Notes: generated by a model not told the origin, from the letters alone. Shown: positions 1 through 63,626, counted from the first letter of the whole stretch. The stretch: DNA of 63,626 nucleotides, filler included, from Pseudomonadota bacterium (GCA_043820105.1; 9 parts of 8 records of this genome joined end to end with filler, not necessarily neighbours in it), one strand, 5' to 3'. Numbers and translations: made by a program.

Positions 1-141
1 ATATGGTACATACTTTGTCAATCCCTTAGCTGCCAATACACAGGTAATTGCCGCTGTTAGCGTAGTCTTGCCATGATCTACGTGTCCTATTGTTCCAACA
101 TTTACGTGGGTTTTACCCCTTTCAAATTTCTCTTTTGCCAT
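1..141 (-). CDS. tuf: Elongation factor Tu, N-terminus (runs off window)
   Basis: Reverse strand reads [41 protein letters not shown] upstream; follows Thr-Tyr-Gly-Thr tRNA cluster. Confidence 0.98.
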
Positions 142-176
142 TTTATCCTCCGGATAATTATGTTTTCATCGTACCA

Positions 177-248
177 AGCCTAGGGCGGGAATTGAACCCG
201 CGACCACCTCCTTACCAAGGAGGTGCTCTACCACTGAGCCACCCAGGC
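177..248 (-). tRNA. tRNA-Thr(GGT)
   Basis: GCCTGGGTGGCTCAGTGGTAGAGC, anticodon arm CCTCC-TTGGTAA-GGAGG, T-loop GTTCAATTCC; no encoded CCA. Confidence 0.95.
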
Positions 249-257
249 AAAAAATAA

Positions 258-331
258 AGCGGGAAACGGGATTCGAACCCGCGACCCTCAGCTTGGAAGG
301 CTGATGCTCTAGCCAACTGAGCTATTCCCGC
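258..331 (-). tRNA. tRNA-Gly(TCC)
   Basis: GCGGGAATAGCTCAG, anticodon arm TCAGC-CTTCCAA-GCTGA, GGTTCGAATCCC. Confidence 0.96.
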
Positions 332-374
332 AAATAAACTAGATCTAGTGCTAGAGCTAAATCTCGTTGTAAAA

Positions 375-456
375 TGGTGGGGGGAGGATTTGAACCTTCG
401 AAGGCTTAGCCGTCAGATTTACAGTCTGATCCCTTTGACCACTCGGGAACCCCACC
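375..456 (-). tRNA. tRNA-Tyr(GTA)
   Basis: GGTGGGGTTCCCGAGTGG, anticodon arm TCAGA-CTGTAAA-TCTGA, long variable arm, GGTTCAAATCC. Confidence 0.95.
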
Positions 457-540
457 AAAACAATTCAATATTCAAGATGCAAAATGCAAAATGCAAAATT
501 TAATTTTGAATCTTTAATTTTGAATTTTGAATTATTCCTA

Positions 541-613
541 AGCTGGTGATGGGACTCGAACCCGCGACCTGCTGATTACAAATCAGCTGCTCTACCAATT
601 GAGCTACACCAGC
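541..613 (-). tRNA. tRNA-Thr(TGT)
   Basis: GCTGGTGTAGCTCAATTGG, anticodon arm GCTGA-TTTGTAA-TCAGC, GGTTCGAGTCCC. Confidence 0.96.
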
Positions 614-806
614 ATATTTTTATTTCAAAATATTGCAAATTATTTTCAAAACAATGAGTTTCATTCAATAATTTTAAAGTGTTACAATATACAATAATAC
701 AAATATTATGTATTAGAAAGTGCCATAAACTAGATTTTCCAAAATATGTCAAGCTAAAATAGTATAATTTTTTTAGAAAAAATTTGTTTTTAGGGTCCTA
801 AGAAAG

Positions 807-2426
807 TTAAGTATTTTTTCTTTTTTTAAGGTAAAAAATGAGAAAAATTAGCAGGGCAAAAACATTTAAATAGGCAAATAAATCACCAAAAATAGCATAA
901 AAAGTCTTTTTATACTGCAAATCAGTCTCAACTTCTATTAATTTCATATCTTGCACAAAATCTAAGGTTCTCGTTTTTATTCTGCCAAATCTATCAATGG
1001 ATGCTGAAATTCCTGTATTTGCAACTCTTACAATTGGAACACCATATTCAGCTGCCCTAACAGTGGACATTGCCAAATGCTGATATAGAGCTGAGGTTTT
1101 ATCAAACCAGGCATCATTTGTTATATTAACCAGAAAATTTGCACCATTTAAAATGAATTTTCTGGCAATATCTGGAAATATTGCCTCATAACATATCATT
1201 ACGCCAAATTTGCTATCTTTTAATGGCATTACGGTAAACTTATTATCTGTATAAAAATTTCCTGACTGGGAAATTAGTTTTTTAAAAGGTATATACTTTT
1301 CGAGGGGAACATATTCTCCAAAAGGCACCAGATGAGTTTTATGATATTTGGAGATAAGATTGAGATGATTATTAAAATAATATGCAGAATTAAAGTATTT
1401 TTCCTTACCTTCTACTTTTTTACGATTTACAGTACCAATAAGAATATTAGCCTGAATTGGCTTATTAATTTTCAAATATGGGGGTAAATATTCTATTTGC
1501 TCAGGGTGAATCATTGGAGCTGATGCTTCTGGCCAAATAATTAGATCAGCACCTTGTGCGTTAGCCTTAAAAGTCATTTCCCTATAAATATCAACAATAT
1601 TATAAAGGTTACTTATAAGCCATTTTTCATCTTGAGGAATATTACCTTGTAAAATGGCAATCTTATTTTTTTGAGGACTTTTTATTTCATGTTTACTTAT
1701 TAATACTTTGCCATAAATCCAAACAAAGCTAAATAACAGACTAAATATTAAAATCTCTAGCATTGGCAGTTTTTTAATTAATAAAATTCCTATAACATTA
1801 TTTTTATGCTCTTTATAAGATTTAATACTTTTATACAAAACCACGTTTGACAAAATAATGAGAAAATCAATTCCATATACGCCTGTATAAGATGTAATTT
1901 GCATTAAATTGTGATTTAAGTATTGACTATAACCAAGCTCTGACCATGGAAAGGACATAAAGAAAAAATATCGCCTAAGCAACTCTAGTGAAACCCAGGA
2001 TACTGGTGCAACAATTGAAAGAGGAATTTTATACTTAAAACTAAAGAATCTAGTAGAAAGAAAAAATAGACCCGGATAAACAGCTAAGTAAAGACACAAT
2101 AAAATTAAAAGCAAAATTGAAGTCCCAAATGGAATATAGCCATAGCCATTCATTGCAACAACAATCCAGAATAAAGTGCCAATAAAATAGACAAGTCCAA
2201 ACGCATAAGCTGTAAGAAAGGTCTTTTTTAAAGATTTTTTCTCAATTATGAAAAACATTGGAGCAATACAAATCCAGGGTAAAAAAGAAGTAAAGCCATC
2301 TTGCAACCACTCTTTTGAAAACGTGGCTACAGGAAAGGAAAAAACAAGAAGTCCCCCACAAAGAATAGCTAACAGATAAAATTTATTTTTACCAAGATAT
2401 TCCCATTTTGTTTTTTTATTTAACAA
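807..2426 (-). CDS. lnt: Apolipoprotein N-acyltransferase
   Basis: Multi-TM N-terminus; nitrilase-fold motifs QGNI, WPE, YHKTHLVPFGEY, ICYE, TNDAWF, RVANTGIS. Confidence 0.95.
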   Translation of the reverse strand: MLNKKTKWEYLGKNKFYLLAILCGGLLVFSFPVATFSKEWLQDGFTSFLPWICIAPMFFIIEKKSLKKTFLTAYAFGLVYFIGTLFWIVVAMNGYGYIPFGTSILLLILLCLYLAVYPGLFFLSTRFFSFKYKIPLSIVAPVSWVSLELLRRYFFFMSFPWSELGYSQYLNHNLMQITSYTGVYGIDFLIILSNVVLYKSIKSYKEHKNNVIGILLIKKLPMLEILIFSLLFSFVWIYGKVLISKHEIKSPQKNKIAILQGNIPQDEKWLISNLYNIVDIYREMTFKANAQGADLIIWPEASAPMIHPEQIEYLPPYLKINKPIQANILIGTVNRKKVEGKEKYFNSAYYFNNHLNLISKYHKTHLVPFGEYVPLEKYIPFKKLISQSGNFYTDNKFTVMPLKDSKFGVMICYEAIFPDIARKFILNGANFLVNITNDAWFDKTSALYQHLAMSTVRAAEYGVPIVRVANTGISASIDRFGRIKTRTLDFVQDMKLIEVETDLQYKKTFYAIFGDLFAYLNVFALLIFLIFYLKKRKNT

Positions 2427-2874
2427 ACATACCTCTCAATTTATTTTCTTTTTTTTCCATCTCAATCCTTGAACTTTCATCTTGTTCATGATCATAACCT
2501 AAGAGGTGCAAAAGACCATGAATAAGAAGAATTGATATCTCATTAAAAAGGGAATGTCCTTTATTTTCTGCTTGTCTTTGGGCAGTGTCAATGGAAATGA
2601 TAATGTCTCCAATAAAATTTTTTATTGAAACAAAGTCTTCGTCGTCATCTATATAAAAGGATAAAACATCTGTGGGTTTATCTTTATTCCTATACTGATA
2701 GTTTAATTTTTGAATGGTTTCATCATCTGAAAATAAAATTGTGAAGTCTTTATCTAGTATTTTGAGCTCATTGGCTAATTTAGGCACAAAACTTTTAAGG
2801 TCTTTTTTGATTTTACTGTTTAGTTTATATTCGAAAATTAGATCGTGCATAATTAGCCTTTTAAAAATAATCAA
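2416..2874 (-). CDS. ybeY: rRNA maturation endoribonuclease YbeY
   Basis: LNYQYRNKDKPTDVLSF and HGLLHLLGYDH motifs; true start may be the ATG at 2850. Confidence 0.95.
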   Translation of the reverse strand: MIIFKRLIMHDLIFEYKLNSKIKKDLKSFVPKLANELKILDKDFTILFSDDETIQKLNYQYRNKDKPTDVLSFYIDDDEDFVSIKNFIGDIIISIDTAQRQAENKGHSLFNEISILLIHGLLHLLGYDHEQDESSRIEMEKKENKLRGMFVK

Positions 2875-2928
2875 TAATCAACAATTAATAATCAATAATT
2901 AATGATTTTGGGTTGGATGTTTTTATTG

Positions 2929-5253
2929 TTATTTACCTTTCTTTTGACCAGGATACTCTACTCTTTGGTGGTAAATGCTTGATGTTAGTACTTGAATAAA
3001 ATTCTTTTGGATGATCTTTAAATCATTGAAAGTTAGATCACAGCTGTCTAGTTGACCATCCGTAAAAAACTTATTTACAATCATAGTTACCATACCTTTT
3101 AATTTTGCAGCACTTGGATCTGGCAAACTTTTAGTTGCTGCTTCAGTTGCATCTGCAAGCATAATAATTGCCGCTTCTTTTGATCTTGGTTTTGGACCAG
3201 GATATCTGTAATCAAGCTCATCAACTGAATCCATTTCGGGATTTTCATTCTTTTTTGCTTTATTATAGAAAAATGAAATCAAACTTGAACCATGGTGTTC
3301 TGGAATAATTTCAATGATTGATTCAGGCAATCGATGTTTTTTAGCAAGCTCTATACCATCCTTAACATGAGCCTGTAAAATTAAACTACTCATTCTAGGT
3401 GCAAGCTTGTCATGCTTATTTTCCAATCCCTTTACCACGTTCTCAATAAAGTAAAGAGGCTTTTCAATTTTACCAATATCATGATATAAAGAGGCAACCT
3501 TTGCAAATAAAGAGTTTGCTCCGATTGCTTCAGCTGCTGATTCGGCGATTCTCGAAACAACAAAAGAATGGTGATTTGTACCAGGGGCTTGAATTGCAAG
3601 CTTAGTCAGCAAAGGGTGCTCAGTATTTGCAAGTTCTAAAAGTTTTATATCTGTAACATAACCAAAAGACTCAAATATTGGCATTATACCCAAAACAATT
3701 ATGCCTGATAAAATACCTCCTAATGAAGTTAAGACCAGAGTATAAAAGAATCCATAAGCATTATCAATTATTCCAAAACCCAGGCTTACAAAAAGCAGAA
3801 ATGATACTGTTACAATATTAGCGCAGCCAATAAATAGACCTGCTTTAATCAAAGAAACTCTTTGCTTAACTTTAGAAACAGAGCCAATTGTATAAATATT
3901 TCCCAAGAATAAAAACACAGAATACAACAAAGCGCTTTCGCTTATAGGAGAGTTTAATTCTACTGAAATACCAAGAAAAACAGAAATTGCTATAGTGAAA
4001 AATATTGCAACTTCAGGATTAAATATAAGCCTTAACAACATTACAGCAGCAAAAACAGGTACAACAAACTTATAAGCACTTGGTGGAATATGTGGTACAG
4101 ACTCTAAAATATTATTTGAAATAAAATTAATTAAGTTCATCATTAAAATTGTTCCCACAAACAAGGTTGAAATTAAAATCATATCCTTAAAACTAGGATT
4201 ATATCTTGAGGTTAACCTGCGAGCAAAGTAATGCATCAAAAAAAAGAAAAAGGATAAAAGTAAAAAAAGCGAAATGAATTTTTCAAAGCGAGTTTCTTTT
4301 GGACTTAAAGCAATAATGCCATCAAGGATTGTTAAATCAACATCACTTATTCGATCGCCCTTCCTAACAATGATTTCTCCCTTTTTAATGCTTACGGTTA
4401 CTTCATTAACATTAGAAGCAATCGTTTCTATTTCCTTTTTTGTTAACTCTTCGTTTAAGATTAGATTTGGTGTGATATATTGCTGAGCAAGAGCTATGAT
4501 AACTTCTTTTTTATTATCACTAATATTTTTAATATTATCTAAAGTATCAGCCCAAATAGAAATTTGTTCACGCGATATTTCTATATCAATAATCCTGGAT
4601 AAGTCACCTGCTTCAAGGCTTTGATCATCTATAAACTTACCGTTATCAATTGACCTAACCTTTATTCCTTTTTTATTTTCATAATATAGATTTTCTTTTT
4701 TGGAAATAATCATCTCTGCCATGCTTTTCTCAATTAGCATGAGAATGGGAGTTTCAATAGTATTTGAAAATTTATTTTCGATTAAGTTATTATAGATATC
4801 TTCATTAACATCTAAATAAATCGTGCTTCTTATTGATTCTAAATTAGCAGAAGGATCTTTACTTTCACCAAACTCAATTAGGCTTCTTCCTTTGCTAAAC
4901 ATTTTCTTTATGTCTTCAACTACAGCTTTTTTCTTTGAAACAAAGTAATCATAAATCGGTCTAATATTTTCACTTGCTTCCTTTTTTTTGAGATCTGTAG
5001 TATTGTGGTCTGTAATTAAATAATCCTTATTAGCTTTAATATTTTTTTCAGCAATCTCGCCAATAGCATATTTTCTAACGGGCATCTCCTGCCTTGGAAT
5101 AATAAGAAAAGCTAAGATTGAAGACATTAGAAACAATAAAATTATTTTATTCTGTTTTAATTTATTTTCTTTTGAAATAGAGATAAATTTTTTATATTTT
5201 TTCTCTTTTGGAATTTTTTCAGCTATTGTTTTTTTTTCATTATTAATACTCAT
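2929..5253 (-). CDS. 7TM-HD (HDIG) phosphohydrolase, PgpH-like
   Basis: Large extracellular domain, about 7 TM segments, APGTNHHS, YHDIGK, EHHG, YPGPKP, MLADATEAA; conserved phoH-HD-ybeY-lnt order. Confidence 0.9.
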   Translation of the reverse strand: MSINNEKKTIAEKIPKEKKYKKFISISKENKLKQNKIILLFLMSSILAFLIIPRQEMPVRKYAIGEIAEKNIKANKDYLITDHNTTDLKKKEASENIRPIYDYFVSKKKAVVEDIKKMFSKGRSLIEFGESKDPSANLESIRSTIYLDVNEDIYNNLIENKFSNTIETPILMLIEKSMAEMIISKKENLYYENKKGIKVRSIDNGKFIDDQSLEAGDLSRIIDIEISREQISIWADTLDNIKNISDNKKEVIIALAQQYITPNLILNEELTKKEIETIASNVNEVTVSIKKGEIIVRKGDRISDVDLTILDGIIALSPKETRFEKFISLFLLLSFFFFLMHYFARRLTSRYNPSFKDMILISTLFVGTILMMNLINFISNNILESVPHIPPSAYKFVVPVFAAVMLLRLIFNPEVAIFFTIAISVFLGISVELNSPISESALLYSVFLFLGNIYTIGSVSKVKQRVSLIKAGLFIGCANIVTVSFLLFVSLGFGIIDNAYGFFYTLVLTSLGGILSGIIVLGIMPIFESFGYVTDIKLLELANTEHPLLTKLAIQAPGTNHHSFVVSRIAESAAEAIGANSLFAKVASLYHDIGKIEKPLYFIENVVKGLENKHDKLAPRMSSLILQAHVKDGIELAKKHRLPESIIEIIPEHHGSSLISFFYNKAKKNENPEMDSVDELDYRYPGPKPRSKEAAIIMLADATEAATKSLPDPSAAKLKGMVTMIVNKFFTDGQLDSCDLTFNDLKIIQKNFIQVLTSSIYHQRVEYPGQKKGK

Positions 5254-5267
5254 TTGTTCTCGCGTCT

Positions 5268-6215
5268 TTATATTAAACTATTATTAAATGCCTTTATTAT
5301 TTCTTTTACCAGACGATGCCTGATAACATCTATGTCTGAAAAACTGCAAAATTTTATGATATCAATATTCCTTAACAAGTCATTTACATGGGCGAGACCT
5401 GATTTTTTGCCACCTGAAAGATCTATTTGAGTAACATCTCCAGTTACAACAATTTTGCAGGCAAAACCAAACCTGGTTAAAAACATTTTCATCTGTTGCA
5501 CTGTTGTGTTTTGTGCTTCATCTAAAATAATAAAAGAATTGTTTAAAGTTCTTCCTCGCATATAGGCAAGAGGGATAACTTCAATAATTCCTTTTTCAAT
5601 CATATTCATTGATTTTTCCATACCCACCATATCTTGCAGGGCATCGTACAGGGGTCTGAGATAAGGATTTATTTTTTCATGCAAGGTTCCAGGAAGATAT
5701 CCAAGGCTTTCTCCTGCTTCAACTGCTGGTCTTGTTAAAATTATACGTTCAACCAATTTCTTATTTAATGCAGCTACTGCCATTGCTACTGCTAAAAAGG
5801 TTTTTCCAGTACCCGCTGGTCCTATTCCAAAAACTAAGTCATACTTTTTTATGCTATCAACATATTCTTTTTGAGCAAGGGACTTAGGTGTTACAGGACG
5901 ATGATTAAAATCAGATAATATCTTACTCATAAAAATGTTCTTTAAATTAATTTCAGGATCAGCTTTCATTGCAAGCAGAGATTTTTCAATATCAACAGAA
6001 GATATTTTATAACCTGATTTAATACATTCAGTTAAGGCCTCCAAGGCCTGCTCAAACAACAAACAATTTTCTTCTAAACCTGATAAAACAATTTTCCCAT
6101 TTCGAAATGTTACCACTAAATCAAGCTCAGCTTCAAAATATTTTAAATTTGCATCATTTTCGCCAAAGAGTTCTTTTAAAATTTTAGGTGCTGGAGAATC
6201 TATTTCTTTATTCAT
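5268..6215 (-). CDS. phoH: PhoH-family ATPase
   Basis: GPAGTGKT, RPAVEAGESLGYLPG, LAYMRGRTL, DEAQN. Confidence 0.95.
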   Translation of the reverse strand: MNKEIDSPAPKILKELFGENDANLKYFEAELDLVVTFRNGKIVLSGLEENCLLFEQALEALTECIKSGYKISSVDIEKSLLAMKADPEINLKNIFMSKILSDFNHRPVTPKSLAQKEYVDSIKKYDLVFGIGPAGTGKTFLAVAMAVAALNKKLVERIILTRPAVEAGESLGYLPGTLHEKINPYLRPLYDALQDMVGMEKSMNMIEKGIIEVIPLAYMRGRTLNNSFIILDEAQNTTVQQMKMFLTRFGFACKIVVTGDVTQIDLSGGKKSGLAHVNDLLRNIDIIKFCSFSDIDVIRHRLVKEIIKAFNNSLI

Positions 6216-6356
6216 TAAAATTCTTTCTATTTATTTAAATAATATTTTATGAAATGAAATATGATTAATCAAGCGGGGAGTTGGAAAAAGTTGTAAGTTG
6301 TAAGTGGTAAGTGTTATTAGGGCGTTTTTTTGTTCTCACGAGAGCAAATGCTTTTA

Positions 6357-7469
6357 TCAAATAAATTCATTTAAAAAAATATTAGCTGGGCATACCCTTA
6401 TATCTTGCTTTGATACATAATCTTTCTTGCCAATTGCTGAAACCTGAAATGCTTTTACATCTTTAAACCTCTCCTTTAGGTATTTTAATCCCTTTGATAT
6501 TTCATTATCATTCCATTTTGTTTCTATGAACATAATAGGTTTGAAGTCATGTAAAATTACAAAATCAACTTCCCGGCCATCGATATCTCTGAAATATCTC
6601 AGCTCATATTCTTCACCCAAAGAATCTTGCATAAAACAAACCCATTTTAAAAGTGTCACTGCAACTAAATTTTCAAATCTAAGTCCATTTTCTTTTATCA
6701 AAGTCCAATCAAAATGATAATGTTTTTGTTCCTTTTTAACGGCTCTAATCTTAGGGGCACCAAATGGCGATATTCTAAAAATGGAATATAATCTTTCTAA
6801 AATATTAATCCAATTTGCCAAAGTTTTATTAGAAACTGGGATATCTGTTGTTATAGAATTTATTGACAATGGTGAACCAACAAGTTCCGGTAAACGAATG
6901 GATAATAATTCTAAATTTGACAGATCCTTAATGTTTTCCAATTTATTCAATTCTTCATTAATTAACCTTGTTCTATATTCCCTTGACCATCTTTTTGAGT
7001 CTATTTTGGAACTTGCAAAAAATGGTTCGGGAAATCCACCAAGTTCTATTAAAGACAAAAGATCAGCAGTGTTTTGCATTTTTAGTTCTTTAAAACTTAG
7101 TGGAAACATTCTTAGATAATGATATCGTCCCTGCAAGGAATCGCCTGAATACCTGTAATAATCAAGCTTGGCTGACCCGGCAATTAAATATTTTTTATTT
7201 TCATAGCCTTTATCAAAAAGACCTTTTAAAAAATTTCTCCAATTTTTAAATTTATGTATTTCATCTAAGATTAAAAAATTTAAATCTGGAAGTTCCTGTT
7301 TTAATATTTTTTCTCTGTCTTTGGGAACATCCCAATTTAAGTATCCTTTTTTATTTTCAATCAAACCCAAAGCAAAGGTTGTCTTTCCAACCTGACGAGG
7401 ACCACCAATAAAAACCATTTTTTTTTCCAAATCATTTTGAGTTTGCTCTTTTAAATATCTTTCAAACAT
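6357..7469 (-). CDS. AAA_14 ATPase with C-terminal DUF4143 domain
   Basis: GPRQVGKT, LDEIH, SLQGR, GGFPE, FENLV, REVDFV...IETKW. Confidence 0.85.
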   Translation of the reverse strand: MFERYLKEQTQNDLEKKMVFIGGPRQVGKTTFALGLIENKKGYLNWDVPKDREKILKQELPDLNFLILDEIHKFKNWRNFLKGLFDKGYENKKYLIAGSAKLDYYRYSGDSLQGRYHYLRMFPLSFKELKMQNTADLLSLIELGGFPEPFFASSKIDSKRWSREYRTRLINEELNKLENIKDLSNLELLSIRLPELVGSPLSINSITTDIPVSNKTLANWINILERLYSIFRISPFGAPKIRAVKKEQKHYHFDWTLIKENGLRFENLVAVTLLKWVCFMQDSLGEEYELRYFRDIDGREVDFVILHDFKPIMFIETKWNDNEISKGLKYLKERFKDVKAFQVSAIGKKDYVSKQDIRVCPANIFLNEFI

Positions 7470-7733
7470 TTAGACCCCTTTAATTTCGACCCCACTCCAA
7501 ATTAATCGCGAGCATTTGGCATTGCAGTACAAATAACTCGCAAACATTTCAAGGTCAAGAATTTTTCTGGTAAATTATTAAGCATGGTATGCAATTTTTA
7601 ATGGAAAACATCCTCCTGGGTGTCTGGACTAGCATAAAAAGTATTTTCATACGTTTTTCTTGACAAAAAATTGTTAATTATATATTATTATTTAGTTAGA
7701 ACTAAATTAAATTACATAACTAATGGGATTTAA

Positions 7734-8507
7734 ATGTACACTTCTTTACAATTAGTTGAAATATTTCACCTTGAGTTTTTGAGATGGTTTGCAAGAAAGC
7801 TAAAGCCTGAAAAATATGCCCTAAAGGGTGGAGTCAACCTACGCTTTTTCTTTAAAAGTTTTAGATATTCTGAAGATATGGATTTAGATGTTTCAGGAAT
7901 TGAGGTGGGCGATCTAAAAGAGCTTGTAATTAATATTTTTAATAATAGTTCTTTTAAAAATACTTTAATTTCTTTTGGAATTAAAGAAGTGCTTCCTCCT
8001 GATCTTGCTAAAGCAAAACAAACTGAAACAACTCAAAGGTTTAAGACTCATTTACTGACATCTGCAGGAGAAGATTTATTTACCAAGATTGAATTTTCCA
8101 GAAGAGGAATGAAGGGAAATATTATCACAGAACCTATTTCAGATTTAATTTTGCGCGGATATAAACTACCCCCATTGTTGGTTTCTCATTATGATAATCA
8201 GTCCGCTGTTTTGCAAAAGATAGATGCCCTGGCAACAAGATCTGTGACTCAGGCAAGGGATATTTTCGATTTGTTTTTATTAAGTTCTCAGTTTGATCAA
8301 AAGAGCTTTGATAAAGCTAAAATAAACCACACTAAGATTGAACAAGCATATAATAAAATTTTTGAACTCAGCTTTAATGTATTTAAAAACACCGTGCTTT
8401 CATATTTATCCTGGGAAGATCAAAACACTTATAACCTGCCCGCAGTGTGGGATGAAATAAAATTGAAAGTTGCTGCTTTTATTGAGGAATTACAAAAACA
8501 TGAGTAG
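7734..8507 (+). CDS. AbiEii/AbiGii-family nucleotidyltransferase toxin
   Basis: LKGGVNLRFF..RYSEDMDLD and K...R..ARDIFDL motifs. Confidence 0.85.
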   Translation: MYTSLQLVEIFHLEFLRWFARKLKPEKYALKGGVNLRFFFKSFRYSEDMDLDVSGIEVGDLKELVINIFNNSSFKNTLISFGIKEVLPPDLAKAKQTETTQRFKTHLLTSAGEDLFTKIEFSRRGMKGNIITEPISDLILRGYKLPPLLVSHYDNQSAVLQKIDALATRSVTQARDIFDLFLLSSQFDQKSFDKAKINHTKIEQAYNKIFELSFNVFKNTVLSYLSWEDQNTYNLPAVWDEIKLKVAAFIEELQKHE

Positions 8508-9132
8508 GCAGTCACTTTCAGTTTATATAAAACAATTAAAAAGGCCAGTTTTTACAACCTTTGAATTAGCTTCATTGTCAGGAAAATCCTTGTCAACTAC
8601 AAGCCAATCATTAAGCTATTTACAAAAAGAAGGTTTAATAAAAAAAGTATATCGTGGAATTTGGATAGATGCAGACAGTGAAAAAGTAAACCCTTATATG
8701 ATAATTCCTTTTTTGTTTCCCAGGCAAAGAGTTTATGTTTCCTTTTTAAGTGCCTTGCATATGCATGGAATAATTGAACAGATTCCGCAAATGATAACAG
8801 TGGCTGCGACTTGCCAGCCCAAAATATTAAAAACTGCTATAGGCGTGTTTTCAATACACCAAATTGCAGCTTCATTTTTCAATGGATTTGATTGGTATAA
8901 AGAAACGGGAAATTTTTTGCTTGCAGAGCCAGAAAAAGCCCTGATTGATTGTTTATATCTTTCCACGCGCAAGAAAAAACAATTTGCTCATTTTCCGGAA
9001 CTATATTTTCCTAAAGCCTTTAGTGCTAAAAAGGTTGAAAAATGGATAAATACGATAAGTGAAAAAAGAATAAGGGCTAGTGTTTTTGGGAAATGGGAGA
9101 CTTTGGGTTTTGGGAGAAAGTTTATAGGTTGA
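8500..9132 (+). CDS. AbiEi-like antitoxin / wHTH regulator
   Basis: ATG at 8500 overlaps the toxin stop; N-terminal wHTH (IKKVYRGIW), YVSFLSALHMHGIIEQIP, AEPEKALIDCLY. Confidence 0.85.
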   Translation: MSRQSLSVYIKQLKRPVFTTFELASLSGKSLSTTSQSLSYLQKEGLIKKVYRGIWIDADSEKVNPYMIIPFLFPRQRVYVSFLSALHMHGIIEQIPQMITVAATCQPKILKTAIGVFSIHQIAASFFNGFDWYKETGNFLLAEPEKALIDCLYLSTRKKKQFAHFPELYFPKAFSAKKVEKWINTISEKRIRASVFGKWETLGFGRKFIG

Positions 9133-9582
9133 AGGCTTTTAGTTTTGGTAAATGTAAATTTTTGAATTTGTGATTTGTTTGTGATTTGGAGATTGTATTT
9201 TTTTATTTTTGGCTTATCTGGCTTGGGATTAAGATTGGAAAATAAGATGAAACCACTTATCATATAATATGCGGCTTCATCTTAACAATTTTGCAACAAT
9301 CTCATTTTCATGGTTTTTTAGAGCAAGTTCTATGCCATAAGATAAGCACTTGATATAATAGGATTCGCCTGAGAGGGGATTGTGCTTAATTTCAGCAAAT
9401 CTAGATTCAATATAAGCTTAAACTAAATTTTGTGTTGATTTCAGGCATGGGAAGATTGGTATTTGGTATTCAGTGGGTTTTTTATCTTACTGGTGCTCTT
9501 GTGCTCTTGTTCCCCTGCGCTCTTGTTCCCCTGCGCTCTTGTGACCAATTAATTATGTTAAATAGTTGACAATAGACATCGG

Positions 9583-9625
9583 AGAATTAAGAATTAAGAA
9601 TTAAGAATTAAGAGTTAAGAATTAA
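9583..9625 (+). repeat. Heptamer tandem repeat (AGAATTA) about 6 copies
   Basis: Read directly; one variant unit. Confidence 0.9.
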
Positions 9626-9647
9626 GAAGAAAGAAATTAGAATTTAG

Positions 9648-9890
9648 ATGAAAGAATACAAAGAACATATTATAAGGTATAAGGTAAATCCAAAAGATAT
9701 AGCTTATATTAAATTTACCCTAGAAGCCTATGACCTTTTTGGGGCTTTAACTACAATTGACCGAAAAATGGCAATAATTCAGATTAGAGTTAGTGAAAGC
9801 TACCGCGAATTATGTTTAAAGGTTATGGAAGAAATAGGGAAAGAAAAGGAAGGGATTGAACAACTTGCCCGACTGGATACTGAATACTGA
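9648..9890 (+). CDS. DUF4911-like small protein
   Basis: DIAYIKFTLEAYDLFGALTTID pattern. Confidence 0.7.
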   Translation: MKEYKEHIIRYKVNPKDIAYIKFTLEAYDLFGALTTIDRKMAIIQIRVSESYRELCLKVMEEIGKEKEGIEQLARLDTEY

Positions 9891-9905
9891 ATACCGAATA
9901 CCAAT

Positions 9906-9960
9906 CTTACCACTTACCACTTACCACTTACCACTTACCACTTACCACTTACCACTTACC
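9906..9960 (+). repeat. Heptamer tandem repeat (CTTACCA) 7 copies plus a partial
   Basis: Read directly, between convergent stop codons. Confidence 0.95.
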
Positions 9961-10495
9961 GCTGCTTAAGCACTTCAAAATTCACAAAATCCGCATGATT
10001 TATAATTATTGCTTCTTTTGACCTATTCATATTATCACCTTCATGTGAGTGATAAGCAATACAATGAGCTACTTCATCAGGCAGGCCTGCCAGGTATGCA
10101 ATGCCAACTCCACTTATTGGATGTCTTAGATTTTGACCATTTTTGCTTTTGATTATTTCAGTGCCTTCCTTTTTATATTCTAAAAGCTTTCCTACATCAT
10201 GCAAAAGAGCTCCTGAATAAAGAAAATTATAATTGATTAAAGGCTTTTCTTCATAAACAGTTTCCATAGTTTCTGCAATTTTTTTTGCTGTTTCAAAAAC
10301 TGCTTTTACATGATCAACATAAGAAATCTTGCAGTCTGGAATTAATAAAGTAAATGGAATATCAAAAAGTTGAGCGAGCCTCCAGGCCCCCATTTCAATT
10401 GCAATCTTTTGCGCATTTATTGATCTTTTCTGAATATTTTCATCTGCAATCAGCTTAAATTCAGGAAAAATTTCCAATATTTCATTCTCAATCAT
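9956..10495 (-). CDS. HD-domain phosphohydrolase
   Basis: H...LLHDVGK...RHP...H..H...HAD motifs. Confidence 0.85.
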   Translation of the reverse strand: MIENEILEIFPEFKLIADENIQKRSINAQKIAIEMGAWRLAQLFDIPFTLLIPDCKISYVDHVKAVFETAKKIAETMETVYEEKPLINYNFLYSGALLHDVGKLLEYKKEGTEIIKSKNGQNLRHPISGVGIAYLAGLPDEVAHCIAYHSHEGDNMNRSKEAIIINHADFVNFEVLKQR

Positions 10496-10535
10496 TATAA
10501 TCTCCTTCCTCTCTTATCACCTTGTTCCCTTGTTC

Positions 10536-11096
10536 TCATGTTCCCTTATTCCCCTGTTCTCTTTCATTCTCAAAAGTTGGCATTAAATAATCATGCAAAT
10601 TTTTATTTAATATCTTATAAGACCTAAAAAGATCTTCATAGCTTTTAGAAATACTTTTTGAAAAGTCAAAGCCAAGTTTTTCAGATAAGCTTATTAATTT
10701 CTCTTTTGAAGATGATTCAAGCTCAACATAATATCCAAGAAAGGGAAATTTATCTATAAGAATATAATCATCATTCAATTTAAAAGTATGGCGAAGCTTT
10801 TCCTTTCTTCTTGATTCTGATAGACCAAGCTTATTGAGAATTTCCAAAAAGCTGTCAACATCATTGATATTAGTTTCTGTCTCTTTTCTAATTTTAACCT
10901 TACTTTCATTAAAGAAAGCTTCTTTATATGTAATAAGCCCATGCTTATCCCACTTTCTAATTCTTAAATCTTTTCCATTAATACAAAAATATACATCAAG
11001 CTCATTTTGCTTCCCCAAATCAATACATGATAGCTCTTCAACTTTTTGCATAATCTCATCAATAGATTTTATTTTATATTTTACTTCATATTCCAT
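10536..11096 (-). CDS. CYTH-family protein (class IV adenylate cyclase-like)
   Basis: N-terminal EYEVKY, LRIR, TYK, KETET, EKLR, YVELE. Confidence 0.85.
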   Translation of the reverse strand: MEYEVKYKIKSIDEIMQKVEELSCIDLGKQNELDVYFCINGKDLRIRKWDKHGLITYKEAFFNESKVKIRKETETNINDVDSFLEILNKLGLSESRRKEKLRHTFKLNDDYILIDKFPFLGYYVELESSSKEKLISLSEKLGFDFSKSISKSYEDLFRSYKILNKNLHDYLMPTFENEREQGNKGT

Positions 11097-11261
11097 ACAA
11101 ATATTTCATCAATAAAAGCAAAATAGTCAACCCAAAACGCCCACACCTTACGCATTACGCTGTACGCTGTATGCTGAACGAATTATACAATATATTTGAC
11201 AAAATTTAGTAATCATTCTAGTAGTTTTAGCAATAATTACTATTAATGGGGCCTCATATTT

Positions 11262-11954
11262 ATGAAACATTTATCTACTATTTTTCTAATCTTTTCATTA
11301 ATTTTTCTTTTATTTGCATGTGAAGGCAATGTCGAACAAGATGAAAACGAGCAAATTGCAACTGGTAATGCAAAATTAGTTATTCACAACAATGACATTG
11401 AGGATATTGATTATTATGAAGTTGTCATTGAAGGTGATGACATGACAACAATCAATTCTTCCTTTGAAATGGCGGATGATGTATCTGGTTACGTCTATAA
11501 CATTCCAGCTGGCACTGATCGAACATTTACATTAAATGCATATAACGTAGATTCTATTTTGATTTTTACTGGATCTGCTTTAGCTAATGTCTTAGAAGGA
11601 GAAACTGTTGAAGTTGAGATCACCTTAAATGATGTCAATCCAGAAGCTGAGTCTGTTGGTAACGCACATATTGTTGGATCAATCAATTACCTTCCAAGAA
11701 TTGATGTAGCTACTGCCACAGATAATGATGTAAATATTGCAGAAACAATCACATTAACTGTTGAAGCTTCTGACCCAGATGCTGACACCTTATCATATCT
11801 TTGGACAGCCACAGGTGGCTCTTTTTCAGATGACGCTGCTGAAACAACAGTTTGGACAGCACCTTTAAGCTTCGGAACTTACACAATAACAATTACTGTT
11901 GATGATGGCAATGATGGGGAAGCAAGCCTGGATATTGAGATAACAGTAAATTAG
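11262..11954 (+). CDS. Lipoprotein with Ig/PKD-like domains
   Basis: Lipobox LLFAC; acidic beta-rich sequence; ASDPDADTLSYLW...TVDDG. Confidence 0.7.
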   Translation: MKHLSTIFLIFSLIFLLFACEGNVEQDENEQIATGNAKLVIHNNDIEDIDYYEVVIEGDDMTTINSSFEMADDVSGYVYNIPAGTDRTFTLNAYNVDSILIFTGSALANVLEGETVEVEITLNDVNPEAESVGNAHIVGSINYLPRIDVATATDNDVNIAETITLTVEASDPDADTLSYLWTATGGSFSDDAAETTVWTAPLSFGTYTITITVDDGNDGEASLDIEITVN

Positions 11955-11995
11955 TGGGCTTACTCTGTATTCGAATAATATTTAGGATATGAACA

Positions 11996-12358
11996 ATGTA
12001 TAGAAAGATGATATCTATATACATTTCTTCCTTGTTTTTATTTACATGTGTCCTGCGAAATGAGCAGTCTACAGATAACAATATTGTCAAAGTTTTCCTG
12101 GACTACCATGAGATCTCAGATATTGATTATGCTGAAATAGAAATTACAGCTTATGATATGGATCCAATATTAATAGCACATGATATTGAACAAACAAATC
12201 CAATAATTGAAGTTTATAATATTCCAGCAGGATCATCACGAGAATTTTCTATTAATGCCTATAATAGTGAAGACACTTTAATATTTTCAGGTTACTGCAC
12301 TATGGACCTTAGACCAAGGCCAATAAACAGGGACCCAAGCTCGATTTATCCAAGATAG
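11996..12358 (+). CDS. Truncated paralog of the upstream lipoprotein N-domain
   Basis: DIDYAEIEI...VYNIPAGSSREFSINAYN matches DIDYYEVVI...VYNIPAGTDRTFTLNAYN upstream. Confidence 0.55.
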   Translation: MYRKMISIYISSLFLFTCVLRNEQSTDNNIVKVFLDYHEISDIDYAEIEITAYDMDPILIAHDIEQTNPIIEVYNIPAGSSREFSINAYNSEDTLIFSGYCTMDLRPRPINRDPSSIYPR

Positions 12359-12637
12359 ATATGATGAAACATTTGAACCTGTAATTGACAAGTTCAGTTT
12401 ATATTCACTTGAAACAACAAGGCTTGAAGGCACCAATTTTATTGAAATTGAAAGCTGGGTTAGGCAAAATCTTGAACGAGTTGCTGATAATCAAAGCTGG
12501 AGTTTTGCGCAAAGAAGCTATGCTCAGTCCTTATATACAGATTTTATGTTGGCTAAACAAATAGCCCATGATCAAATAAAATTCTTGATGAATGGACAAT
12601 TTTTATTTTATAATATTAATAGAATTGGTATTATAAC

Positions 12638-13891
12638 TTGCAGGATTTTAAATTGTTACTAAGAATTTATCTTGTACCTATATTTTTTTTTATATCTGTA
12701 ACAACATCAAATTTAGAAGCTTTTAAGTACGATGCTCAGAAAATAAATATATTATTAAGATATGATGATTTTTCACCAATAAGTTCTTATGAAATTGAAT
12801 CAAGGTTGATTGATATTTTAAAAAAAAACAATATCCCTTGCACAATAGGAATAATTCCATTTTCAAAGACTATCGATCCATATTCTTATAAGAAATTTGA
12901 TAATAATAAAATTATTTTATTAAAACAGGCTATGAAAGATCAGTTAATTACTCCAGCCTTGCATGGATTTTCACATGAGAATAGAAATAAAGGTTTTTTT
13001 CTGAAACCATCAGAATTTTACAATCAAAATTATTTAAATCAATTAGATCTTATAAACAAAGGGAAACTATATTTAGAAAAGCTACTTGACACTTCGATAG
13101 ATATTTTTGTTCCACCCTGGAATACTTACGATAACAATACTATTAAAGCTCTTGAAAAATTAGATTTCCAAATATTATCAGCAGGTCCAATCGGAGCTAT
13201 AGACACAAAAGTTAATTTAAAATATATTCCAACAACTATTAATTTAGATAAACTAGATTTTTTAATTAATAGCTCAAAAAGAAATAACGATAAAAATATA
13301 TTAATTCATGTTCTATTTCATGAATTTGATTTTTTAGAATCAAAAAATTCAAAAGGATTTATTTCATTGAATGCTTTTGAAAAATTACTGCATTATCTTA
13401 AATCCAGCAATATTAATTTTATATCACTTAATAGTAGTGAACAGCCTTTTAATAAATTCGATGCAAAGCTATATTCCCATTTTTCTGCCCTTAATAAAAA
13501 CCTGAAATTTTTACTTCCTTTTCTTAAAAAGCACTTTGATCATGAAAGATATTTTTACATAAAAGCAGCAACATCAAACAACTTAATAATAAAAGTATTT
13601 TTTTTGTTATTTTTTCAATTTTTAATTGTTACAATAATTACAATGGTATCTTCATTCTATATAAATATTATAATAAACAATATTTTTAAACCATTTATTT
13701 GGGCAATAAAATTGTTTTATTCCATCTTATTTATAATTTCAATAACATCTTTTATTATAAACGATACAATAAGTTACAAATTCTTATTAATTTTTATTGT
13801 TATTTTAATTTTATTATTAGAAACTTTTTTACACAATAGAATATACTTGATTTATACTTCTAAATTAAAAACAGATACAATGAAAGAATAA
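12638..13891 (+). CDS. Polysaccharide deacetylase-like protein (DUF2334) with C-terminal TM helices
   Basis: LRYDD, LHGFSH, FVPPWN motifs. Confidence 0.75.
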   Translation: MQDFKLLLRIYLVPIFFFISVTTSNLEAFKYDAQKINILLRYDDFSPISSYEIESRLIDILKKNNIPCTIGIIPFSKTIDPYSYKKFDNNKIILLKQAMKDQLITPALHGFSHENRNKGFFLKPSEFYNQNYLNQLDLINKGKLYLEKLLDTSIDIFVPPWNTYDNNTIKALEKLDFQILSAGPIGAIDTKVNLKYIPTTINLDKLDFLINSSKRNNDKNILIHVLFHEFDFLESKNSKGFISLNAFEKLLHYLKSSNINFISLNSSEQPFNKFDAKLYSHFSALNKNLKFLLPFLKKHFDHERYFYIKAATSNNLIIKVFFLLFFQFLIVTIITMVSSFYINIIINNIFKPFIWAIKLFYSILFIISITSFIINDTISYKFLLIFIVILILLLETFLHNRIYLIYTSKLKTDTMKE

Positions 13892-13899
13892 TAAATTAA

Positions 13900-15444
13900 A
13901 TGCCAGGATATAGTAAAAAGTTAGCAAAAAATACCTTTTTCAATTTTATTGGAAAATCATACTCAGCAATTATTGTTATTTTTTTAGTTCCAATAATAAT
14001 CAAACATATTGGAATGGACCATTTTGGAGTATGGGCCATTGTTAGTGTAATTTTTGGATATGTAGAACTCGCTGATTTGGGCTTTGGTTCATCATATTTA
14101 AAGTATCTATCAGAAGCTCATACAAAAAATGATATTAAGGAAATTTCAAAAATCTTAGTAACTGGTTTATTTTTTTATATAACTCTTGTCTTTTTAGTTG
14201 CAATTATTCTAATACCATCTATTCCTTTATTAATAAGACTATTTAACTTAGGTAACTTGAAGGAGATTTCTTCTTTTGCTATTTTAATTGGATTTTTTAT
14301 TTTTGCAGTTAATAGCATTTTAGGAATGTCCCAAAGCCTTATTCATGCATTACAACGCTATGATATTTCAAATAAAGTATCAATTTTTATAAAATCCTTC
14401 AGATTCATTTTAATGGTAATCCTTTTATATTTGGGATATGGTTTAAAAGGTTTAATGATAGGCCAATTAATGGTTACTATAATTCATAATCTAATAAATT
14501 TTGTAATAGCGAAATCTTTATTACCAGGTTGGTCCATAAAAATAAAAAACATAGAACATAATACTGCAAAAAAACTTTTTAAATTTGGAATTAAAATTCA
14601 AACTGCAAGAATATCTGAACAAATAAATGCTCATATTGATAAAATTATCTTATCTAATGTTTATAATATTACCCTTGTTGGATATTATGAAATTGCAACA
14701 AAAATTGTAAACATCATTAAATTATTTGCTAAAATATTAGCGTCTGCAACTATCCCTTTGGCATCTGAACTAGAAGCCAAAAATCAAACCGACAAGATTC
14801 ACGATCTTTTTTTTACAGGAACAAAACTGCTTGTTTTAACGTCTTCTTTTATGATTTTATTTATTTTAATGTTTTCAGATGACATTTTGTTTTTATGGTT
14901 GGGAAAAATTTATGACGATGCTAGATTATTTTTGCATATTTTAATTTTTGGTGTTGCAATAAATATTACCAGTGCTATTGCAATGCATCTTGCAAATGGA
15001 ATGGGCAAACCTGAATTTGAAATGAATTATGGCTTTTTGTTAATGATTATGAATCTAACATTAAGTATTTTGGGTATTATTTTTATTGGAAAAATTGGAC
15101 CAGCACTTGGAACTACTGTATCTTTATCAGTAGCTACTCTTTATTATTTAGTTTTGTTTTGTAACTATTTAAAAGTTAGCTTAAAAGATTATTTAGCTTT
15201 ATATTCTAAACCAGTTTTAGCAATTATAATTATTGGATTCTTTTATATTTTCTATAATTATCTGGAATCCTTTTATCTTGAAAATATTTCCTATAGAAGA
15301 CTTTATTATTTCTTTAAATTAGGTTTTCTGTTTTTATTTGGATTTTTTATGCACTTCTATTTTTTACGTATCGCTAATTATTTCACTAAAGTAGAAAAAA
15401 AGAAATTAACCCCTATAAAAATAGCAAAACTGATTTTTAAATAA
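13900..15444 (+). CDS. Wzx-like oligosaccharide flippase
   Basis: 12-14 TM segments; LAKNTFFN, ADLGFG, VGYYEIA. Confidence 0.85.
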   Translation: MPGYSKKLAKNTFFNFIGKSYSAIIVIFLVPIIIKHIGMDHFGVWAIVSVIFGYVELADLGFGSSYLKYLSEAHTKNDIKEISKILVTGLFFYITLVFLVAIILIPSIPLLIRLFNLGNLKEISSFAILIGFFIFAVNSILGMSQSLIHALQRYDISNKVSIFIKSFRFILMVILLYLGYGLKGLMIGQLMVTIIHNLINFVIAKSLLPGWSIKIKNIEHNTAKKLFKFGIKIQTARISEQINAHIDKIILSNVYNITLVGYYEIATKIVNIIKLFAKILASATIPLASELEAKNQTDKIHDLFFTGTKLLVLTSSFMILFILMFSDDILFLWLGKIYDDARLFLHILIFGVAINITSAIAMHLANGMGKPEFEMNYGFLLMIMNLTLSILGIIFIGKIGPALGTTVSLSVATLYYLVLFCNYLKVSLKDYLALYSKPVLAIIIIGFFYIFYNYLESFYLENISYRRLYYFFKLGFLFLFGFFMHFYFLRIANYFTKVEKKKLTPIKIAKLIFK

Positions 15445-15587
15445 GTCAATGCAGGGATAGAAAGGCGAGTTACAACAGGGTTTGACTTCCTTGATAAATT
15501 TATATTTAATAATTATAGTCCAACAAAGTTTTTTGGAGATTTGATAATTTTTAAAGATTATAAATAAAAATAGTAATAAAAATTAAA

Positions 15588-16310
15588 ATGAATAAAAAAC
15601 TAACAAACTATTTTAAGAAAACCGATAAGAATGGCGAAAGTTACGGTCTGACGATATTTTTTCTTCCTTTTAGAGCAATTAGAATATTATATCGTGATTT
15701 AAAAAATATTCTTAAATTAAAATATAGAAGAATATCAAAAAATTCTATTTTCTTTGAAAAAAAAGAGTTGGAGATGTGTTCCTTATTTCCCAAGGAAATA
15801 CTAGATACAGTTATTAAACTTTATAATCCACAATCAGTTTTGGATCTTGGTTGTGGAGTTGGTAGATCGCTAGATTATTTTAAGGCTAATAATATTAATG
15901 TTACTGGTGTTGAAGGATCAAAAATGGCCATAGCTAAATCGTTAAATCCAGAATTAATTATCCATTATAATTTGAATAATCCTTTAAATTTAAATCAACG
16001 CTTTGACTTAATATGGTCATTTGAATTCGTTGAACATATACATCCTGATTTTGTTAAAAATCTTATGAAAACCTTTTCCAATCACTCAGATGTTGTGGTG
16101 ATATCAGCCGCTCCCCCAGGTCAAGGAGGAGAGGGACATTTTAATGAGCAACCACCCGAATATTGGATAAGTCAATTTTCCACATATGGATATGTTTATA
16201 ATAAGGTTTACACAAATAAGATAAAAATAATAAAAGAAATGTTCAGTAAAAACATATTAATTTTTGAAAAAAACAAGAATATAGGTAAGCCCCTAGAAAA
16301 CCAGACTTAA
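15588..16310 (+). CDS. Class I SAM-dependent methyltransferase
   Basis: VLDLGCGVG, FDLIWSFEFVEHI, PGQGGEGHFNEQ. Confidence 0.85.
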   Translation: MNKKLTNYFKKTDKNGESYGLTIFFLPFRAIRILYRDLKNILKLKYRRISKNSIFFEKKELEMCSLFPKEILDTVIKLYNPQSVLDLGCGVGRSLDYFKANNINVTGVEGSKMAIAKSLNPELIIHYNLNNPLNLNQRFDLIWSFEFVEHIHPDFVKNLMKTFSNHSDVVVISAAPPGQGGEGHFNEQPPEYWISQFSTYGYVYNKVYTNKIKIIKEMFSKNILIFEKNKNIGKPLENQT

Positions 16311-16395
16311 GAGCCATGAAATAAAAGTTGCATTATAGGATCAATAAAAACATATAAGGATTTCGTATTTAAAACTTCTACAACAGGCTGGTTCA

Positions 16396-17508
16396 CTAGA
16401 AGTTCACCAGAGATAAATATATATCCGAAATCTTTTGGGTATGTTTTTGAATGGTATATTCTCCCTGAACCTTTTTATATCCAGCCAAACCCATTTTAAT
16501 TCTACCTGCCTCATCTTTAATCATCTGAATTATAGCTCTAGCTAGATTTTCAGGATCTTTCAAAGGAACTAGTAAACCATTTATATTATTTTCGACAATC
16601 TCAGGTATACCACCAGAATTTACACCAACAACTGGTTTTTTGGCTGCCATTGCCTCAATTAAAACCCTACCAAAAGCTTCATTTTCAGATGTTAAAACAC
16701 ATATATCACTAATATTAAAAACATCAGAAATAGGATTGTAAAAATCAATAAACTTAACGTTATCCATTATATTTAGTCTAGAGACTTCATTGTCTAATTC
16801 CTTTCTGCAGTTTTTTTGGATTTCACTTCCAACTATTAAAAACTTAATATTCCTATATTTTGATAAAATTATTTTAGCAGCTTTGATAAAATCTATTTGT
16901 CTTTTTTGTCTGCTTATTTGAGAAACCATAGAAATAATAATTTCATTTCCATATATACCTAAATTTTTTTTTAAATTATTTTTTACTAAATCACAAGCAA
17001 AGTCCGCTACATTCACACCGTTTGGAACAACTTCTACCTTACTATTACTTTGTTTAAAATTAATAAATTTTTGGGATGTATATTTGGAATTACAAATGAT
17101 TTTAGAACTAAAATAGAAATTGATTCTATCAAAGATCCTATCCGCCCATCCAACCCTAACATGCCAAATCAAGTGCAAGTCAAGAAGTTTAGAGAGTAAT
17201 CCAGATATGAAAACAAGTCTTGGCACAGAATTATGAATTATATCTATTTTTTCCTTTTTTATTATTAACAGAAGTCGAATCATGTAATATGGAATTAATA
17301 ATAACCCTATTCCTTTAAAAGATTTAATGTTTAAATAATAGACACTTGAACCAAGCTTATAAAGCTCTCTAGAAAATTCTCCTTTGCCTGAACAAATTAC
17401 CACAGGCTTATATTTTTTTTTATCCAGATTTTTAATTAATGAGATTAAGCTCACCTGTCCACCACCTAAAAAATGGGAGACCTTTTCAATGTAGAGAATT
17501 GATATCAT
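16396..17508 (-). CDS. Glycosyltransferase family 4
   Basis: GGGQ, VPNGV, EAFGRVLIEAMA. Confidence 0.9.
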   Translation of the reverse strand: MISILYIEKVSHFLGGGQVSLISLIKNLDKKKYKPVVICSGKGEFSRELYKLGSSVYYLNIKSFKGIGLLLIPYYMIRLLLIIKKEKIDIIHNSVPRLVFISGLLSKLLDLHLIWHVRVGWADRIFDRINFYFSSKIICNSKYTSQKFINFKQSNSKVEVVPNGVNVADFACDLVKNNLKKNLGIYGNEIIISMVSQISRQKRQIDFIKAAKIILSKYRNIKFLIVGSEIQKNCRKELDNEVSRLNIMDNVKFIDFYNPISDVFNISDICVLTSENEAFGRVLIEAMAAKKPVVGVNSGGIPEIVENNINGLLVPLKDPENLARAIIQMIKDEAGRIKMGLAGYKKVQGEYTIQKHTQKISDIYLSLVNF

Positions 17509-17691
17509 TTATATAACCAAAATGTTACTAAGCAATGATTATTTTTCCAATAATCTAAATATTATTATTAAAAAACAGATAAAGGATACCTGCAATTGAT
17601 TTAGTACAAATGAAATTTATATTCTTTTTAAAATAAACTACAACAGAAAAAATTACTACTCTTGAAATTAAAAATACATTTACAATTGCTT

Positions 17692-18739
17692 TTAAAATAT
17701 CAACACCCCATTTTTAATCCCACCTAAAATTCTTCCACAATCCATCATGCCAGATTTTATTATCAACAAAAGATAAACCTGCAAAAGTTCAAGAAAATTC
17801 AAGGGAACATTTAATTTCTTGGATTTTTGCTTTACTCTAAAGATAGTGAAAATAACAAATATAAAAAATAGACCCAAAAGTGGTAAATAAAGACAAGATA
17901 AAAATAGCAAAAAAAGCAGCTTTTTGGTTAATGTGTTAAATTTAAACCATAGGCGTATTGGAAAATTTTTTAAAATTTTAAAATATGAAAACTCAATAAT
18001 TAAGAGCTTTCTCTTACTATTTTTCAAGGAAACCGCATGAACTTTGCCATAGTTAAAAGCCTGCTTTATCATTGACATACAACTGCTGCGGTGCTGATGC
18101 AATATCACAGCATGGCTAGTGTATTTAATTATATAATTTTTTTCTAATATTCTCCTGCATAAATCGTGATCTTCACCATATTTCAAATTTTCATTAAAAA
18201 CACCTACTTCGTTAATTAATAAATCAGACTTAACTGAAAAATTGGCAGTAGAAAATATACCTCGAATTACATTATATGAATCAACCTGAAAATCATGGTC
18301 TGCTGTATTTAAAGTATAAAGAGATCCTAATTTTTCATATATGTTTTCAGCTGAACTTCCTATTATCTTACCAGCAACACCCCCCTATTTTTTTTGTATC
18401 ATTATACTGAGTTAATAAATTGTGAATCCAATGCTTTTCAGGAATACAATCGCCATCAGTAAATACGATAATATCTGAATTGGAATGCAACATGCCCTTA
18501 TTTCTACATGCAGAAGGTCCCCTTTTTTCCTCTTTTAAAATTGTAATATTTATTTTGATATTTTTCTTGTTGAATTCCTCAATAATTTCAACACTGCGAT
18601 CAGTTGACATATTATCGACAAAAATTATTTCATCAGGTAAAGTAATTTGATTGAGCAGGGCTTTTAGAAGTGCTAAAATCGTACTTTCAACATTAAGAAT
18701 AGGTATAATTAAGGTGGAAGTTAATTTCATATTTAACAA
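17692..18739 (-). pseudogene. Family 2 glycosyltransferase split by a +1 frameshift
   Basis: N-half (VDNMSTD, FTDGDC) and C-half (GEDHDLC) join in frame if one base is removed from the A8-TA-G6 tract at 18380-18395. Confidence 0.85.
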
Positions 18740-18884
18740 TAAAAAAAATAATTAACATTAACAAAATTTAATACTATTATTATATATTACTTTTAGCTTT
18801 TATCAAGAATATAAAAAAAAATTGAAAAATTTATTGTTTTTTATATTATGAAAGCATAAAGTAAAAAAAAATAAAGAAGAATTC

Positions 18885-20630
18885 ATGAACAAGCTTCCAT
18901 TCATTTCAATAGTAGTTATCACAAAAGATAGAGAAAAGGAATTAAAAGATTTACTTTTTTCTTTAGAGTTACAAGATTATCCCAAAAATCGTTTTGAAGT
19001 AATTGTAATTTCCAATAAAAAGATAGAAATTAATTTCGGTCATCTATTTATTTCTCCTCCTAATATGGGATTCGGAAAAAAGAGAAACCTTAGTCTTCTA
19101 AAAGCAAAAGGTGAATACATAGCTTTTATTGATGATGACTGTTATGCACCCCCGAATTGGTTAAAAACCCACCTTAAATCGTGCATAGACAATGACGCAG
19201 TGGCAGTGGGGGGATCATTCCTTCCATATAAACCCAAAATAATAGGTTTAATTACATATCTACTTGGATTTCCAGGAAAAGGAGCCTTTAGAATACTTCA
19301 AGATGAAATCTCAATATCCCGTTCAATTTCAACTGGCAATGCATTTGCTAAAAGCAAACAATTATCCGAAATTGGAGGTTTTAAGGATAATTTGATATGG
19401 GGTGGTGAAGACCAAGATTTATTTGCTAGATTGAATTCTGTATATAAGACTATAATTAATCCAAATAATTTTGTTTTTCACAGGCAAAGAGAAAACATTT
19501 TTAAGATTTTTCAATGGTTTATAAGACGAGGCAAATCAGAATATTTTAGAAACAAAACAACTAAATCCTGCATCAGTTCTCTATTTACTCCAAGAAGAAG
19601 ATCAATTACATTAAAAACCTTAATAGTCATTTTTTTAACACTTATCTTTAAATGGCCTATTTTATTAATAATCATTTTATTATATTATTCAATAATAAAC
19701 TTAAGGATTTTCAAATTACTCAGGAAAATTAATAACTCTTCTAATATTGAAATTAAGGATATTTGTAATAAAAATAATATAATAATAATTTTAAGCTTAG
19801 CCCCATTAGTAAAAATCACAATGGATATAGCTTGTGAAATAGGCAAGTATCTGGCATTTTATTCTGATTGCAAAAAATCTATTGAAATATTTAACTCTCC
19901 CATAGTATTGACATTTCACAAGATAGGAACAGCTATTAATAGACAAAACAAGAATTCTTTTTATATTGATACAGATAATTTTCAAAAAATAATTTCCTTT
20001 TTTATAAAAAAAGGCTACATCGTATCATCTATCAAAAAACATTTAAAAGAAAAACCTAAGAAATCTTTGATTTTAACTTTTGATGATGGTTACAAGAATT
20101 TTTTTGAAAACGCCTATCCAATATTAAAACATAAATCAATAAACGCCACTATATTTATTCCATCCAATTTTATAGGTAAAACAAATACTTGGGAAACAGA
20201 TCCAAATTCAATTCCCCAGGAAATATTATCTTGGGATGAATTAAATAAACTTTACGCTAATGGAATTGAAATTGGATCACACACAGAAAATCATATTAAT
20301 CTTGCATCTGAACCTGACATGAAGATACTACAAAAAGAAATCATATGCTCAAAATCTTTTTTACAAAATAATTTAAAAACTGAAATTATTTCATTTGCAT
20401 TACCTTATGGTGGCTACTCTCCACATGCACTTAGTACCTTATCAGATACATATCAATTCATTTGTACAAGTGTAGGAGGCCGTTGGTTTAATCAAGCAAA
20501 ATTTATAAAAAGAATATCTGTCTCCCCAAAAGAAACAACGTATTCGTTATATTTTAAAATATTGTTTTTCACCCTAAAAGATTTCCTCAGATTTTTTTTA
20601 AAAAATCAGGACTCAAGATTTTCAATTTAA
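18885..20630 (+). CDS. GT2 glycosyltransferase fused to polysaccharide deacetylase
   Basis: FIDDDC, GGEDQDL; C-terminal LTFDDGY, GSHTENH, LPYG. Confidence 0.85.
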   Translation: MNKLPFISIVVITKDREKELKDLLFSLELQDYPKNRFEVIVISNKKIEINFGHLFISPPNMGFGKKRNLSLLKAKGEYIAFIDDDCYAPPNWLKTHLKSCIDNDAVAVGGSFLPYKPKIIGLITYLLGFPGKGAFRILQDEISISRSISTGNAFAKSKQLSEIGGFKDNLIWGGEDQDLFARLNSVYKTIINPNNFVFHRQRENIFKIFQWFIRRGKSEYFRNKTTKSCISSLFTPRRRSITLKTLIVIFLTLIFKWPILLIIILLYYSIINLRIFKLLRKINNSSNIEIKDICNKNNIIIILSLAPLVKITMDIACEIGKYLAFYSDCKKSIEIFNSPIVLTFHKIGTAINRQNKNSFYIDTDNFQKIISFFIKKGYIVSSIKKHLKEKPKKSLILTFDDGYKNFFENAYPILKHKSINATIFIPSNFIGKTNTWETDPNSIPQEILSWDELNKLYANGIEIGSHTENHINLASEPDMKILQKEIICSKSFLQNNLKTEIISFALPYGGYSPHALSTLSDTYQFICTSVGGRWFNQAKFIKRISVSPKETTYSLYFKILFFTLKDFLRFFLKNQDSRFSI

Positions 20631-20657
20631 CATTTTATATAATAATAGGATTACAAA

Positions 20658-21797
20658 ATGAAAATAACTTTCTATTGTGAATCTGGTGGTTTTGGAGGCA
20701 TGGAAAAGGTATTAATCGATACTGCGATTGAGTTATCCAAATCAAATTACCGTGTTACTGTGCTTATGAACTCTATAAATGAAAACCCGCCTTTTGAAGA
20801 AAAACTAATAAAGAATAATTGCAATTATGTAAACATTGATATTAAACATATTTCATTTATAAAAAACATTTTTCGCGCTTATCGATTATTTACAAAGTAT
20901 CCATCGGATATAATTCATTTCTATCTAGGTTCTGTTACTAGCTGCCAGTCTGCAATACTAGGCGCTTTTTTAGCAAAACTTGTACTTAAAAAAACAAAAA
21001 TAAACTTAATTGCTACTGAACAACTTGATAGTATGCTAAAAATAGACAAAATATCCTTTGCCAGTAAAATTCTTAAAAACATTACTCTTAAAATACTATC
21101 ACACATAATATGTGTTTCAAAATCTGTTCACCAAAATCTAATTAGCTTTTTTAATATTAATAAAAATAAAACATCAATTATTTATAACAGTATAATAGTC
21201 AATGATTACAAAAATCATGTCCTTAGCAAAAAAAGAGAAGATTTGCTTCCAGAAACAAATGACAAAGTAGTATATATCGTCCCTGCTAGACTTGAACCAA
21301 TAAAAGGACACAAGTATTTAATTGAAGCTATTTCTCAAATAAAAGAAAAAATTCCAAAAGCAATATTTTTCTTTTTAGGTGATGGAACTGAAAGAAAAAA
21401 TATTGAATCACAAATTCAGGAAAAAAAACTTGAAAATAATATTAAAATTCTTGGTTTTCAACCAAATGTAGCTGATTATTTGAAAGTCAGTGATGTATTT
21501 GTTCTTACTTCCTTATCAGAAGGTTTACCATTATCTGTTATTGAAGGAATGGCCTGTGAATTACCTATTATTGGTTCCCGAATTAGCGGTATAACTGAGT
21601 TGGTAGTAGATGGTAAAAATGGATATTTGCCACCTGCTAAAGATTACCAGAAAATATCTGAATATCTATTAAAACTATATTTAGATCCAGATTTAAGAAA
21701 TAAAATGGGCGAAGAATCTTTTTTGATTGCAAAAAACAAATTTGATCTCAAAGAAATCACCAAAGAAATTGATTCTGTATATAAAAAACTAAACTAA
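20658..21797 (+). CDS. Glycosyltransferase family 4
   Basis: GGME, ARLEPIKGH, EGLPLSVIEGMA. Confidence 0.9.
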   Translation: MKITFYCESGGFGGMEKVLIDTAIELSKSNYRVTVLMNSINENPPFEEKLIKNNCNYVNIDIKHISFIKNIFRAYRLFTKYPSDIIHFYLGSVTSCQSAILGAFLAKLVLKKTKINLIATEQLDSMLKIDKISFASKILKNITLKILSHIICVSKSVHQNLISFFNINKNKTSIIYNSIIVNDYKNHVLSKKREDLLPETNDKVVYIVPARLEPIKGHKYLIEAISQIKEKIPKAIFFFLGDGTERKNIESQIQEKKLENNIKILGFQPNVADYLKVSDVFVLTSLSEGLPLSVIEGMACELPIIGSRISGITELVVDGKNGYLPPAKDYQKISEYLLKLYLDPDLRNKMGEESFLIAKNKFDLKEITKEIDSVYKKLN

Positions 21798-21820
21798 GTT
21801 CATTTTACTTAATTGAATAA

Positions 21821-23119
21821 TTATTTATTAAAAAGAGCTATAAATATTTCATGTATATTTTTTTCTAAATTATCAGAAATTATCATAACATGCTTATAAT
21901 CATCTCTAACCTTATTCCAGCACGATTTTAAGAATCTCCTCTTTTCTGGGCCATACTCATCTTTTCTTCTAATGATCTCCTTTTCTTCAAGATCAAGAAA
22001 AACTAAAGGCTCAGCTTTAGGATAAAGATATTTTAAAATAATTCTTGATAAATTAGTCCTATTTGCATCTAAATAAAGATCATAAGCATAACGATCGCAT
22101 ATCACAAAATGATTTCTCAAACGCCACGGAAAAATAAAAACAAAATACCTTAAAAACATATCCAATAAATATACAACTTCTCTTAACATTTTATAATGTA
22201 GTGATAGCTTTTTGTCTCGCTTTCCTCTTGATACACCAATCTTTTTTGCTGCAATATCCATGGGTAAAACATGACTTCTGACTCTTCCCATATAGACATA
22301 ATGGTTTTTAATACCCATAGAATTTAGTTTTATTGATAAATTCTTAGCTATAGTTGTTTTTCCAGTGCCATCAAGACCAATTAAAGCAACAACTGGTTTG
22401 AATCCAATATTATCAGCCTTATTTCTTATTTTTTTAAAGGAATAAAATAATAAATTAATAAGTTGAATTGGTTTTTTTAATAATACTTTTATAATATATT
22501 TTCTTCTTGATCTTTCCAAATTGTTAAACTGCCCATGTTTCAAGTGATCTGTCAACGCATGAATATCCTTTTCACTTAACAAGTCAGATAATAATATTTT
22601 AAAATCTTCATAATCGCAATTTATCTTAAAATAATCTGCTATTGCCTGAGAATATTCTGTTTTAAAATAATTCTTCGCCAGTACGGCATGCATAAGCAGA
22701 TGGGCAGAAAGTGCAGCACCACTTAGACATGGAAAACCTTTGATATTTTCCTTATACTTATTCAAAGTAGCAAATGAAAAACACTCAATGTTAAGTTCTC
22801 GTATATACTCCACTTGAAAATCAACAGACAATCGAATATCTTCCATGGACAAATAAACACCGATGTGATTAAAAGTCTTTAGGAAATAAAACCTATGCTT
22901 AATCAAGATATCAAGCAAAAGCTGTTCTTGTGGTTTATTAATTAGAATATCAATTTCAGATGTATCATTATTCTCTGGATCTTGTAAAAAATCAAACCCT
23001 CTCAAAATTATGAAAGATAATTTTTTGCTCAAAAGCAATCTTAAAAATTCATTAACCTGTTTTAATTTTTTTGGGTCCAACTTTACACCATCCATTTTTT
23101 CTTTAATTCTTGCATGCAA
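21821..23119 (-). CDS. Nucleotidyltransferase-like domain fused to thymidylate-kinase-like P-loop domain
   Basis: ILRG..SEIDILI at the N-terminus; GLDGTGKTT and ICDRYAYD. Confidence 0.65.
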   Translation of the reverse strand: MHARIKEKMDGVKLDPKKLKQVNEFLRLLLSKKLSFIILRGFDFLQDPENNDTSEIDILINKPQEQLLLDILIKHRFYFLKTFNHIGVYLSMEDIRLSVDFQVEYIRELNIECFSFATLNKYKENIKGFPCLSGAALSAHLLMHAVLAKNYFKTEYSQAIADYFKINCDYEDFKILLSDLLSEKDIHALTDHLKHGQFNNLERSRRKYIIKVLLKKPIQLINLLFYSFKKIRNKADNIGFKPVVALIGLDGTGKTTIAKNLSIKLNSMGIKNHYVYMGRVRSHVLPMDIAAKKIGVSRGKRDKKLSLHYKMLREVVYLLDMFLRYFVFIFPWRLRNHFVICDRYAYDLYLDANRTNLSRIILKYLYPKAEPLVFLDLEEKEIIRRKDEYGPEKRRFLKSCWNKVRDDYKHVMIISDNLEKNIHEIFIALFNK

Positions 23120-24627
23120 GATTCTTTATCTACCAATATTTTATCCTTTGTTAAATAGTCAATATATATATAAAATATACTAAAATAATTTGAAAGAGGA
23201 ATGTTTAATTTTTTAAATAAGTTTTTACCAAGACAATGTAAATCATAATAAATCCCGTTTTTGTATTCATTAATAAACTTATTAAATTTTACTGTGCTAA
23301 TTGGGATTCTATTATTACTGAACAATAATCCCCTTATTAAAAAATCGAACCAATTAAAAACAGCTGGAGCAAAAAAGACATGTTCAAGGTCTATTAATTT
23401 AATAGACCTGCTATTTTTATCATAAAAAATATTATCTGGAACCATGTCACCATGAACAATATTATTGTTTTGCAAAATATTTGAAATATCAAAACCAAGT
23501 TCTATTGATAAATCAAGCAATATTTTTTTATTTGTAAGACTAACCCCGTTTGATAGAACTTCTTCATCAGTAAAATTTGTAGCTGATAGTTCAATGATTA
23601 GATTTAGCAAAGCTTCACAATCTTCTTTTGAAGTTATATTTAATTTATTCCCATTAACTGGATCTACAACTTCAATTATTCCATTGTCACTAAACATATA
23701 ATGATTAGCAAAATATCTCATTAAATATGATGATTTCTTTTGAATGAGTTCCATTAAGAAAGTTACTTTATTTATCTTATCTTGAGATTGATCATTTAGT
23801 GCAATGGAATATTTTTTGCTAAATTGACCAACTTCGCTAAATTCAAAAATACTAAGACGCCTATTAGAAATATTTGCAGCAAATGCCAGATCATCCTGAG
23901 TAGCGATATATTCTATCAATTCTATTTTTTTTATTATCTCATTATCCTTATTCCCATTTTTAGAAAATACTAAAACCATGCTTTGTAAATTTTTAGCAAA
24001 AAATGTAAGCAATAAAGAAATTCTTAGAAAATACATTAAAAACTTAGCTAAAAAGCTTACTTTTTTAAAAATTATTTTTTCAAAAACAAATCTTGCTGCG
24101 TTTACAATGTTGGATTCGCCACCATGAAGAGCTAATTTACAATTTACGACATTAGGAAAACATCTCCATAAATTTATTTTTCTAAATCCATGTGTTTCAA
24201 AAAGGGTAATTGTTTTTGATATTTTTAAATCAGGCCTAAAGCAATTCCTAAATAAACAGAATAAATAATTGAAAATCCCCTTTCTATCAAATGTAACAAA
24301 TAAGTATCCAGATATTTTTAAAAGTCTATTAATTTCAATTAAAAATTTCTTTTGGCTATCAATATCTTTGTCTAAAAAAGAGTAAAAATTACTTACAAAA
24401 ATATTTGCAAAATAATTATCAGGATAAATATATTGTGATTTTATATGCTCTTCTTTTTTAACGTTTTTAAAATAACTTTTAAATTCTGATGTAAGTAATT
24501 TTCTGATATCGCCTATTAATAATATTTCAGATTTATTTTGTGTTAATTTAAATATCCATAGGATATTTGTTTTTTTAGTAATATTTATTTTGCTATTAAA
24601 TATTTTTCTGGGATTGAAAACACTCAT
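23083..24627 (-). CDS. Degenerate methyltransferase-like N-terminus plus APH/choline-kinase-like phosphotransferase
   Basis: EINRLLKISG; HGDMVPDNI...LIDLE. Confidence 0.6.
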   Translation of the reverse strand: MSVFNPRKIFNSKINITKKTNILWIFKLTQNKSEILLIGDIRKLLTSEFKSYFKNVKKEEHIKSQYIYPDNYFANIFVSNFYSFLDKDIDSQKKFLIEINRLLKISGYLFVTFDRKGIFNYLFCLFRNCFRPDLKISKTITLFETHGFRKINLWRCFPNVVNCKLALHGGESNIVNAARFVFEKIIFKKVSFLAKFLMYFLRISLLLTFFAKNLQSMVLVFSKNGNKDNEIIKKIELIEYIATQDDLAFAANISNRRLSIFEFSEVGQFSKKYSIALNDQSQDKINKVTFLMELIQKKSSYLMRYFANHYMFSDNGIIEVVDPVNGNKLNITSKEDCEALLNLIIELSATNFTDEEVLSNGVSLTNKKILLDLSIELGFDISNILQNNNIVHGDMVPDNIFYDKNSRSIKLIDLEHVFFAPAVFNWFDFLIRGLLFSNNRIPISTVKFNKFINEYKNGIYYDLHCLGKNLFKKLNIPLSNYFSIFYIYIDYLTKDKILVDKESCMQELKKKWMV

Positions 24628-24721
24628 ATTTACTTGCTTTATTCAATAAATTAACTAATTATAGTTAATAAATATAAAATATAAAAGAGAAAAATATTTT
24701 TTTTTTAACAAATAGGATTTT

Positions 24722-25561
24722 ATGAATAAATCAGCTCAAAAAGCATGGTTTCAAGACAAAGATATTTCATTGAAAAAAACAACTGGTTTTTTATTAAAAT
24801 TTCAGATATATAAAACATGGTATTACATTAATAGTTATCTTAAAAAGCATATTCGAATTGATAATATTAATAGCATAGAACTTGGGTGTGGTGAAGGAAA
24901 AATCAGTATTTTATTGGGATTATTAGGGGTAAAAACTAACTTGCTTGATTTTAACAAGGATGTTTTAACAAGAGCTCAAAAAATTCATTCCTTATTTAAT
25001 TTAAACCCCACAACAATAAAGGCTGATATAATTGAACTTGATAAAAACCTTTTAAATAATTTTGATATTTCTGTTTCTTTGGGACTCGCAGAACATTTTG
25101 AAAATGATGAAAGACAAAAAGTAATCAATTCTCATTTTAATGTATTAAAAGAAAATGGGATCTCAATAATATGGGTTCCAAATTCTCTAGCTATTTTTTA
25201 CAGGATTGCTTTTTTCTTAAGAAAAAAACTAGAACTTTGGCCCAAAGAAATAGTTGAAATTCCTTATTCTGCTTTTGAATTAAAAAACAGAATGAGAAAA
25301 GCAGGTTTTAAAAATATTATGATATATTGTGATGGATCATTATTTGAAGATTTCACTTATTGGATTGGTGAAAACTTTAAGAGTTTGATAAAAAAAATAT
25401 TTAATTTACAAAATCCTCCCATCTCTATAAAGGAAAAAGAGTTAAATAATAAACCTAACAACATTTTAATAAAAAATCCCCAAGCTAAATATCCCACCTT
25501 ATTTGGAAAATATTTTTCATACCCATTGGTTGGTATTGGTTATAAAATAACAAAACAATAA
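24722..25561 (+). CDS. Class I SAM-dependent methyltransferase
   Basis: IELGCGEG, FDISVSLGLAEHF, WVPN. Confidence 0.85.
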   Translation: MNKSAQKAWFQDKDISLKKTTGFLLKFQIYKTWYYINSYLKKHIRIDNINSIELGCGEGKISILLGLLGVKTNLLDFNKDVLTRAQKIHSLFNLNPTTIKADIIELDKNLLNNFDISVSLGLAEHFENDERQKVINSHFNVLKENGISIIWVPNSLAIFYRIAFFLRKKLELWPKEIVEIPYSAFELKNRMRKAGFKNIMIYCDGSLFEDFTYWIGENFKSLIKKIFNLQNPPISIKEKELNNKPNNILIKNPQAKYPTLFGKYFSYPLVGIGYKITKQ

Positions 25562-25643
25562 CTTAAATATTAAATACTTTTTTCTTGATGCTTTGATCAA
25601 AATATAGAATATATGCCTAACGTCAAAATCTACGGAGGCTAGT

Positions 25644-27020
25644 TTGAAATCAATAATAGAACCCTTTAAAATCAAAATGGTGGAGCCGATTAAGTTTACA
25701 ACCCGCGAAGAAAGGGAGGAAATCCTTAAAAAAGCGCATTATAATCTATTTGCAGTTAAGGGCGAAGATGTCCTTATTGATCTTTTAACAGATTCTGGAA
25801 CGAGTGCGATGTCAGCTCAACAATGGGCTGATTTAATGAATGGTGACGAATGTTATGCTGGTAGTAAAAGCTTTTTTAGATTCGAAAAGACTGTCAAAAA
25901 AATTACTGGCTTTGAATATATCATTCCAACTCATCAAGGCAGAGCTGCAGAAAGAATCCTATTTTCTACAATATGCAAAAAGGGAAATGTAATTCCATCA
26001 AACACTCACTTTGATACAACTCGAGCAAATATTGAGTTTTCTGGCACAAAAGCCGTAGATTTAGTTATAGATGAAGGCAAGATCCCTTCAAAAATTCATC
26101 CTTTTAAAGGAAACATGAATATCGATAAGCTAAAAAGCTTAATTGAAAAAGAAACTCCTGAAAACATCCCATGTATTATGGTTACAGTTACAAATAACTC
26201 AGGTGGCGGTCAACCAGTTAGCATGGAAAACATAAAGCAGATATCACAAATCGCACACGAATATAATATTCCATTTTTCATTGATGCTTGCAGGTTCGCT
26301 GAGAATTCTTATTTTATAAAACTAAGAGAAGCGGGTTATGAAAACAAATCTGTTTTTGAAATAGCAAAAGAAATGTTTTCCTATGCAGATGGCTGTACCA
26401 TGTCTGCAAAAAAAGATGCTTTTGTGAATATCGGAGGCTTTCTTGCAATAAATGAATCCGTGCTTGCTGAAAAATGTAGAAACCTACTTATTCTTACTGA
26501 AGGCTTTCCAACTTATGGAGGGCTTGCTGGCAGAGACTTGGAGGCAATCGCCACAGGCCTTGAAGAAATCCTTGATGAAGATTACTTAAGATATCGATTT
26601 GCATCCGTTCAATATTTAGCTAATAAGCTTACTGAAAAAAACATAGCAATAATTCAACCAGCAGGTGGCCATGCAATTTATATAGATGCAAAATCCTTTT
26701 TATCACATATACCAAAACACCAATATCCTGGACAGGCACTTGTTAAAGAGCTTTATTTACACGCCGGTATTAGGGCTGTTGAAATTGGTTCAGTTATGTT
26801 TGGAAAACAAGATCCAGAATCTGGCAAAGAAGAATATGCTGAGATGGAACTTGTAAGACTCGCTATTCCAAGAAGAGTATATACTCAAAGTCATATTGAT
26901 TATTTATCAGAAGCTATTATCGAAGTTTTTGAAAAACGCGAACAAATAAAAGGTGTAAATATCACCTATCAAGCTCCATTTTTAAGACATTTCACTGCAC
27001 ATTTTGAAGAAATTGATTAA
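25644..27020 (+). CDS. tnaA: Tryptophanase (beta-eliminating lyase; tyrosine phenol-lyase not excluded)
   Basis: EPFKIKMVE, DLLTDSGT, HQGRAAE, MSAKKD (PLP Lys), RLAIPRRVYT, LRHFTA. Confidence 0.88.
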   Translation: MKSIIEPFKIKMVEPIKFTTREEREEILKKAHYNLFAVKGEDVLIDLLTDSGTSAMSAQQWADLMNGDECYAGSKSFFRFEKTVKKITGFEYIIPTHQGRAAERILFSTICKKGNVIPSNTHFDTTRANIEFSGTKAVDLVIDEGKIPSKIHPFKGNMNIDKLKSLIEKETPENIPCIMVTVTNNSGGGQPVSMENIKQISQIAHEYNIPFFIDACRFAENSYFIKLREAGYENKSVFEIAKEMFSYADGCTMSAKKDAFVNIGGFLAINESVLAEKCRNLLILTEGFPTYGGLAGRDLEAIATGLEEILDEDYLRYRFASVQYLANKLTEKNIAIIQPAGGHAIYIDAKSFLSHIPKHQYPGQALVKELYLHAGIRAVEIGSVMFGKQDPESGKEEYAEMELVRLAIPRRVYTQSHIDYLSEAIIEVFEKREQIKGVNITYQAPFLRHFTAHFEEID

Positions 27021-27130
27021 ATAATTTAAATAAGTTTTAGATATGCTTTTTACTTCAAAAATATTTTTCCTTAATCCCTCTTGGTTTCAACATGCAAATG
27101 ATTTAAATAGTCAGAATGCACTTATATTAA

Positions 27131-27186
27131 ACCTAAACAAGGCGATTTATTTTTTGTAAACAAAAAATAAATCGCCTTGTTTAGGT
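27131..27186. repeat. Perfect 26-bp inverted repeat
   Basis: ACCTAAACAAGGCGATTTATTTTTTG-TAAA-CAAAAAATAAATCGCCTTGTTTAGGT. Confidence 0.9.
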
Positions 27187-27731
27187 AGAAGTATTTATTT
27201 CAATTTGAAGATCATGGAATAAATGGATTGGTATCGTTTTTTTAGAGTTAAGATAGAAGATAAAGAAGAAGAAGGAGAGGAAGAAAAAGAGTCAAGATCT
27301 AAAGAGTTAAGAAGATCAAGACAGGCACATACTTCGGCTATAGACCCAAGTGAGATGTCAAAGAAGCACATTCGGTCTACGGGATTAGGATTAGGATTAG
27401 CATTAAGACTAGGATATAAGCATGAATCCTTCTTGATTCTTGACTCTTCTGATCATGCAAACTTGCCTCTAAACTCTTGATTCTTAATTCTTAATCTTAA
27501 TCCTAATCTAATAGTGTGTTATGTTTATAGAAAAATTATTCTTTGTGGGTACTCAGATTGGAGATGATCCATAAATATTATAAGTCATCTAACCCTAGCA
27601 GTTGAAAGATTATTCAAAGATATTGATCATCCGTTTTTAAAGTTCTATCTATTTTAGAATATTCTTAAATAAGGTAACACTAGAGTACAAGAGCACAAGA
27701 GAACAAGGAAAAAATATCTAAAGTATTTTAT

Positions 27732-28556
27732 TTACCAAGACACTGGATCTAGCTTATAATACTTCTTAAACTCTTCATACAATTCAGGATATTTATTTTT
27801 TAATTGTTTAGGCTTTTCAAAAAAAGTTTCCGTAACTACAGAAAAAAACTCAGCGGGATCAGTGGCTCCATAATCATCAATAACATCATCATTGCCGCTG
27901 TTAATTTTATTTATGAATTTATGATAACTACTTCCTAGTACTTGAGCCCAAAGCTTGTAAGCTGACCTCTTCTCAAGAATAGGTGCTCCATCTGCTTGAC
28001 CATCTTCTTGATCTAGTTGGTGGGCGAATTCATGCATCACTACATTTTGACCATCTTTAATATCATAAACCCCTCTTTTCACATGATCCCAGGCAAGAAC
28101 AACAGTCCCATAGGACCAGGATTCTCCAGTAAGATGTTCTATATCATCAACAAACTGGCCACCAATATTCTTTTTTGTATTTACAAGATATGATGAAGGA
28201 TAAACTAAAATTGATTCTAATCGTGAAAAGAAAGAGGTCTTGCGATTTAATAATAAAATACAAGCAGAGCCTGCAATGGTCAGCCTAATCTCATCATTAA
28301 GCTCAAGCCCCCCACACCCTTCAAAGGATTTTTCACTTAAGAAAACATTGATTTTGCTATGCAAATCCTTTTTCAATTCATCAGGCAAAATGTTATAAAT
28401 TTTCATATTATTTTTTAATATTTCTATATAGGATCCAGGAAATGCAGCTTTTAAAAGCTTTTTCCGCGATAAAAACCTTTTAAAATAATAAAACCAAACA
28501 AAAAGTCCTATTATAAAAAGACATATATAAAAAAGATAAAGAGTATTCATAAACAT
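27732..28556 (-). CDS. Zinc metallopeptidase M90 (MtfA-like)
   Basis: GESW..G.VVLAW, HEFAHQLD, YGATDPAEFFSV. Confidence 0.9.
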   Translation of the reverse strand: MFMNTLYLFYICLFIIGLFVWFYYFKRFLSRKKLLKAAFPGSYIEILKNNMKIYNILPDELKKDLHSKINVFLSEKSFEGCGGLELNDEIRLTIAGSACILLLNRKTSFFSRLESILVYPSSYLVNTKKNIGGQFVDDIEHLTGESWSYGTVVLAWDHVKRGVYDIKDGQNVVMHEFAHQLDQEDGQADGAPILEKRSAYKLWAQVLGSSYHKFINKINSGNDDVIDDYGATDPAEFFSVVTETFFEKPKQLKNKYPELYEEFKKYYKLDPVSW

Positions 28557-28667
28557 ATCAAAATTAGTTATTTGAATAAACTTAATTCAGGCAATTTATT
28601 ATTGCAATTAATTAGTTGAAATCTATTTTTAATTATGCTTAGACACTTCTCATAATTTTTTAAAAAA

Positions 28668-28708
28668 GCCCTCATAGTTTAACGGATAAAACAGTGGATT
28701 CCTAATCC
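28668..28708 (+). pseudogene. 5' half of tRNA-Arg(CCT); probable att junction
   Basis: GCCCTCATAGTTTAACGGATAAAACAGTGGA-TTCCTAA-TCC, then non-tRNA sequence with no T-arm. Confidence 0.75.
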
Positions 28709-28875
28709 TGTTAGTGCTTATTTTTTAGGCGCATACAAGATGCCGATATCATTAAATTTATTTATAATTTCAAAAGCTTCAACCACTTTTCTATTTCCAT
28801 CTATTTCCTGTTATTTCCTGCTGTTTTCAAGTAGTATTTCGATATTTTTTCGTTAAAAATGGATTTGGGTAAATA

Positions 28876-29130
28876 TCATTTCTTAATAAAATAGCCGCCT
28901 GATTTTTTACTTCCCACTCGCTTTATTAATTTCTTATCTGTTAAATTCTTTATTTGACGTTCAATAGTTTTTATTGGTCTATTATCAAGAGAAACAGATG
29001 CCTCTTCTGCTTTTATTCCTGGATTTTTTTTTATTACTTTCAATAATGATTTTAATCCCTCATTTAATCCCTCACTTACACCCTCATTTAATCCGCCATT
29101 TAATTCCTCACTTTTCCCTTTTGATATTAA
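28876..29130 (-). pseudogene. Startless C-terminal wHTH remnant (Fic or AlbA/HATPase-type tail)
   Basis: Open frame GGLNEGVSEGLNEGLKSLL..IKKNPG...TIERQIK.L....IKRVGSKKSGGY*. Confidence 0.6.
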
Positions 29131-29186
29131 GGGAAAGCAGCGTTGACAAAATATTGTTCAAAAAAAAAGATACTATTCCCAATACT

Positions 29187-29654
29187 CTATTTATGAAAAT
29201 AATGCTTAATTCCCCTAAATAGTTTGATAAAATTCTTATTAATAAATTGAAAAATTAGAATTACAAAAAGTACTGCTAACAGTATTCCAGATTTTCTAAG
29301 TGTCAGCATAATTCCTTCCCAATTATCTATTAAACCTTTTGAATTATCTTGTACAAAAAAATAACAAATTACGATAAATGCAATTATAAAAGGCAAAGAA
29401 AATTTACTTAAAAAATGTTTGTCAATTAATTCTGCATTACTGCTAGCATATTGATCTTCATTATTTTCTTTTTCGTAAATATCACTAGAACTCGTTGAAT
29501 CGGATGAAAATGGTGAAGCAGTGTGATCGTCCCAGATTTCATCTGGTTCAATCGTTCTATTTTCAGGCAATAAATTAGTATTGTTACTAATCGATTCATT
29601 ATTTAAACTGTCTATTTTATTAGATTTATATTTTTTCTTTCTGTTTTTAGCCAT
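29187..29654 (-). CDS. Hypothetical protein with two C-terminal TM helices
   Basis: Low-complexity N-terminus and two hydrophobic segments; start overlaps the upstream stop. Confidence 0.55.
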   Translation of the reverse strand: MAKNRKKKYKSNKIDSLNNESISNNTNLLPENRTIEPDEIWDDHTASPFSSDSTSSSDIYEKENNEDQYASSNAELIDKHFLSKFSLPFIIAFIVICYFFVQDNSKGLIDNWEGIMLTLRKSGILLAVLFVILIFQFINKNFIKLFRGIKHYFHK

Positions 29655-30049
29655 TAAGAATCCTTCAAAATGACATCTTTAATTGCTTGGGATTTATCCC
29701 AATTTGAATTAGCAAGATCATCTATCATTGATAATATCTTTTTTTTAGCAAATTCTTTATTAGGATTTTTCCAATAATCAATTTCAATATATAATCCAAC
29801 TTTAAAATATTTATTATCATCCCGTCCTTTAAAATACTGACGAATCTGTTTACTTTGCATTGGTCCACTCATGGTGTTGAAATTTCCATCTTTATCACTA
29901 AAATTTAAATATCCTCCAATATCTAGCAATTCAGCTTTTACGGCTTCAAGTGCATTTTTATTTAAATTTAAATAGTTTGATAAATACTTCTCTTTAATGA
30001 TTGAGAAATCATTATTAAATTCTTCACAATACTTCGATCTAATTCCAAT
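29654..30049 (-). pseudogene. 5'-truncated hypothetical gene
   Basis: Frame stays open upstream of the called TTG up to about 30050, where an IS-like end begins. Confidence 0.5.
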
Positions 30050-30187
30050 TGAACTAACCCGCTTCGCGGGAGTTTTCAGTTAGATCGAAGAAGCGAAAAA
30101 CCACCAATCAAAAACACACATCAAAAAAAACAAAAAGAAGATTCTAAAAATAGTGAAAAAGTAGGATACCTCCGTAGTCTACTAACT
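30050..30187. mobile_element. Possible IS3-family terminus at contig edge
   Basis: TGAACTAACCCGCTTCGCGGGAG resembles IS3-type TGAACC..CCCG..GGAG ends; interrupts an ORF. Confidence 0.4.
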
Positions 30188-30287
30188 NNNNNNNNNNNNN
30201 NNNNNNNNNNNNNNNNNNNNNNNNNNNNNNNTTAATTAATTAANNNNNNNNNNNNNNNNNNNNNNNNNNNNNNNNNNNNNNNNNNNN
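30188..30287. other. Artificial contig linker (also 33621-33720, 37116-37215, 42630-42729, 53130-53229, 56117-56216, 58501-58600, 61109-61208)
   Basis: Identical N44-TTAATTAATTAA-N44 spacers with stops in all six frames. Confidence 0.99.
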
Positions 30288-30506
30288 TTCTTTGTGTTCT
30301 TCGTGTTCTTTGTGGTTAAAAATATTTTTTTCTGGTTTTCATTCTTTCGTGTTTTCGTGATTATATTTTATTTCTCCGTGTCTCAGTGTCTCTGTGGTTA
30401 GTCTTTACTTCAGATGGCTAAAGTGTTACTATTTGGAGAGAAATGCTATTACTTTCAACAGACGAAATGATAGAAAGAAAGTTTTAAGCCATTAAGAAGG
30501 ATCTAT

Positions 30507-31315
30507 ATGAAAACAGACGACGCAATTAAACATAATATCAAGACCCATGATCTTATCTATGATAAGTATGAACAAATACACGGTGATATTTTTAATCCAA
30601 TTGAACAACGAAGGGTTTATAATCTTTTAGAGCAAACGAGGGCATATATCGAAACACCTTCGGTTCGCAAAGAAGCGCTTGATTATGGCTGTGGATCTGG
30701 AAACCTTACAAAACATCTGATTGATCTGGGCTTTTATGTAATATCTGCAGATATCTCGGAAAATTTTCTCGCACTTATTAAAGAAAAATATGGTCATACT
30801 GGAATGTCAGAAACCTTAAAAATCAATGGACAAGACTTGTCCAATATTGAAAATAATCGGTTTGATTTTGTTGCCGCTTATTCTGTATTGCATCATATCC
30901 CTGATTATTTGCAAATAATCAGGGATATGATTCGGGTAATTAAACAAGGGGGCATCATTTATCTTGACCATGAAGCAAATGAATCCTATTGGAATAGAAA
31001 TAAGGAGTATGTTGAATTTCTACAAACTTTACCTAAACCTCAAAAAAAGCTGAGACGATTTTTAATATTATCAAATTATGTTAACAAAATTCGACAAATA
31101 ATAAATCCTCGGTATCAAATAGAGGGAGATATACATACTTGGCCGGATGATCATATAGAATGGAATAAAATTGAGAATTTATTAGTCGCATGTGGATGTA
31201 CGATTGTTTTCAAGAAGACTATTTACTGTATAAAAGAGGTTATCCTGAAAATATTTATCATAAAAGTAAAAATAAATGTAATGATATGAGGGTATTAATC
31301 GCAAGGAAAAAATGA
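30507..31315 (+). CDS. SAM-dependent methyltransferase, probable frameshift near the 3' end
   Basis: LDYGCGSG, YSVLHHIPD; alternative frame ends DYLLY...DMRVLIARKK* at 31315. Confidence 0.75.
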
Positions 31316-31365
31316 CCTTCACCTAACAAAAATTATTAAACCACTAAAGAAATAATAGTTGAATC

Positions 31366-32472
31366 ATGAAAATTGTAATTACAATATCCACAATGAATGG
31401 AGGAGGTGCTGAGAGAATTGTGGCTTTGTTATCAAATTATTGGGTAGAAAAAAACATGCAGATTGACATAGTCACTTTTGATAATGAAAACAGTAAATCG
31501 TTCTATGAACTCAATCCAGCCATTATACATCACCATTTGGGAATAATCGGAAAATATCGTAATATTATCAGTAGATTTACAGGAGGTCTCGTAACAATTA
31601 TCACTCTCAGAAATATGATAAAATTCATAAAACCTGATGTTATTATTTCATTTATGGACCAGACAAATGTATTGACAATTTTAGCTTCGGCATTTCTTAG
31701 TGTGCCAGTTATAGTTACAGAACATATAGATATTAGGCAGTATTCGCCTGGTAAATTTTGGGAAATACTGAGAATGGTGCTTTATACTTTTGCATCTATT
31801 ATGGTTGCCGTCAGTAATGGAGTTTTGGAATCATTTCCAAAATATCTGAGACGCAATGCAACAGTGATACCAAATCCTTTATTCATTGAAAAAAAAATTG
31901 AGATAGAAAAAACAAACAAACTGGAAAAAACAATAATTGGAATGGGACGGCTCACTTATCAAAAAGGTTTTGATTTACTTATAAAAGCTTTTGAAATGAT
32001 AAAAAATGAAAAGCCGTGTTGGAACTTGATAATTTATGGTGAAGGTCCGATGAAAAAAGAACTTGAAAAATTGATTTCGGATTTGAAACTGGAAAATAGA
32101 GTAAAATTAGCAGGAATAACAAACAATCCGGCAGATAAATTCAGCCAGGCAGATCTTTTCGTTTTATCATCTCGTTTTGAGGGTTTTGGAATGGTTATCA
32201 TTGAAGCGATGGCGTGTGGTTTGCCAGTTATAAGTTTTGACTGCCCCAGCGGTCCCAGCGAAATAATAAAAAATGGAATTGATGGTATTCTTGTTCCCCC
32301 AGAAAATATAAATGCTTTATCAAACAGTATGAACGACTTAATGACTAATGAGGACAAAAGAATGTTTCTTGTTGATAATGGTTTAAAAACAGCAAGAAAT
32401 TACACAGTTGACAAAATCTCGCAAAAGTGGGCTGACTTATTTAAAAAACTGGTGAAAAACAATGAGATATAA
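31366..32472 (+). CDS. Glycosyltransferase family 4 (PglH/AmsD-like)
   Basis: GGAER, GRLTYQKGFD, EGFGMVIIEAMA, DCPSGP. Confidence 0.9.
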   Translation: MKIVITISTMNGGGAERIVALLSNYWVEKNMQIDIVTFDNENSKSFYELNPAIIHHHLGIIGKYRNIISRFTGGLVTIITLRNMIKFIKPDVIISFMDQTNVLTILASAFLSVPVIVTEHIDIRQYSPGKFWEILRMVLYTFASIMVAVSNGVLESFPKYLRRNATVIPNPLFIEKKIEIEKTNKLEKTIIGMGRLTYQKGFDLLIKAFEMIKNEKPCWNLIIYGEGPMKKELEKLISDLKLENRVKLAGITNNPADKFSQADLFVLSSRFEGFGMVIIEAMACGLPVISFDCPSGPSEIIKNGIDGILVPPENINALSNSMNDLMTNEDKRMFLVDNGLKTARNYTVDKISQKWADLFKKLVKNNEI

Positions 32473-32546
32473 TAGAGTATTTGTCATATATTATCATATT
32501 GAATTTTGCAGTCGTTTGTGACTTTTATTTTAAAAAGGTATAAAAG

Positions 32547-33419
32547 ATGAAAGACTTAGATTTTCTCCAACAAATATTATGTTGTCCTTCTTGTTACGGA
32601 AAACTAAAGAAACAAGAGAGCAGTCTTATATGTTTGGGGTGTGAACAAATATTTTCTATCCAGAATGGCGTTCCTGTTATACTTAATAAAGAATCCCTAT
32701 GCATGCTTGAGGCAGGAAAAGATCAAGTTTTACCTCGTAATATAGGAAGATTGGGAAGTTTTTTGCGCAAGGTATTGCCGCAACCTTTAGAGCATCGTTG
32801 GATAACATCAAAAGAAAATAAAGAAAGGGCATTTCACTTCCTCTCCAAATTTAATCCTTCCTCTTTAGTCTTAGATTTGGGTTCTGGAATAAAGAGATGG
32901 AGTGATAATGTGGTCAATTTAGATATTGGCGCCTTTGAAAATGTAGATATAGTTGGAGATGGACATAAACTTCCCTTTTGCGATGAGGAATTTGATGGTG
33001 TAATCTCTTGTGTAGTCTTAGAACATGTAAATAATCCTTACAAAGTGACAGAAGAGATGCATCAGTTTTTGAAGAAGGGAGGGCAAATTTTTGTATCTTT
33101 TCCTTTTATTTACGCCTTTCATAGTTCAACTGGAACACATCAAGATTTTACTCGCCTTACCAAATATGGCTTACAAGAAATTTTTTTCTCCTTTGAAAAG
33201 ATAGAGTTGAGGCAAGAAGGAGTGGTTAGTATATCAATAATATCAATCTTGAGTGCATATTTAGTCCTTTTGTTTACTGATAGGGATGTTTTTTATGGGG
33301 GACTACAGAGGTTTTTTGGTTGGCTACTCTTTCCTCTATGCCTATTAGACCCGATATTAGCTAAAAGAAGCAAGGTTCATATGATCGCCCCGAGCTTTTT
33401 CTTTATAGGCAGAAAATGA
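32547..33419 (+). CDS. Trm112-like zinc ribbon plus methyltransferase
   Basis: LCCPSC..L...C..C...I.NGVP; VLDLGSG; VLEHV. Confidence 0.8.
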   Translation: MKDLDFLQQILCCPSCYGKLKKQESSLICLGCEQIFSIQNGVPVILNKESLCMLEAGKDQVLPRNIGRLGSFLRKVLPQPLEHRWITSKENKERAFHFLSKFNPSSLVLDLGSGIKRWSDNVVNLDIGAFENVDIVGDGHKLPFCDEEFDGVISCVVLEHVNNPYKVTEEMHQFLKKGGQIFVSFPFIYAFHSSTGTHQDFTRLTKYGLQEIFFSFEKIELRQEGVVSISIISILSAYLVLLFTDRDVFYGGLQRFFGWLLFPLCLLDPILAKRSKVHMIAPSFFFIGRK

Positions 33420-33620
33420 GCCTGGCAAAATGGACATTGGGGACATTTGGGGCACAAATCATTGGGGTCTTCTTTCTTACCTTATGGGGAATAATAAATT
33501 CCCGTGTTTTAGGACCAGAGGGGAAAGGTATTGTTACCATGGTCTTTCTTTACCCTGATTTATTCGCTGTTTTATTTCAACTCTCTCTCAGTAGTCCCTA
33601 CTTACATCATATCGGAAGAG
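33416..33620 (+). CDS. Flippase-like protein, 5' fragment
   Basis: SRVLGPEGKG motif; cut by linker. Confidence 0.7.
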
Positions 33621-33720
33621 NNNNNNNNNNNNNNNNNNNNNNNNNNNNNNNNNNNNNNNNNNNNTTAATTAATTAANNNNNNNNNNNNNNNNNNNNNNNN
33701 NNNNNNNNNNNNNNNNNNNN

Positions 33721-36577
33721 ATACAACTGAAATTAATGCAGCGATTATTCCGATAAAATTTGTTTCAGGCAGATTCTGGAGCTTGTTGTCTGCTTCTAAT
33801 ACCCAAAAATACCTTTCTTCTATGTCGTTTATCGGAACTTTGTCCTGCATTACTCCTCTGCTGCTGACCAGATAGCCTGTTGCTGTCACCCTATAAGAAT
33901 TTTTTTCTTTTATTAATGCATTTGTTGTGTCAAATATTGTTGAGAATTCTTTTTGTTTTAGTGCCTTAACTGTTCCGCTTACAATGATTTCATCTATTTG
34001 GTTTCCTTTTTCGTCAAATACTTTGAATTTTACTTGAGCGCCTAAGTCAAATTCATCTAAGTTCATTATTACTGCAGAAAATTTCACTGTATTCCCTTTT
34101 CTGACTTTTTGGGGGATTACTTCAAACATTTCCATTCTAAGTGAATCAGGCTTTAGTACATAAATATATGCATAGTTGCGGAAGAACCTTACCGGCCCTG
34201 TGTAGTCTTCAATGTCATAATCATAATAGCTGTAATAGTTTTTGTCTGCTGTAATCACAAAATTAATTGTTTTTTTTCCTGAAGTAGTGCAATTAAATGT
34301 TCCAGTTGTATTCACGTCAGAGCCGTTTGAGTCAGGGGGCAAAAAGAACATTTTCTGGTTTTTTAATGTAGGGTAAGGGCTGGTTTCTCTTGGTCCGCAG
34401 GAGTCATCATAAATATACCATTCTGCTTTCACAATATTTGCTTCATTGTCATTGTCTATTGCTTTTGCGCTTATATTGCTGTCTTCGTTCATAAAAACAT
34501 AGTAAGGGGAATTTAAGTCTGCCTTAAAGTCAATTACATACAATTGAGTGAGGCCAATGTGAGCGTCAATTGTTTCAGGATCGTTGTTTAGGTTGTAATT
34601 CTTAATGTAAAGTAAGTTTCTTCTTCCAGTAGTAGAGCATCTTATGTATTCTGTGTCAAGAGCATACTGTAAGTGATGGCTTCCTTGGTTGAATACATTT
34701 AAGTCTCCTCCACCAGATTCTTCAAAAACACAGTTCATGTCCTGGTATTCTGAACTTGGCCAAAAACACATTCCCAGTGGATTAGTCTCTTGCTTGCATG
34801 CAATCCATCGAGGTGCTATAGTGCTATCAAAAAGATAGTTGATGTCTTTATCGAAATTCCTTACTCCAAATGATTCTGCATACAAGGGAGTATAGTGCCC
34901 ATAAGCCCCATAATATGGCCCTCCAATGTTTACCCCTATTGGCCCTTGATTTTTTTGAAGGCTTGAACTGTAAGCATTGATGTCCAAAACAGTTGTGTTG
35001 AAGTCAGTTGAATAGCCGTCTCCATCAGTTATTGTTATATCAAAGTCATGGAAGCCTAATGTCTTGCATTGCACGTCAAAATATAAGTTAATGTTGTTCA
35101 CGTCTCCTGGAATTATTGGCCCGTATCCAGGTGAATTTAATTCAACTGTCAGCCTTGGTCTTGAAGTAGGGCTTTCAGCTCTGCTGGAGTTACTGTACAC
35201 TTTTTGCCCTGAACCGACTTTTATCAGCCATCCTGAAGATTTGCTGTTGTCTAACTGGTTTTGAAGCGAGCTAGTTACATCTAATGCGTTTGCGTCTCTG
35301 CTCCAGAATTTATCGTATCTGCCATCAGCATATATGCCAAACTCATTTATCGCATTTATTTCAACTGAGCTTTCAATTGAAGCCTTCCTGTCGTCTCCTG
35401 AACCAGCTGAAGTATTGTATACTCCTGAATCGTTTGCATTCCCTGCTCCAGGCAAGCCCCAGTTTAAGTCTGTGCCGCTCCTTGCCCATCTGTTCCAAGT
35501 TACATCATTAAACCAGTTATATTTCCATAAAGGGTATACATAGAAATTTGCTTTTGTTGAGCCTGTATAAGGAGGAATCCATAAAGTGTTCAAATCAAGT
35601 TTTGCTGAAGCAATTGTTGCTCCAACCGGAATGCCTAAATTAATGAATTTAATTAAAATGTATTGAAGATAGCCATCTCCTTGGGCGTTGTCTGCTCCGA
35701 CAAGGTCTGGGTAACTTGAATACGTTCTGTCAGCCCTGTCCCCGCTTTTAATGTATAAATCAAATGTTCCTGTATAATCATCTATTCCCTGCTGGTATGT
35801 ATGGGTTGTCTCTGATAACTCAAATTTTTTGTGGGTTTTTTCGTATGTTATTGTATTCCAGTTCCCGACTTTCTGTGTTTTGGCTAAATTCATTGCTCCT
35901 CCGCCCAAGATTTCACAGGAACCATCGTCTGTTTTTACTTCAAGTGATTTAATGAAATAATTTCCGTCTAAAAATTCATTCAAATCAGTTGCATGAATGT
36001 AAAACCTGTTTGTGTCCCCTGCTTTTGACCAGAACAAGTTATAGTCATACATTGGAGGAAAGTTTGTTCCATATAGGACTTTAAAAGTAAATCCAGGTTG
36101 GCTGTCAAAAATTGCCCAATCAGAGGTGGGCCCTACGCCAGAACAGCCACCGTATCTTGCAAAAATATTGTAGTCTCCTACTGTATCGCAGTTTAATGTC
36201 ATTGTAACGTCATGCCAGCTTTGCCTGTCTGATCTATATGGGACCGAATAATAAGTGTTTGTGGCCAAATAATATTTTACCTGACAGCTTCCTGAATGGC
36301 CTATCGGCAGTGGAGCACGGAAGACGTTTGCGTCATTTTGAATGCATGAACTATTTAAAGTCCAGTTGCTTCCCCCAGTATATGCTCCCCAAGTGTATAC
36401 TCCTGAATTACTGTAAAAATACTGGCTCAGTGTAAGATTAAAATCCTGGTTGACGACGATTGGCTGGCCTGAATCACTTCTGGCGAAATGATAGTCAGGC
36501 GGAACCCAGTTCATAGTCCATGCAGAAGCTGTTCCAACAACAAATAAAACAAAAAAAAGCAATAATATTTTTTTCAT
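33721..36577 (-). CDS. Large secreted archaeal-type surface protein (DNRLRE-like, Ig/PKD and CARDB-like modules; C-terminal LPET-TM tail), 3' end truncated
   Basis: Signal peptide; LIKF..LGIPVGATIASAKLDL...TWN...W...G...RPRLTV; LPETNFIGIIAALISVV at contig edge. Confidence 0.7.
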
Positions 36578-36668
36578 TTAAACCATCTTTTATCCAACTG
36601 TTAACATTAGAATTAATTAGGCTTTAATTATATTTATTGCTTTTGGTTAACTGAAAACTGTAGTACAG

Positions 36669-36935
36669 TCATTTTTTTCCAAACAAAAAAGAATTAGTTG
36701 ATTCAAAGGGCTCGATTAAATGGTATTTAAAGTCATTTTTTCTAATAAGTTTTCTTGAAATCAGGTCTGAAAGGATTTCGTTTATTTCTTTTTGCGGCAA
36801 TTCAAGGAGTTCAGCTAATTCATCTAGGTAAAGTTCTTCGTACCTTAAAATAGCTGAAAAAATTTTTGAATGCTTTTCAGAATAAAAGCTTTTTCTTTTT
36901 TTTGCCTTAAAGCATGCCATTTCAACCATATTCAA
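36669..36935 (-). CDS. Small winged-helix protein
   Basis: LYLDELAELLELPQKEINEILSDLISRKLI. Confidence 0.6.
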   Translation of the reverse strand: MNMVEMACFKAKKRKSFYSEKHSKIFSAILRYEELYLDELAELLELPQKEINEILSDLISRKLIRKNDFKYHLIEPFESTNSFLFGKK

Positions 36936-37217
36936 GTTTTTTCACCTTGGTTAAAGGACAGCCCGAATCTAGTGGAATCGAGCCGCCCAAGACTTTCCGG
37001 TCTAAAAGAACCTTTTATTGTGTTTTAATATGCTTGGGGTTTAGCCTGCTTCAACCAAACAGTTTATTTTTTTAATCAAACAAATTCCACCTATTTTTAA
37101 TAGGTGGTTTAATGCNNNNNNNNNNNNNNNNNNNNNNNNNNNNNNNNNNNNNNNNNNNNTTAATTAATTAANNNNNNNNNNNNNNNNNNNNNNNNNNNNN
37201 NNNNNNNNNNNNNNNAT

Positions 37218-38462
37218 AAGGTACCAACAGAATGCCTTCGTTATAGGAAATATAATGGAAGAATACTAAGCGACATAAAAAGCTATGAAGCAAATCATGG
37301 TGTGTTTGATGAAAAAATGCAAAAAACTCAAAATATAATTGGTGAATTTCTAGAACGAAAAGACCCTGAAAACACAAATGCCTTAATGAAATCAATTGAG
37401 CATGCAGGACAACTTGAACCTGCAATCATCACGTGCGATGGTTTTTTAATAAATGGCAATAGACGAAAGATGGTATTTAATAAACTTTATCCTTCTAATA
37501 ATGAAAAATATGGAATGATGAAAGTCGTCATTTTACCGAATGTTGGTGATGAGGGAGGGCCGCCAACAATAAAAGAAATTGAACACATTGAAAATAGATA
37601 TCAGTTACAAAGAGATGGTAAATCGGAATATTATGGGTTTGATATGGCACTTTCAATTAAGAGAAAAATAGACAGTGGCTTAACACTAAAGGAACAGCTA
37701 AGAGATGACCCTCGCTATATTGGGATGAATGATGCTGAACTAAAGAAAATAGTGAAAAAATATGAGAGGGATTATTTATTTCCGTTGGAATGTGTCGATA
37801 GATATTTGGAATCCCTTGGCAGAATGGGATTGTATGATTCTGTTTCAACTGGTGTTGGTGATAAAGAAGGAAGATGGCAAGCCTTTATTGATTACGGTAT
37901 TTTTTACAAAAATTATTTGTCTAATGAAAAGTGGCGTATAGAAGCAGGTATTGAAGAAGATGAGATAGGCGATATTGAAGATATGGCATTTAAAATAATC
38001 AGAAAAAGGGAGGTGCCATCTAGAAGGTTAAATGATGTGATAAGAGATTTAAAAAAATTTCTGAAAAATACTGAATCCAAAAAACTACTAACGAGTTTAG
38101 AAAGAGAAGTAGATATTCAACTTCCGCATGAAGATTATCACGATAAAGATGGTAATGAACTTTCGACAAGAACTCTTGATATCGTTTGGGGTAAAAAATA
38201 TAATAAAAATTTTGCACATAAAATTAATGCGGCATATGGGCATCTTGAAAATCAACAGGAAAGAGAAACACCCTTAACCCTATTAGAAGCGGCATTGAAG
38301 AAACTTAACCACGATAACATGGATTTAAAGAACATTAGTGTGAGTGACCAAAACAAGGCAATGAAGTTGGCTAGAGCAATAAAAGAGAGAGCGAATGAAT
38401 TAGAAAGTGAAGCGTATCAATTTCAAAAAGACTTTAAAAGCCTTAAGAACAAAAAGTGGTAG
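37218..38462 (+). CDS. ParB/Srx-like domain protein, 5' truncated
   Basis: Frame open from contig edge (VPTECLRYRKYNGRI); GQLEPAIIT.DG.LINGNRR. Confidence 0.75.
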   Translation, partial: KVPTECLRYRKYNGRILSDIKSYEANHGVFDEKMQKTQNIIGEFLERKDPENTNALMKSIEHAGQLEPAIITCDGFLINGNRRKMVFNKLYPSNNEKYGMMKVVILPNVGDEGGPPTIKEIEHIENRYQLQRDGKSEYYGFDMALSIKRKIDSGLTLKEQLRDDPRYIGMNDAELKKIVKKYERDYLFPLECVDRYLESLGRMGLYDSVSTGVGDKEGRWQAFIDYGIFYKNYLSNEKWRIEAGIEEDEIGDIEDMAFKIIRKREVPSRRLNDVIRDLKKFLKNTESKKLLTSLEREVDIQLPHEDYHDKDGNELSTRTLDIVWGKKYNKNFAHKINAAYGHLENQQERETPLTLLEAALKKLNHDNMDLKNISVSDQNKAMKLARAIKERANELESEAYQFQKDFKSLKNKKW

Positions 38463-40369
38463 ATATGCTTATCTCATTTGATAATAATAAAGAATTAATT
38501 CTAAATGACAATAAATCCCAATTAAAATCAAAACACAGTTCGCAATTAAAATATTGGGAATTTGTTCCTTCTAAAGATGATAATTCTTTATGGACTTATG
38601 TTGGATCAAGCAACTTAACTATTATTTGTACTAAGATTGAGGCATATTTTAAAAAGCATAAAATTCAATTTCAATTATGTGATAAGATATCCAAACTTCT
38701 TTTAGAAAACCAACGTATTAAGCAGGCGTTTTCTCAGTCAAAATCACTATCAAAAAATTTCAAAGATGGGAATTATGATTCTAAACAGTTTAATGAGTTC
38801 TGCTATTTTTTGAAGACAAATATCAGAAGAGAACTGAGAGAACATCAAATAAAAGCCTGTTATCACCATTATCTTCTCAAAAATTCTGCAAATTTTTCTG
38901 TCCCAGGCAGTGGGAAGACAAGTGTTGTATTAAGTGTATATGAGAAACTTCGTACTGAAAATGAAGTAAATCTAATTTATGTTGCTGGACCTACATCTTG
39001 TTTCGGTCCTTGGCAAAATGAATTTGAATCGACATTGGGTAGAAAAGCGAAATGTAAGATATTATCAGGAGGAGATAGTTTATCAAGGAAAGATGAATAT
39101 TATGATTTTTATTCAGATGATTATGAACTTATTCTAACATCATTTCAAACATTTTATAGAGACGTATCACATATCGCCAATTTTTTCAATCATGTGTCAA
39201 TGAATGTCCTTCTTGTCATTGATGAAGCCCACTATATGAAGCAGATAGGTGGAGTGTGGGCAGATGCTATTCTTGAAGCAGGTCAATATGCCAAATACAG
39301 GTTAATTTTAACAGGAACTCCATGCCCAAGAAAATATATGGACCTTTTTAATCTGTTTGACTTTCTTTGGCCGCAAAATAAGCCGATTTCTGATATTGAC
39401 AAAAGCAAAATTGATATCTCTGAAGCAAATGGAGATAAGGATACAGCCGCTTCCATAATTAGAAATTCAATAGACCCACTTTTTTACCGAGTTAGGAAAA
39501 AAGATCTTGGTCTATTGCCTCCACAATTTCATAAACCCATTATAATTGAAATGAACAAATATGAGAAATTGATATACAAGGCAATTTCCGAACGTCTTCA
39601 AGAACTAAGTCATTTTGATGAAATGAAAAGCGTAGAATTTCTTTTAAAGTTGAAAAAAGGAAGGGTTATTCGACTTCGTCAATTGATTTCATATGCAAAA
39701 CTTCTAATAACAGCGATTGATGATTATAGCGAAGATTTAATAAGTGATGACAAGGATTTACAGCAAGTGATAATAAATTATGACAAGTATGAGAAACCTG
39801 CAAAATTAGTTGCCCTGAATGATTTAGTAAAAAAGATTAGCCAAAATGATAAAAAAATTCTGGTATGGACGAACTTTATTGGAACCATTAAACTTTTGGA
39901 GAATTATTTCAATTCCAAGGGAGAGCATTGTCGATCTATATATGGGGACATTCCTATCTATGAGAGTCCATATAAGGAGGAATGGACAAGGGAAAAAATT
40001 GTGCGCGAGTTTTTAGACATTGACAGCAATCTAAACATTCTAATAGCGAATCCAGCGGCTTGTGCGGAGTCAATTTCTTTGCATAAGAGTTGTTTCAACG
40101 CTATTTATTATGACCTTTCATATAATTGTGCTCAATATTTACAGTCTATGGACCGCATCCATCGTGTGGGAGGTTCAGAAGAAAATGAAGCAAATTATTA
40201 TTTTTTGCAATATGCTGATACGATTGATGCTGACATTATGAATAATTTATCAAATAAAGCGGAAAAGATGTACGCAATAATCGAAAACGATTATGCCATA
40301 TATTCAATGGATATGTTTGAAGATGATGGAAGTGAAATTGAGGCTTACGACAGGATTTTTGGAGCATAG
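38456..40369 (+). CDS. SNF2-family helicase/ATPase
   Basis: LREHQ, PGSGKT, IDEAH, LTGTP, QSMDRIHRVG. Confidence 0.92.
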   Translation: MVDMLISFDNNKELILNDNKSQLKSKHSSQLKYWEFVPSKDDNSLWTYVGSSNLTIICTKIEAYFKKHKIQFQLCDKISKLLLENQRIKQAFSQSKSLSKNFKDGNYDSKQFNEFCYFLKTNIRRELREHQIKACYHHYLLKNSANFSVPGSGKTSVVLSVYEKLRTENEVNLIYVAGPTSCFGPWQNEFESTLGRKAKCKILSGGDSLSRKDEYYDFYSDDYELILTSFQTFYRDVSHIANFFNHVSMNVLLVIDEAHYMKQIGGVWADAILEAGQYAKYRLILTGTPCPRKYMDLFNLFDFLWPQNKPISDIDKSKIDISEANGDKDTAASIIRNSIDPLFYRVRKKDLGLLPPQFHKPIIIEMNKYEKLIYKAISERLQELSHFDEMKSVEFLLKLKKGRVIRLRQLISYAKLLITAIDDYSEDLISDDKDLQQVIINYDKYEKPAKLVALNDLVKKISQNDKKILVWTNFIGTIKLLENYFNSKGEHCRSIYGDIPIYESPYKEEWTREKIVREFLDIDSNLNILIANPAACAESISLHKSCFNAIYYDLSYNCAQYLQSMDRIHRVGGSEENEANYYFLQYADTIDADIMNNLSNKAEKMYAIIENDYAIYSMDMFEDDGSEIEAYDRIFGA

Positions 40370-41335
40370 TTGATGTTAAACTTTGAAAAAATAACTTTTG
40401 GAAAGGTGAGTGCTTTGGTTGAAACTATTGCTTTTCATACCATAAACGATATTGAACATATTGAACGCTATTATCTTAATAAAGCAACAGATTTTTCTGA
40501 TAATCTTTCTTTTCTATCTGCCATCCAATTAGTCGAAGTATTAGATGGAAAAATTCTACCATCAGCAATCATTACTTCCCTTCAATCAATTCAAGATAAG
40601 CAAGAAAAAAGCAATAAACTAAAATTGATTATATTGGATAAAATACTTCAACACAATGATAATACTCAAATCCAAGAGTTCTGGGACTATTGCTCAAGGT
40701 TTTCACTTGACGGAAATAGATTCTCTTACATTCCGAATTTGACTAACAGGCTGAAACAGGCAGGAATTAGAAATTACCTTATGGAATTAGGATTTGTGAC
40801 GAAAGACAATGATAGGGATGAATATTTTATAGATGGGGAATACGCTAATTTATTTATAAGTTTTAGGGAAAACACTACCGTGTTAACTCCTAAAGCATTT
40901 ACTTCTATGCAAAAGAGGCAAGTAGAACTTGGTAATAAGGCAGAGCAAAGAATTATTGAATATGAAATGAAAAAATTGAAAGATTATCCTTATATGGCAA
41001 GAAATATTGAGCATATTGCAAAAATAAATGTGAATGCTGGTTATGATATTGAAAGTTTTTGCAAGAATGAGGCTGAAAAAGGAGTTTCAGAGAAGATATA
41101 TATAGAAGTCAAAGCGGTATCAGCAATACAAAAGAAATTTTACTGGTCAGCAAATGAAGTAGAGACGGCAAAAAGATTAAAATCAAGGTATTATCTTTAT
41201 CTTTTACCTATTGGGCTAAATGAGCAATTTGACATTAATAATCTACAAATTATTCAAAATCCATACGAATCTGTTTATTTGAGTTCTGATTGGCTGAAAA
41301 GGGAAGAATCAATATCAGTCACGGAAAAAATTTAA
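40370..41335 (+). CDS. DUF3883 (NOV_C) PD-(D/E)xK nuclease-like protein
   Basis: G..AE..I..YE, AGYDIESF, IYIEVKA, FYWSANE, YYLY. Confidence 0.85.
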   Translation: MMLNFEKITFGKVSALVETIAFHTINDIEHIERYYLNKATDFSDNLSFLSAIQLVEVLDGKILPSAIITSLQSIQDKQEKSNKLKLIILDKILQHNDNTQIQEFWDYCSRFSLDGNRFSYIPNLTNRLKQAGIRNYLMELGFVTKDNDRDEYFIDGEYANLFISFRENTTVLTPKAFTSMQKRQVELGNKAEQRIIEYEMKKLKDYPYMARNIEHIAKINVNAGYDIESFCKNEAEKGVSEKIYIEVKAVSAIQKKFYWSANEVETAKRLKSRYYLYLLPIGLNEQFDINNLQIIQNPYESVYLSSDWLKREESISVTEKI

Positions 41336-41339
41336 GTCT

Positions 41340-42242
41340 ATGCAATATGAAAAAAATACCATTTATAATGGAGATTGCAGGGAATTATTGAAGGATGAAA
41401 CCTTCATAGTGGATAATTCTGTGCATCTAATAGTAACATCACCTCCTTATTCTGACAGAAGGAAAAGTACTTATGGGGGTATACATCCAAATGAATATGT
41501 TGAATGGTTTTTGCCATTATCAGAGCACATGTTAAGAATTCTAAAACCTCAAGGCTCACTTATTATCAATATTAAAGAGCATGTTACGAATGGAGAACGC
41601 CAGACATATGTATTGGAGTTGATTCTTGCAATGAAAAAGCAAGGATGGAAATGGACAGAAGAATATTGTTGGTACAAGAAAACTGCATTTCCAGGAAAAT
41701 GGCCCAATCGTTTTAGGGATTCTTGGGAAAGATGTTTGCATTTTACAAAAGAAAAGAAGTTTTATATGAATCAAGATGCAGTCAAGGTGCCTATAGGTGA
41801 CTGGGCAGAAAAACGTTTTAAGAGTATGTCAGAAAATGATTTTATCCGATATGCTTCTGGCACAAACAAACATCTAGGCAAAAGAGTGGCTAATTGGATG
41901 AACAAGAGAAAGGTTTATCCGCATAATGTTTTAGTTTTTGAAAAAGAACACTATTCACTTCCATCGAACGTTCTTGAACTATGTCCTGTAACAAATCATA
42001 AAAACCACAGCGCTTGTTTTCCACTGGAGTTACCTGCTTGGTTTATCAGGCTTCTTTCAAAGAAAAATGATTTAGTGCTAGACCCATTTATTGGTGTGGG
42101 TACAACCGCTTTAGCCTGTAGACTGCTTGGTAGGAATTACATTGGAATCGAAAAACAAAAAGAATATATAAAAGAAGCCAACCTAAATATTCAGAAATTA
42201 GAACAGGAAATATCAAGTTCTAAAAGAAAATGCCAACAATAA
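41340..42242 (+). CDS. Beta-class N4-C/N6-A DNA methyltransferase
   Basis: TSPPY (motif IV) precedes HSACFP and DPFIGVGTT (motif I). Confidence 0.93.
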   Translation: MQYEKNTIYNGDCRELLKDETFIVDNSVHLIVTSPPYSDRRKSTYGGIHPNEYVEWFLPLSEHMLRILKPQGSLIINIKEHVTNGERQTYVLELILAMKKQGWKWTEEYCWYKKTAFPGKWPNRFRDSWERCLHFTKEKKFYMNQDAVKVPIGDWAEKRFKSMSENDFIRYASGTNKHLGKRVANWMNKRKVYPHNVLVFEKEHYSLPSNVLELCPVTNHKNHSACFPLELPAWFIRLLSKKNDLVLDPFIGVGTTALACRLLGRNYIGIEKQKEYIKEANLNIQKLEQEISSSKRKCQQ

Positions 42243-42467
42243 AGGTGAAGTATGCTCATTTGCGGGGGGCACCTTACTGGGAAAATTGGGGCCAAACCTT
42301 GACGGGCTGTTGCCCAATCATATTGAAGATCTATCAGCACTCCTTAAAGCACATGAAGGACATACCCAAAAACGCAGCTAATCATTTGAATTAAAAAATG
42401 TGTTCCGGGAATGCCCTCCGGGTCGGCGCAAGATTGCAGTCAAGGTCGTGGATTTCTGAGGATTGAA

Positions 42468-42629
42468 GTGTTTTATCGAGGAATAAAAACTAATATATTT
42501 ATAAATATTGCGGTGCTGTTAGTGCTGGCAATGATTCTGATTGATTTTGTAATTACTATTGCAGTTCAGAATATTCTGATTCGATCTGAAATTTCAAAAG
42601 GCTCCTTTCTTATTTCTTCGATAGAAGAT
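42468..42629 (+). CDS. N-terminal TM fragment, possibly a sensor kinase
   Basis: GTG start, hydrophobic helix, cut by linker. Confidence 0.4.
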
Positions 42630-42729
42630 NNNNNNNNNNNNNNNNNNNNNNNNNNNNNNNNNNNNNNNNNNNNTTAATTAATTAANNNNNNNNNNNNNNN
42701 NNNNNNNNNNNNNNNNNNNNNNNNNNNNN

Positions 42730-42867
42730 TCATTATTTTTAACATATTAATGTAAGGAGTTTTAATTTATGAGTTGCAATTTTTATAAAAATTTTAGATA
42801 AAAATTTTTGGGCTAGGTGGACCACTTTTGCGTCCGATTCGTGGACCAGTTTTCAATCCGATTGGCA
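42730..42867. mobile_element. IS21-like element terminus
   Basis: Two tandem GTGGACCA..TTT..TCCGATT units ending ...GGCA; near-identical to the reverse complement of 58362-58415. Confidence 0.7.
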
Positions 42868-43197
42868 AAAGCAAACTACAATCTTTTCACTGTAAAAGGT
42901 GAAGATGTTCTGATTGATCTTTTAATAGATAGTGGAACAAGCGCTATGATTAGCCAGCAATGGGCAGATATGATGAATGGAGATGAATGCTACTCAGGAA
43001 GCAAGAGCTTTTTTAGATTTGAAAAAGTCGTAAAAGATATTATGGGCTTTGAACATGTCATCCCAACTCATCAAGGAAGAGCAGCAGAGAGAATTTTATT
43101 TACGATTATCGGCAATAAAACAAAGACAATCCCTCATAGCATTTTTACTAAAGAATTCAACAATGTATTATCCAAAGGCTTTATTCGATACAACTAA
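42868..43197 (+). pseudogene. tnaA: Second tryptophanase copy, fragment
   Basis: KANYNLFTVKGEDVLIDLL...HQGRAAERILF closely matches 25644-27020; starts at the IS end and diverges after about 90 aa. Confidence 0.85.
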
Positions 43198-43304
43198 TGA
43201 TAGAAGGGAACAAGTTAGTTTGCTAAAGGAAATAAACTTGATTTAAAACAAAAATAAATGAGTTTTTCACTTTAGTAACTTTTAAATATCACTATAAATA
43301 TGAG

Positions 43305-44903
43305 GTGATAATGGTAAAAGCCATAAAGACTAAAAGAATATTTTTTATTTTACTCGTTATTTATATTTTATTTTCTCACTTGGAGTTTTTCTTACAGCCA
43401 GGTTATTATTCAGACACCATAGGCATTGCTTTTAGCGAGGATGCTTATTATGCTTTAATTGTTTCAAAAAATATTATTAATGGTAATGGAATTAGCGCAG
43501 ATGGAATAACCTTAACCAATGGATTTCAACCTCTATGGGTATTAATAGCCACTATTCCATATTTAATATTTACTACAGATTTTTGGCAAATCACGTCTAT
43601 TTTATTTATCGGAATCCTCTTTTGGTTTTTATCAGCAGCTATATTTTTAAAAATTATAAAAGAACTCTTAGGTTATGAAATTAAAAAAAATAATATAAAG
43701 ACTTTTTATGCACTAGCTTTTTTCTTGTTTTTAACTGATATAAAAATCCAAGAATATTTTTTTAATGGACTTGAAACAGGACTTTATTGTTTCATGTTTT
43801 TATTTTTTGTCTATTTATGGATAAAGCATTGGATACCAATCTTAAATTCTAAAAACATTAAAATAAAGTATGCTTTTGAGATTGGTCTTTATAGTGGAGT
43901 ATTATTTTGGTGTAGAAACGATTCAGTTTTTATTATAGGTATATCCTTCGCTTTTTATTTCTATTATTTATTGAAATTAAAAATACAATTAACAAAGGTA
44001 ATATTTACGTCCCTTATAATGTCTATTGTTACTATTTTTATATCTTCACCTTGGCTACTTTATAACATATTTTTAACTGGCTCTATTGTTCCTCAAGGTG
44101 GTTTAGCTACAAATTCTGGCCCATATTTATTTCCTTTTGGAATTGATAAATTAAGCGAGGGATGGATACAAATGGCAAAGCTAATTATCTCACCCATATT
44201 ACCAATTGGATGGTCAGGATACTCTATCTTTTTCTATCTTTCATTTTTCATATTATTTATTATTTTATATTTTTCAAAGAAACAAATTAACATGCTATCT
44301 AGGTCAAATAGATGTTTTCTAATATTTATGAGTCTAGCTACTTTTCTATTAGCTTCATATTATTTTTTGTTTAGTGGCGCAACTTGGATGTTTCAAAGGT
44401 ATTTTATGCCAGTTAAGATTTTGTTTCAAATATTTTGGTGTTTCACTCTCCTATCGTTTTTGACAAGATTCAAACATTTGTCAAAAACAATAGTATTTGT
44501 ACTTATCTTTGCCTTATTTTTTTGGAGTTCTTATCATACTGCTAAACGCAATAAATATCCCGAGAGGTATATGTCAGAAGAGCTAAAGTTTATCAGCAAG
44601 CTCTTAGAAAAAGAGGAATATTCAAAAATTGGCATGTTTGAATCTGGAAGATTAGGATATGCATATCCCAATAATATTATTAATTTGGACGGAAAAGTTA
44701 ATAAAGAAGCATTGAAAGCGATATCAGAAGAAAAGTTTGATGACTACTTATCAAAAGCTTCTTTTGATTCTATTCTCATAAAGCCATTTCATGAGAAATG
44801 GCTAGATTTGAAGTATCCTGAATGGAAAATTAATTTCACAAGAGTTTATGACACTAATATAAAAGGGACTTCAATGCTATACAAAAAGAAGAATCTGAAA
44901 TAA
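43305..44903 (+). CDS. Polytopic membrane protein, GT-C (PMT/ArnT-like) glycosyltransferase-like
   Basis: EDAYY, TNGFQPLW, NGLET, CRND; many TM segments. Confidence 0.6.
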   Translation: MIMVKAIKTKRIFFILLVIYILFSHLEFFLQPGYYSDTIGIAFSEDAYYALIVSKNIINGNGISADGITLTNGFQPLWVLIATIPYLIFTTDFWQITSILFIGILFWFLSAAIFLKIIKELLGYEIKKNNIKTFYALAFFLFLTDIKIQEYFFNGLETGLYCFMFLFFVYLWIKHWIPILNSKNIKIKYAFEIGLYSGVLFWCRNDSVFIIGISFAFYFYYLLKLKIQLTKVIFTSLIMSIVTIFISSPWLLYNIFLTGSIVPQGGLATNSGPYLFPFGIDKLSEGWIQMAKLIISPILPIGWSGYSIFFYLSFFILFIILYFSKKQINMLSRSNRCFLIFMSLATFLLASYYFLFSGATWMFQRYFMPVKILFQIFWCFTLLSFLTRFKHLSKTIVFVLIFALFFWSSYHTAKRNKYPERYMSEELKFISKLLEKEEYSKIGMFESGRLGYAYPNNIINLDGKVNKEALKAISEEKFDDYLSKASFDSILIKPFHEKWLDLKYPEWKINFTRVYDTNIKGTSMLYKKKNLK

Positions 44904-46564
44904 AACATGTCAGGAAAGCTTTTTGCAAAGTCTATTGATTCTTTTTTCACAAGTTCAATACAAGCATCCACCTTATCGGCGTCATATAACCTGATCACTT
45001 TACTTAATATGTCATTTTCTTCTATTGTATTTCTTACGAATGCTCGATATAGTGTCTCATCTTCAAGTAGAACAACTTTAATCTTTTTTTGCTTTTCCAA
45101 GAAACTTAATTTTTCATCAGTATCTTCTTGCAAGGGTTCATATTTTACAAAAAGAATTTCATCTGTGTTTTTGGGAAGTACTTCTAAATTATGTTCATCA
45201 ATTTCGTCTGATGCTGGGATAGTTATTACAAACTCGACTCCACTTTTTGATTCAACTCTATTATCAACATTTCTAGCCTCTATTGTACCATTATGTAAAG
45301 TTACAATTTTATGGGCTGATGCTAGACCCAATCCAGTGCCAGACTTTTTGCCTTTTGTGAAAAAGGATTCGAATAGGTTTTCAATATCTTCATCTGGTAT
45401 TTGTGGACCATTGTTACCAATCACGATTTCAATACAATTATTCTCATTTTTAGTAATGGTTTTTGCATAAAACCATACATTTTTATTTTCATTGTTCCCA
45501 TAAGATTTTAACGCTTCAATTGCATTCCCAATTATATTGACAAAAACTCTCACCATTCTTTCATTATCTGCAAATGGTTTTAAATTATTTTCAATATTAT
45601 ATTCAAATGTAACAAATATATCCTTTTTACCTTGAACTGCCTGCCTAACAGAAAAATCTATTAAACCAGATAAACCATTAGGACTAGTCTCGACCTCTAC
45701 TTCTCTTGAAAAGTCTAATATGTCAGATATCATGCTTTCAGCATGTGTAATTGTTTCATCAACCGTTGCTTTTGCCTTTTGCATCGAACTTGGATTATCT
45801 TTTATTTTATCTATCATAGAAAGCATAGATTTCATACTTGTGAATGGCTTTCTTACATCATGTGCAAGTATTGAAGCTGTTTGACCTATAGCAGCAAGCT
45901 TTTCATTTTCCTTCCTTTCTCTAATCGCGATGTTCAACTTTTCAATTAGATTAAAAACTGAACCATAGAGTTGCTCAGTATAGCTACACTGTAAATTATC
46001 CGGTTCTTTAGGGAAATGAGGGTTCGATATATCAATATTATTAATATCATTTAGAAAATTAGAGATTGAAAAAGTAGTTTTATTAATAAAAAAATATCCT
46101 AAGATCAGTGTAATTATAAACAACCCTACCAATAAAATTAGCATCAAAGATATTGGTATTATTTTAGGTTTTGTCAACGACTCTAAACAATACTCTAGCT
46201 TTCCAATTTTTTTATCAAACAAAGATATTGGTACAATATTAGGCGAATTTGAACAAGAAAATCGCTTATTTTCATCATCAGGAATTGTAATGAACACATC
46301 ATTTTCTGAATAAATATTAATGTACTGTGTGTTTCCCAAAAGTAGAGTGTCATCAAAATAGCCAATAATTGAAGCCTTATCTTTAATTTTTAAAAATAAC
46401 GCAATTTTATTTGCAGCTTGTACTGCACTTGCATTGTAAGTTGCTTTAATGATTTCATTTTGTTTTAAAAAATCACTATAAACAAGAAAACTACATGAAC
46501 AAATTAGAAAAACGATTAGAATCATCATTATTCCAAAAAATAATTTCCTTTTAAGAAACCTCAA
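44846..46564 (-). CDS. Membrane sensor histidine kinase with truncated receiver domain
   Basis: 2 TM; LAHDVRKP (H-box), NIIGNAIEA, NNGP, FFTKGK..GTGLGL; REC begins VVLLEDE and breaks off. Confidence 0.9.
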   Translation of the reverse strand: MRFLKRKLFFGIMMILIVFLICSCSFLVYSDFLKQNEIIKATYNASAVQAANKIALFLKIKDKASIIGYFDDTLLLGNTQYINIYSENDVFITIPDDENKRFSCSNSPNIVPISLFDKKIGKLEYCLESLTKPKIIPISLMLILLVGLFIITLILGYFFINKTTFSISNFLNDINNIDISNPHFPKEPDNLQCSYTEQLYGSVFNLIEKLNIAIRERKENEKLAAIGQTASILAHDVRKPFTSMKSMLSMIDKIKDNPSSMQKAKATVDETITHAESMISDILDFSREVEVETSPNGLSGLIDFSVRQAVQGKKDIFVTFEYNIENNLKPFADNERMVRVFVNIIGNAIEALKSYGNNENKNVWFYAKTITKNENNCIEIVIGNNGPQIPDEDIENLFESFFTKGKKSGTGLGLASAHKIVTLHNGTIEARNVDNRVESKSGVEFVITIPASDEIDEHNLEVLPKNTDEILFVKYEPLQEDTDEKLSFLEKQKKIKVVLLEDETLYRAFVRNTIEENDILSKVIRLYDADKVDACIELVKKESIDFAKSFPDMFYFRFFFLYSIEVPFILVS

Positions 46565-46575
46565 AATAGCTCCTA

Positions 46576-47319
46576 TTATTTTTCACTTAAATGTGATAAT
46601 GGTACAACCAATAAATCACCTATAGAAGAAAAGCCAATACTGGGTAAAATTCTATTTTTCATTATTGAGTTTGGAGTGAAAACATATAGAGGAGAATTAG
46701 AGTATTGTGATATATATTTAATTAACTGTAAGCCAATAGATTTTTTTCTATACTCAGGAGTAACTGCAACGTTGAATAAAAAATCACCACCATCATTAGT
46801 TCTAAAAGTACTTGAGCATGCAATTAAACTGTCTCTATCAAATACCAACCAATGATTGCTTTCATGATTTTTTGACAAAATCTGCAATCTATCATGAAAA
46901 TACTCTGTTAATTCATCAGAAAATGAAAATGCGTTTTTCATAATATTGCAAAATGCATCAAGTTCATTGTCATTCATGTATTTTTTGCATGTTATTTTAA
47001 TTTGTACATCCTCAATTTTAGTTATTTTTTTTTCTAATTTCATGTAATGATATGAATATTTACAATCTCTAAGGTAACTATTATTAGTTGAAGCAATTAA
47101 TCCTTCTAATCCTTTATTTCTATAGAATTCTTTTATATATTTTAGTTCTTTATTATCTGGTTCCTCTTTACAAGTAAGAGGATAGGCCATATTATAATAT
47201 TGAGAATCTTTTATGCTGGGAGCGTAAAATAATCTAAAGTTTTGAATCGTAATCGATTCGTTATAGTCAATGAATATTGATTGTTCTTGTTTTAACACAT
47301 GAAGCATCTGTTCATTCAT
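46576..47319 (-). CDS. GNAT-family acetyltransferase
   Basis: LFNVAVTPEYRKKSIG acetyl-CoA motif A; ATG overlaps the upstream stop. Confidence 0.75.
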   Translation of the reverse strand: MNEQMLHVLKQEQSIFIDYNESITIQNFRLFYAPSIKDSQYYNMAYPLTCKEEPDNKELKYIKEFYRNKGLEGLIASTNNSYLRDCKYSYHYMKLEKKITKIEDVQIKITCKKYMNDNELDAFCNIMKNAFSFSDELTEYFHDRLQILSKNHESNHWLVFDRDSLIACSSTFRTNDGGDFLFNVAVTPEYRKKSIGLQLIKYISQYSNSPLYVFTPNSIMKNRILPSIGFSSIGDLLVVPLSHLSEK

Positions 47320-48781
47320 ATTTTTTCTCCAACCTAATATCTGCAAATTTAATAAATGTTGGTGATTTTACTCCAGTATTAATTATCTTCCAATCTTTTG
47401 AATAAATCAATGGTTGTTTTGGATGAAATAAAGGCAATGCAGTATATTGTAACACAATATCTTCATGTAATTCGAACATATGTTGAGCATATTCGCTATA
47501 GCTTAACGCATTGTTTAAAAGTTTATATTTTTCAATAGTTTTCTTATTGAATGGATCACCAACCGTATTCTTTATATTTGGATGAAAGAATTGTAATACA
47601 TCCAAGTTTTCCTCTACCTCCAGATACCCAAACATTAGTTCAGCATTATTATTGTACCATTCCTGCAGTGCGTCTTCAACATCTAATATTTTGGTTTCAA
47701 TTTTAATATTATTTTTTCGAAAAATGCCCTCAAAATATGATTTAACACATTCCTCTTGACCAGATCCTTTATGTATAAGTATTCTAATTCCATTTTTTGA
47801 ATCGTATGTACCTAGATCTTTGCTAATAATTTTCTTGTTACCGAAATGACCTAAAATACCATGTGGTATTATATTGTCCGTAATAATGTTACCAGGATAA
47901 CAATTTGAAACCAATTCGTACCGATTTATAAAGCTAACCAAAGACTTCCTCGCCTTTAAATCTCTAAACCGAAATGGATTCAAGTAAATAATATAAGTCT
48001 TTGCAGTATTAATAAAATGAATTTTTGCATTCTTTGTTATATTATTAATTTCCGAACTAGTTATATAATACATGAACAGATCATTGTAAATATTACTATT
48101 AAATCCATTTATTGCATCTAGTTTTGAAGCTTTAGAAAAAGTTATTCTTGAAACTAAGTTTTCAGATTTATCTTTGCTATTTAGTATAATTTTATTTTGT
48201 GTTTTTTTTGAAATATAGTATTTTCCCAAGCCATAAATCTGCTGACCGTCTCTCAAAACTATTGACAGCCTATAATCAGAAAGATTATATATTAGCCTCG
48301 GAAAGGGTTTAGTTAAAATTATTTCAAAGGATTGGTTATCAATTACTCTAATACCACTTATATTTTTTTGCAATCCTTTTAAGAATAATTCAACTCCCCT
48401 GATAATAGACAACTTTTCATATCCTGGTATTCTTCTGCTTATTGCATGCTCTAAACTAGATTTAACAATTCTTGAAGTAAGTGGTAGTCCATTTTTAAAA
48501 GTCAAATCAGATAAGTAGAATGTATACTTTTTTTGATTCTTTGAAACTTTAAAATCTTTTAAAAGTATAGGAATAGGAATATTTTTGTTGCTAATAGCAA
48601 ATAAAGGAGAATGAATTTGAATAATAAGATTTGCACTGAATATATCTTCAGATTCAACAGGATCAAGAGATTTATCTTTTGGAATTACTTGAACAGGATG
48701 CGTAATTTCAAATCCCAAAATTAATTTTATTGAAAATATAAAAATTCCTATAATAAAACTTATATTCTTCATTTTTATCAC
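47312..48781 (-). CDS. Family-5 (OppA/DppA-like) extracellular solute-binding protein
   Basis: Signal peptide, SLDP, YTFYL..LTFKNG.PLT...VK.SL, GIRVID...EI.L.KP, GLGKY. Confidence 0.8.
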   Translation of the reverse strand: MIKMKNISFIIGIFIFSIKLILGFEITHPVQVIPKDKSLDPVESEDIFSANLIIQIHSPLFAISNKNIPIPILLKDFKVSKNQKKYTFYLSDLTFKNGLPLTSRIVKSSLEHAISRRIPGYEKLSIIRGVELFLKGLQKNISGIRVIDNQSFEIILTKPFPRLIYNLSDYRLSIVLRDGQQIYGLGKYYISKKTQNKIILNSKDKSENLVSRITFSKASKLDAINGFNSNIYNDLFMYYITSSEINNITKNAKIHFINTAKTYIIYLNPFRFRDLKARKSLVSFINRYELVSNCYPGNIITDNIIPHGILGHFGNKKIISKDLGTYDSKNGIRILIHKGSGQEECVKSYFEGIFRKNNIKIETKILDVEDALQEWYNNNAELMFGYLEVEENLDVLQFFHPNIKNTVGDPFNKKTIEKYKLLNNALSYSEYAQHMFELHEDIVLQYTALPLFHPKQPLIYSKDWKIINTGVKSPTFIKFADIRLEKKYE

Positions 48782-49667
48782 TTAATATTTCTATTCAAAA
48801 TTATGTCTTCACATAGCTCACAATGTGAGGAATATTGAGGATTTAAGCCTTGACTTGAATACTCAATTCCTTTTTCTAAAAGCCTTTCTCTAAATGTTTT
48901 TCTTGTTACTTCATTATAGAAATTTGAGTTAAGGTGATACTTAAATTTACATGAAGATATATTTTCTATATTTTCACTTTTAATATTGAATAGAATATTG
49001 GAACAACAAACACTATAACCCTTTTCAGGATAATATGACAAGGTCCCAGAGTTAGGACAAACTTGATCTAATACACCTGGATCAAAACTTTGATATTTAA
49101 AATAACTTTCAGTTTCTTTTGCACGACCACTTGCTGTGACTTTTTGAATAATAACTTTAATATTAAATTCGGATGCCAAATCATCTATTTCAGTCAATTC
49201 TAAAGGAGAGGTAATGCACACAACAAATAGTAATTCAATATTCCTTTCCTTACAATAATTTCCTTACAATAATTTTTTAATTCATGAAGATTATTTTTAT
49301 TGCAACGAATTTTATGAAACCTATCCAGTGAAAGTTGAATTCTGTTTACCTTAACAAGAGAATTAAAAATTTCTTGAAATTGATTCTTATTTTCTAAAAA
49401 CCAACCATTTGTAGTAATTGTTACATTGTAACAAAAGTCTTCGATATTTTGCAAGATACTATTTATCGAACTTAAGAAGAAGGTTGGTTCTCCACCAGTA
49501 AATAACAAAGTCTTGGGTCTTAAGAAATTAACATCATCTGATATTGTCTCTATTTCACGTTTAGTAATTTTTTCTTTTCGATTTGGACCACAACTTCCAG
49601 CACAATGTTTGCAAGACAAGTTGCAATACATTCCTGGCATAATTTGAATTGTATCTATTTCTTTCAT
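48778..49667 (-). pseudogene. Radical SAM enzyme, EpeE/YydG-like, frameshifted by a 14-bp duplication
   Basis: CNLSCKHC, FTGGEP, TTNGW, LSLDRFH; C-terminal GRAK, CP...VCCS, SSHCELC; removing one TCCTTACAATAATT copy gives one 291-aa ORF. Confidence 0.85.
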
Positions 49668-49703
49668 TTTGAAAATAACCTAATAGTAAAAATTCTAATA
49701 AAT

Positions 49704-49919
49704 TTACGTTTCTCTTGTATCATCTGTGATCGTTTGAAATGCCAATCTAATAGACTTTTCAATTTTAGGATTAGAAATGCTATTATTTAATTTATTTAAA
49801 TCAATGATGTTTAGAGAGCCAACAAAGTTCATAGCAGCAAATGGTGTAATAAAAATACCTAGTGTTATTAATCTTTTCACCAAATTTTTTTTTAGCAATT
49901 TCTTTTCACTTTTAGACAT
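49704..49919 (-). CDS. 71-aa small protein, candidate RiPP precursor
   Basis: GGAGG RBS; basic N-terminus, hydrophobic stretch, polar tail; 36 nt upstream of the radical SAM gene. Confidence 0.65.
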   Translation of the reverse strand: MSKSEKKLLKKNLVKRLITLGIFITPFAAMNFVGSLNIIDLNKLNNSISNPKIEKSIRLAFQTITDDTRET

Positions 49920-50590
49920 TAGTAACCTCCAATAATTTATTAATAATTAAAAGAAAGTAATTTTTTTTTATCTAAGAATTTATAGTACTTTGAAATACAA
50001 TTAATGTAAAAATTTATAGGCCAAAATTTATGAATCAGATTATTTTTTATAAATAAAACACTTCTGTAAATAGAAAGAAAGAAAGAAAATGAATAATTTT
50101 TGTTTTACCACTTCAACCAACCCCCAGAAGAAACTAAATATTAACATTAATCCTCAATGGGATAATTATTGCTAGGTCATTTCTTCAATAATGTCAAATA
50201 ATTTATGCATAGCAGCACTTTGCTTTTCTTATCACTATTATGACACTCCTTATTTTCTACTTATTTGATAATAAGAAATCTACCATTCCAATTAGGAAAA
50301 GTTATATTGCAAAATTGAGACCATATATCATAAGATGTAATTTCAATAAGTTACAACATATTATCAATGTTAAATTCTCGGATCCTAGACACCATTCCAC
50401 TGTTGGAAATTTCCTTAAAGCTTTTTCCATATCTTTACCCATCCATAAAATGATATCACAGACAGGGTAAAAATCGGGGGAATTTGAGGGAAATAGAAAG
50501 GAATAGAAATTAGAGATAACTTCTTGTTAAAGTTAAATATTTCTTTGTTTTCAAGGGGTTTTGAAATTGTTAAAAAATGCCCTTTTAGAT

Positions 50591-50610
50591 TTCAAATCTC
50601 GTCGCTCCCG
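50591..50610 (+). other. tRNA 3' fragment (Asp-like), probable att site
   Basis: TTCAAAT-CTCGT-CGCTCCC-G reads as T-loop, T-stem, acceptor strand and G discriminator, with no 5' half. Confidence 0.55.
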
Positions 50611-50620
50611 TCAAAATTAA

Positions 50621-50655
50621 AAAAGGTTAAGTCTTCATTGACTTAGCCTTTTTTT
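50621..50655. terminator. Bidirectional rho-independent terminator
   Basis: AAAAGGTTAAGTC-TTCATT-GACTTAGCCTTTTTTT. Confidence 0.75.
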
Positions 50656-50684
50656 CTTCTAGTTTCACCATCCATTTTCTTGAT

Positions 50685-51611
50685 CTAATTTAGCTGATTT
50701 AAATAATTAGAAAGGTTTTGCAATTGCTCTTGATGCTTAGTTTTATCCATCTTCTCAATATTGTGAATTTTCCATTTAACTCCAGGTAGCTTGGAAAAAT
50801 TTCCCAGGCCTAATAAATTCCAATCTATTTCTTCTTGTTTCTTAAAATCAAGAAGAAATTTTTTTTCTTCATTTGTTAAAGTTTTTCTTATCAAACATGG
50901 CAGATTGATTTGTATATCCTCCAAATCTTTTAATGACACTTGTGCTCTGGTCATTCCCCTAAATTCCCTTTCATACACATTAGAAATATCCAAAATATTT
51001 GGATTTAATAGTTCGATAATTGGCCTGTTAGATTGAATAAGATATAGTAAAAATGTTTTTCTCAAAAGGTCTGAAATGCCTTCGTTTTCGAGTAATAATT
51101 TAATATCAAACAAGTCTCTTGGGTGCTGTCTATCCAGTGCAGCACATATTTTTCCTGCATAAATATCTTCAAAAGATAATACTTTCATTTTACAAGACAT
51201 TTTAAATTCATCTTCTACATTTTTCTTAGTTTTAAGCAAAAATGGTTTATTAGCAGAACCTCGAATTATAAGGTTAACTTCTAATTTTATTAAAATATTA
51301 TCTAAATTTAATATTAATCCTTTTAGAAAACTTGATTTGCCTATTGTTTTAAAATTAAACCTTGCGGATGGAAAATAATGTGAAACTTGTTTTGATAAAT
51401 CTTTTATGTTGCTTGTAATCTTATTAAGACTTTCATCCCTTTCTTGTATAGGGAGATAGCATAAGTCAATATCAACAGATAGTCTTGGCAAATCCCTTAT
51501 AAAATAATTTATTGCTGTCCCACCTTTTAATGCAAAATCTTCATATTCATTTAAAAGAGGCAAAACTTTCAGCAAAAGTTCAACTTGTCTATTGTAAGAA
51601 ATATTTTTCAA
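50685..51611 (-). CDS. AbiEii-family nucleotidyltransferase toxin
   Basis: FALKGGTAIN..RLSVDIDL, GKICAALDRQHPRDLFD. Confidence 0.92.
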   Translation of the reverse strand: MKNISYNRQVELLLKVLPLLNEYEDFALKGGTAINYFIRDLPRLSVDIDLCYLPIQERDESLNKITSNIKDLSKQVSHYFPSARFNFKTIGKSSFLKGLILNLDNILIKLEVNLIIRGSANKPFLLKTKKNVEDEFKMSCKMKVLSFEDIYAGKICAALDRQHPRDLFDIKLLLENEGISDLLRKTFLLYLIQSNRPIIELLNPNILDISNVYEREFRGMTRAQVSLKDLEDIQINLPCLIRKTLTNEEKKFLLDFKKQEEIDWNLLGLGNFSKLPGVKWKIHNIEKMDKTKHQEQLQNLSNYLNQLN

Positions 51612-52408
51612 AAAAGCACCTCATCATCTTCATTAATTTCCTTTGGCACGGTTATTTGATATTTCCTGTTCAAGGTTCCACCTTTTACAATTTCTCGGTT
51701 TCCCTTTCCAAAGTCAATTTTTGATAAATCCAAAGTTTTTACCCAATCAAAATTATATTTTTCAGCATAATACATAAATAGCCTTTTTGCTTTCACTGAA
51801 TTACAATTTTCAAGAAGTTTTTGAACCAGATCTGCTCTTAGATAATATAGACCTTCCATTAACAAAGCCGCTTCTTCAAAACTTTGCTTCTTTGGCAATA
51901 AATGCATCATTTCAATAGCCGCTCTTTCTTGTGAGGAGATCCTTATTGAATATTGACTGGAAACATCAAAAGAAATTAAACCCTCATCGTAGTTATTACT
52001 AAATAAATTCGTAGCGAAAAATGATATTCTCACATTCCATTTATAAGTCCTAAACCACTGAGGCAATTTGGTTCTGGCAGAAGAAAATAAAAATATTTCT
52101 GGTAGCTCCTGACTCAAATAATGAGCATGCCCGCCTAGCTGAAAGACTGTTTTAGCACCAACATGAACATCCAACTTTGAATGGTGCTGCAAAGCATACA
52201 AGCCGCCAGACCAGTTTATTTTATCCTTATTTAATTTATAAGCACCTCTACCAACTTGCTCAAGCCACATGCTTTTTACATATTTGTGAATTAAGTCCTT
52301 ACTATAACCCTTGGTTTGTAAATATTTCAAAGTACTTACAGATCCCCTAGGCCAATTTTCCAACAGCAGCTTTATTTTTGTTCTTTTTAGCTTACTCATA
52401 ATACACAT
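51608..52408 (-). CDS. AbiEi-family antitoxin
   Basis: W.EQVGRGAY, HVGAKT...GHAHYL, SQERAAIE, LLENCNSVKAKRLF; 4-nt overlap with toxin. Confidence 0.9.
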   Translation of the reverse strand: MCIMSKLKRTKIKLLLENWPRGSVSTLKYLQTKGYSKDLIHKYVKSMWLEQVGRGAYKLNKDKINWSGGLYALQHHSKLDVHVGAKTVFQLGGHAHYLSQELPEIFLFSSARTKLPQWFRTYKWNVRISFFATNLFSNNYDEGLISFDVSSQYSIRISSQERAAIEMMHLLPKKQSFEEAALLMEGLYYLRADLVQKLLENCNSVKAKRLFMYYAEKYNFDWVKTLDLSKIDFGKGNREIVKGGTLNRKYQITVPKEINEDDEVLF

Positions 52409-52650
52409 AATAGATTAAATATAAACACAAGTCAATATTTATTTATTAATAGTTGCTTTTGTTAACTCTTGGTAAGCTAATTTAATTCTTTTTAAACTCT
52501 GGCTATATCCTGGGATAATCCAGCAATTGAAATTAGTGCCAGAGTACATTATGTGAGATTGTGCTTATTTTATCAATATTTCAATTTTGATAGCAGGTTC
52601 TTCGATTAAATCTAAAGTAATTATTGTTTTATAGCTGGTTTTATTTGAAA

Positions 52651-52923
52651 TTATGTGAAATTAGTGCCAGAGCATATTATAAGAGCATTGGGATCACAAA
52701 CAAGATATTTATCAACCTTATCATGGATAATATTTACCATCCATTGGGCCATTGGTCCCTCTTCAAAAGTAATACTTTTTTTACCCTTTATTGAACCAAT
52801 ATATTTTAAAACCATCAGCTCACTTGTAGAAACTGTCTCTGTCTCCAATAACTTGCCTCTTAAGTTAATTCTTGAAAAAGTTATTGACTTTGAATGCAAA
52901 TCTGCTCCAATATAACTATTCAT
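52651..52923 (-). mobile_element. IS110-family transposase N-terminal remnant
   Basis: YIGADLHSK...TFEEG...VCDP (DEDD RuvC-like start), truncated at about 80 aa. Confidence 0.75.
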
Positions 52924-53229
52924 TGCGTCTCTCCTTCTTGTATCTTAATAATAATATTGTTATACAACAATTTATACAGAAGCGAGAGATACTTTTCATT
53001 ATAATGGCACTATGAACATAATCTCTAAAAAAACGCTACCAATCCACCTATTCCATGATCTTCAAATTGAAATAAACTGGGAGTGAGCAATAAAAAGATG
53101 GCAAGACTGAGGTATAAAACGCATTCCGGNNNNNNNNNNNNNNNNNNNNNNNNNNNNNNNNNNNNNNNNNNNNTTAATTAATTAANNNNNNNNNNNNNNN
53201 NNNNNNNNNNNNNNNNNNNNNNNNNNNNN

Positions 53230-53470
53230 CAATGATTTGGCATGTGGTGAATACAGAGCTCATCCCAACAAAGAAGCTTGTAGTAAAAAATCATCTTTAG
53301 ATGAATTATTATGCTTAGGACAGGAAATTAATTTTATTGAAGAAAATAAAGGAAGTAGTAATTTTTTTAGTAGTGAAGATTCGGAGAAGAAGCAAGCATT
53401 TGAAAAAAAATATAAAAGAGAGCTTGAGTATAAAATTAAAGGTTTGCAGGAACTTTTAATAAAGAGGTAA
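53230..53470 (+). CDS. 3' fragment of a hypothetical gene
   Basis: Frame open from contig edge. Confidence 0.4.
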
Positions 53471-53662
53471 TAGGGGTGCTCAGTCATTGTAGCTCAATAG
53501 CTCCACCGCCATTTGAACACGAATTGTATCCAGCCGAGTTTTAATAAAAACTTAAATCATAAATTCTATTATGCAGAAAAATATTTAGAATTGACAATTA
53601 GATGTAATGCGTTATTAGTTTTTCCGGAAAGTTCGTATTTCCTTATCATAAAGGAGTGTCAC

Positions 53663-55903
53663 ATGAGAAGATCAATATATATAATATCAATATTAGTAAT
53701 CTCACTTATTATAGCTAGCAACGCTTTTAGTAAATCAAATAGTAAACCAAAAAAGAAAGAAGTTAGATTAAGCGATAATATTCCATATGAATCTAGCTTA
53801 CTAACTGGAGACATCAATCAAGATATTGAAATACATCTTGCTGATCTGTGTAGCTCTGATCTTCAAAATAGAAAGCACGCACTTTTGGGCATAAGTGCCC
53901 TTATTGGTCTTGACCCTGATGAAGAGGCATTGGCAAAATTGATAATACCACTCATTGATAGGCTGGAAGACGAGGATTTGCAGGTAAGAAAAGATGCTGC
54001 TTATTATCTTATATATTTATCCATTTCCAATCATGGAAATAGTATTCCAGATGAAGTTATTACACAACTTTTTGAAAGAGTTAATACAGATAATTTAGAT
54101 GATTCTAATTTTTCATATCTTACCCTTTGTGCACTTTTAGATTCAAATATTACAGATGACCTAAAGCAAATAATCCTGGAAGATATTGAAGCAATAAAGA
54201 CTGAAAAACGCTTGCTTTCAAGCAGACCAGGTATTTCAGAAGAAGAAGCCTTTGCTTATATAGTTCGACTGGGAAGTCATGACCACTCTACATTACTTGA
54301 AACAAGTGCACAACTTGTATTAGTTTCAGGGTCATATTACCCACTTGAATTAAAAAAAACATTATTAAGAACACTTTTAACACAAGATCCTGAAATAATA
54401 TCAGAAGACTATCAAATACTATCAAATATAAATGATATATATTTTAACCTTTTAAAATCTGAGATACCAGGTGAAGATAAAGAGTTGATTGTTTCACCTG
54501 TCTTAAATAATATTCTTCATAAAGATTATTATAAATCTTTGCATGCCACTTATCTTGTGGAAGAAATTCAAGCTTCAAAAGAAATTCCTTTTGAACTAAA
54601 AAAAAGAATATATGATACTCTGATAAGTTGGTTATTTGGCGAGGAAAGCATTAAAAGAGATAAAGCATTTGATACTTTTTTTAGAATGCTCTTTACTTTT
54701 ACACCCCTTCTTTCAGAAACCGTAAATTATCTTGCTCCAATTTTTCTAGATGGATTTTCACATAAACATCCTGACACTGTGTATCTTTGCATCTTGGGAA
54801 TAAAAACTATGATTTGGCTTGACCAACTAGATATTGAACATAAAGCAGCTGCTATACCATTGTTATTTGATTTTATTCTGCATAAAAAATTTGATAAAAC
54901 AATTCCTACGGCACATCCTTATTCTATAATTTTTCAAGATGCAGAGGAAGCAATTACACGGATATTTGAAGCAGACGTGAGTATAGAATTTATAGAAGAA
55001 CTTTTAAGACCATATATTGAATCTGCCTATGAAACAGTTGATCCAAATCTTTTGGCTGTGTTAGATACTACAGTGGTTGCTTTAGCTGAATCTGAGATGT
55101 CTTTTGAACTTAAGGAAAAATTGATATTGGCTTTTGTTAAAGACTGTGCTTTAAGAAAAAAGGACAAAAGAAATTCTTCTGTATTTACATTAGCACATCT
55201 TGCAGAAACCACTTTGCCAGGAAAAATTAAAGAACATATTGTAGAACCTATGATAAACTCAATATCTGATACCGCAGGTTTTTTAGAATCACCACCAGCT
55301 GTAGGAATAATGCATTTGGCGAATTCTGATATTTCAACTGAGTTTAAGGAAAAACTTGTAGATCCTATTTTCAAACAGATTAGTAAAACACAGTATGATA
55401 ACTATGTAAGAAAAAAGAGAATGATTCAAGCTGCAGGTTTTTTAATTGTTTCTGATATAAACACCGAATTAAAATTGAAATTTATAGATCCTCTCATCCG
55501 ATCAATAGGTGAAGAAATTCACCCACTATATACTGACTGGCATCTTTGCGGTGAATATTTGGATAGATGTCCTAATTGTAATCACCTTGCAATTGAGGCA
55601 TTGGCACAGTATCCCGCTTCAAATGTCAGCGAGGAAACATTGGCTTACATAGTAAGACAAGTAATTAAAGGACTGAGTTCTGCATCACTCTTAAGAGTTT
55701 ATAGAACAGTTGAGGCTCTACAGGTCTTTTCCAGAAACGATTTTCCTGTATATCTCAAAGAGGAAATGGTTGATCCATTGATAAATACAAGATCACGTAA
55801 TCTTCATCCTGATATTAATGAAAGCATTGATTGGGCTTTGAAGTTTTTGTTTGAAACAGATATTTCAAAAGAGTATAAGGATAAAATCGAAAAGCTTTCT
55901 TAA
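53663..55903 (+). CDS. Secreted HEAT/ARM-repeat protein
   Basis: AAGGAG RBS and ATG at 53663, signal peptide, LIDRLEDEDLQVRKDAA and recurring ELKEKL..P helical units. Confidence 0.7.
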   Translation: MRRSIYIISILVISLIIASNAFSKSNSKPKKKEVRLSDNIPYESSLLTGDINQDIEIHLADLCSSDLQNRKHALLGISALIGLDPDEEALAKLIIPLIDRLEDEDLQVRKDAAYYLIYLSISNHGNSIPDEVITQLFERVNTDNLDDSNFSYLTLCALLDSNITDDLKQIILEDIEAIKTEKRLLSSRPGISEEEAFAYIVRLGSHDHSTLLETSAQLVLVSGSYYPLELKKTLLRTLLTQDPEIISEDYQILSNINDIYFNLLKSEIPGEDKELIVSPVLNNILHKDYYKSLHATYLVEEIQASKEIPFELKKRIYDTLISWLFGEESIKRDKAFDTFFRMLFTFTPLLSETVNYLAPIFLDGFSHKHPDTVYLCILGIKTMIWLDQLDIEHKAAAIPLLFDFILHKKFDKTIPTAHPYSIIFQDAEEAITRIFEADVSIEFIEELLRPYIESAYETVDPNLLAVLDTTVVALAESEMSFELKEKLILAFVKDCALRKKDKRNSSVFTLAHLAETTLPGKIKEHIVEPMINSISDTAGFLESPPAVGIMHLANSDISTEFKEKLVDPIFKQISKTQYDNYVRKKRMIQAAGFLIVSDINTELKLKFIDPLIRSIGEEIHPLYTDWHLCGEYLDRCPNCNHLAIEALAQYPASNVSEETLAYIVRQVIKGLSSASLLRVYRTVEALQVFSRNDFPVYLKEEMVDPLINTRSRNLHPDINESIDWALKFLFETDISKEYKDKIEKLS

Positions 55904-56216
55904 GATTGAATACCAAAAGAAGCTACCTGGTGGCAGGCTTAATTGAATTAGTAGTATCCTTTCAAATTATTTAAGTCTTGCAGTAAAAATTCAATCATTT
56001 CTGGAGTAACAATTGGATCTTGGCAATCTGCACAGTACATAAGATTTTCCTCATGCCAATAGGTTCGATAAACTTCGTAAAAGGACCCTTTACTTCGAGC
56101 AATATCGTAAGTTCCANNNNNNNNNNNNNNNNNNNNNNNNNNNNNNNNNNNNNNNNNNNNTTAATTAATTAANNNNNNNNNNNNNNNNNNNNNNNNNNNN
56201 NNNNNNNNNNNNNNNN

Positions 56217-58223
56217 AGCAACTCCAATTTCAGCAGAATCAGCAGGAACAAAAGATCCAATATGAGCAAGCAGGGTTATAAGCGCTACCTGCCGCATAAG
56301 AGTGGACTTTCCAGCCATATTAGGCCCTGTTAAAATGATCATATTCTTTTCTTCGTCATTAATCTCAATATCATTTGGAATAAATCTACCACAAGCTTCT
56401 GTTAGCTCAACAACAGGATGCCTGCCCTCTTTTATTATTATTTTTTTATCATCAATAATCTTTGGTTTAACATATTTTCTTTCTATGGCTGTAAGTGCAA
56501 AGGAAATAAGTAAATCTAGTTTTGATAGGCAGTGAGCTGTCTTTTGAATTCTAGTATTATGTTTTAAAATTTCATTTCTAAGCTTAGAAAACTCTTCATG
56601 CTCTACTTCTTTTCTCTGACTTGAAGCATTTAAAATTTTATCTTCCAGTTCCTTAAGTTCAGGAGTTATATAACGTTCTTGATTAACAAGGGTCTGTTTT
56701 CTAATGTAATGATCAGGGACCTGACTAATATTTGCTTTTGTAACCTCAATATAATAGCCAAAAACTTTGTTATATCTTATTTTCAGGGAATTAATTCCAG
56801 TGCTTTGGCGTTGGCTTGCTTCCATTTGTAAAAGGATATTGCGCGAGTTTCCTTCAATTTCATTTAGTTCGTCAAGTTTTTGGTGATATCCTTTTTTGAA
56901 AATACCACCTTCAGTAATGGTAATTGGGGGATCATCAATAATGGCCTGGTCTATCAAGTTATATACATCCTCACATGGGTCAAGATCATTATATATTTCC
57001 TTAATAAGATCTGAGGAGTCAAAACTTAGCAGTTCATCTTTTATTTTAGGTAGTAAAGCCATTGAGGTCTTCAAATGAACAAGATCTCTAGGATTAAGGA
57101 CTTTTGTGGATATTTTAGCATTAATTCTTTCGAGATCATAAATTGATTCTAGTGATTTTTGAATATTTTCGGATTTAAATCTTTTTTTATAAAAATCTGC
57201 AACAGCATCTTGTCTTTTTTCTATCTTAGCTTTAAATCTTAAGGGAAACCTCAGCCAATCTTTTAATAATCTAGCTCCCATACTTGTCTTTGTTTTATCA
57301 ATAGCCCAAACTAGTGAATTTATTTTTTTACCGTCAGTAAGGGATGATAAGATTTCCAGATTTTTTATAGTCATATTATCAAGAATCATATTTTCTGATA
57401 TTTCATAATATGATAATTTTGAAATATGAGTAAGCTCCTCTCCTCTTTGTTTAACTATATATTTTAATAATAGCTTTGAGGCTGAGAGCAGTGATCCTAA
57501 ACCAATATCTCTAATTTCTTCCAAATTCTGTATGTTCTGTATTATTGGATTAATATTATTAGCGTCATATTGATTTTCTTTTTTTTCATTTTCAAAAAAT
57601 GTTACAAATCTTAAGCGAAGAGTGTTTTCAAGTCTTAAGAGCTTATTGTTTTTAATCAGTTTTTTTAAATCACTATAGATAATAACTTCTTTAGGATCAA
57701 TTTTTTCGATTTCATCACAAATCAATTTTTCTGATTTTGTATATGTTGCCTTTAGCCTTCCGATAGAATAATCAATAAAAGAAATAGAGAAGGTGTCGTT
57801 TTCTATAAAAAGGGATAAAATGAAATTATTGTCTTCTGCATTTATTTCCAAAAAATCATCAAGCAAACCAGGACTTATAACCTTTTGAACTTGTCTTTTA
57901 ACAATTCCTGTCGCCAGTTTTGGATCTTCAATTTGGTCACAAATAGCAACTTTTAATCCTGAATTAACGAGCTTGGATATATAGCTTTTTGCACTATGAT
58001 GAGGCACACCACAAAGGGGAACAGGGTTGGGACTGTTTTTATTTCTTGTTGTTAAGGCAATGTTTAATACTTTTGATGCAAGGATAGCATCATCAGAAAA
58101 CATTTCATAAAAATCACCAAGCCTGAAAAATAAAATTGCATCTTGATAATCTTTTTTTATCTCCCAATATTGTTTCATCATGGGAGTTAAGTTACTGTTT
58201 TTTTCTACATTCAATTTTGACAT
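56217..58223 (-). CDS. mutS: DNA mismatch repair protein MutS, 3' truncated
   Basis: TPMMKQY, FRLGDFYEMF, GRHPVVE, TGPNMAGKST. Confidence 0.97.
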
Positions 58224-58361
58224 AACCCTATTTCCTTATTGATAAAAATCCAATTCGTCAATCAATTATTTTTCTAAATTTATTGTCCATCTCCAATCTG
58301 AGTACCTAGTACCTACACCGAGTCCATATAAAATATGGTTCATCTCCAATTTGAATACCCA

Positions 58362-58500
58362 TGCAAATCGGACGATAAACTGGTCCAGTAATCGGACGCA
58401 AAAGTGGTCCACCTACCAAAGTAAAAATAATAAAATATTGAAGGAAGCCAAAATTAAGTATTTATAAAAGGGATATTTGGGAAGTAAATTTATAATAAAT
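58362..58500. mobile_element. IS21-like element terminus
   Basis: TGCAAATCGGACGATAAACTGGTCCA-GT-AATCGGACGCAAAAGTGGTCCACCTA: TG end with tandem internal repeats, at contig edge. Confidence 0.7.
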
Positions 58501-58627
58501 NNNNNNNNNNNNNNNNNNNNNNNNNNNNNNNNNNNNNNNNNNNNTTAATTAATTAANNNNNNNNNNNNNNNNNNNNNNNNNNNNNNNNNNNNNNNNNNNN
58601 ATAAATGAGGTATGCAAGTATTTACCT

Positions 58628-58951
58628 ATGAACCAAAATCTAGTATATTTTTTGGTGTTATTAATATTTGCATTTGGATTCATTTTAGGTCTATCTTCTC
58701 CAAATATAACTGGATTTTTTGTTGCTGACGTAGCAGGAAATAAGCAAATAGTTGATAATACCAGCTTGGAAAAAGAAATACCCACGTTTAGAGTTTATAC
58801 AAAGGCAATATGCAACAATGTCTCTGGTTTTATTGTATGTCGTGATGAAATATTAGCAAATTGCGGAGATTTTGAATATATTCTACCAAATACTAAGGTA
58901 AATGGCAAAGGTATTTTTGAGGAAGAGTGGAAAGATCCAAGACAAAGTTAA
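58628..58951 (+). CDS. Small secreted or membrane-anchored protein (DPANN-type ITGFFV signature)
   Basis: TM helix followed by NITGFFV; TKAIC...C.D....C; WKDPR. Confidence 0.55.
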   Translation: MNQNLVYFLVLLIFAFGFILGLSSPNITGFFVADVAGNKQIVDNTSLEKEIPTFRVYTKAICNNVSGFIVCRDEILANCGDFEYILPNTKVNGKGIFEEEWKDPRQS

Positions 58952-58999
58952 TTAAATCCACAATAATTTTAAATAAGGAAATACTATTCTCCCTATTAA

Positions 59000-60034
59000 A
59001 TGAAAGTCAATAACAAAGATTACAGAACAATCTGGATGGAAGGGAATGAAGTCAAATTAATCAACCAGACATTATTGCCCCATAAGTTTGAAATCTATAC
59101 TTGTAAAAACCATATTAAAACAGCAGAAGCAATAAAGACAATGATTGTTCGCGGTGCAGGAGCAATAGGTGCAACTGCAGCTTATGGTGTAGCACAAGCA
59201 ACATTAGAAGCTAATAAAGACAACTTCAATGATTATATTAAAATTGCAGCAGAAACAATAAGAAAAACAAGACCAACAGCTCAAAATTTATTTACAGGCA
59301 TTAATTATATTCTAAACTCAATAAAAGATATTTCTGACTTAAGTGAAATCCAGAAAATTGCAGTTCAAAAAGCAAATGAATTTGCAGATTATGATGCAGA
59401 AGCATGCAAGAAAATTGGTGAATATGGGAATTCTTTGATAAAAGACAATTATAGAATAGAAACACATTGCAATGCCGGCTGGCTTGCTTTTGTTGACTGG
59501 GGTTCTGCTTTAAGCCCGATTTATTTTGCGCATAGAGCTGGAAAAAAGGTTTTTGTTTTTGCTGATGAGACAAGGCCAAGAAATCAAGGTTCAATGTTAA
59601 CTGCATGGGAATTGGCAATGGAAAAAATACCGCATGTAATCATTGCTGACAACGCTGCTGGTTATTATATGAAAAAAGGAGAAATAGATATGATGATTGT
59701 AGGTGCTGATAGAATTGCAGCAAATGGAGATGTTGCAAACAAGATAGGAACTTATGAAAAAGCTGTTTTAGCAAAAGAAAACAACATTCCTTTTTATGTT
59801 GCTGCTCCAACAACAACCTTTGATTTAAACATTAAAAATGGAGATAAAATACCAATAGAAGAAAGAAATCCTAATGAAGTTTTGTTTATTTCCGGAGTAA
59901 GAATTGCTCCTGAAGAAAGCACTGCAAAAAACCCTGCTTTTGATGTAACACCAGCTAAATACATTACTGGTATAATAACTGAAAAAGGTATTGTTAAGGC
60001 AGATAAGGAAGAGATAAGGAAATTATTTTCTTAG
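59000..60034 (+). CDS. mtnA: Methylthioribose-1-phosphate isomerase (eIF2B family)
   Basis: VRGAGAIG, RPTA.NL, THCNAG.LA, ETRPRNQG..LTAWE, NKIGTY, NPAFDVTP. Confidence 0.9.
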   Translation: MKVNNKDYRTIWMEGNEVKLINQTLLPHKFEIYTCKNHIKTAEAIKTMIVRGAGAIGATAAYGVAQATLEANKDNFNDYIKIAAETIRKTRPTAQNLFTGINYILNSIKDISDLSEIQKIAVQKANEFADYDAEACKKIGEYGNSLIKDNYRIETHCNAGWLAFVDWGSALSPIYFAHRAGKKVFVFADETRPRNQGSMLTAWELAMEKIPHVIIADNAAGYYMKKGEIDMMIVGADRIAANGDVANKIGTYEKAVLAKENNIPFYVAAPTTTFDLNIKNGDKIPIEERNPNEVLFISGVRIAPEESTAKNPAFDVTPAKYITGIITEKGIVKADKEEIRKLFS

Positions 60035-60087
60035 GTAAAGTTTTTATAGGGTTCTATATAGAATAGGTTAATTAGGGGTTTTTGATT

Positions 60088-60420
60088 ATGGAAATTAAAA
60101 AGATAGGTAAGATTCAAATTTGGATTGGATGTATTATATTATTAATAACAATCATTAGTTCAGTTATAATAGTTAGAAATGTATATTTTGATACTCTTAC
60201 GGAAAGTGTTGCAGGTATGACTTCAGTATGGGGGGATGTGGCATCAAGACAAATAAATGGAACATCAATTGGGGTAGAAGGACATGTAATATCTTTTATA
60301 GTTACGGAAGCAACAATTTTTAAAATGACTTTATCTGTTTTTGTAACATGTGCATTAATTCTTGTAGTTTTATCAATAATTTTGATTACTCAAGGATTAG
60401 CTAATTTAAACAGAAAGTAA
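60088..60420 (+). CDS. Hypothetical 2-TM protein
   Basis: Two hydrophobic helices. Confidence 0.5.
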   Translation: MEIKKIGKIQIWIGCIILLITIISSVIIVRNVYFDTLTESVAGMTSVWGDVASRQINGTSIGVEGHVISFIVTEATIFKMTLSVFVTCALILVVLSIILITQGLANLNRK

Positions 60421-60478
60421 CAGGAAAGCAAACTTTTTATAGAATTCTATACTAAATGGCTTGATTAGGATGATCCCA

Positions 60479-61081
60479 ATGAACGAAACACGAAAAAATC
60501 AAAGATTTTTTGTGTCACAGAAATCGGAGATTTCTGAGACAATAAAAACAATCAAAGAAAGAAGAGCTGTAAGAGCATATAAAAACAAGCCAATAGAAAA
60601 AGAAAAGATTAATGAAATTCTTGAATGCGGCTTAATGGCTCCTAATGCGCGTCATTTACAGCCATGGAAATTTATTGTTGTTACAAATAAGGATTTAATA
60701 AAAGAGATGGCTAAAAGAATACAAGATAAGGTAATCAGCAATCCAAGATATCCATTTGTAAAGCAAAGGGCAGAAACAAAAAAAGACGCAATATTTTATT
60801 CTGCCCCATTAGTTATTTTTGTTTTAGGTGATAAAAGCAATCATTGGTCTCCTTTAGATTGCTCTTTTGCAGCAGAAAACATGATGTTAGCTGCAAAATC
60901 TTTAGGAATTGCATCATGCCCAATAGGGATGGCACGATTTATTAAAGATGAAAAAGATTTAATTCAAAAACTAGGTTTTGATGAAAATTATGAATTAATA
61001 ATAACATTAGTCTTTGGCTATGCAGATGAAGAACCAAAACCAAAAGAAAGAAACAAGGATGTTATTAAGTGGGTTGAATAA
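60479..61081 (+). CDS. Nitroreductase-family protein with a 17-aa palindromic insertion
   Basis: RRAVRAY, APNARHLQPWKF, ENMMLAA.SLGIASC. Confidence 0.9.
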   Translation: MNETRKNQRFFVSQKSEISETIKTIKERRAVRAYKNKPIEKEKINEILECGLMAPNARHLQPWKFIVVTNKDLIKEMAKRIQDKVISNPRYPFVKQRAETKKDAIFYSAPLVIFVLGDKSNHWSPLDCSFAAENMMLAAKSLGIASCPIGMARFIKDEKDLIQKLGFDENYELIITLVFGYADEEPKPKERNKDVIKWVE

Positions 61082-61208
61082 CAAAAACCTTTTAAATCAA
61101 ATAAGCATNNNNNNNNNNNNNNNNNNNNNNNNNNNNNNNNNNNNNNNNNNNNTTAATTAATTAANNNNNNNNNNNNNNNNNNNNNNNNNNNNNNNNNNNN
61201 NNNNNNNN

Positions 61209-61337
61209 TTCATTGTCTTCTTTATAATCGCTGACAACAACTTTGCATCCTTCTTTTGCAAAAGCAATTGCAATACCTTTTCCAATGCCCCTATTGGATC
61301 CTGTTATGATTGCAACTTTTCCTTCTAGTTTTTTCAT
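61209..61337 (-). CDS. SDR oxidoreductase, N-terminal fragment
   Basis: MKKLEGKVAIITGSNRGIGKGIA. Confidence 0.85.
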
Positions 61338-61392
61338 GTTATTTACCTCTATGCTTTTATTCTATAAGCCTATATTTAAAATTTTCTTATTC

Positions 61393-61761
61393 TTAGGGAC
61401 CAATAGACCTAAAAATTTCGCCACTTTCTGGGTCGCAGGGCTTTTCAATTGTTGATTTACAAAATCCTTCCTCTATTCCTTTTTGGCATTCAGGGCAGAC
61501 TTTATCCATTTCTCCTTTTGCAATCATATCATCGCAATAACAGCTTCCATCTTTCCAAATCCAATGGCCTAAGTAGCACATTGTGCATGCAGGTTCTATA
61601 CAACATTTGTATTTCCCTTCTTCTTTAGCATTCTCTATAGCAAAATTTAGCTCTGAAATCACTTTTTCTCTTCTTTGTTCAAATGATATTTCTTTTGTAC
61701 ATCCAACTAATAAAACTAAAATTAACAATGAGATTACTTTTTTCATTTTATTGGGGTCCAT
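61393..61761 (-). CDS. Cys-rich lipoprotein-like hypothetical protein
   Basis: LLVGC lipobox; CC..PAC.MC, C.C, C.EC. Confidence 0.6.
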   Translation of the reverse strand: MDPNKMKKVISLLILVLLVGCTKEISFEQRREKVISELNFAIENAKEEGKYKCCIEPACTMCYLGHWIWKDGSCYCDDMIAKGEMDKVCPECQKGIEEGFCKSTIEKPCDPESGEIFRSIGP

Positions 61762-62164
61762 CTTCTATTAATTCACAGCCTGTTAACGAAGCAAGTCTTT
61801 CAAGGCTTTGTTCTCCAGTATATTTTTTATTATTGATAATCCATGTTGGATAACCTTCTATTCCTGCCTTTGAGCATTCATCTTTATTCCAGTCACAATC
61901 TGTATAATCAACATAATCAAATGAATTTTCAAACATTTTCTTTTGAGTTTTGCAATGAGAACACCAATCTGTACCATACATCTTTGCATCTTTTTCTGAC
62001 AAGCACTGGGCAAATGTGTTATATTTGCCATGACCTTTGTCACATGCTGTTAACACTAATGAAATAATCAAAATCATAAAAATCCACTGTGGATTTTTAG
62101 GATGCCAAAAAAACTTTGCTTTTTTGTGCATAAATAAAAAACAAAAAATAATTTTTGATTTCAT
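61748..62164 (-). CDS. Thioredoxin-like lipoprotein (WCSHC)
   Basis: FAQCL....AKMYG..WCSHC..QK..F, GYPTW. Confidence 0.8.
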   Translation of the reverse strand: MKSKIIFCFLFMHKKAKFFWHPKNPQWIFMILIISLVLTACDKGHGKYNTFAQCLSEKDAKMYGTDWCSHCKTQKKMFENSFDYVDYTDCDWNKDECSKAGIEGYPTWIINNKKYTGEQSLERLASLTGCELIEDGPQ

Positions 62165-62916
62165 TTTGCTAGTTCTGCATCAATTATCTGCTTGAATGCT
62201 TCAAATGGCTGAGCTCCAACTATCTTCTGGCCATTGATAATAAAACCAGGTGTTCCGCTAATTCCTACTGCTTGACCATCTTGCATATCCTTCGCAACTT
62301 CTGATGCCATCTTTCCTGAATCTAAGCATTCATTAAACTTAGCTGCATTTAAGCCGATATCTACTGCAAATTGCTTAAATGAATCTAAACCACCACTAAC
62401 TCCTTCTTCAAACAGTTTGTCATGCATTTCCCAGAATTTTCCTTGTTCTCCTGCGCATTCAGCTGCTTCTGCTGACTTTTGAGCATTTGCATGGAAGCCT
62501 AATGGAAAGTCTCTGTAAATAAATTTTACTTTTCCTGTATTAATATATTCTTTTTTTATTTGCCCTAGGGTTTGTTGATAAAATCTTGTACAGAAAGGAC
62601 ACTCAAAATCACTCCATTCAACAATTGTTACTGGTGCATTTTTATTGCCCTTAAAAGCATCGTCATCTGTTAATGTAGTCATATCTATTGATGGAGCGCT
62701 TGGTGCTTGTTGTCTTGGCTGAGCAGCTTGCGCTTCTTTAATATTTGCTGGTGCAGCTGACTTACCACCGCTACCAAAACCTCCTGTAAAAATAGATACT
62801 ATCAACAACACACCCAAAATAGCTGAAATTATTTTCCATATACTTACTTTATCTATTGTTAGTGTATCTGATTTTTTCTCTTCTTTATGGTGATGTTCTT
62901 TATGTTTTTCAGTCAT
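62161..62916 (-). CDS. DsbA-family thiol-disulfide oxidoreductase
   Basis: EWSDFECPFC, YRDFPL, GTPGF.ING, GAQPF. Confidence 0.9.
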   Translation of the reverse strand: MTEKHKEHHHKEEKKSDTLTIDKVSIWKIISAILGVLLIVSIFTGGFGSGGKSAAPANIKEAQAAQPRQQAPSAPSIDMTTLTDDDAFKGNKNAPVTIVEWSDFECPFCTRFYQQTLGQIKKEYINTGKVKFIYRDFPLGFHANAQKSAEAAECAGEQGKFWEMHDKLFEEGVSGGLDSFKQFAVDIGLNAAKFNECLDSGKMASEVAKDMQDGQAVGISGTPGFIINGQKIVGAQPFEAFKQIIDAELAK

Positions 62917-62950
62917 TTTTTTACCTCTTTAGTTTAATTTATATACGCCT

Positions 62951-63626
62951 TTAACCCCCACATCCACAGCCTCCACCTCTTGCTGCACCGCAATTTGAAT
63001 TTCCACAGCTTCCATCACAAGAGCCTCTTTGCTGCTCAGGAACAGCATCAAGTTCTTTTTGTATATCAGCAGTATTACTTAAGTCAATGTCTCCTTTAAT
63101 AATAAATGTGCCTCGAATCATGCCCATCCAGCAGCTCCATGGAATTGTGCCTTCTTCTGTTGGTGTGAATTCAATAGTTTGTTCTCCAGGCTTAATATCA
63201 AATTTTAATCCGAGCTTAGGAACCTGTATCGCATTATTGCAGCCATTGATTTCTTTGCCATTAATTATCCATTTAACAGGAACTCCTTTTTTTAATATAA
63301 ATTTATTGGGTTCCCAGCCATTATTTGTTACGTCCATTCTAATAATCTGGTAACCCCCTTCAATAGCTACAACATTTCCTGTTATTTCATCACCTTGGGC
63401 TGAAACCGATGTTAATAAGGAGTTCGTATCTAGCCCTGTTCCTGTTAAAGCTAAACCCCTGTTTATCATTATTAACCCTAACACCATAACAATTGCTCCT
63501 GAAGCTTTTAAAATTTTGTGAGTTGCTTTGTTTGAGATAAAACTTGTCAGGAATCCAAAACTCAGCATTACTGGCAAAGTTCCTAATGCAAATATAAATA
63601 ATACCTTAGCTCCTTCAATAGCGCTT
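62951..63626 (-). CDS. DsbD_2/TauE-like membrane protein with cupredoxin domain, 3' part
   Basis: FALGTLP, CNNAI, WSCWMGM, C-terminal GSC...GGCGCGG; frame runs off window. Confidence 0.75.
   Translation of the reverse strand, partial: SAIEGAKVLFIFALGTLPVMLSFGFLTSFISNKATHKILKASGAIVMVLGLIMINRGLALTGTGLDTNSLLTSVSAQGDEITGNVVAIEGGYQIIRMDVTNNGWEPNKFILKKGVPVKWIINGKEINGCNNAIQVPKLGLKFDIKPGEQTIEFTPTEEGTIPWSCWMGMIRGTFIIKGDIDLSNTADIQKELDAVPEQQRGSCDGSCGNSNCGAARGGGCGCGG

Follow-up and report, generated by a model that had tools for sequence, protein, structure and literature searches.

At positions 44846-49919 of the window, the whole stretch of DNA analysed here (63,626 nucleotides, filler included), a cluster of five co-oriented genes was found on the minus strand (Table 1). 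From upstream to downstream these are a small ORF that may encode a precursor peptide, a radical SAM gene and the genes of a family-5 substrate-binding protein (SBP), a GNAT acetyltransferase and a sensor histidine kinase. The original prediction had described five co-oriented genes with overlapping or short junctions, and the ORF map agrees, with gaps of at most 36 nt. This largest gap separates the small ORF from the radical SAM gene. The SBP gene overlaps the radical SAM gene by 4 nt (a gap of 5 nt if it starts at the ATG of residue 4) and the GNAT gene by 35 nt (8 nt if the latter starts at residue 10), and 11 nt lie between the GNAT and kinase genes.

The window consists of contigs chained by linkers, in which two runs of 44 N enclose a 12-nt stop-codon spacer; genes outside 42730-53129 are therefore not true neighbours of the locus. 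The 10,400-nt locus contig showed no ORF resembling an ABC permease, in keeping with the earlier statement that the binding protein has no permease beside it. Likewise, ORFs and Pfam matches on this contig included no protease and ABC exporter/immunity pair of the epeXEPAB type. An AbiEii/AbiEi pair is located at 50685-52408 of the same contig (Pfam).

Table 1. Features of the locus, in window coordinates.
Feature	Position	Strand	Details and basis
Small ORF, candidate precursor peptide	49704..49919	-	71 aa; GGAGG 6 nt before ATG
Radical SAM gene, N-terminal piece	49200..49667	-	155 aa; PF04055, family HMM 171.6 bits
Radical SAM gene, C-terminal piece	48778..49263	-	ORF 48778-49221 (147 aa); stop-to-stop frame 48781-49263
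Perfect 14-nt tandem duplication shifting the radical SAM frame	49245..49275	.	TRF, also visible in sequence
Exported family-5 SBP, no transporter genes adjoining	47312..48781	-	PF00496, Atlas structure
GNAT acetyltransferase	46576..47346	-	PF00583; probable start residue 10
Sensor histidine kinase	44846..46564	-	HisKA, HATPase_c (Pfam)
Contig with the locus	42730..53129	.	single 10,400-nt contig; bounded by N runs

The split radical SAM gene and the kinase tail

The radical SAM gene is divided into two pieces at the tandem duplication (TRF period 14, 2.2 copies, 100% match, score 62). The N-terminal piece keeps the true frame for approximately 136 codons and loses it past the duplication, in the last 19; the residues NYCKE read identically in both frames across the duplication. 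Repair yields an enzyme of ~291 aa (136 in-frame residues plus 155), the length given in the original prediction. The N-terminal piece belongs to the radical SAM proteins (PF04055, 37.3 bits versus a cut-off of 29.5) and carries CxxxCxHC. Its best NCBIfam match is TIGR04078, YydG (57.1 bits versus a cut-off of 300), and its best PDB match is YydG, 8AI1 (E 1.5e-9). The C-terminal piece, a twitch-like domain with the cysteines of CPN, CCS and SSxCxxC, had no match in Pfam, NCBIfam or PDB when searched alone. It scores 146.9 bits with the family HMM, and its frame aligned with the family alignment at a probability of 99.95% (hhalign, E 2.2e-38, template columns 135-284). Both halves were read through without a further stop or shift besides the duplication, and all 30 family columns conserved to at least 85% carry the family residue. 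To judge from these alignments, the two halves together are one member of the family, and the motif series listed for the repaired enzyme in the original prediction was recovered.

The kinase has two hydrophobic segments around a sensor region of ~110 aa, followed by HisKA (34.1 bits), HATPase (HATPase_c, 69.7 bits) and a C-terminal tail. By eye, its first ~54 residues fit the pattern of a receiver, after which the resemblance ends. It had no Pfam or PDB match, and a search of the other frames found no continuation of the receiver. The final 58 nt of the gene overlap a convergent gene at 43305-44903. The receiver domain looks truncated.

With a frameshift in the enzyme gene and an apparently cut receiver domain, the window copy of the cassette is probably inactive, provided that the frameshift was not introduced during assembly. 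All conserved enzyme residues are still in place, so that the gene was either damaged recently or misassembled. That the frameshift arose in sequencing or assembly, with an intact enzyme gene and an operon functional in the living organism, is a minority possibility that deserves some weight. The intact conserved columns and the lack of a second stop or shift would be expected in this case, and the source is a short contig (10.4 kb) of a fragmented assembly. However, a perfect 14-nt tandem duplication is atypical of homopolymer or base-call errors, the deposited gene calls are split likewise with both exact halves present in the protein collection, and the kinase receiver domain looks damaged as well.

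Relation of the enzyme family to EpeE/YydG

The family comprises proteins of ~290 aa. Among characterised proteins, EpeE/YydG of Bacillus subtilis (epeXEPAB = yydFGHIJ; PDB 8AI1-8AI6) is their closest full-length relative. A search of the PDB with the family profile found YydG with an E-value of 7.2e-31 and a coverage of 281 of the 288 profile positions, positions 4-284 matching residues 28-324 of the 8AI1 chain. The second-best match reached 50 bits and covered the N-terminal part alone. The fold agrees: the top nine Foldseek matches of an AF2 model of family member P0003 (pLDDT 95) were all EpeE chains (E ~2e-15, TM 0.61-0.73), followed by a viperin-like match (E 4e-8). These profile and structure searches uphold the earlier assignment of the enzyme as EpeE-like; a placement in a non-RiPP radical SAM family, which would have spoken against the original prediction, was not found.

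TIGR04078 was the best NCBIfam match in 30 of 30 scanned family members (best E 1.9e-25; P0003, 64 bits). With ~60-90 bits, the family stays well below the equivalog cut-off of at least 300 bits, which the B. subtilis protein exceeded in a control set; the chemistry may therefore differ from epimerisation. The cassette enzyme also differs from EpeE in length (~290 versus 319 aa), and the structure-based identity is ~17%.

Of 84 family sequences, 77-83 keep the cysteines of CPN, CC and CxxC, and the window enzyme has them as well. In the comparison of the family profile with the PDB, the motifs CPN, CCS and SSxCxxC align with the corresponding EpeE/YydG cysteines, and the four C-terminal cysteines with those of the single auxiliary-cluster domain of EpeE. 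The CCS motif falls on construct residues 247/248, which we take to be native C222/C223 (with a 25-residue tag offset deduced from the chain length). In EpeE, C223 is described as quenching the substrate radical (PMC13012085). As aligned, the enzyme keeps a cysteine at the position of this H-donor, as the original prediction held for the Cys pair, and is EpeE-like over its full length, including the C-terminal single-cluster twitch-like domain with its cysteines. The position aligned with EpeE D210 is not conserved in the family; the window protein has G there (read from the alignment). D210 is mutated in PDB entry 8AI6.

Conservation of the cassette and its partner proteins

Related genes were found at 12 distinct loci, all of them on MAG or metagenome contigs. 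The MAGs are labelled Elusimicrobia, Bdellovibrionaceae, "Deltaproteobacteria" and Myxococcales; other loci come from metagenomes. Its hosts are diderm bacteria for which metagenomes are the sole source. An ORF of 63-100 aa with a signal-peptide-like N-terminus lies directly upstream of the radical SAM gene at 10 of the 12 loci (it is absent at L031 and L022), a divergent family-5 SBP-like gene is present at 11 of 12, and a hybrid histidine kinase at all nine loci that are long enough. None of 75 control loci with other radical SAM genes (591 kb) matched the SBP-like, GNAT-like or kinase HMMs. A neighbourhood of radical SAM enzyme, binding protein, kinase and small ORF, for which a search had been proposed, hence recurs in other genomes and is absent from the controls; a lack of conservation, the outcome that would have weakened the original prediction, was not observed. 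The locus appears to represent a conserved gene cassette, a description of which was not found in the literature searched. Among the relatives, no response regulator next to the cassette and no flanking gene is conserved.

The small ORF of the window had no match in Pfam or NCBIfam. Its product begins with a basic N-terminus, which is followed by a hydrophobic stretch of ~13 residues with small residues at its end and by another ~42 residues. Judged by eye, the N-terminus looks like a Sec signal peptide, which fits the exported peptide of the original prediction. In the alignment with the relatives, a pattern G-hydrophobic-F/Y ... A..(Y/F)(V/I)..L is shared, and there is little similarity past the N-terminal third. 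This distribution, with good conservation only in the hydrophobic N-terminal third and at a few residues beyond, would also suit a kinase modulator that spans the membrane once and is not the substrate, the enzyme acting elsewhere (e.g. on the binding protein or a metabolite). MgrB and SafA are small membrane proteins that modulate kinases, and the absence of the small ORF from two loci would fit. We nevertheless consider this quite improbable. The small ORF lies directly upstream of the enzyme gene at 10 of 12 loci, its hydrophobic stretch (by eye ~12-14 residues in the small proteins, with small residues next) resembles a signal peptide more than a membrane helix, and the closest structural relative of the enzyme binds a peptide substrate (PDB titles; as described in PMC13012085).

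The binding protein of the window belongs to SBP_bac_5 (PF00496, 62.6 bits versus a cut-off of 32.4, E 4.7e-17), and its Atlas structure matches an SBP_bac_5 cluster with a TM of 0.86. It shares 34% identity with the SBP of locus L023, and an HMM built from only five ~470-aa proteins of the relatives matches it at E 3.5e-9. The motifs Q.H.PLF and GLG are invariant in all 11 aligned SBP sequences. Three of nine scanned SBP-like proteins of the relatives matched SBP_bac_5 (E 4.8e-18, 1.6e-5 and 2e-4); by these similarities, they are divergent members of this family. Signal or lipobox-like N-termini are visible by eye in the binding proteins. A predicted complex of SBP residues 25-489 with peptide residues 30-71 reached an ipSAE of 0.34, compared to 0.02 for the best of three controls. 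The runs agree in at least 77% of contacts, with a pLDDT of ~50 for the partner. For this SBP-peptide part of the complex prediction suggested earlier, the score is weak by the calibration of the tool, and the model lends weak support to a pairing of SBP and peptide.

The window kinase is similar to the kinases of the relatives (BLAST E 6e-12 to 1e-4). In the latter, the C-terminus is predicted to fold as a receiver domain (pLDDT 91.9; receiver domains as top Foldseek matches, TM 0.64-0.77), and the kinase gene begins before the binding-protein gene ends.

The acetyltransferase is the variable part, a presumed tailoring or processing gene. The window protein is a GNAT member (PF00583, 28.9 bits versus a cut-off of 20.7; Atlas matches to GNAT clusters, TM 0.8). 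It has no significant similarity to the GNAT-like proteins of the relatives (E 0.05-0.23), and its gene occupies a different position. Across the cassettes this slot holds a GNAT-like gene or instead a beta-lactamase-family hydrolase, a transglutaminase-TPR protein or a TldD/PmbA pair. In eleven representative proteins of 466-517 aa a GNAT-like domain is fused to the enzyme; hhalign shows the homology of this domain to the stand-alone GNAT-like proteins (97.9%, E 3.2e-13).

The original prediction had set the gene content apart from that of epeXEPAB, and the conserved partners at the 12 related loci are indeed an SBP-like protein and a kinase. These two are also the only partners that are always present, which argues against the cassette making an epipeptide-like membrane-active toxin or bacteriocin, with binding protein and kinase sensing the product for autoinduction or immunity and killing as the main role. 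NisK senses nisin and thereby autoinduces its production. Support for such a role comes from the EpeE product, described as antimicrobial (PMC13012085; PMC7026026), from the peptidase-like genes (TldD/PmbA, beta-lactamase family, transglutaminase core) that fill the variable slot at 4 of 12 loci, and from ABC-exporter-like genes within a few kb at L024, L029 and L032 (one protein Pfam-checked). No immunity gene or dedicated exporter is conserved with the cassette across the relatives, however, and a Sec-like signal would put the peptide into the periplasm of the producer itself. We regard a toxin as unlikely.

A role in anti-phage defence, with a radical SAM-matured peptide acting in the periplasm, would have a precedent in HXS, a recently described anti-phage system whose periplasmic effector is matured by a radical SAM enzyme (PMC13128918), and the AbiEii/AbiEi pair lies on the same contig. 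Such a role seems very improbable to us, as the flanks of the relatives are free of any conserved gene and HxsC matches the enzyme weakly (25 bits). Moreover, PADLOC 2.0 gave a generic radical-SAM core match to pVip (~39 bits) and one weak kinase match; none of its system-specific defence models was matched by the cassette.

A putative peptide signalling pathway and known systems

On balance, we favour a conserved cassette in which a modified peptide acts through the binding protein on the kinase, the window copy being probably inactive. The conserved neighbourhood makes this order of peptide, binding protein and kinase, put forward in the original prediction from the sequence, plausible. Acetylation of the peptide and a role in quorum sensing or kin recognition, also part of that prediction, are hypothetical. 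Synteny of small ORF and enzyme gene at 10 of 12 loci and the homology to a RiPP enzyme would fit a RiPP biosynthetic cluster. In such a pathway, the peptide would first be modified by the enzyme in the cytoplasm, where one or a few residues would most likely be epimerised from L to D. Epimerisation adds no bulk, and the modified peptide would still fit through Sec. After export and cleavage of the signal peptide, the binding protein would capture the modified peptide in the periplasm and dock onto the sensor domain of the kinase, which would signal via its own receiver domain to an output.

With EpeE/YydG the cassette shares an enzyme that is homologous over the full length and alike in fold, with the CxxxCxHC motif and the Cys-Cys pair, encoded directly downstream of a small ORF. 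In contrast to epeXEPAB, in which the leader is cut by a dedicated protease, the cassette precursor has a Sec-like signal, and a binding protein and a hybrid kinase take the place of the EpeP protease and the EpeAB ABC transporter. Epipeptides are described as confined to Bacillota (PMC13012085), whereas the cassette comes from MAG lineages of diderms. RiPP-type precursors with Sec-type signal peptides occur in diderms as bufferins, MNIO-modified periplasmic RiPPs (PMC11626156). With such a signal, the cassette peptide would likewise undergo modification in the cytoplasm before its release into the periplasm. Bufferins differ in being modified by an MNIO with DUF2063 and not by a radical SAM enzyme, and they are Cys-rich metal binders without a binding-protein or kinase partner.

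On the sensing side, the cassette resembles the binding-protein-dependent histidine kinases of LuxP/LuxQ and TorT/TorS, where the gene of a periplasmic SBP adjoins a hybrid sensor kinase gene without a transporter. These systems use other SBP classes and small-molecule ligands, whereas the cassette SBP is of a divergent family-5 (peptide/nickel) type and the operon also contains the gene of its proposed ligand. As with nisin/NisK and Agr of Gram-positive bacteria, the signal would be a modified ribosomal peptide and its sensor a membrane kinase of the same cluster. There, the kinase binds the peptide directly and dedicated transporters export it, while the cassette combines a Sec-type signal and an intermediary binding protein with a diderm envelope.

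The cassette and its contig

The five co-oriented genes of the original prediction were seen as five head-to-tail open reading frames (ORFs) on the minus strand. The small ORF is separated by 36 nt from the radical SAM gene, which overlaps the solute-binding protein gene by 4 nt; the latter shares 8-35 nt with the GNAT gene, according to the start codon taken, and 11 nt lie between the GNAT and kinase genes. Four cassette genes had Pfam matches above the curated cut-offs; the small ORF and the second piece of the radical SAM gene were without a Pfam match. The cassette lies on a single contig. The window itself was joined from at least nine contigs, as shown by eight identical linkers in which 12 nt with a stop in every frame stand between two runs of 44 N; gene adjacency across the linkers is artificial. 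Genes for a methylase, an SNF2 helicase and MutS lie on contigs other than that of the cassette, and MutS seems truncated because a linker falls there. A close relative of the source organism was not found in the collections reached; the best MutS match, from a metagenome-assembled genome (MAG), had 41% identity, and the enzyme family described below was absent from all three genomes in the phylum of this MAG. Four of the cassette proteins were singletons in an exact-sequence look-up of the protein collection.

Features of the cassette, its contig, the window and related loci
Feature	Position	Strand	Basis or remark
Small ORF, 71 aa	49704-49919	-	GGAGG 6 nt ahead of ATG
Radical SAM gene, two pieces	49200-49667 and 48778-49221	-	ORFs
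Family-5 solute-binding protein (SBP)	47312-48781	-	ORF, Pfam
GNAT	46576-47346	-	ORF, Pfam
Histidine kinase	44846-46564	-	ORF, Pfam
Tandem duplication, 14 nt	49245-49275		TRF: period 14, 2.2 copies, 100% match
Contig of the cassette	42730-53129		10,400 nt
Beta-eliminating lyase fragment, 126 aa	42817-43246		PF01212 positions 1-72 of 288
Region ahead of the small ORF	49920-50684		765 nt
AbiEii/AbiEi pair	50685-52408	-	Complete
ORF, rejected candidate	52651-52923		No Pfam match
MutS	56169-58223
Linkers, 100 nt each	30188-30287, 33621-33720, 37116-37215, 42630-42729, 53130-53229, 56117-56216, 58501-58600, 61109-61208
ORF upstream of the enzyme gene, locus L031	6023-6976	+	209-317 aa
Gene groups downstream of the kinase, loci L024, L025, L026	14737-20194, 6425-7426, 15303-17280		Elusimicrobia

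The cassette is flanked by a convergent gene for a 532-aa membrane protein that weakly matches a family of putative glycosyltransferases. Also in the flank is a tryptophanase-like beta-eliminating lyase, of which about the first 100 codons are left, followed by a second short ORF in another frame; it is another broken gene on this contig. Just upstream of the cassette lies an AbiEii/AbiEi pair (type IV toxin-antitoxin/abortive infection). The region between this pair and the first cassette gene holds no convincing ORF. In a promoter/terminator scan, promoter-like matches there were no commoner than in shuffled sequence, and Rfam gave no match on the cassette contig, this region included. The rejected ORF candidate had been suspected to be a transposase fragment.

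Relation of the enzyme family to EpeE/YydG

The N-terminal piece of the radical SAM enzyme alone had as its best NCBIfam match TIGR04078, the YydG family (57 bits), and as its best PDB match YydG/EpeE, the peptide epimerase of B. subtilis (E 1.5e-9). The C-terminal piece alone gave no match in NCBIfam, PDB or protein searches. A word-index search for longer proteins returned one weak match for the N-terminal half and zero for the C-terminal half. The sole match of the N-terminal half among representative genomes, a Clostridium NirJ/Ahb-type locus, was unrelated. When 1.84 billion representatives were scanned in full by HMMER, the N-terminal piece found 1330 matches at E ≤ 1e-3 and 99 at E ≤ 1e-10, the best being mostly 275-300 aa long. 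Thirty of these matches formed the family alignment A1. The C-terminal frame of the window fits the second half of A1 (hhalign, E 2.2e-38), and the two pieces therefore make up a single family member, about 291 aa long, as had been proposed for the repaired protein. The motif series first noted in it also recurred: all 30 columns conserved at ≥85% among 84 distinct family sequences keep the family residue in the window pieces, including those of CxxxCxHC, GGE, TNG, SxDxxH, CP, CC and CxxC. The model built from A1 was run on 149 representative clusters and gave 200 bits or more for at least 76, of which 46 lay outside the model-building set.

The claimed likeness to EpeE was borne out by profile and by fold. 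The A1 profile matched YydG chains at E 7.2e-31 over 281 of 288 positions, and the next structures, viperin-like, reached 50 bits over the N-terminal half only. For the AF2 model of a representative family member, P0003 (pLDDT 95, pTM 0.92), the first nine Foldseek matches were all EpeE chains (E ∼2e-15, TM 0.61-0.73), followed by a tenth match at E 4e-8. TIGR04078 was the top NCBIfam match, at full length, in 30 of 30 family members, with a best E of 1.9e-25, far under its 300-bit cut-off. In the profile alignment the CCS motif of the family sits on residues 247/248 of the EpeE construct, which would correspond to C222/C223 of EpeE given a 25-residue tag offset. PMC13012085 describes C223 as quenching the substrate C-alpha radical. 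The family has no conserved residue where EpeE has D210. Taken together, profile, fold and cysteine alignment show the enzyme to be an EpeE homologue with the same predicted cofactor layout and donor cysteine, in a family separate from the TIGR04078 equivalog.

Eleven representatives of the family are fusions of 466-517 aa (P0087, P0091, P0097, P0103, P0105, P0110, P0112, P0119, P0125, P0132 and P0151). Their C-terminal domain is not recognised by Pfam and is homologous to the separate GNAT-like proteins of the cassette (hhalign 97.9%, E 3.2e-13).

According to PMC13012085 (2026), epipeptides and EpeE-type epimerases are restricted to Bacillota, with one characterised member. In contrast, the family described here, a sister family to that of EpeE, was found in Elusimicrobia-, Bdellovibrio- and Myxococcus-type MAGs; the presumed precursors appear to be exported by Sec, and the fixed partners are a hybrid kinase and a peptide-binding protein without a transporter. 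TIGR04078 was over its cut-off in none of 401 genomes of the phylum of Clostridium puniceum, no model of NCBIfam 20.0 claims the enzyme family, and neither family nor cassette was described in the main texts of the open-access literature searched. EpeE-type RiPP enzymes as such are already known; new about this family are its type of candidate precursor and its partners.

Conserved partners of the enzyme

Nine loci were recovered when representative genomes were searched with an alignment of four proteins (A3); eight of them were good (E ≤ 2e-46), and their MAG labels were Elusimicrobia (5), Bdellovibrionaceae, Deltaproteobacteria and Myxococcales. Metagenomes contributed five further good loci, one duplicating L019, which gave 12 distinct loci in total. 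L028 was counted as L019 because the scores of all three proteins were identical; L027 (28% identity, N-terminal only) and L033 (a 1.4-kb fragment) were dropped. HMMs from neighbouring ORFs were run on all loci, and Pfam on representatives. Together with ORF inspection, these HMMs showed that an SBP-like gene, a kinase gene and a small ORF recur across the 12 loci, the combination first proposed from the window. The SBP-like protein (∼460-490 aa) was present at 11 of the 12, the exception, L022, ending 3 kb past the enzyme gene. A histidine kinase (∼540-720 aa), its start overlapping the SBP stop by 4-7 nt, was found at all nine loci that extend beyond the SBP gene. Immediately downstream of the enzyme gene, seven loci encode a GNAT-like protein (∼205-284 aa), with weak Pfam GNAT matches at L020, L021 and L026. 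Other occupants of this slot are a beta-lactamase family gene (L019, L023), a transglutaminase-TPR gene (L025), two TldD/PmbA genes (L022) and the SBP gene itself (L030). The flanks of the 12 loci had nothing further in common. Distant radical SAMs from the same scan (L034-L107) served as the control set, whose 75 loci of other radical SAM genes (591 kb; 36 of ≥8 kb) gave no SBP-like, GNAT-like or kinase match.

At 10 of the 12 loci the enzyme gene is directly preceded by an ORF of 63-100 aa, in most cases with a Shine-Dalgarno sequence. Intact pairs of small ORF and enzyme gene lie, for example, at 9681-9893 and 9971-10858 of L024 and at 231-440 and 475-1371 of L023. All ten share a design with the ORF of the window: the N-terminus is basic, a stretch of 12-14 hydrophobic residues with the pattern G-hydrophobic-F/Y comes next, and small residues, often AxA-like, lead to A..(Y/F)(V/I)..L and ∼40 residues of variable sequence. 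Judged by eye, this design resembles a Sec signal peptide with a mature peptide after it; the rival reading of the small ORF is a small membrane modulator. An alignment of the window peptide with the ten revealed no residue needed for a cross-link, such as Cys, common to all. Sec-type signals are described in PMC11626156 as rare in RiPP precursors and established for bufferins, to which the predicted signal of the cassette's peptide is alike in this respect; bulky modifications, according to this paper, would hinder Sec passage. Epimerisation adds no bulk and so would fit a Sec-exported peptide. At L031 a longer ORF replaces the small signal-peptide ORF; it has three T-I-(T/A)-W-type repeats and no Pfam match, and may be a multi-core precursor.

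The SBP-like proteins of the relatives are, by their sequences, divergent family-5 proteins. Of nine scanned, PF00496 matched those of L023 (E 4.8e-18), L029 (1.6e-5) and L032 (2e-4) and none of the other six. An HMM from five relatives, with the window protein left out, matched the window SBP at E 3.5e-9. The motifs Q.H.PLF and GLG are invariant in 11 of 11 SBP-like sequences, and several have lipobox-like N-termini. A single-protein locus scan of representative genomes with the window SBP found just a weak match in a Neisseria MAG. The complex of window SBP residues 25-489 and peptide residues 30-71 was predicted in three runs with an 11-row alignment each. It scored an ipSAE of 0.34 (runs 0.32-0.35) versus 0.02 for the best of three controls, with a partner pLDDT of ∼50 and a run agreement of ≥77% of contacts. 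In the calibration, 58 of 80 solved complexes reached the pass mark, and so did 2 of 110 mismatched pairs; at scores ≤0.60, just 7 of the 80 passed, plus both mismatches. The prediction tool graded the complex as weak support, and it shifts the odds slightly towards the SBP taking the peptide.

Past the ATPase domain, the kinases of the relatives continue for ∼105 residues that have no Pfam match, yet a (beta-alpha)5 fold is predicted for them (pLDDT 91.9). Among the matches listed for this fold, Foldseek ranked receiver domains of response regulators highest (TM 0.64-0.77, best E 3.7e-4), and two of the relatives' kinases carry two such domains. By eye, the tail of the window kinase is receiver-like for ∼54 residues, diverges and ends 24 residues later, which suggests a truncated receiver domain. 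No continuation of this tail was found in other frames and no match in Pfam or PDB; the last 58 nt of the gene overlap the convergent gene.

State of the window copy and the proposed circuit

A perfect 14-nt tandem duplication breaks the radical SAM gene, and NYCKE is read on both of its sides, one per frame. The enzyme gene as assembled cannot give the full protein and the kinase looks clipped; the window copy is therefore probably dead. It is otherwise without signs of decay, and the cassette was probably broken recently. The rival explanation is that the frameshift is an assembly artefact. One groundwater metagenome contains a small share of the sequence; its reads reached only 127 nt of the SBP gene, at the 5' end, and none crossed the duplication. 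No RNA sequencing run was listed with the sequence.

The conserved core points to a possible circuit made up of an exported peptide, an EpeE-like enzyme, a tailoring or processing enzyme, an orphan peptide-type SBP and a hybrid kinase. This proposal builds on the observed homologies, the synteny and the fusion of the enzyme to a GNAT-like domain, and its chemistry, export, binding and output would be as follows. The peptide would be modified in the cytoplasm by the EpeE-like enzyme and exported via Sec; in the periplasm, the modified peptide would be sensed through the binding protein, which would pass the signal to the hybrid kinase. As rivals to this circuit, an autoinduced toxin cluster and an anti-phage defence system were considered, but PADLOC was negative for the latter.

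Tentatively, and with more doubt than confidence, we extend the circuit to diderms of several phyla: a ribosomal peptide would receive D-residues from the EpeE-like enzyme and leave through Sec, and its stereochemistry would be read by an orphan family-5 SBP that switches the hybrid kinase, serving as a private periplasmic or cell-to-cell signal. In a bolder extension of this reading, the 14-nt duplication might reversibly switch the production of the signal on and off. If true, the signal would represent a new class of RiPP autoinducer, and an epimerised peptide would for the first time be seen to be sensed through a binding protein. The proposed circuit, if right, would connect the D-residue chemistry of RiPPs with two-component signalling in the periplasm of diderms, and one group of 'orphan' solute-binding proteins would gain an assignable ligand.

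Further small ORFs were seen downstream of the hybrid kinase at three Elusimicrobia loci (L024, L025 and L026). At L024 and L025 a second radical SAM gene, unrelated to the first, comes after them (radical SAM/SPASM in L024), and L024 also encodes two ABC-type proteins of ∼600 aa. This gene group may be a second RiPP cluster under the control of the kinase.
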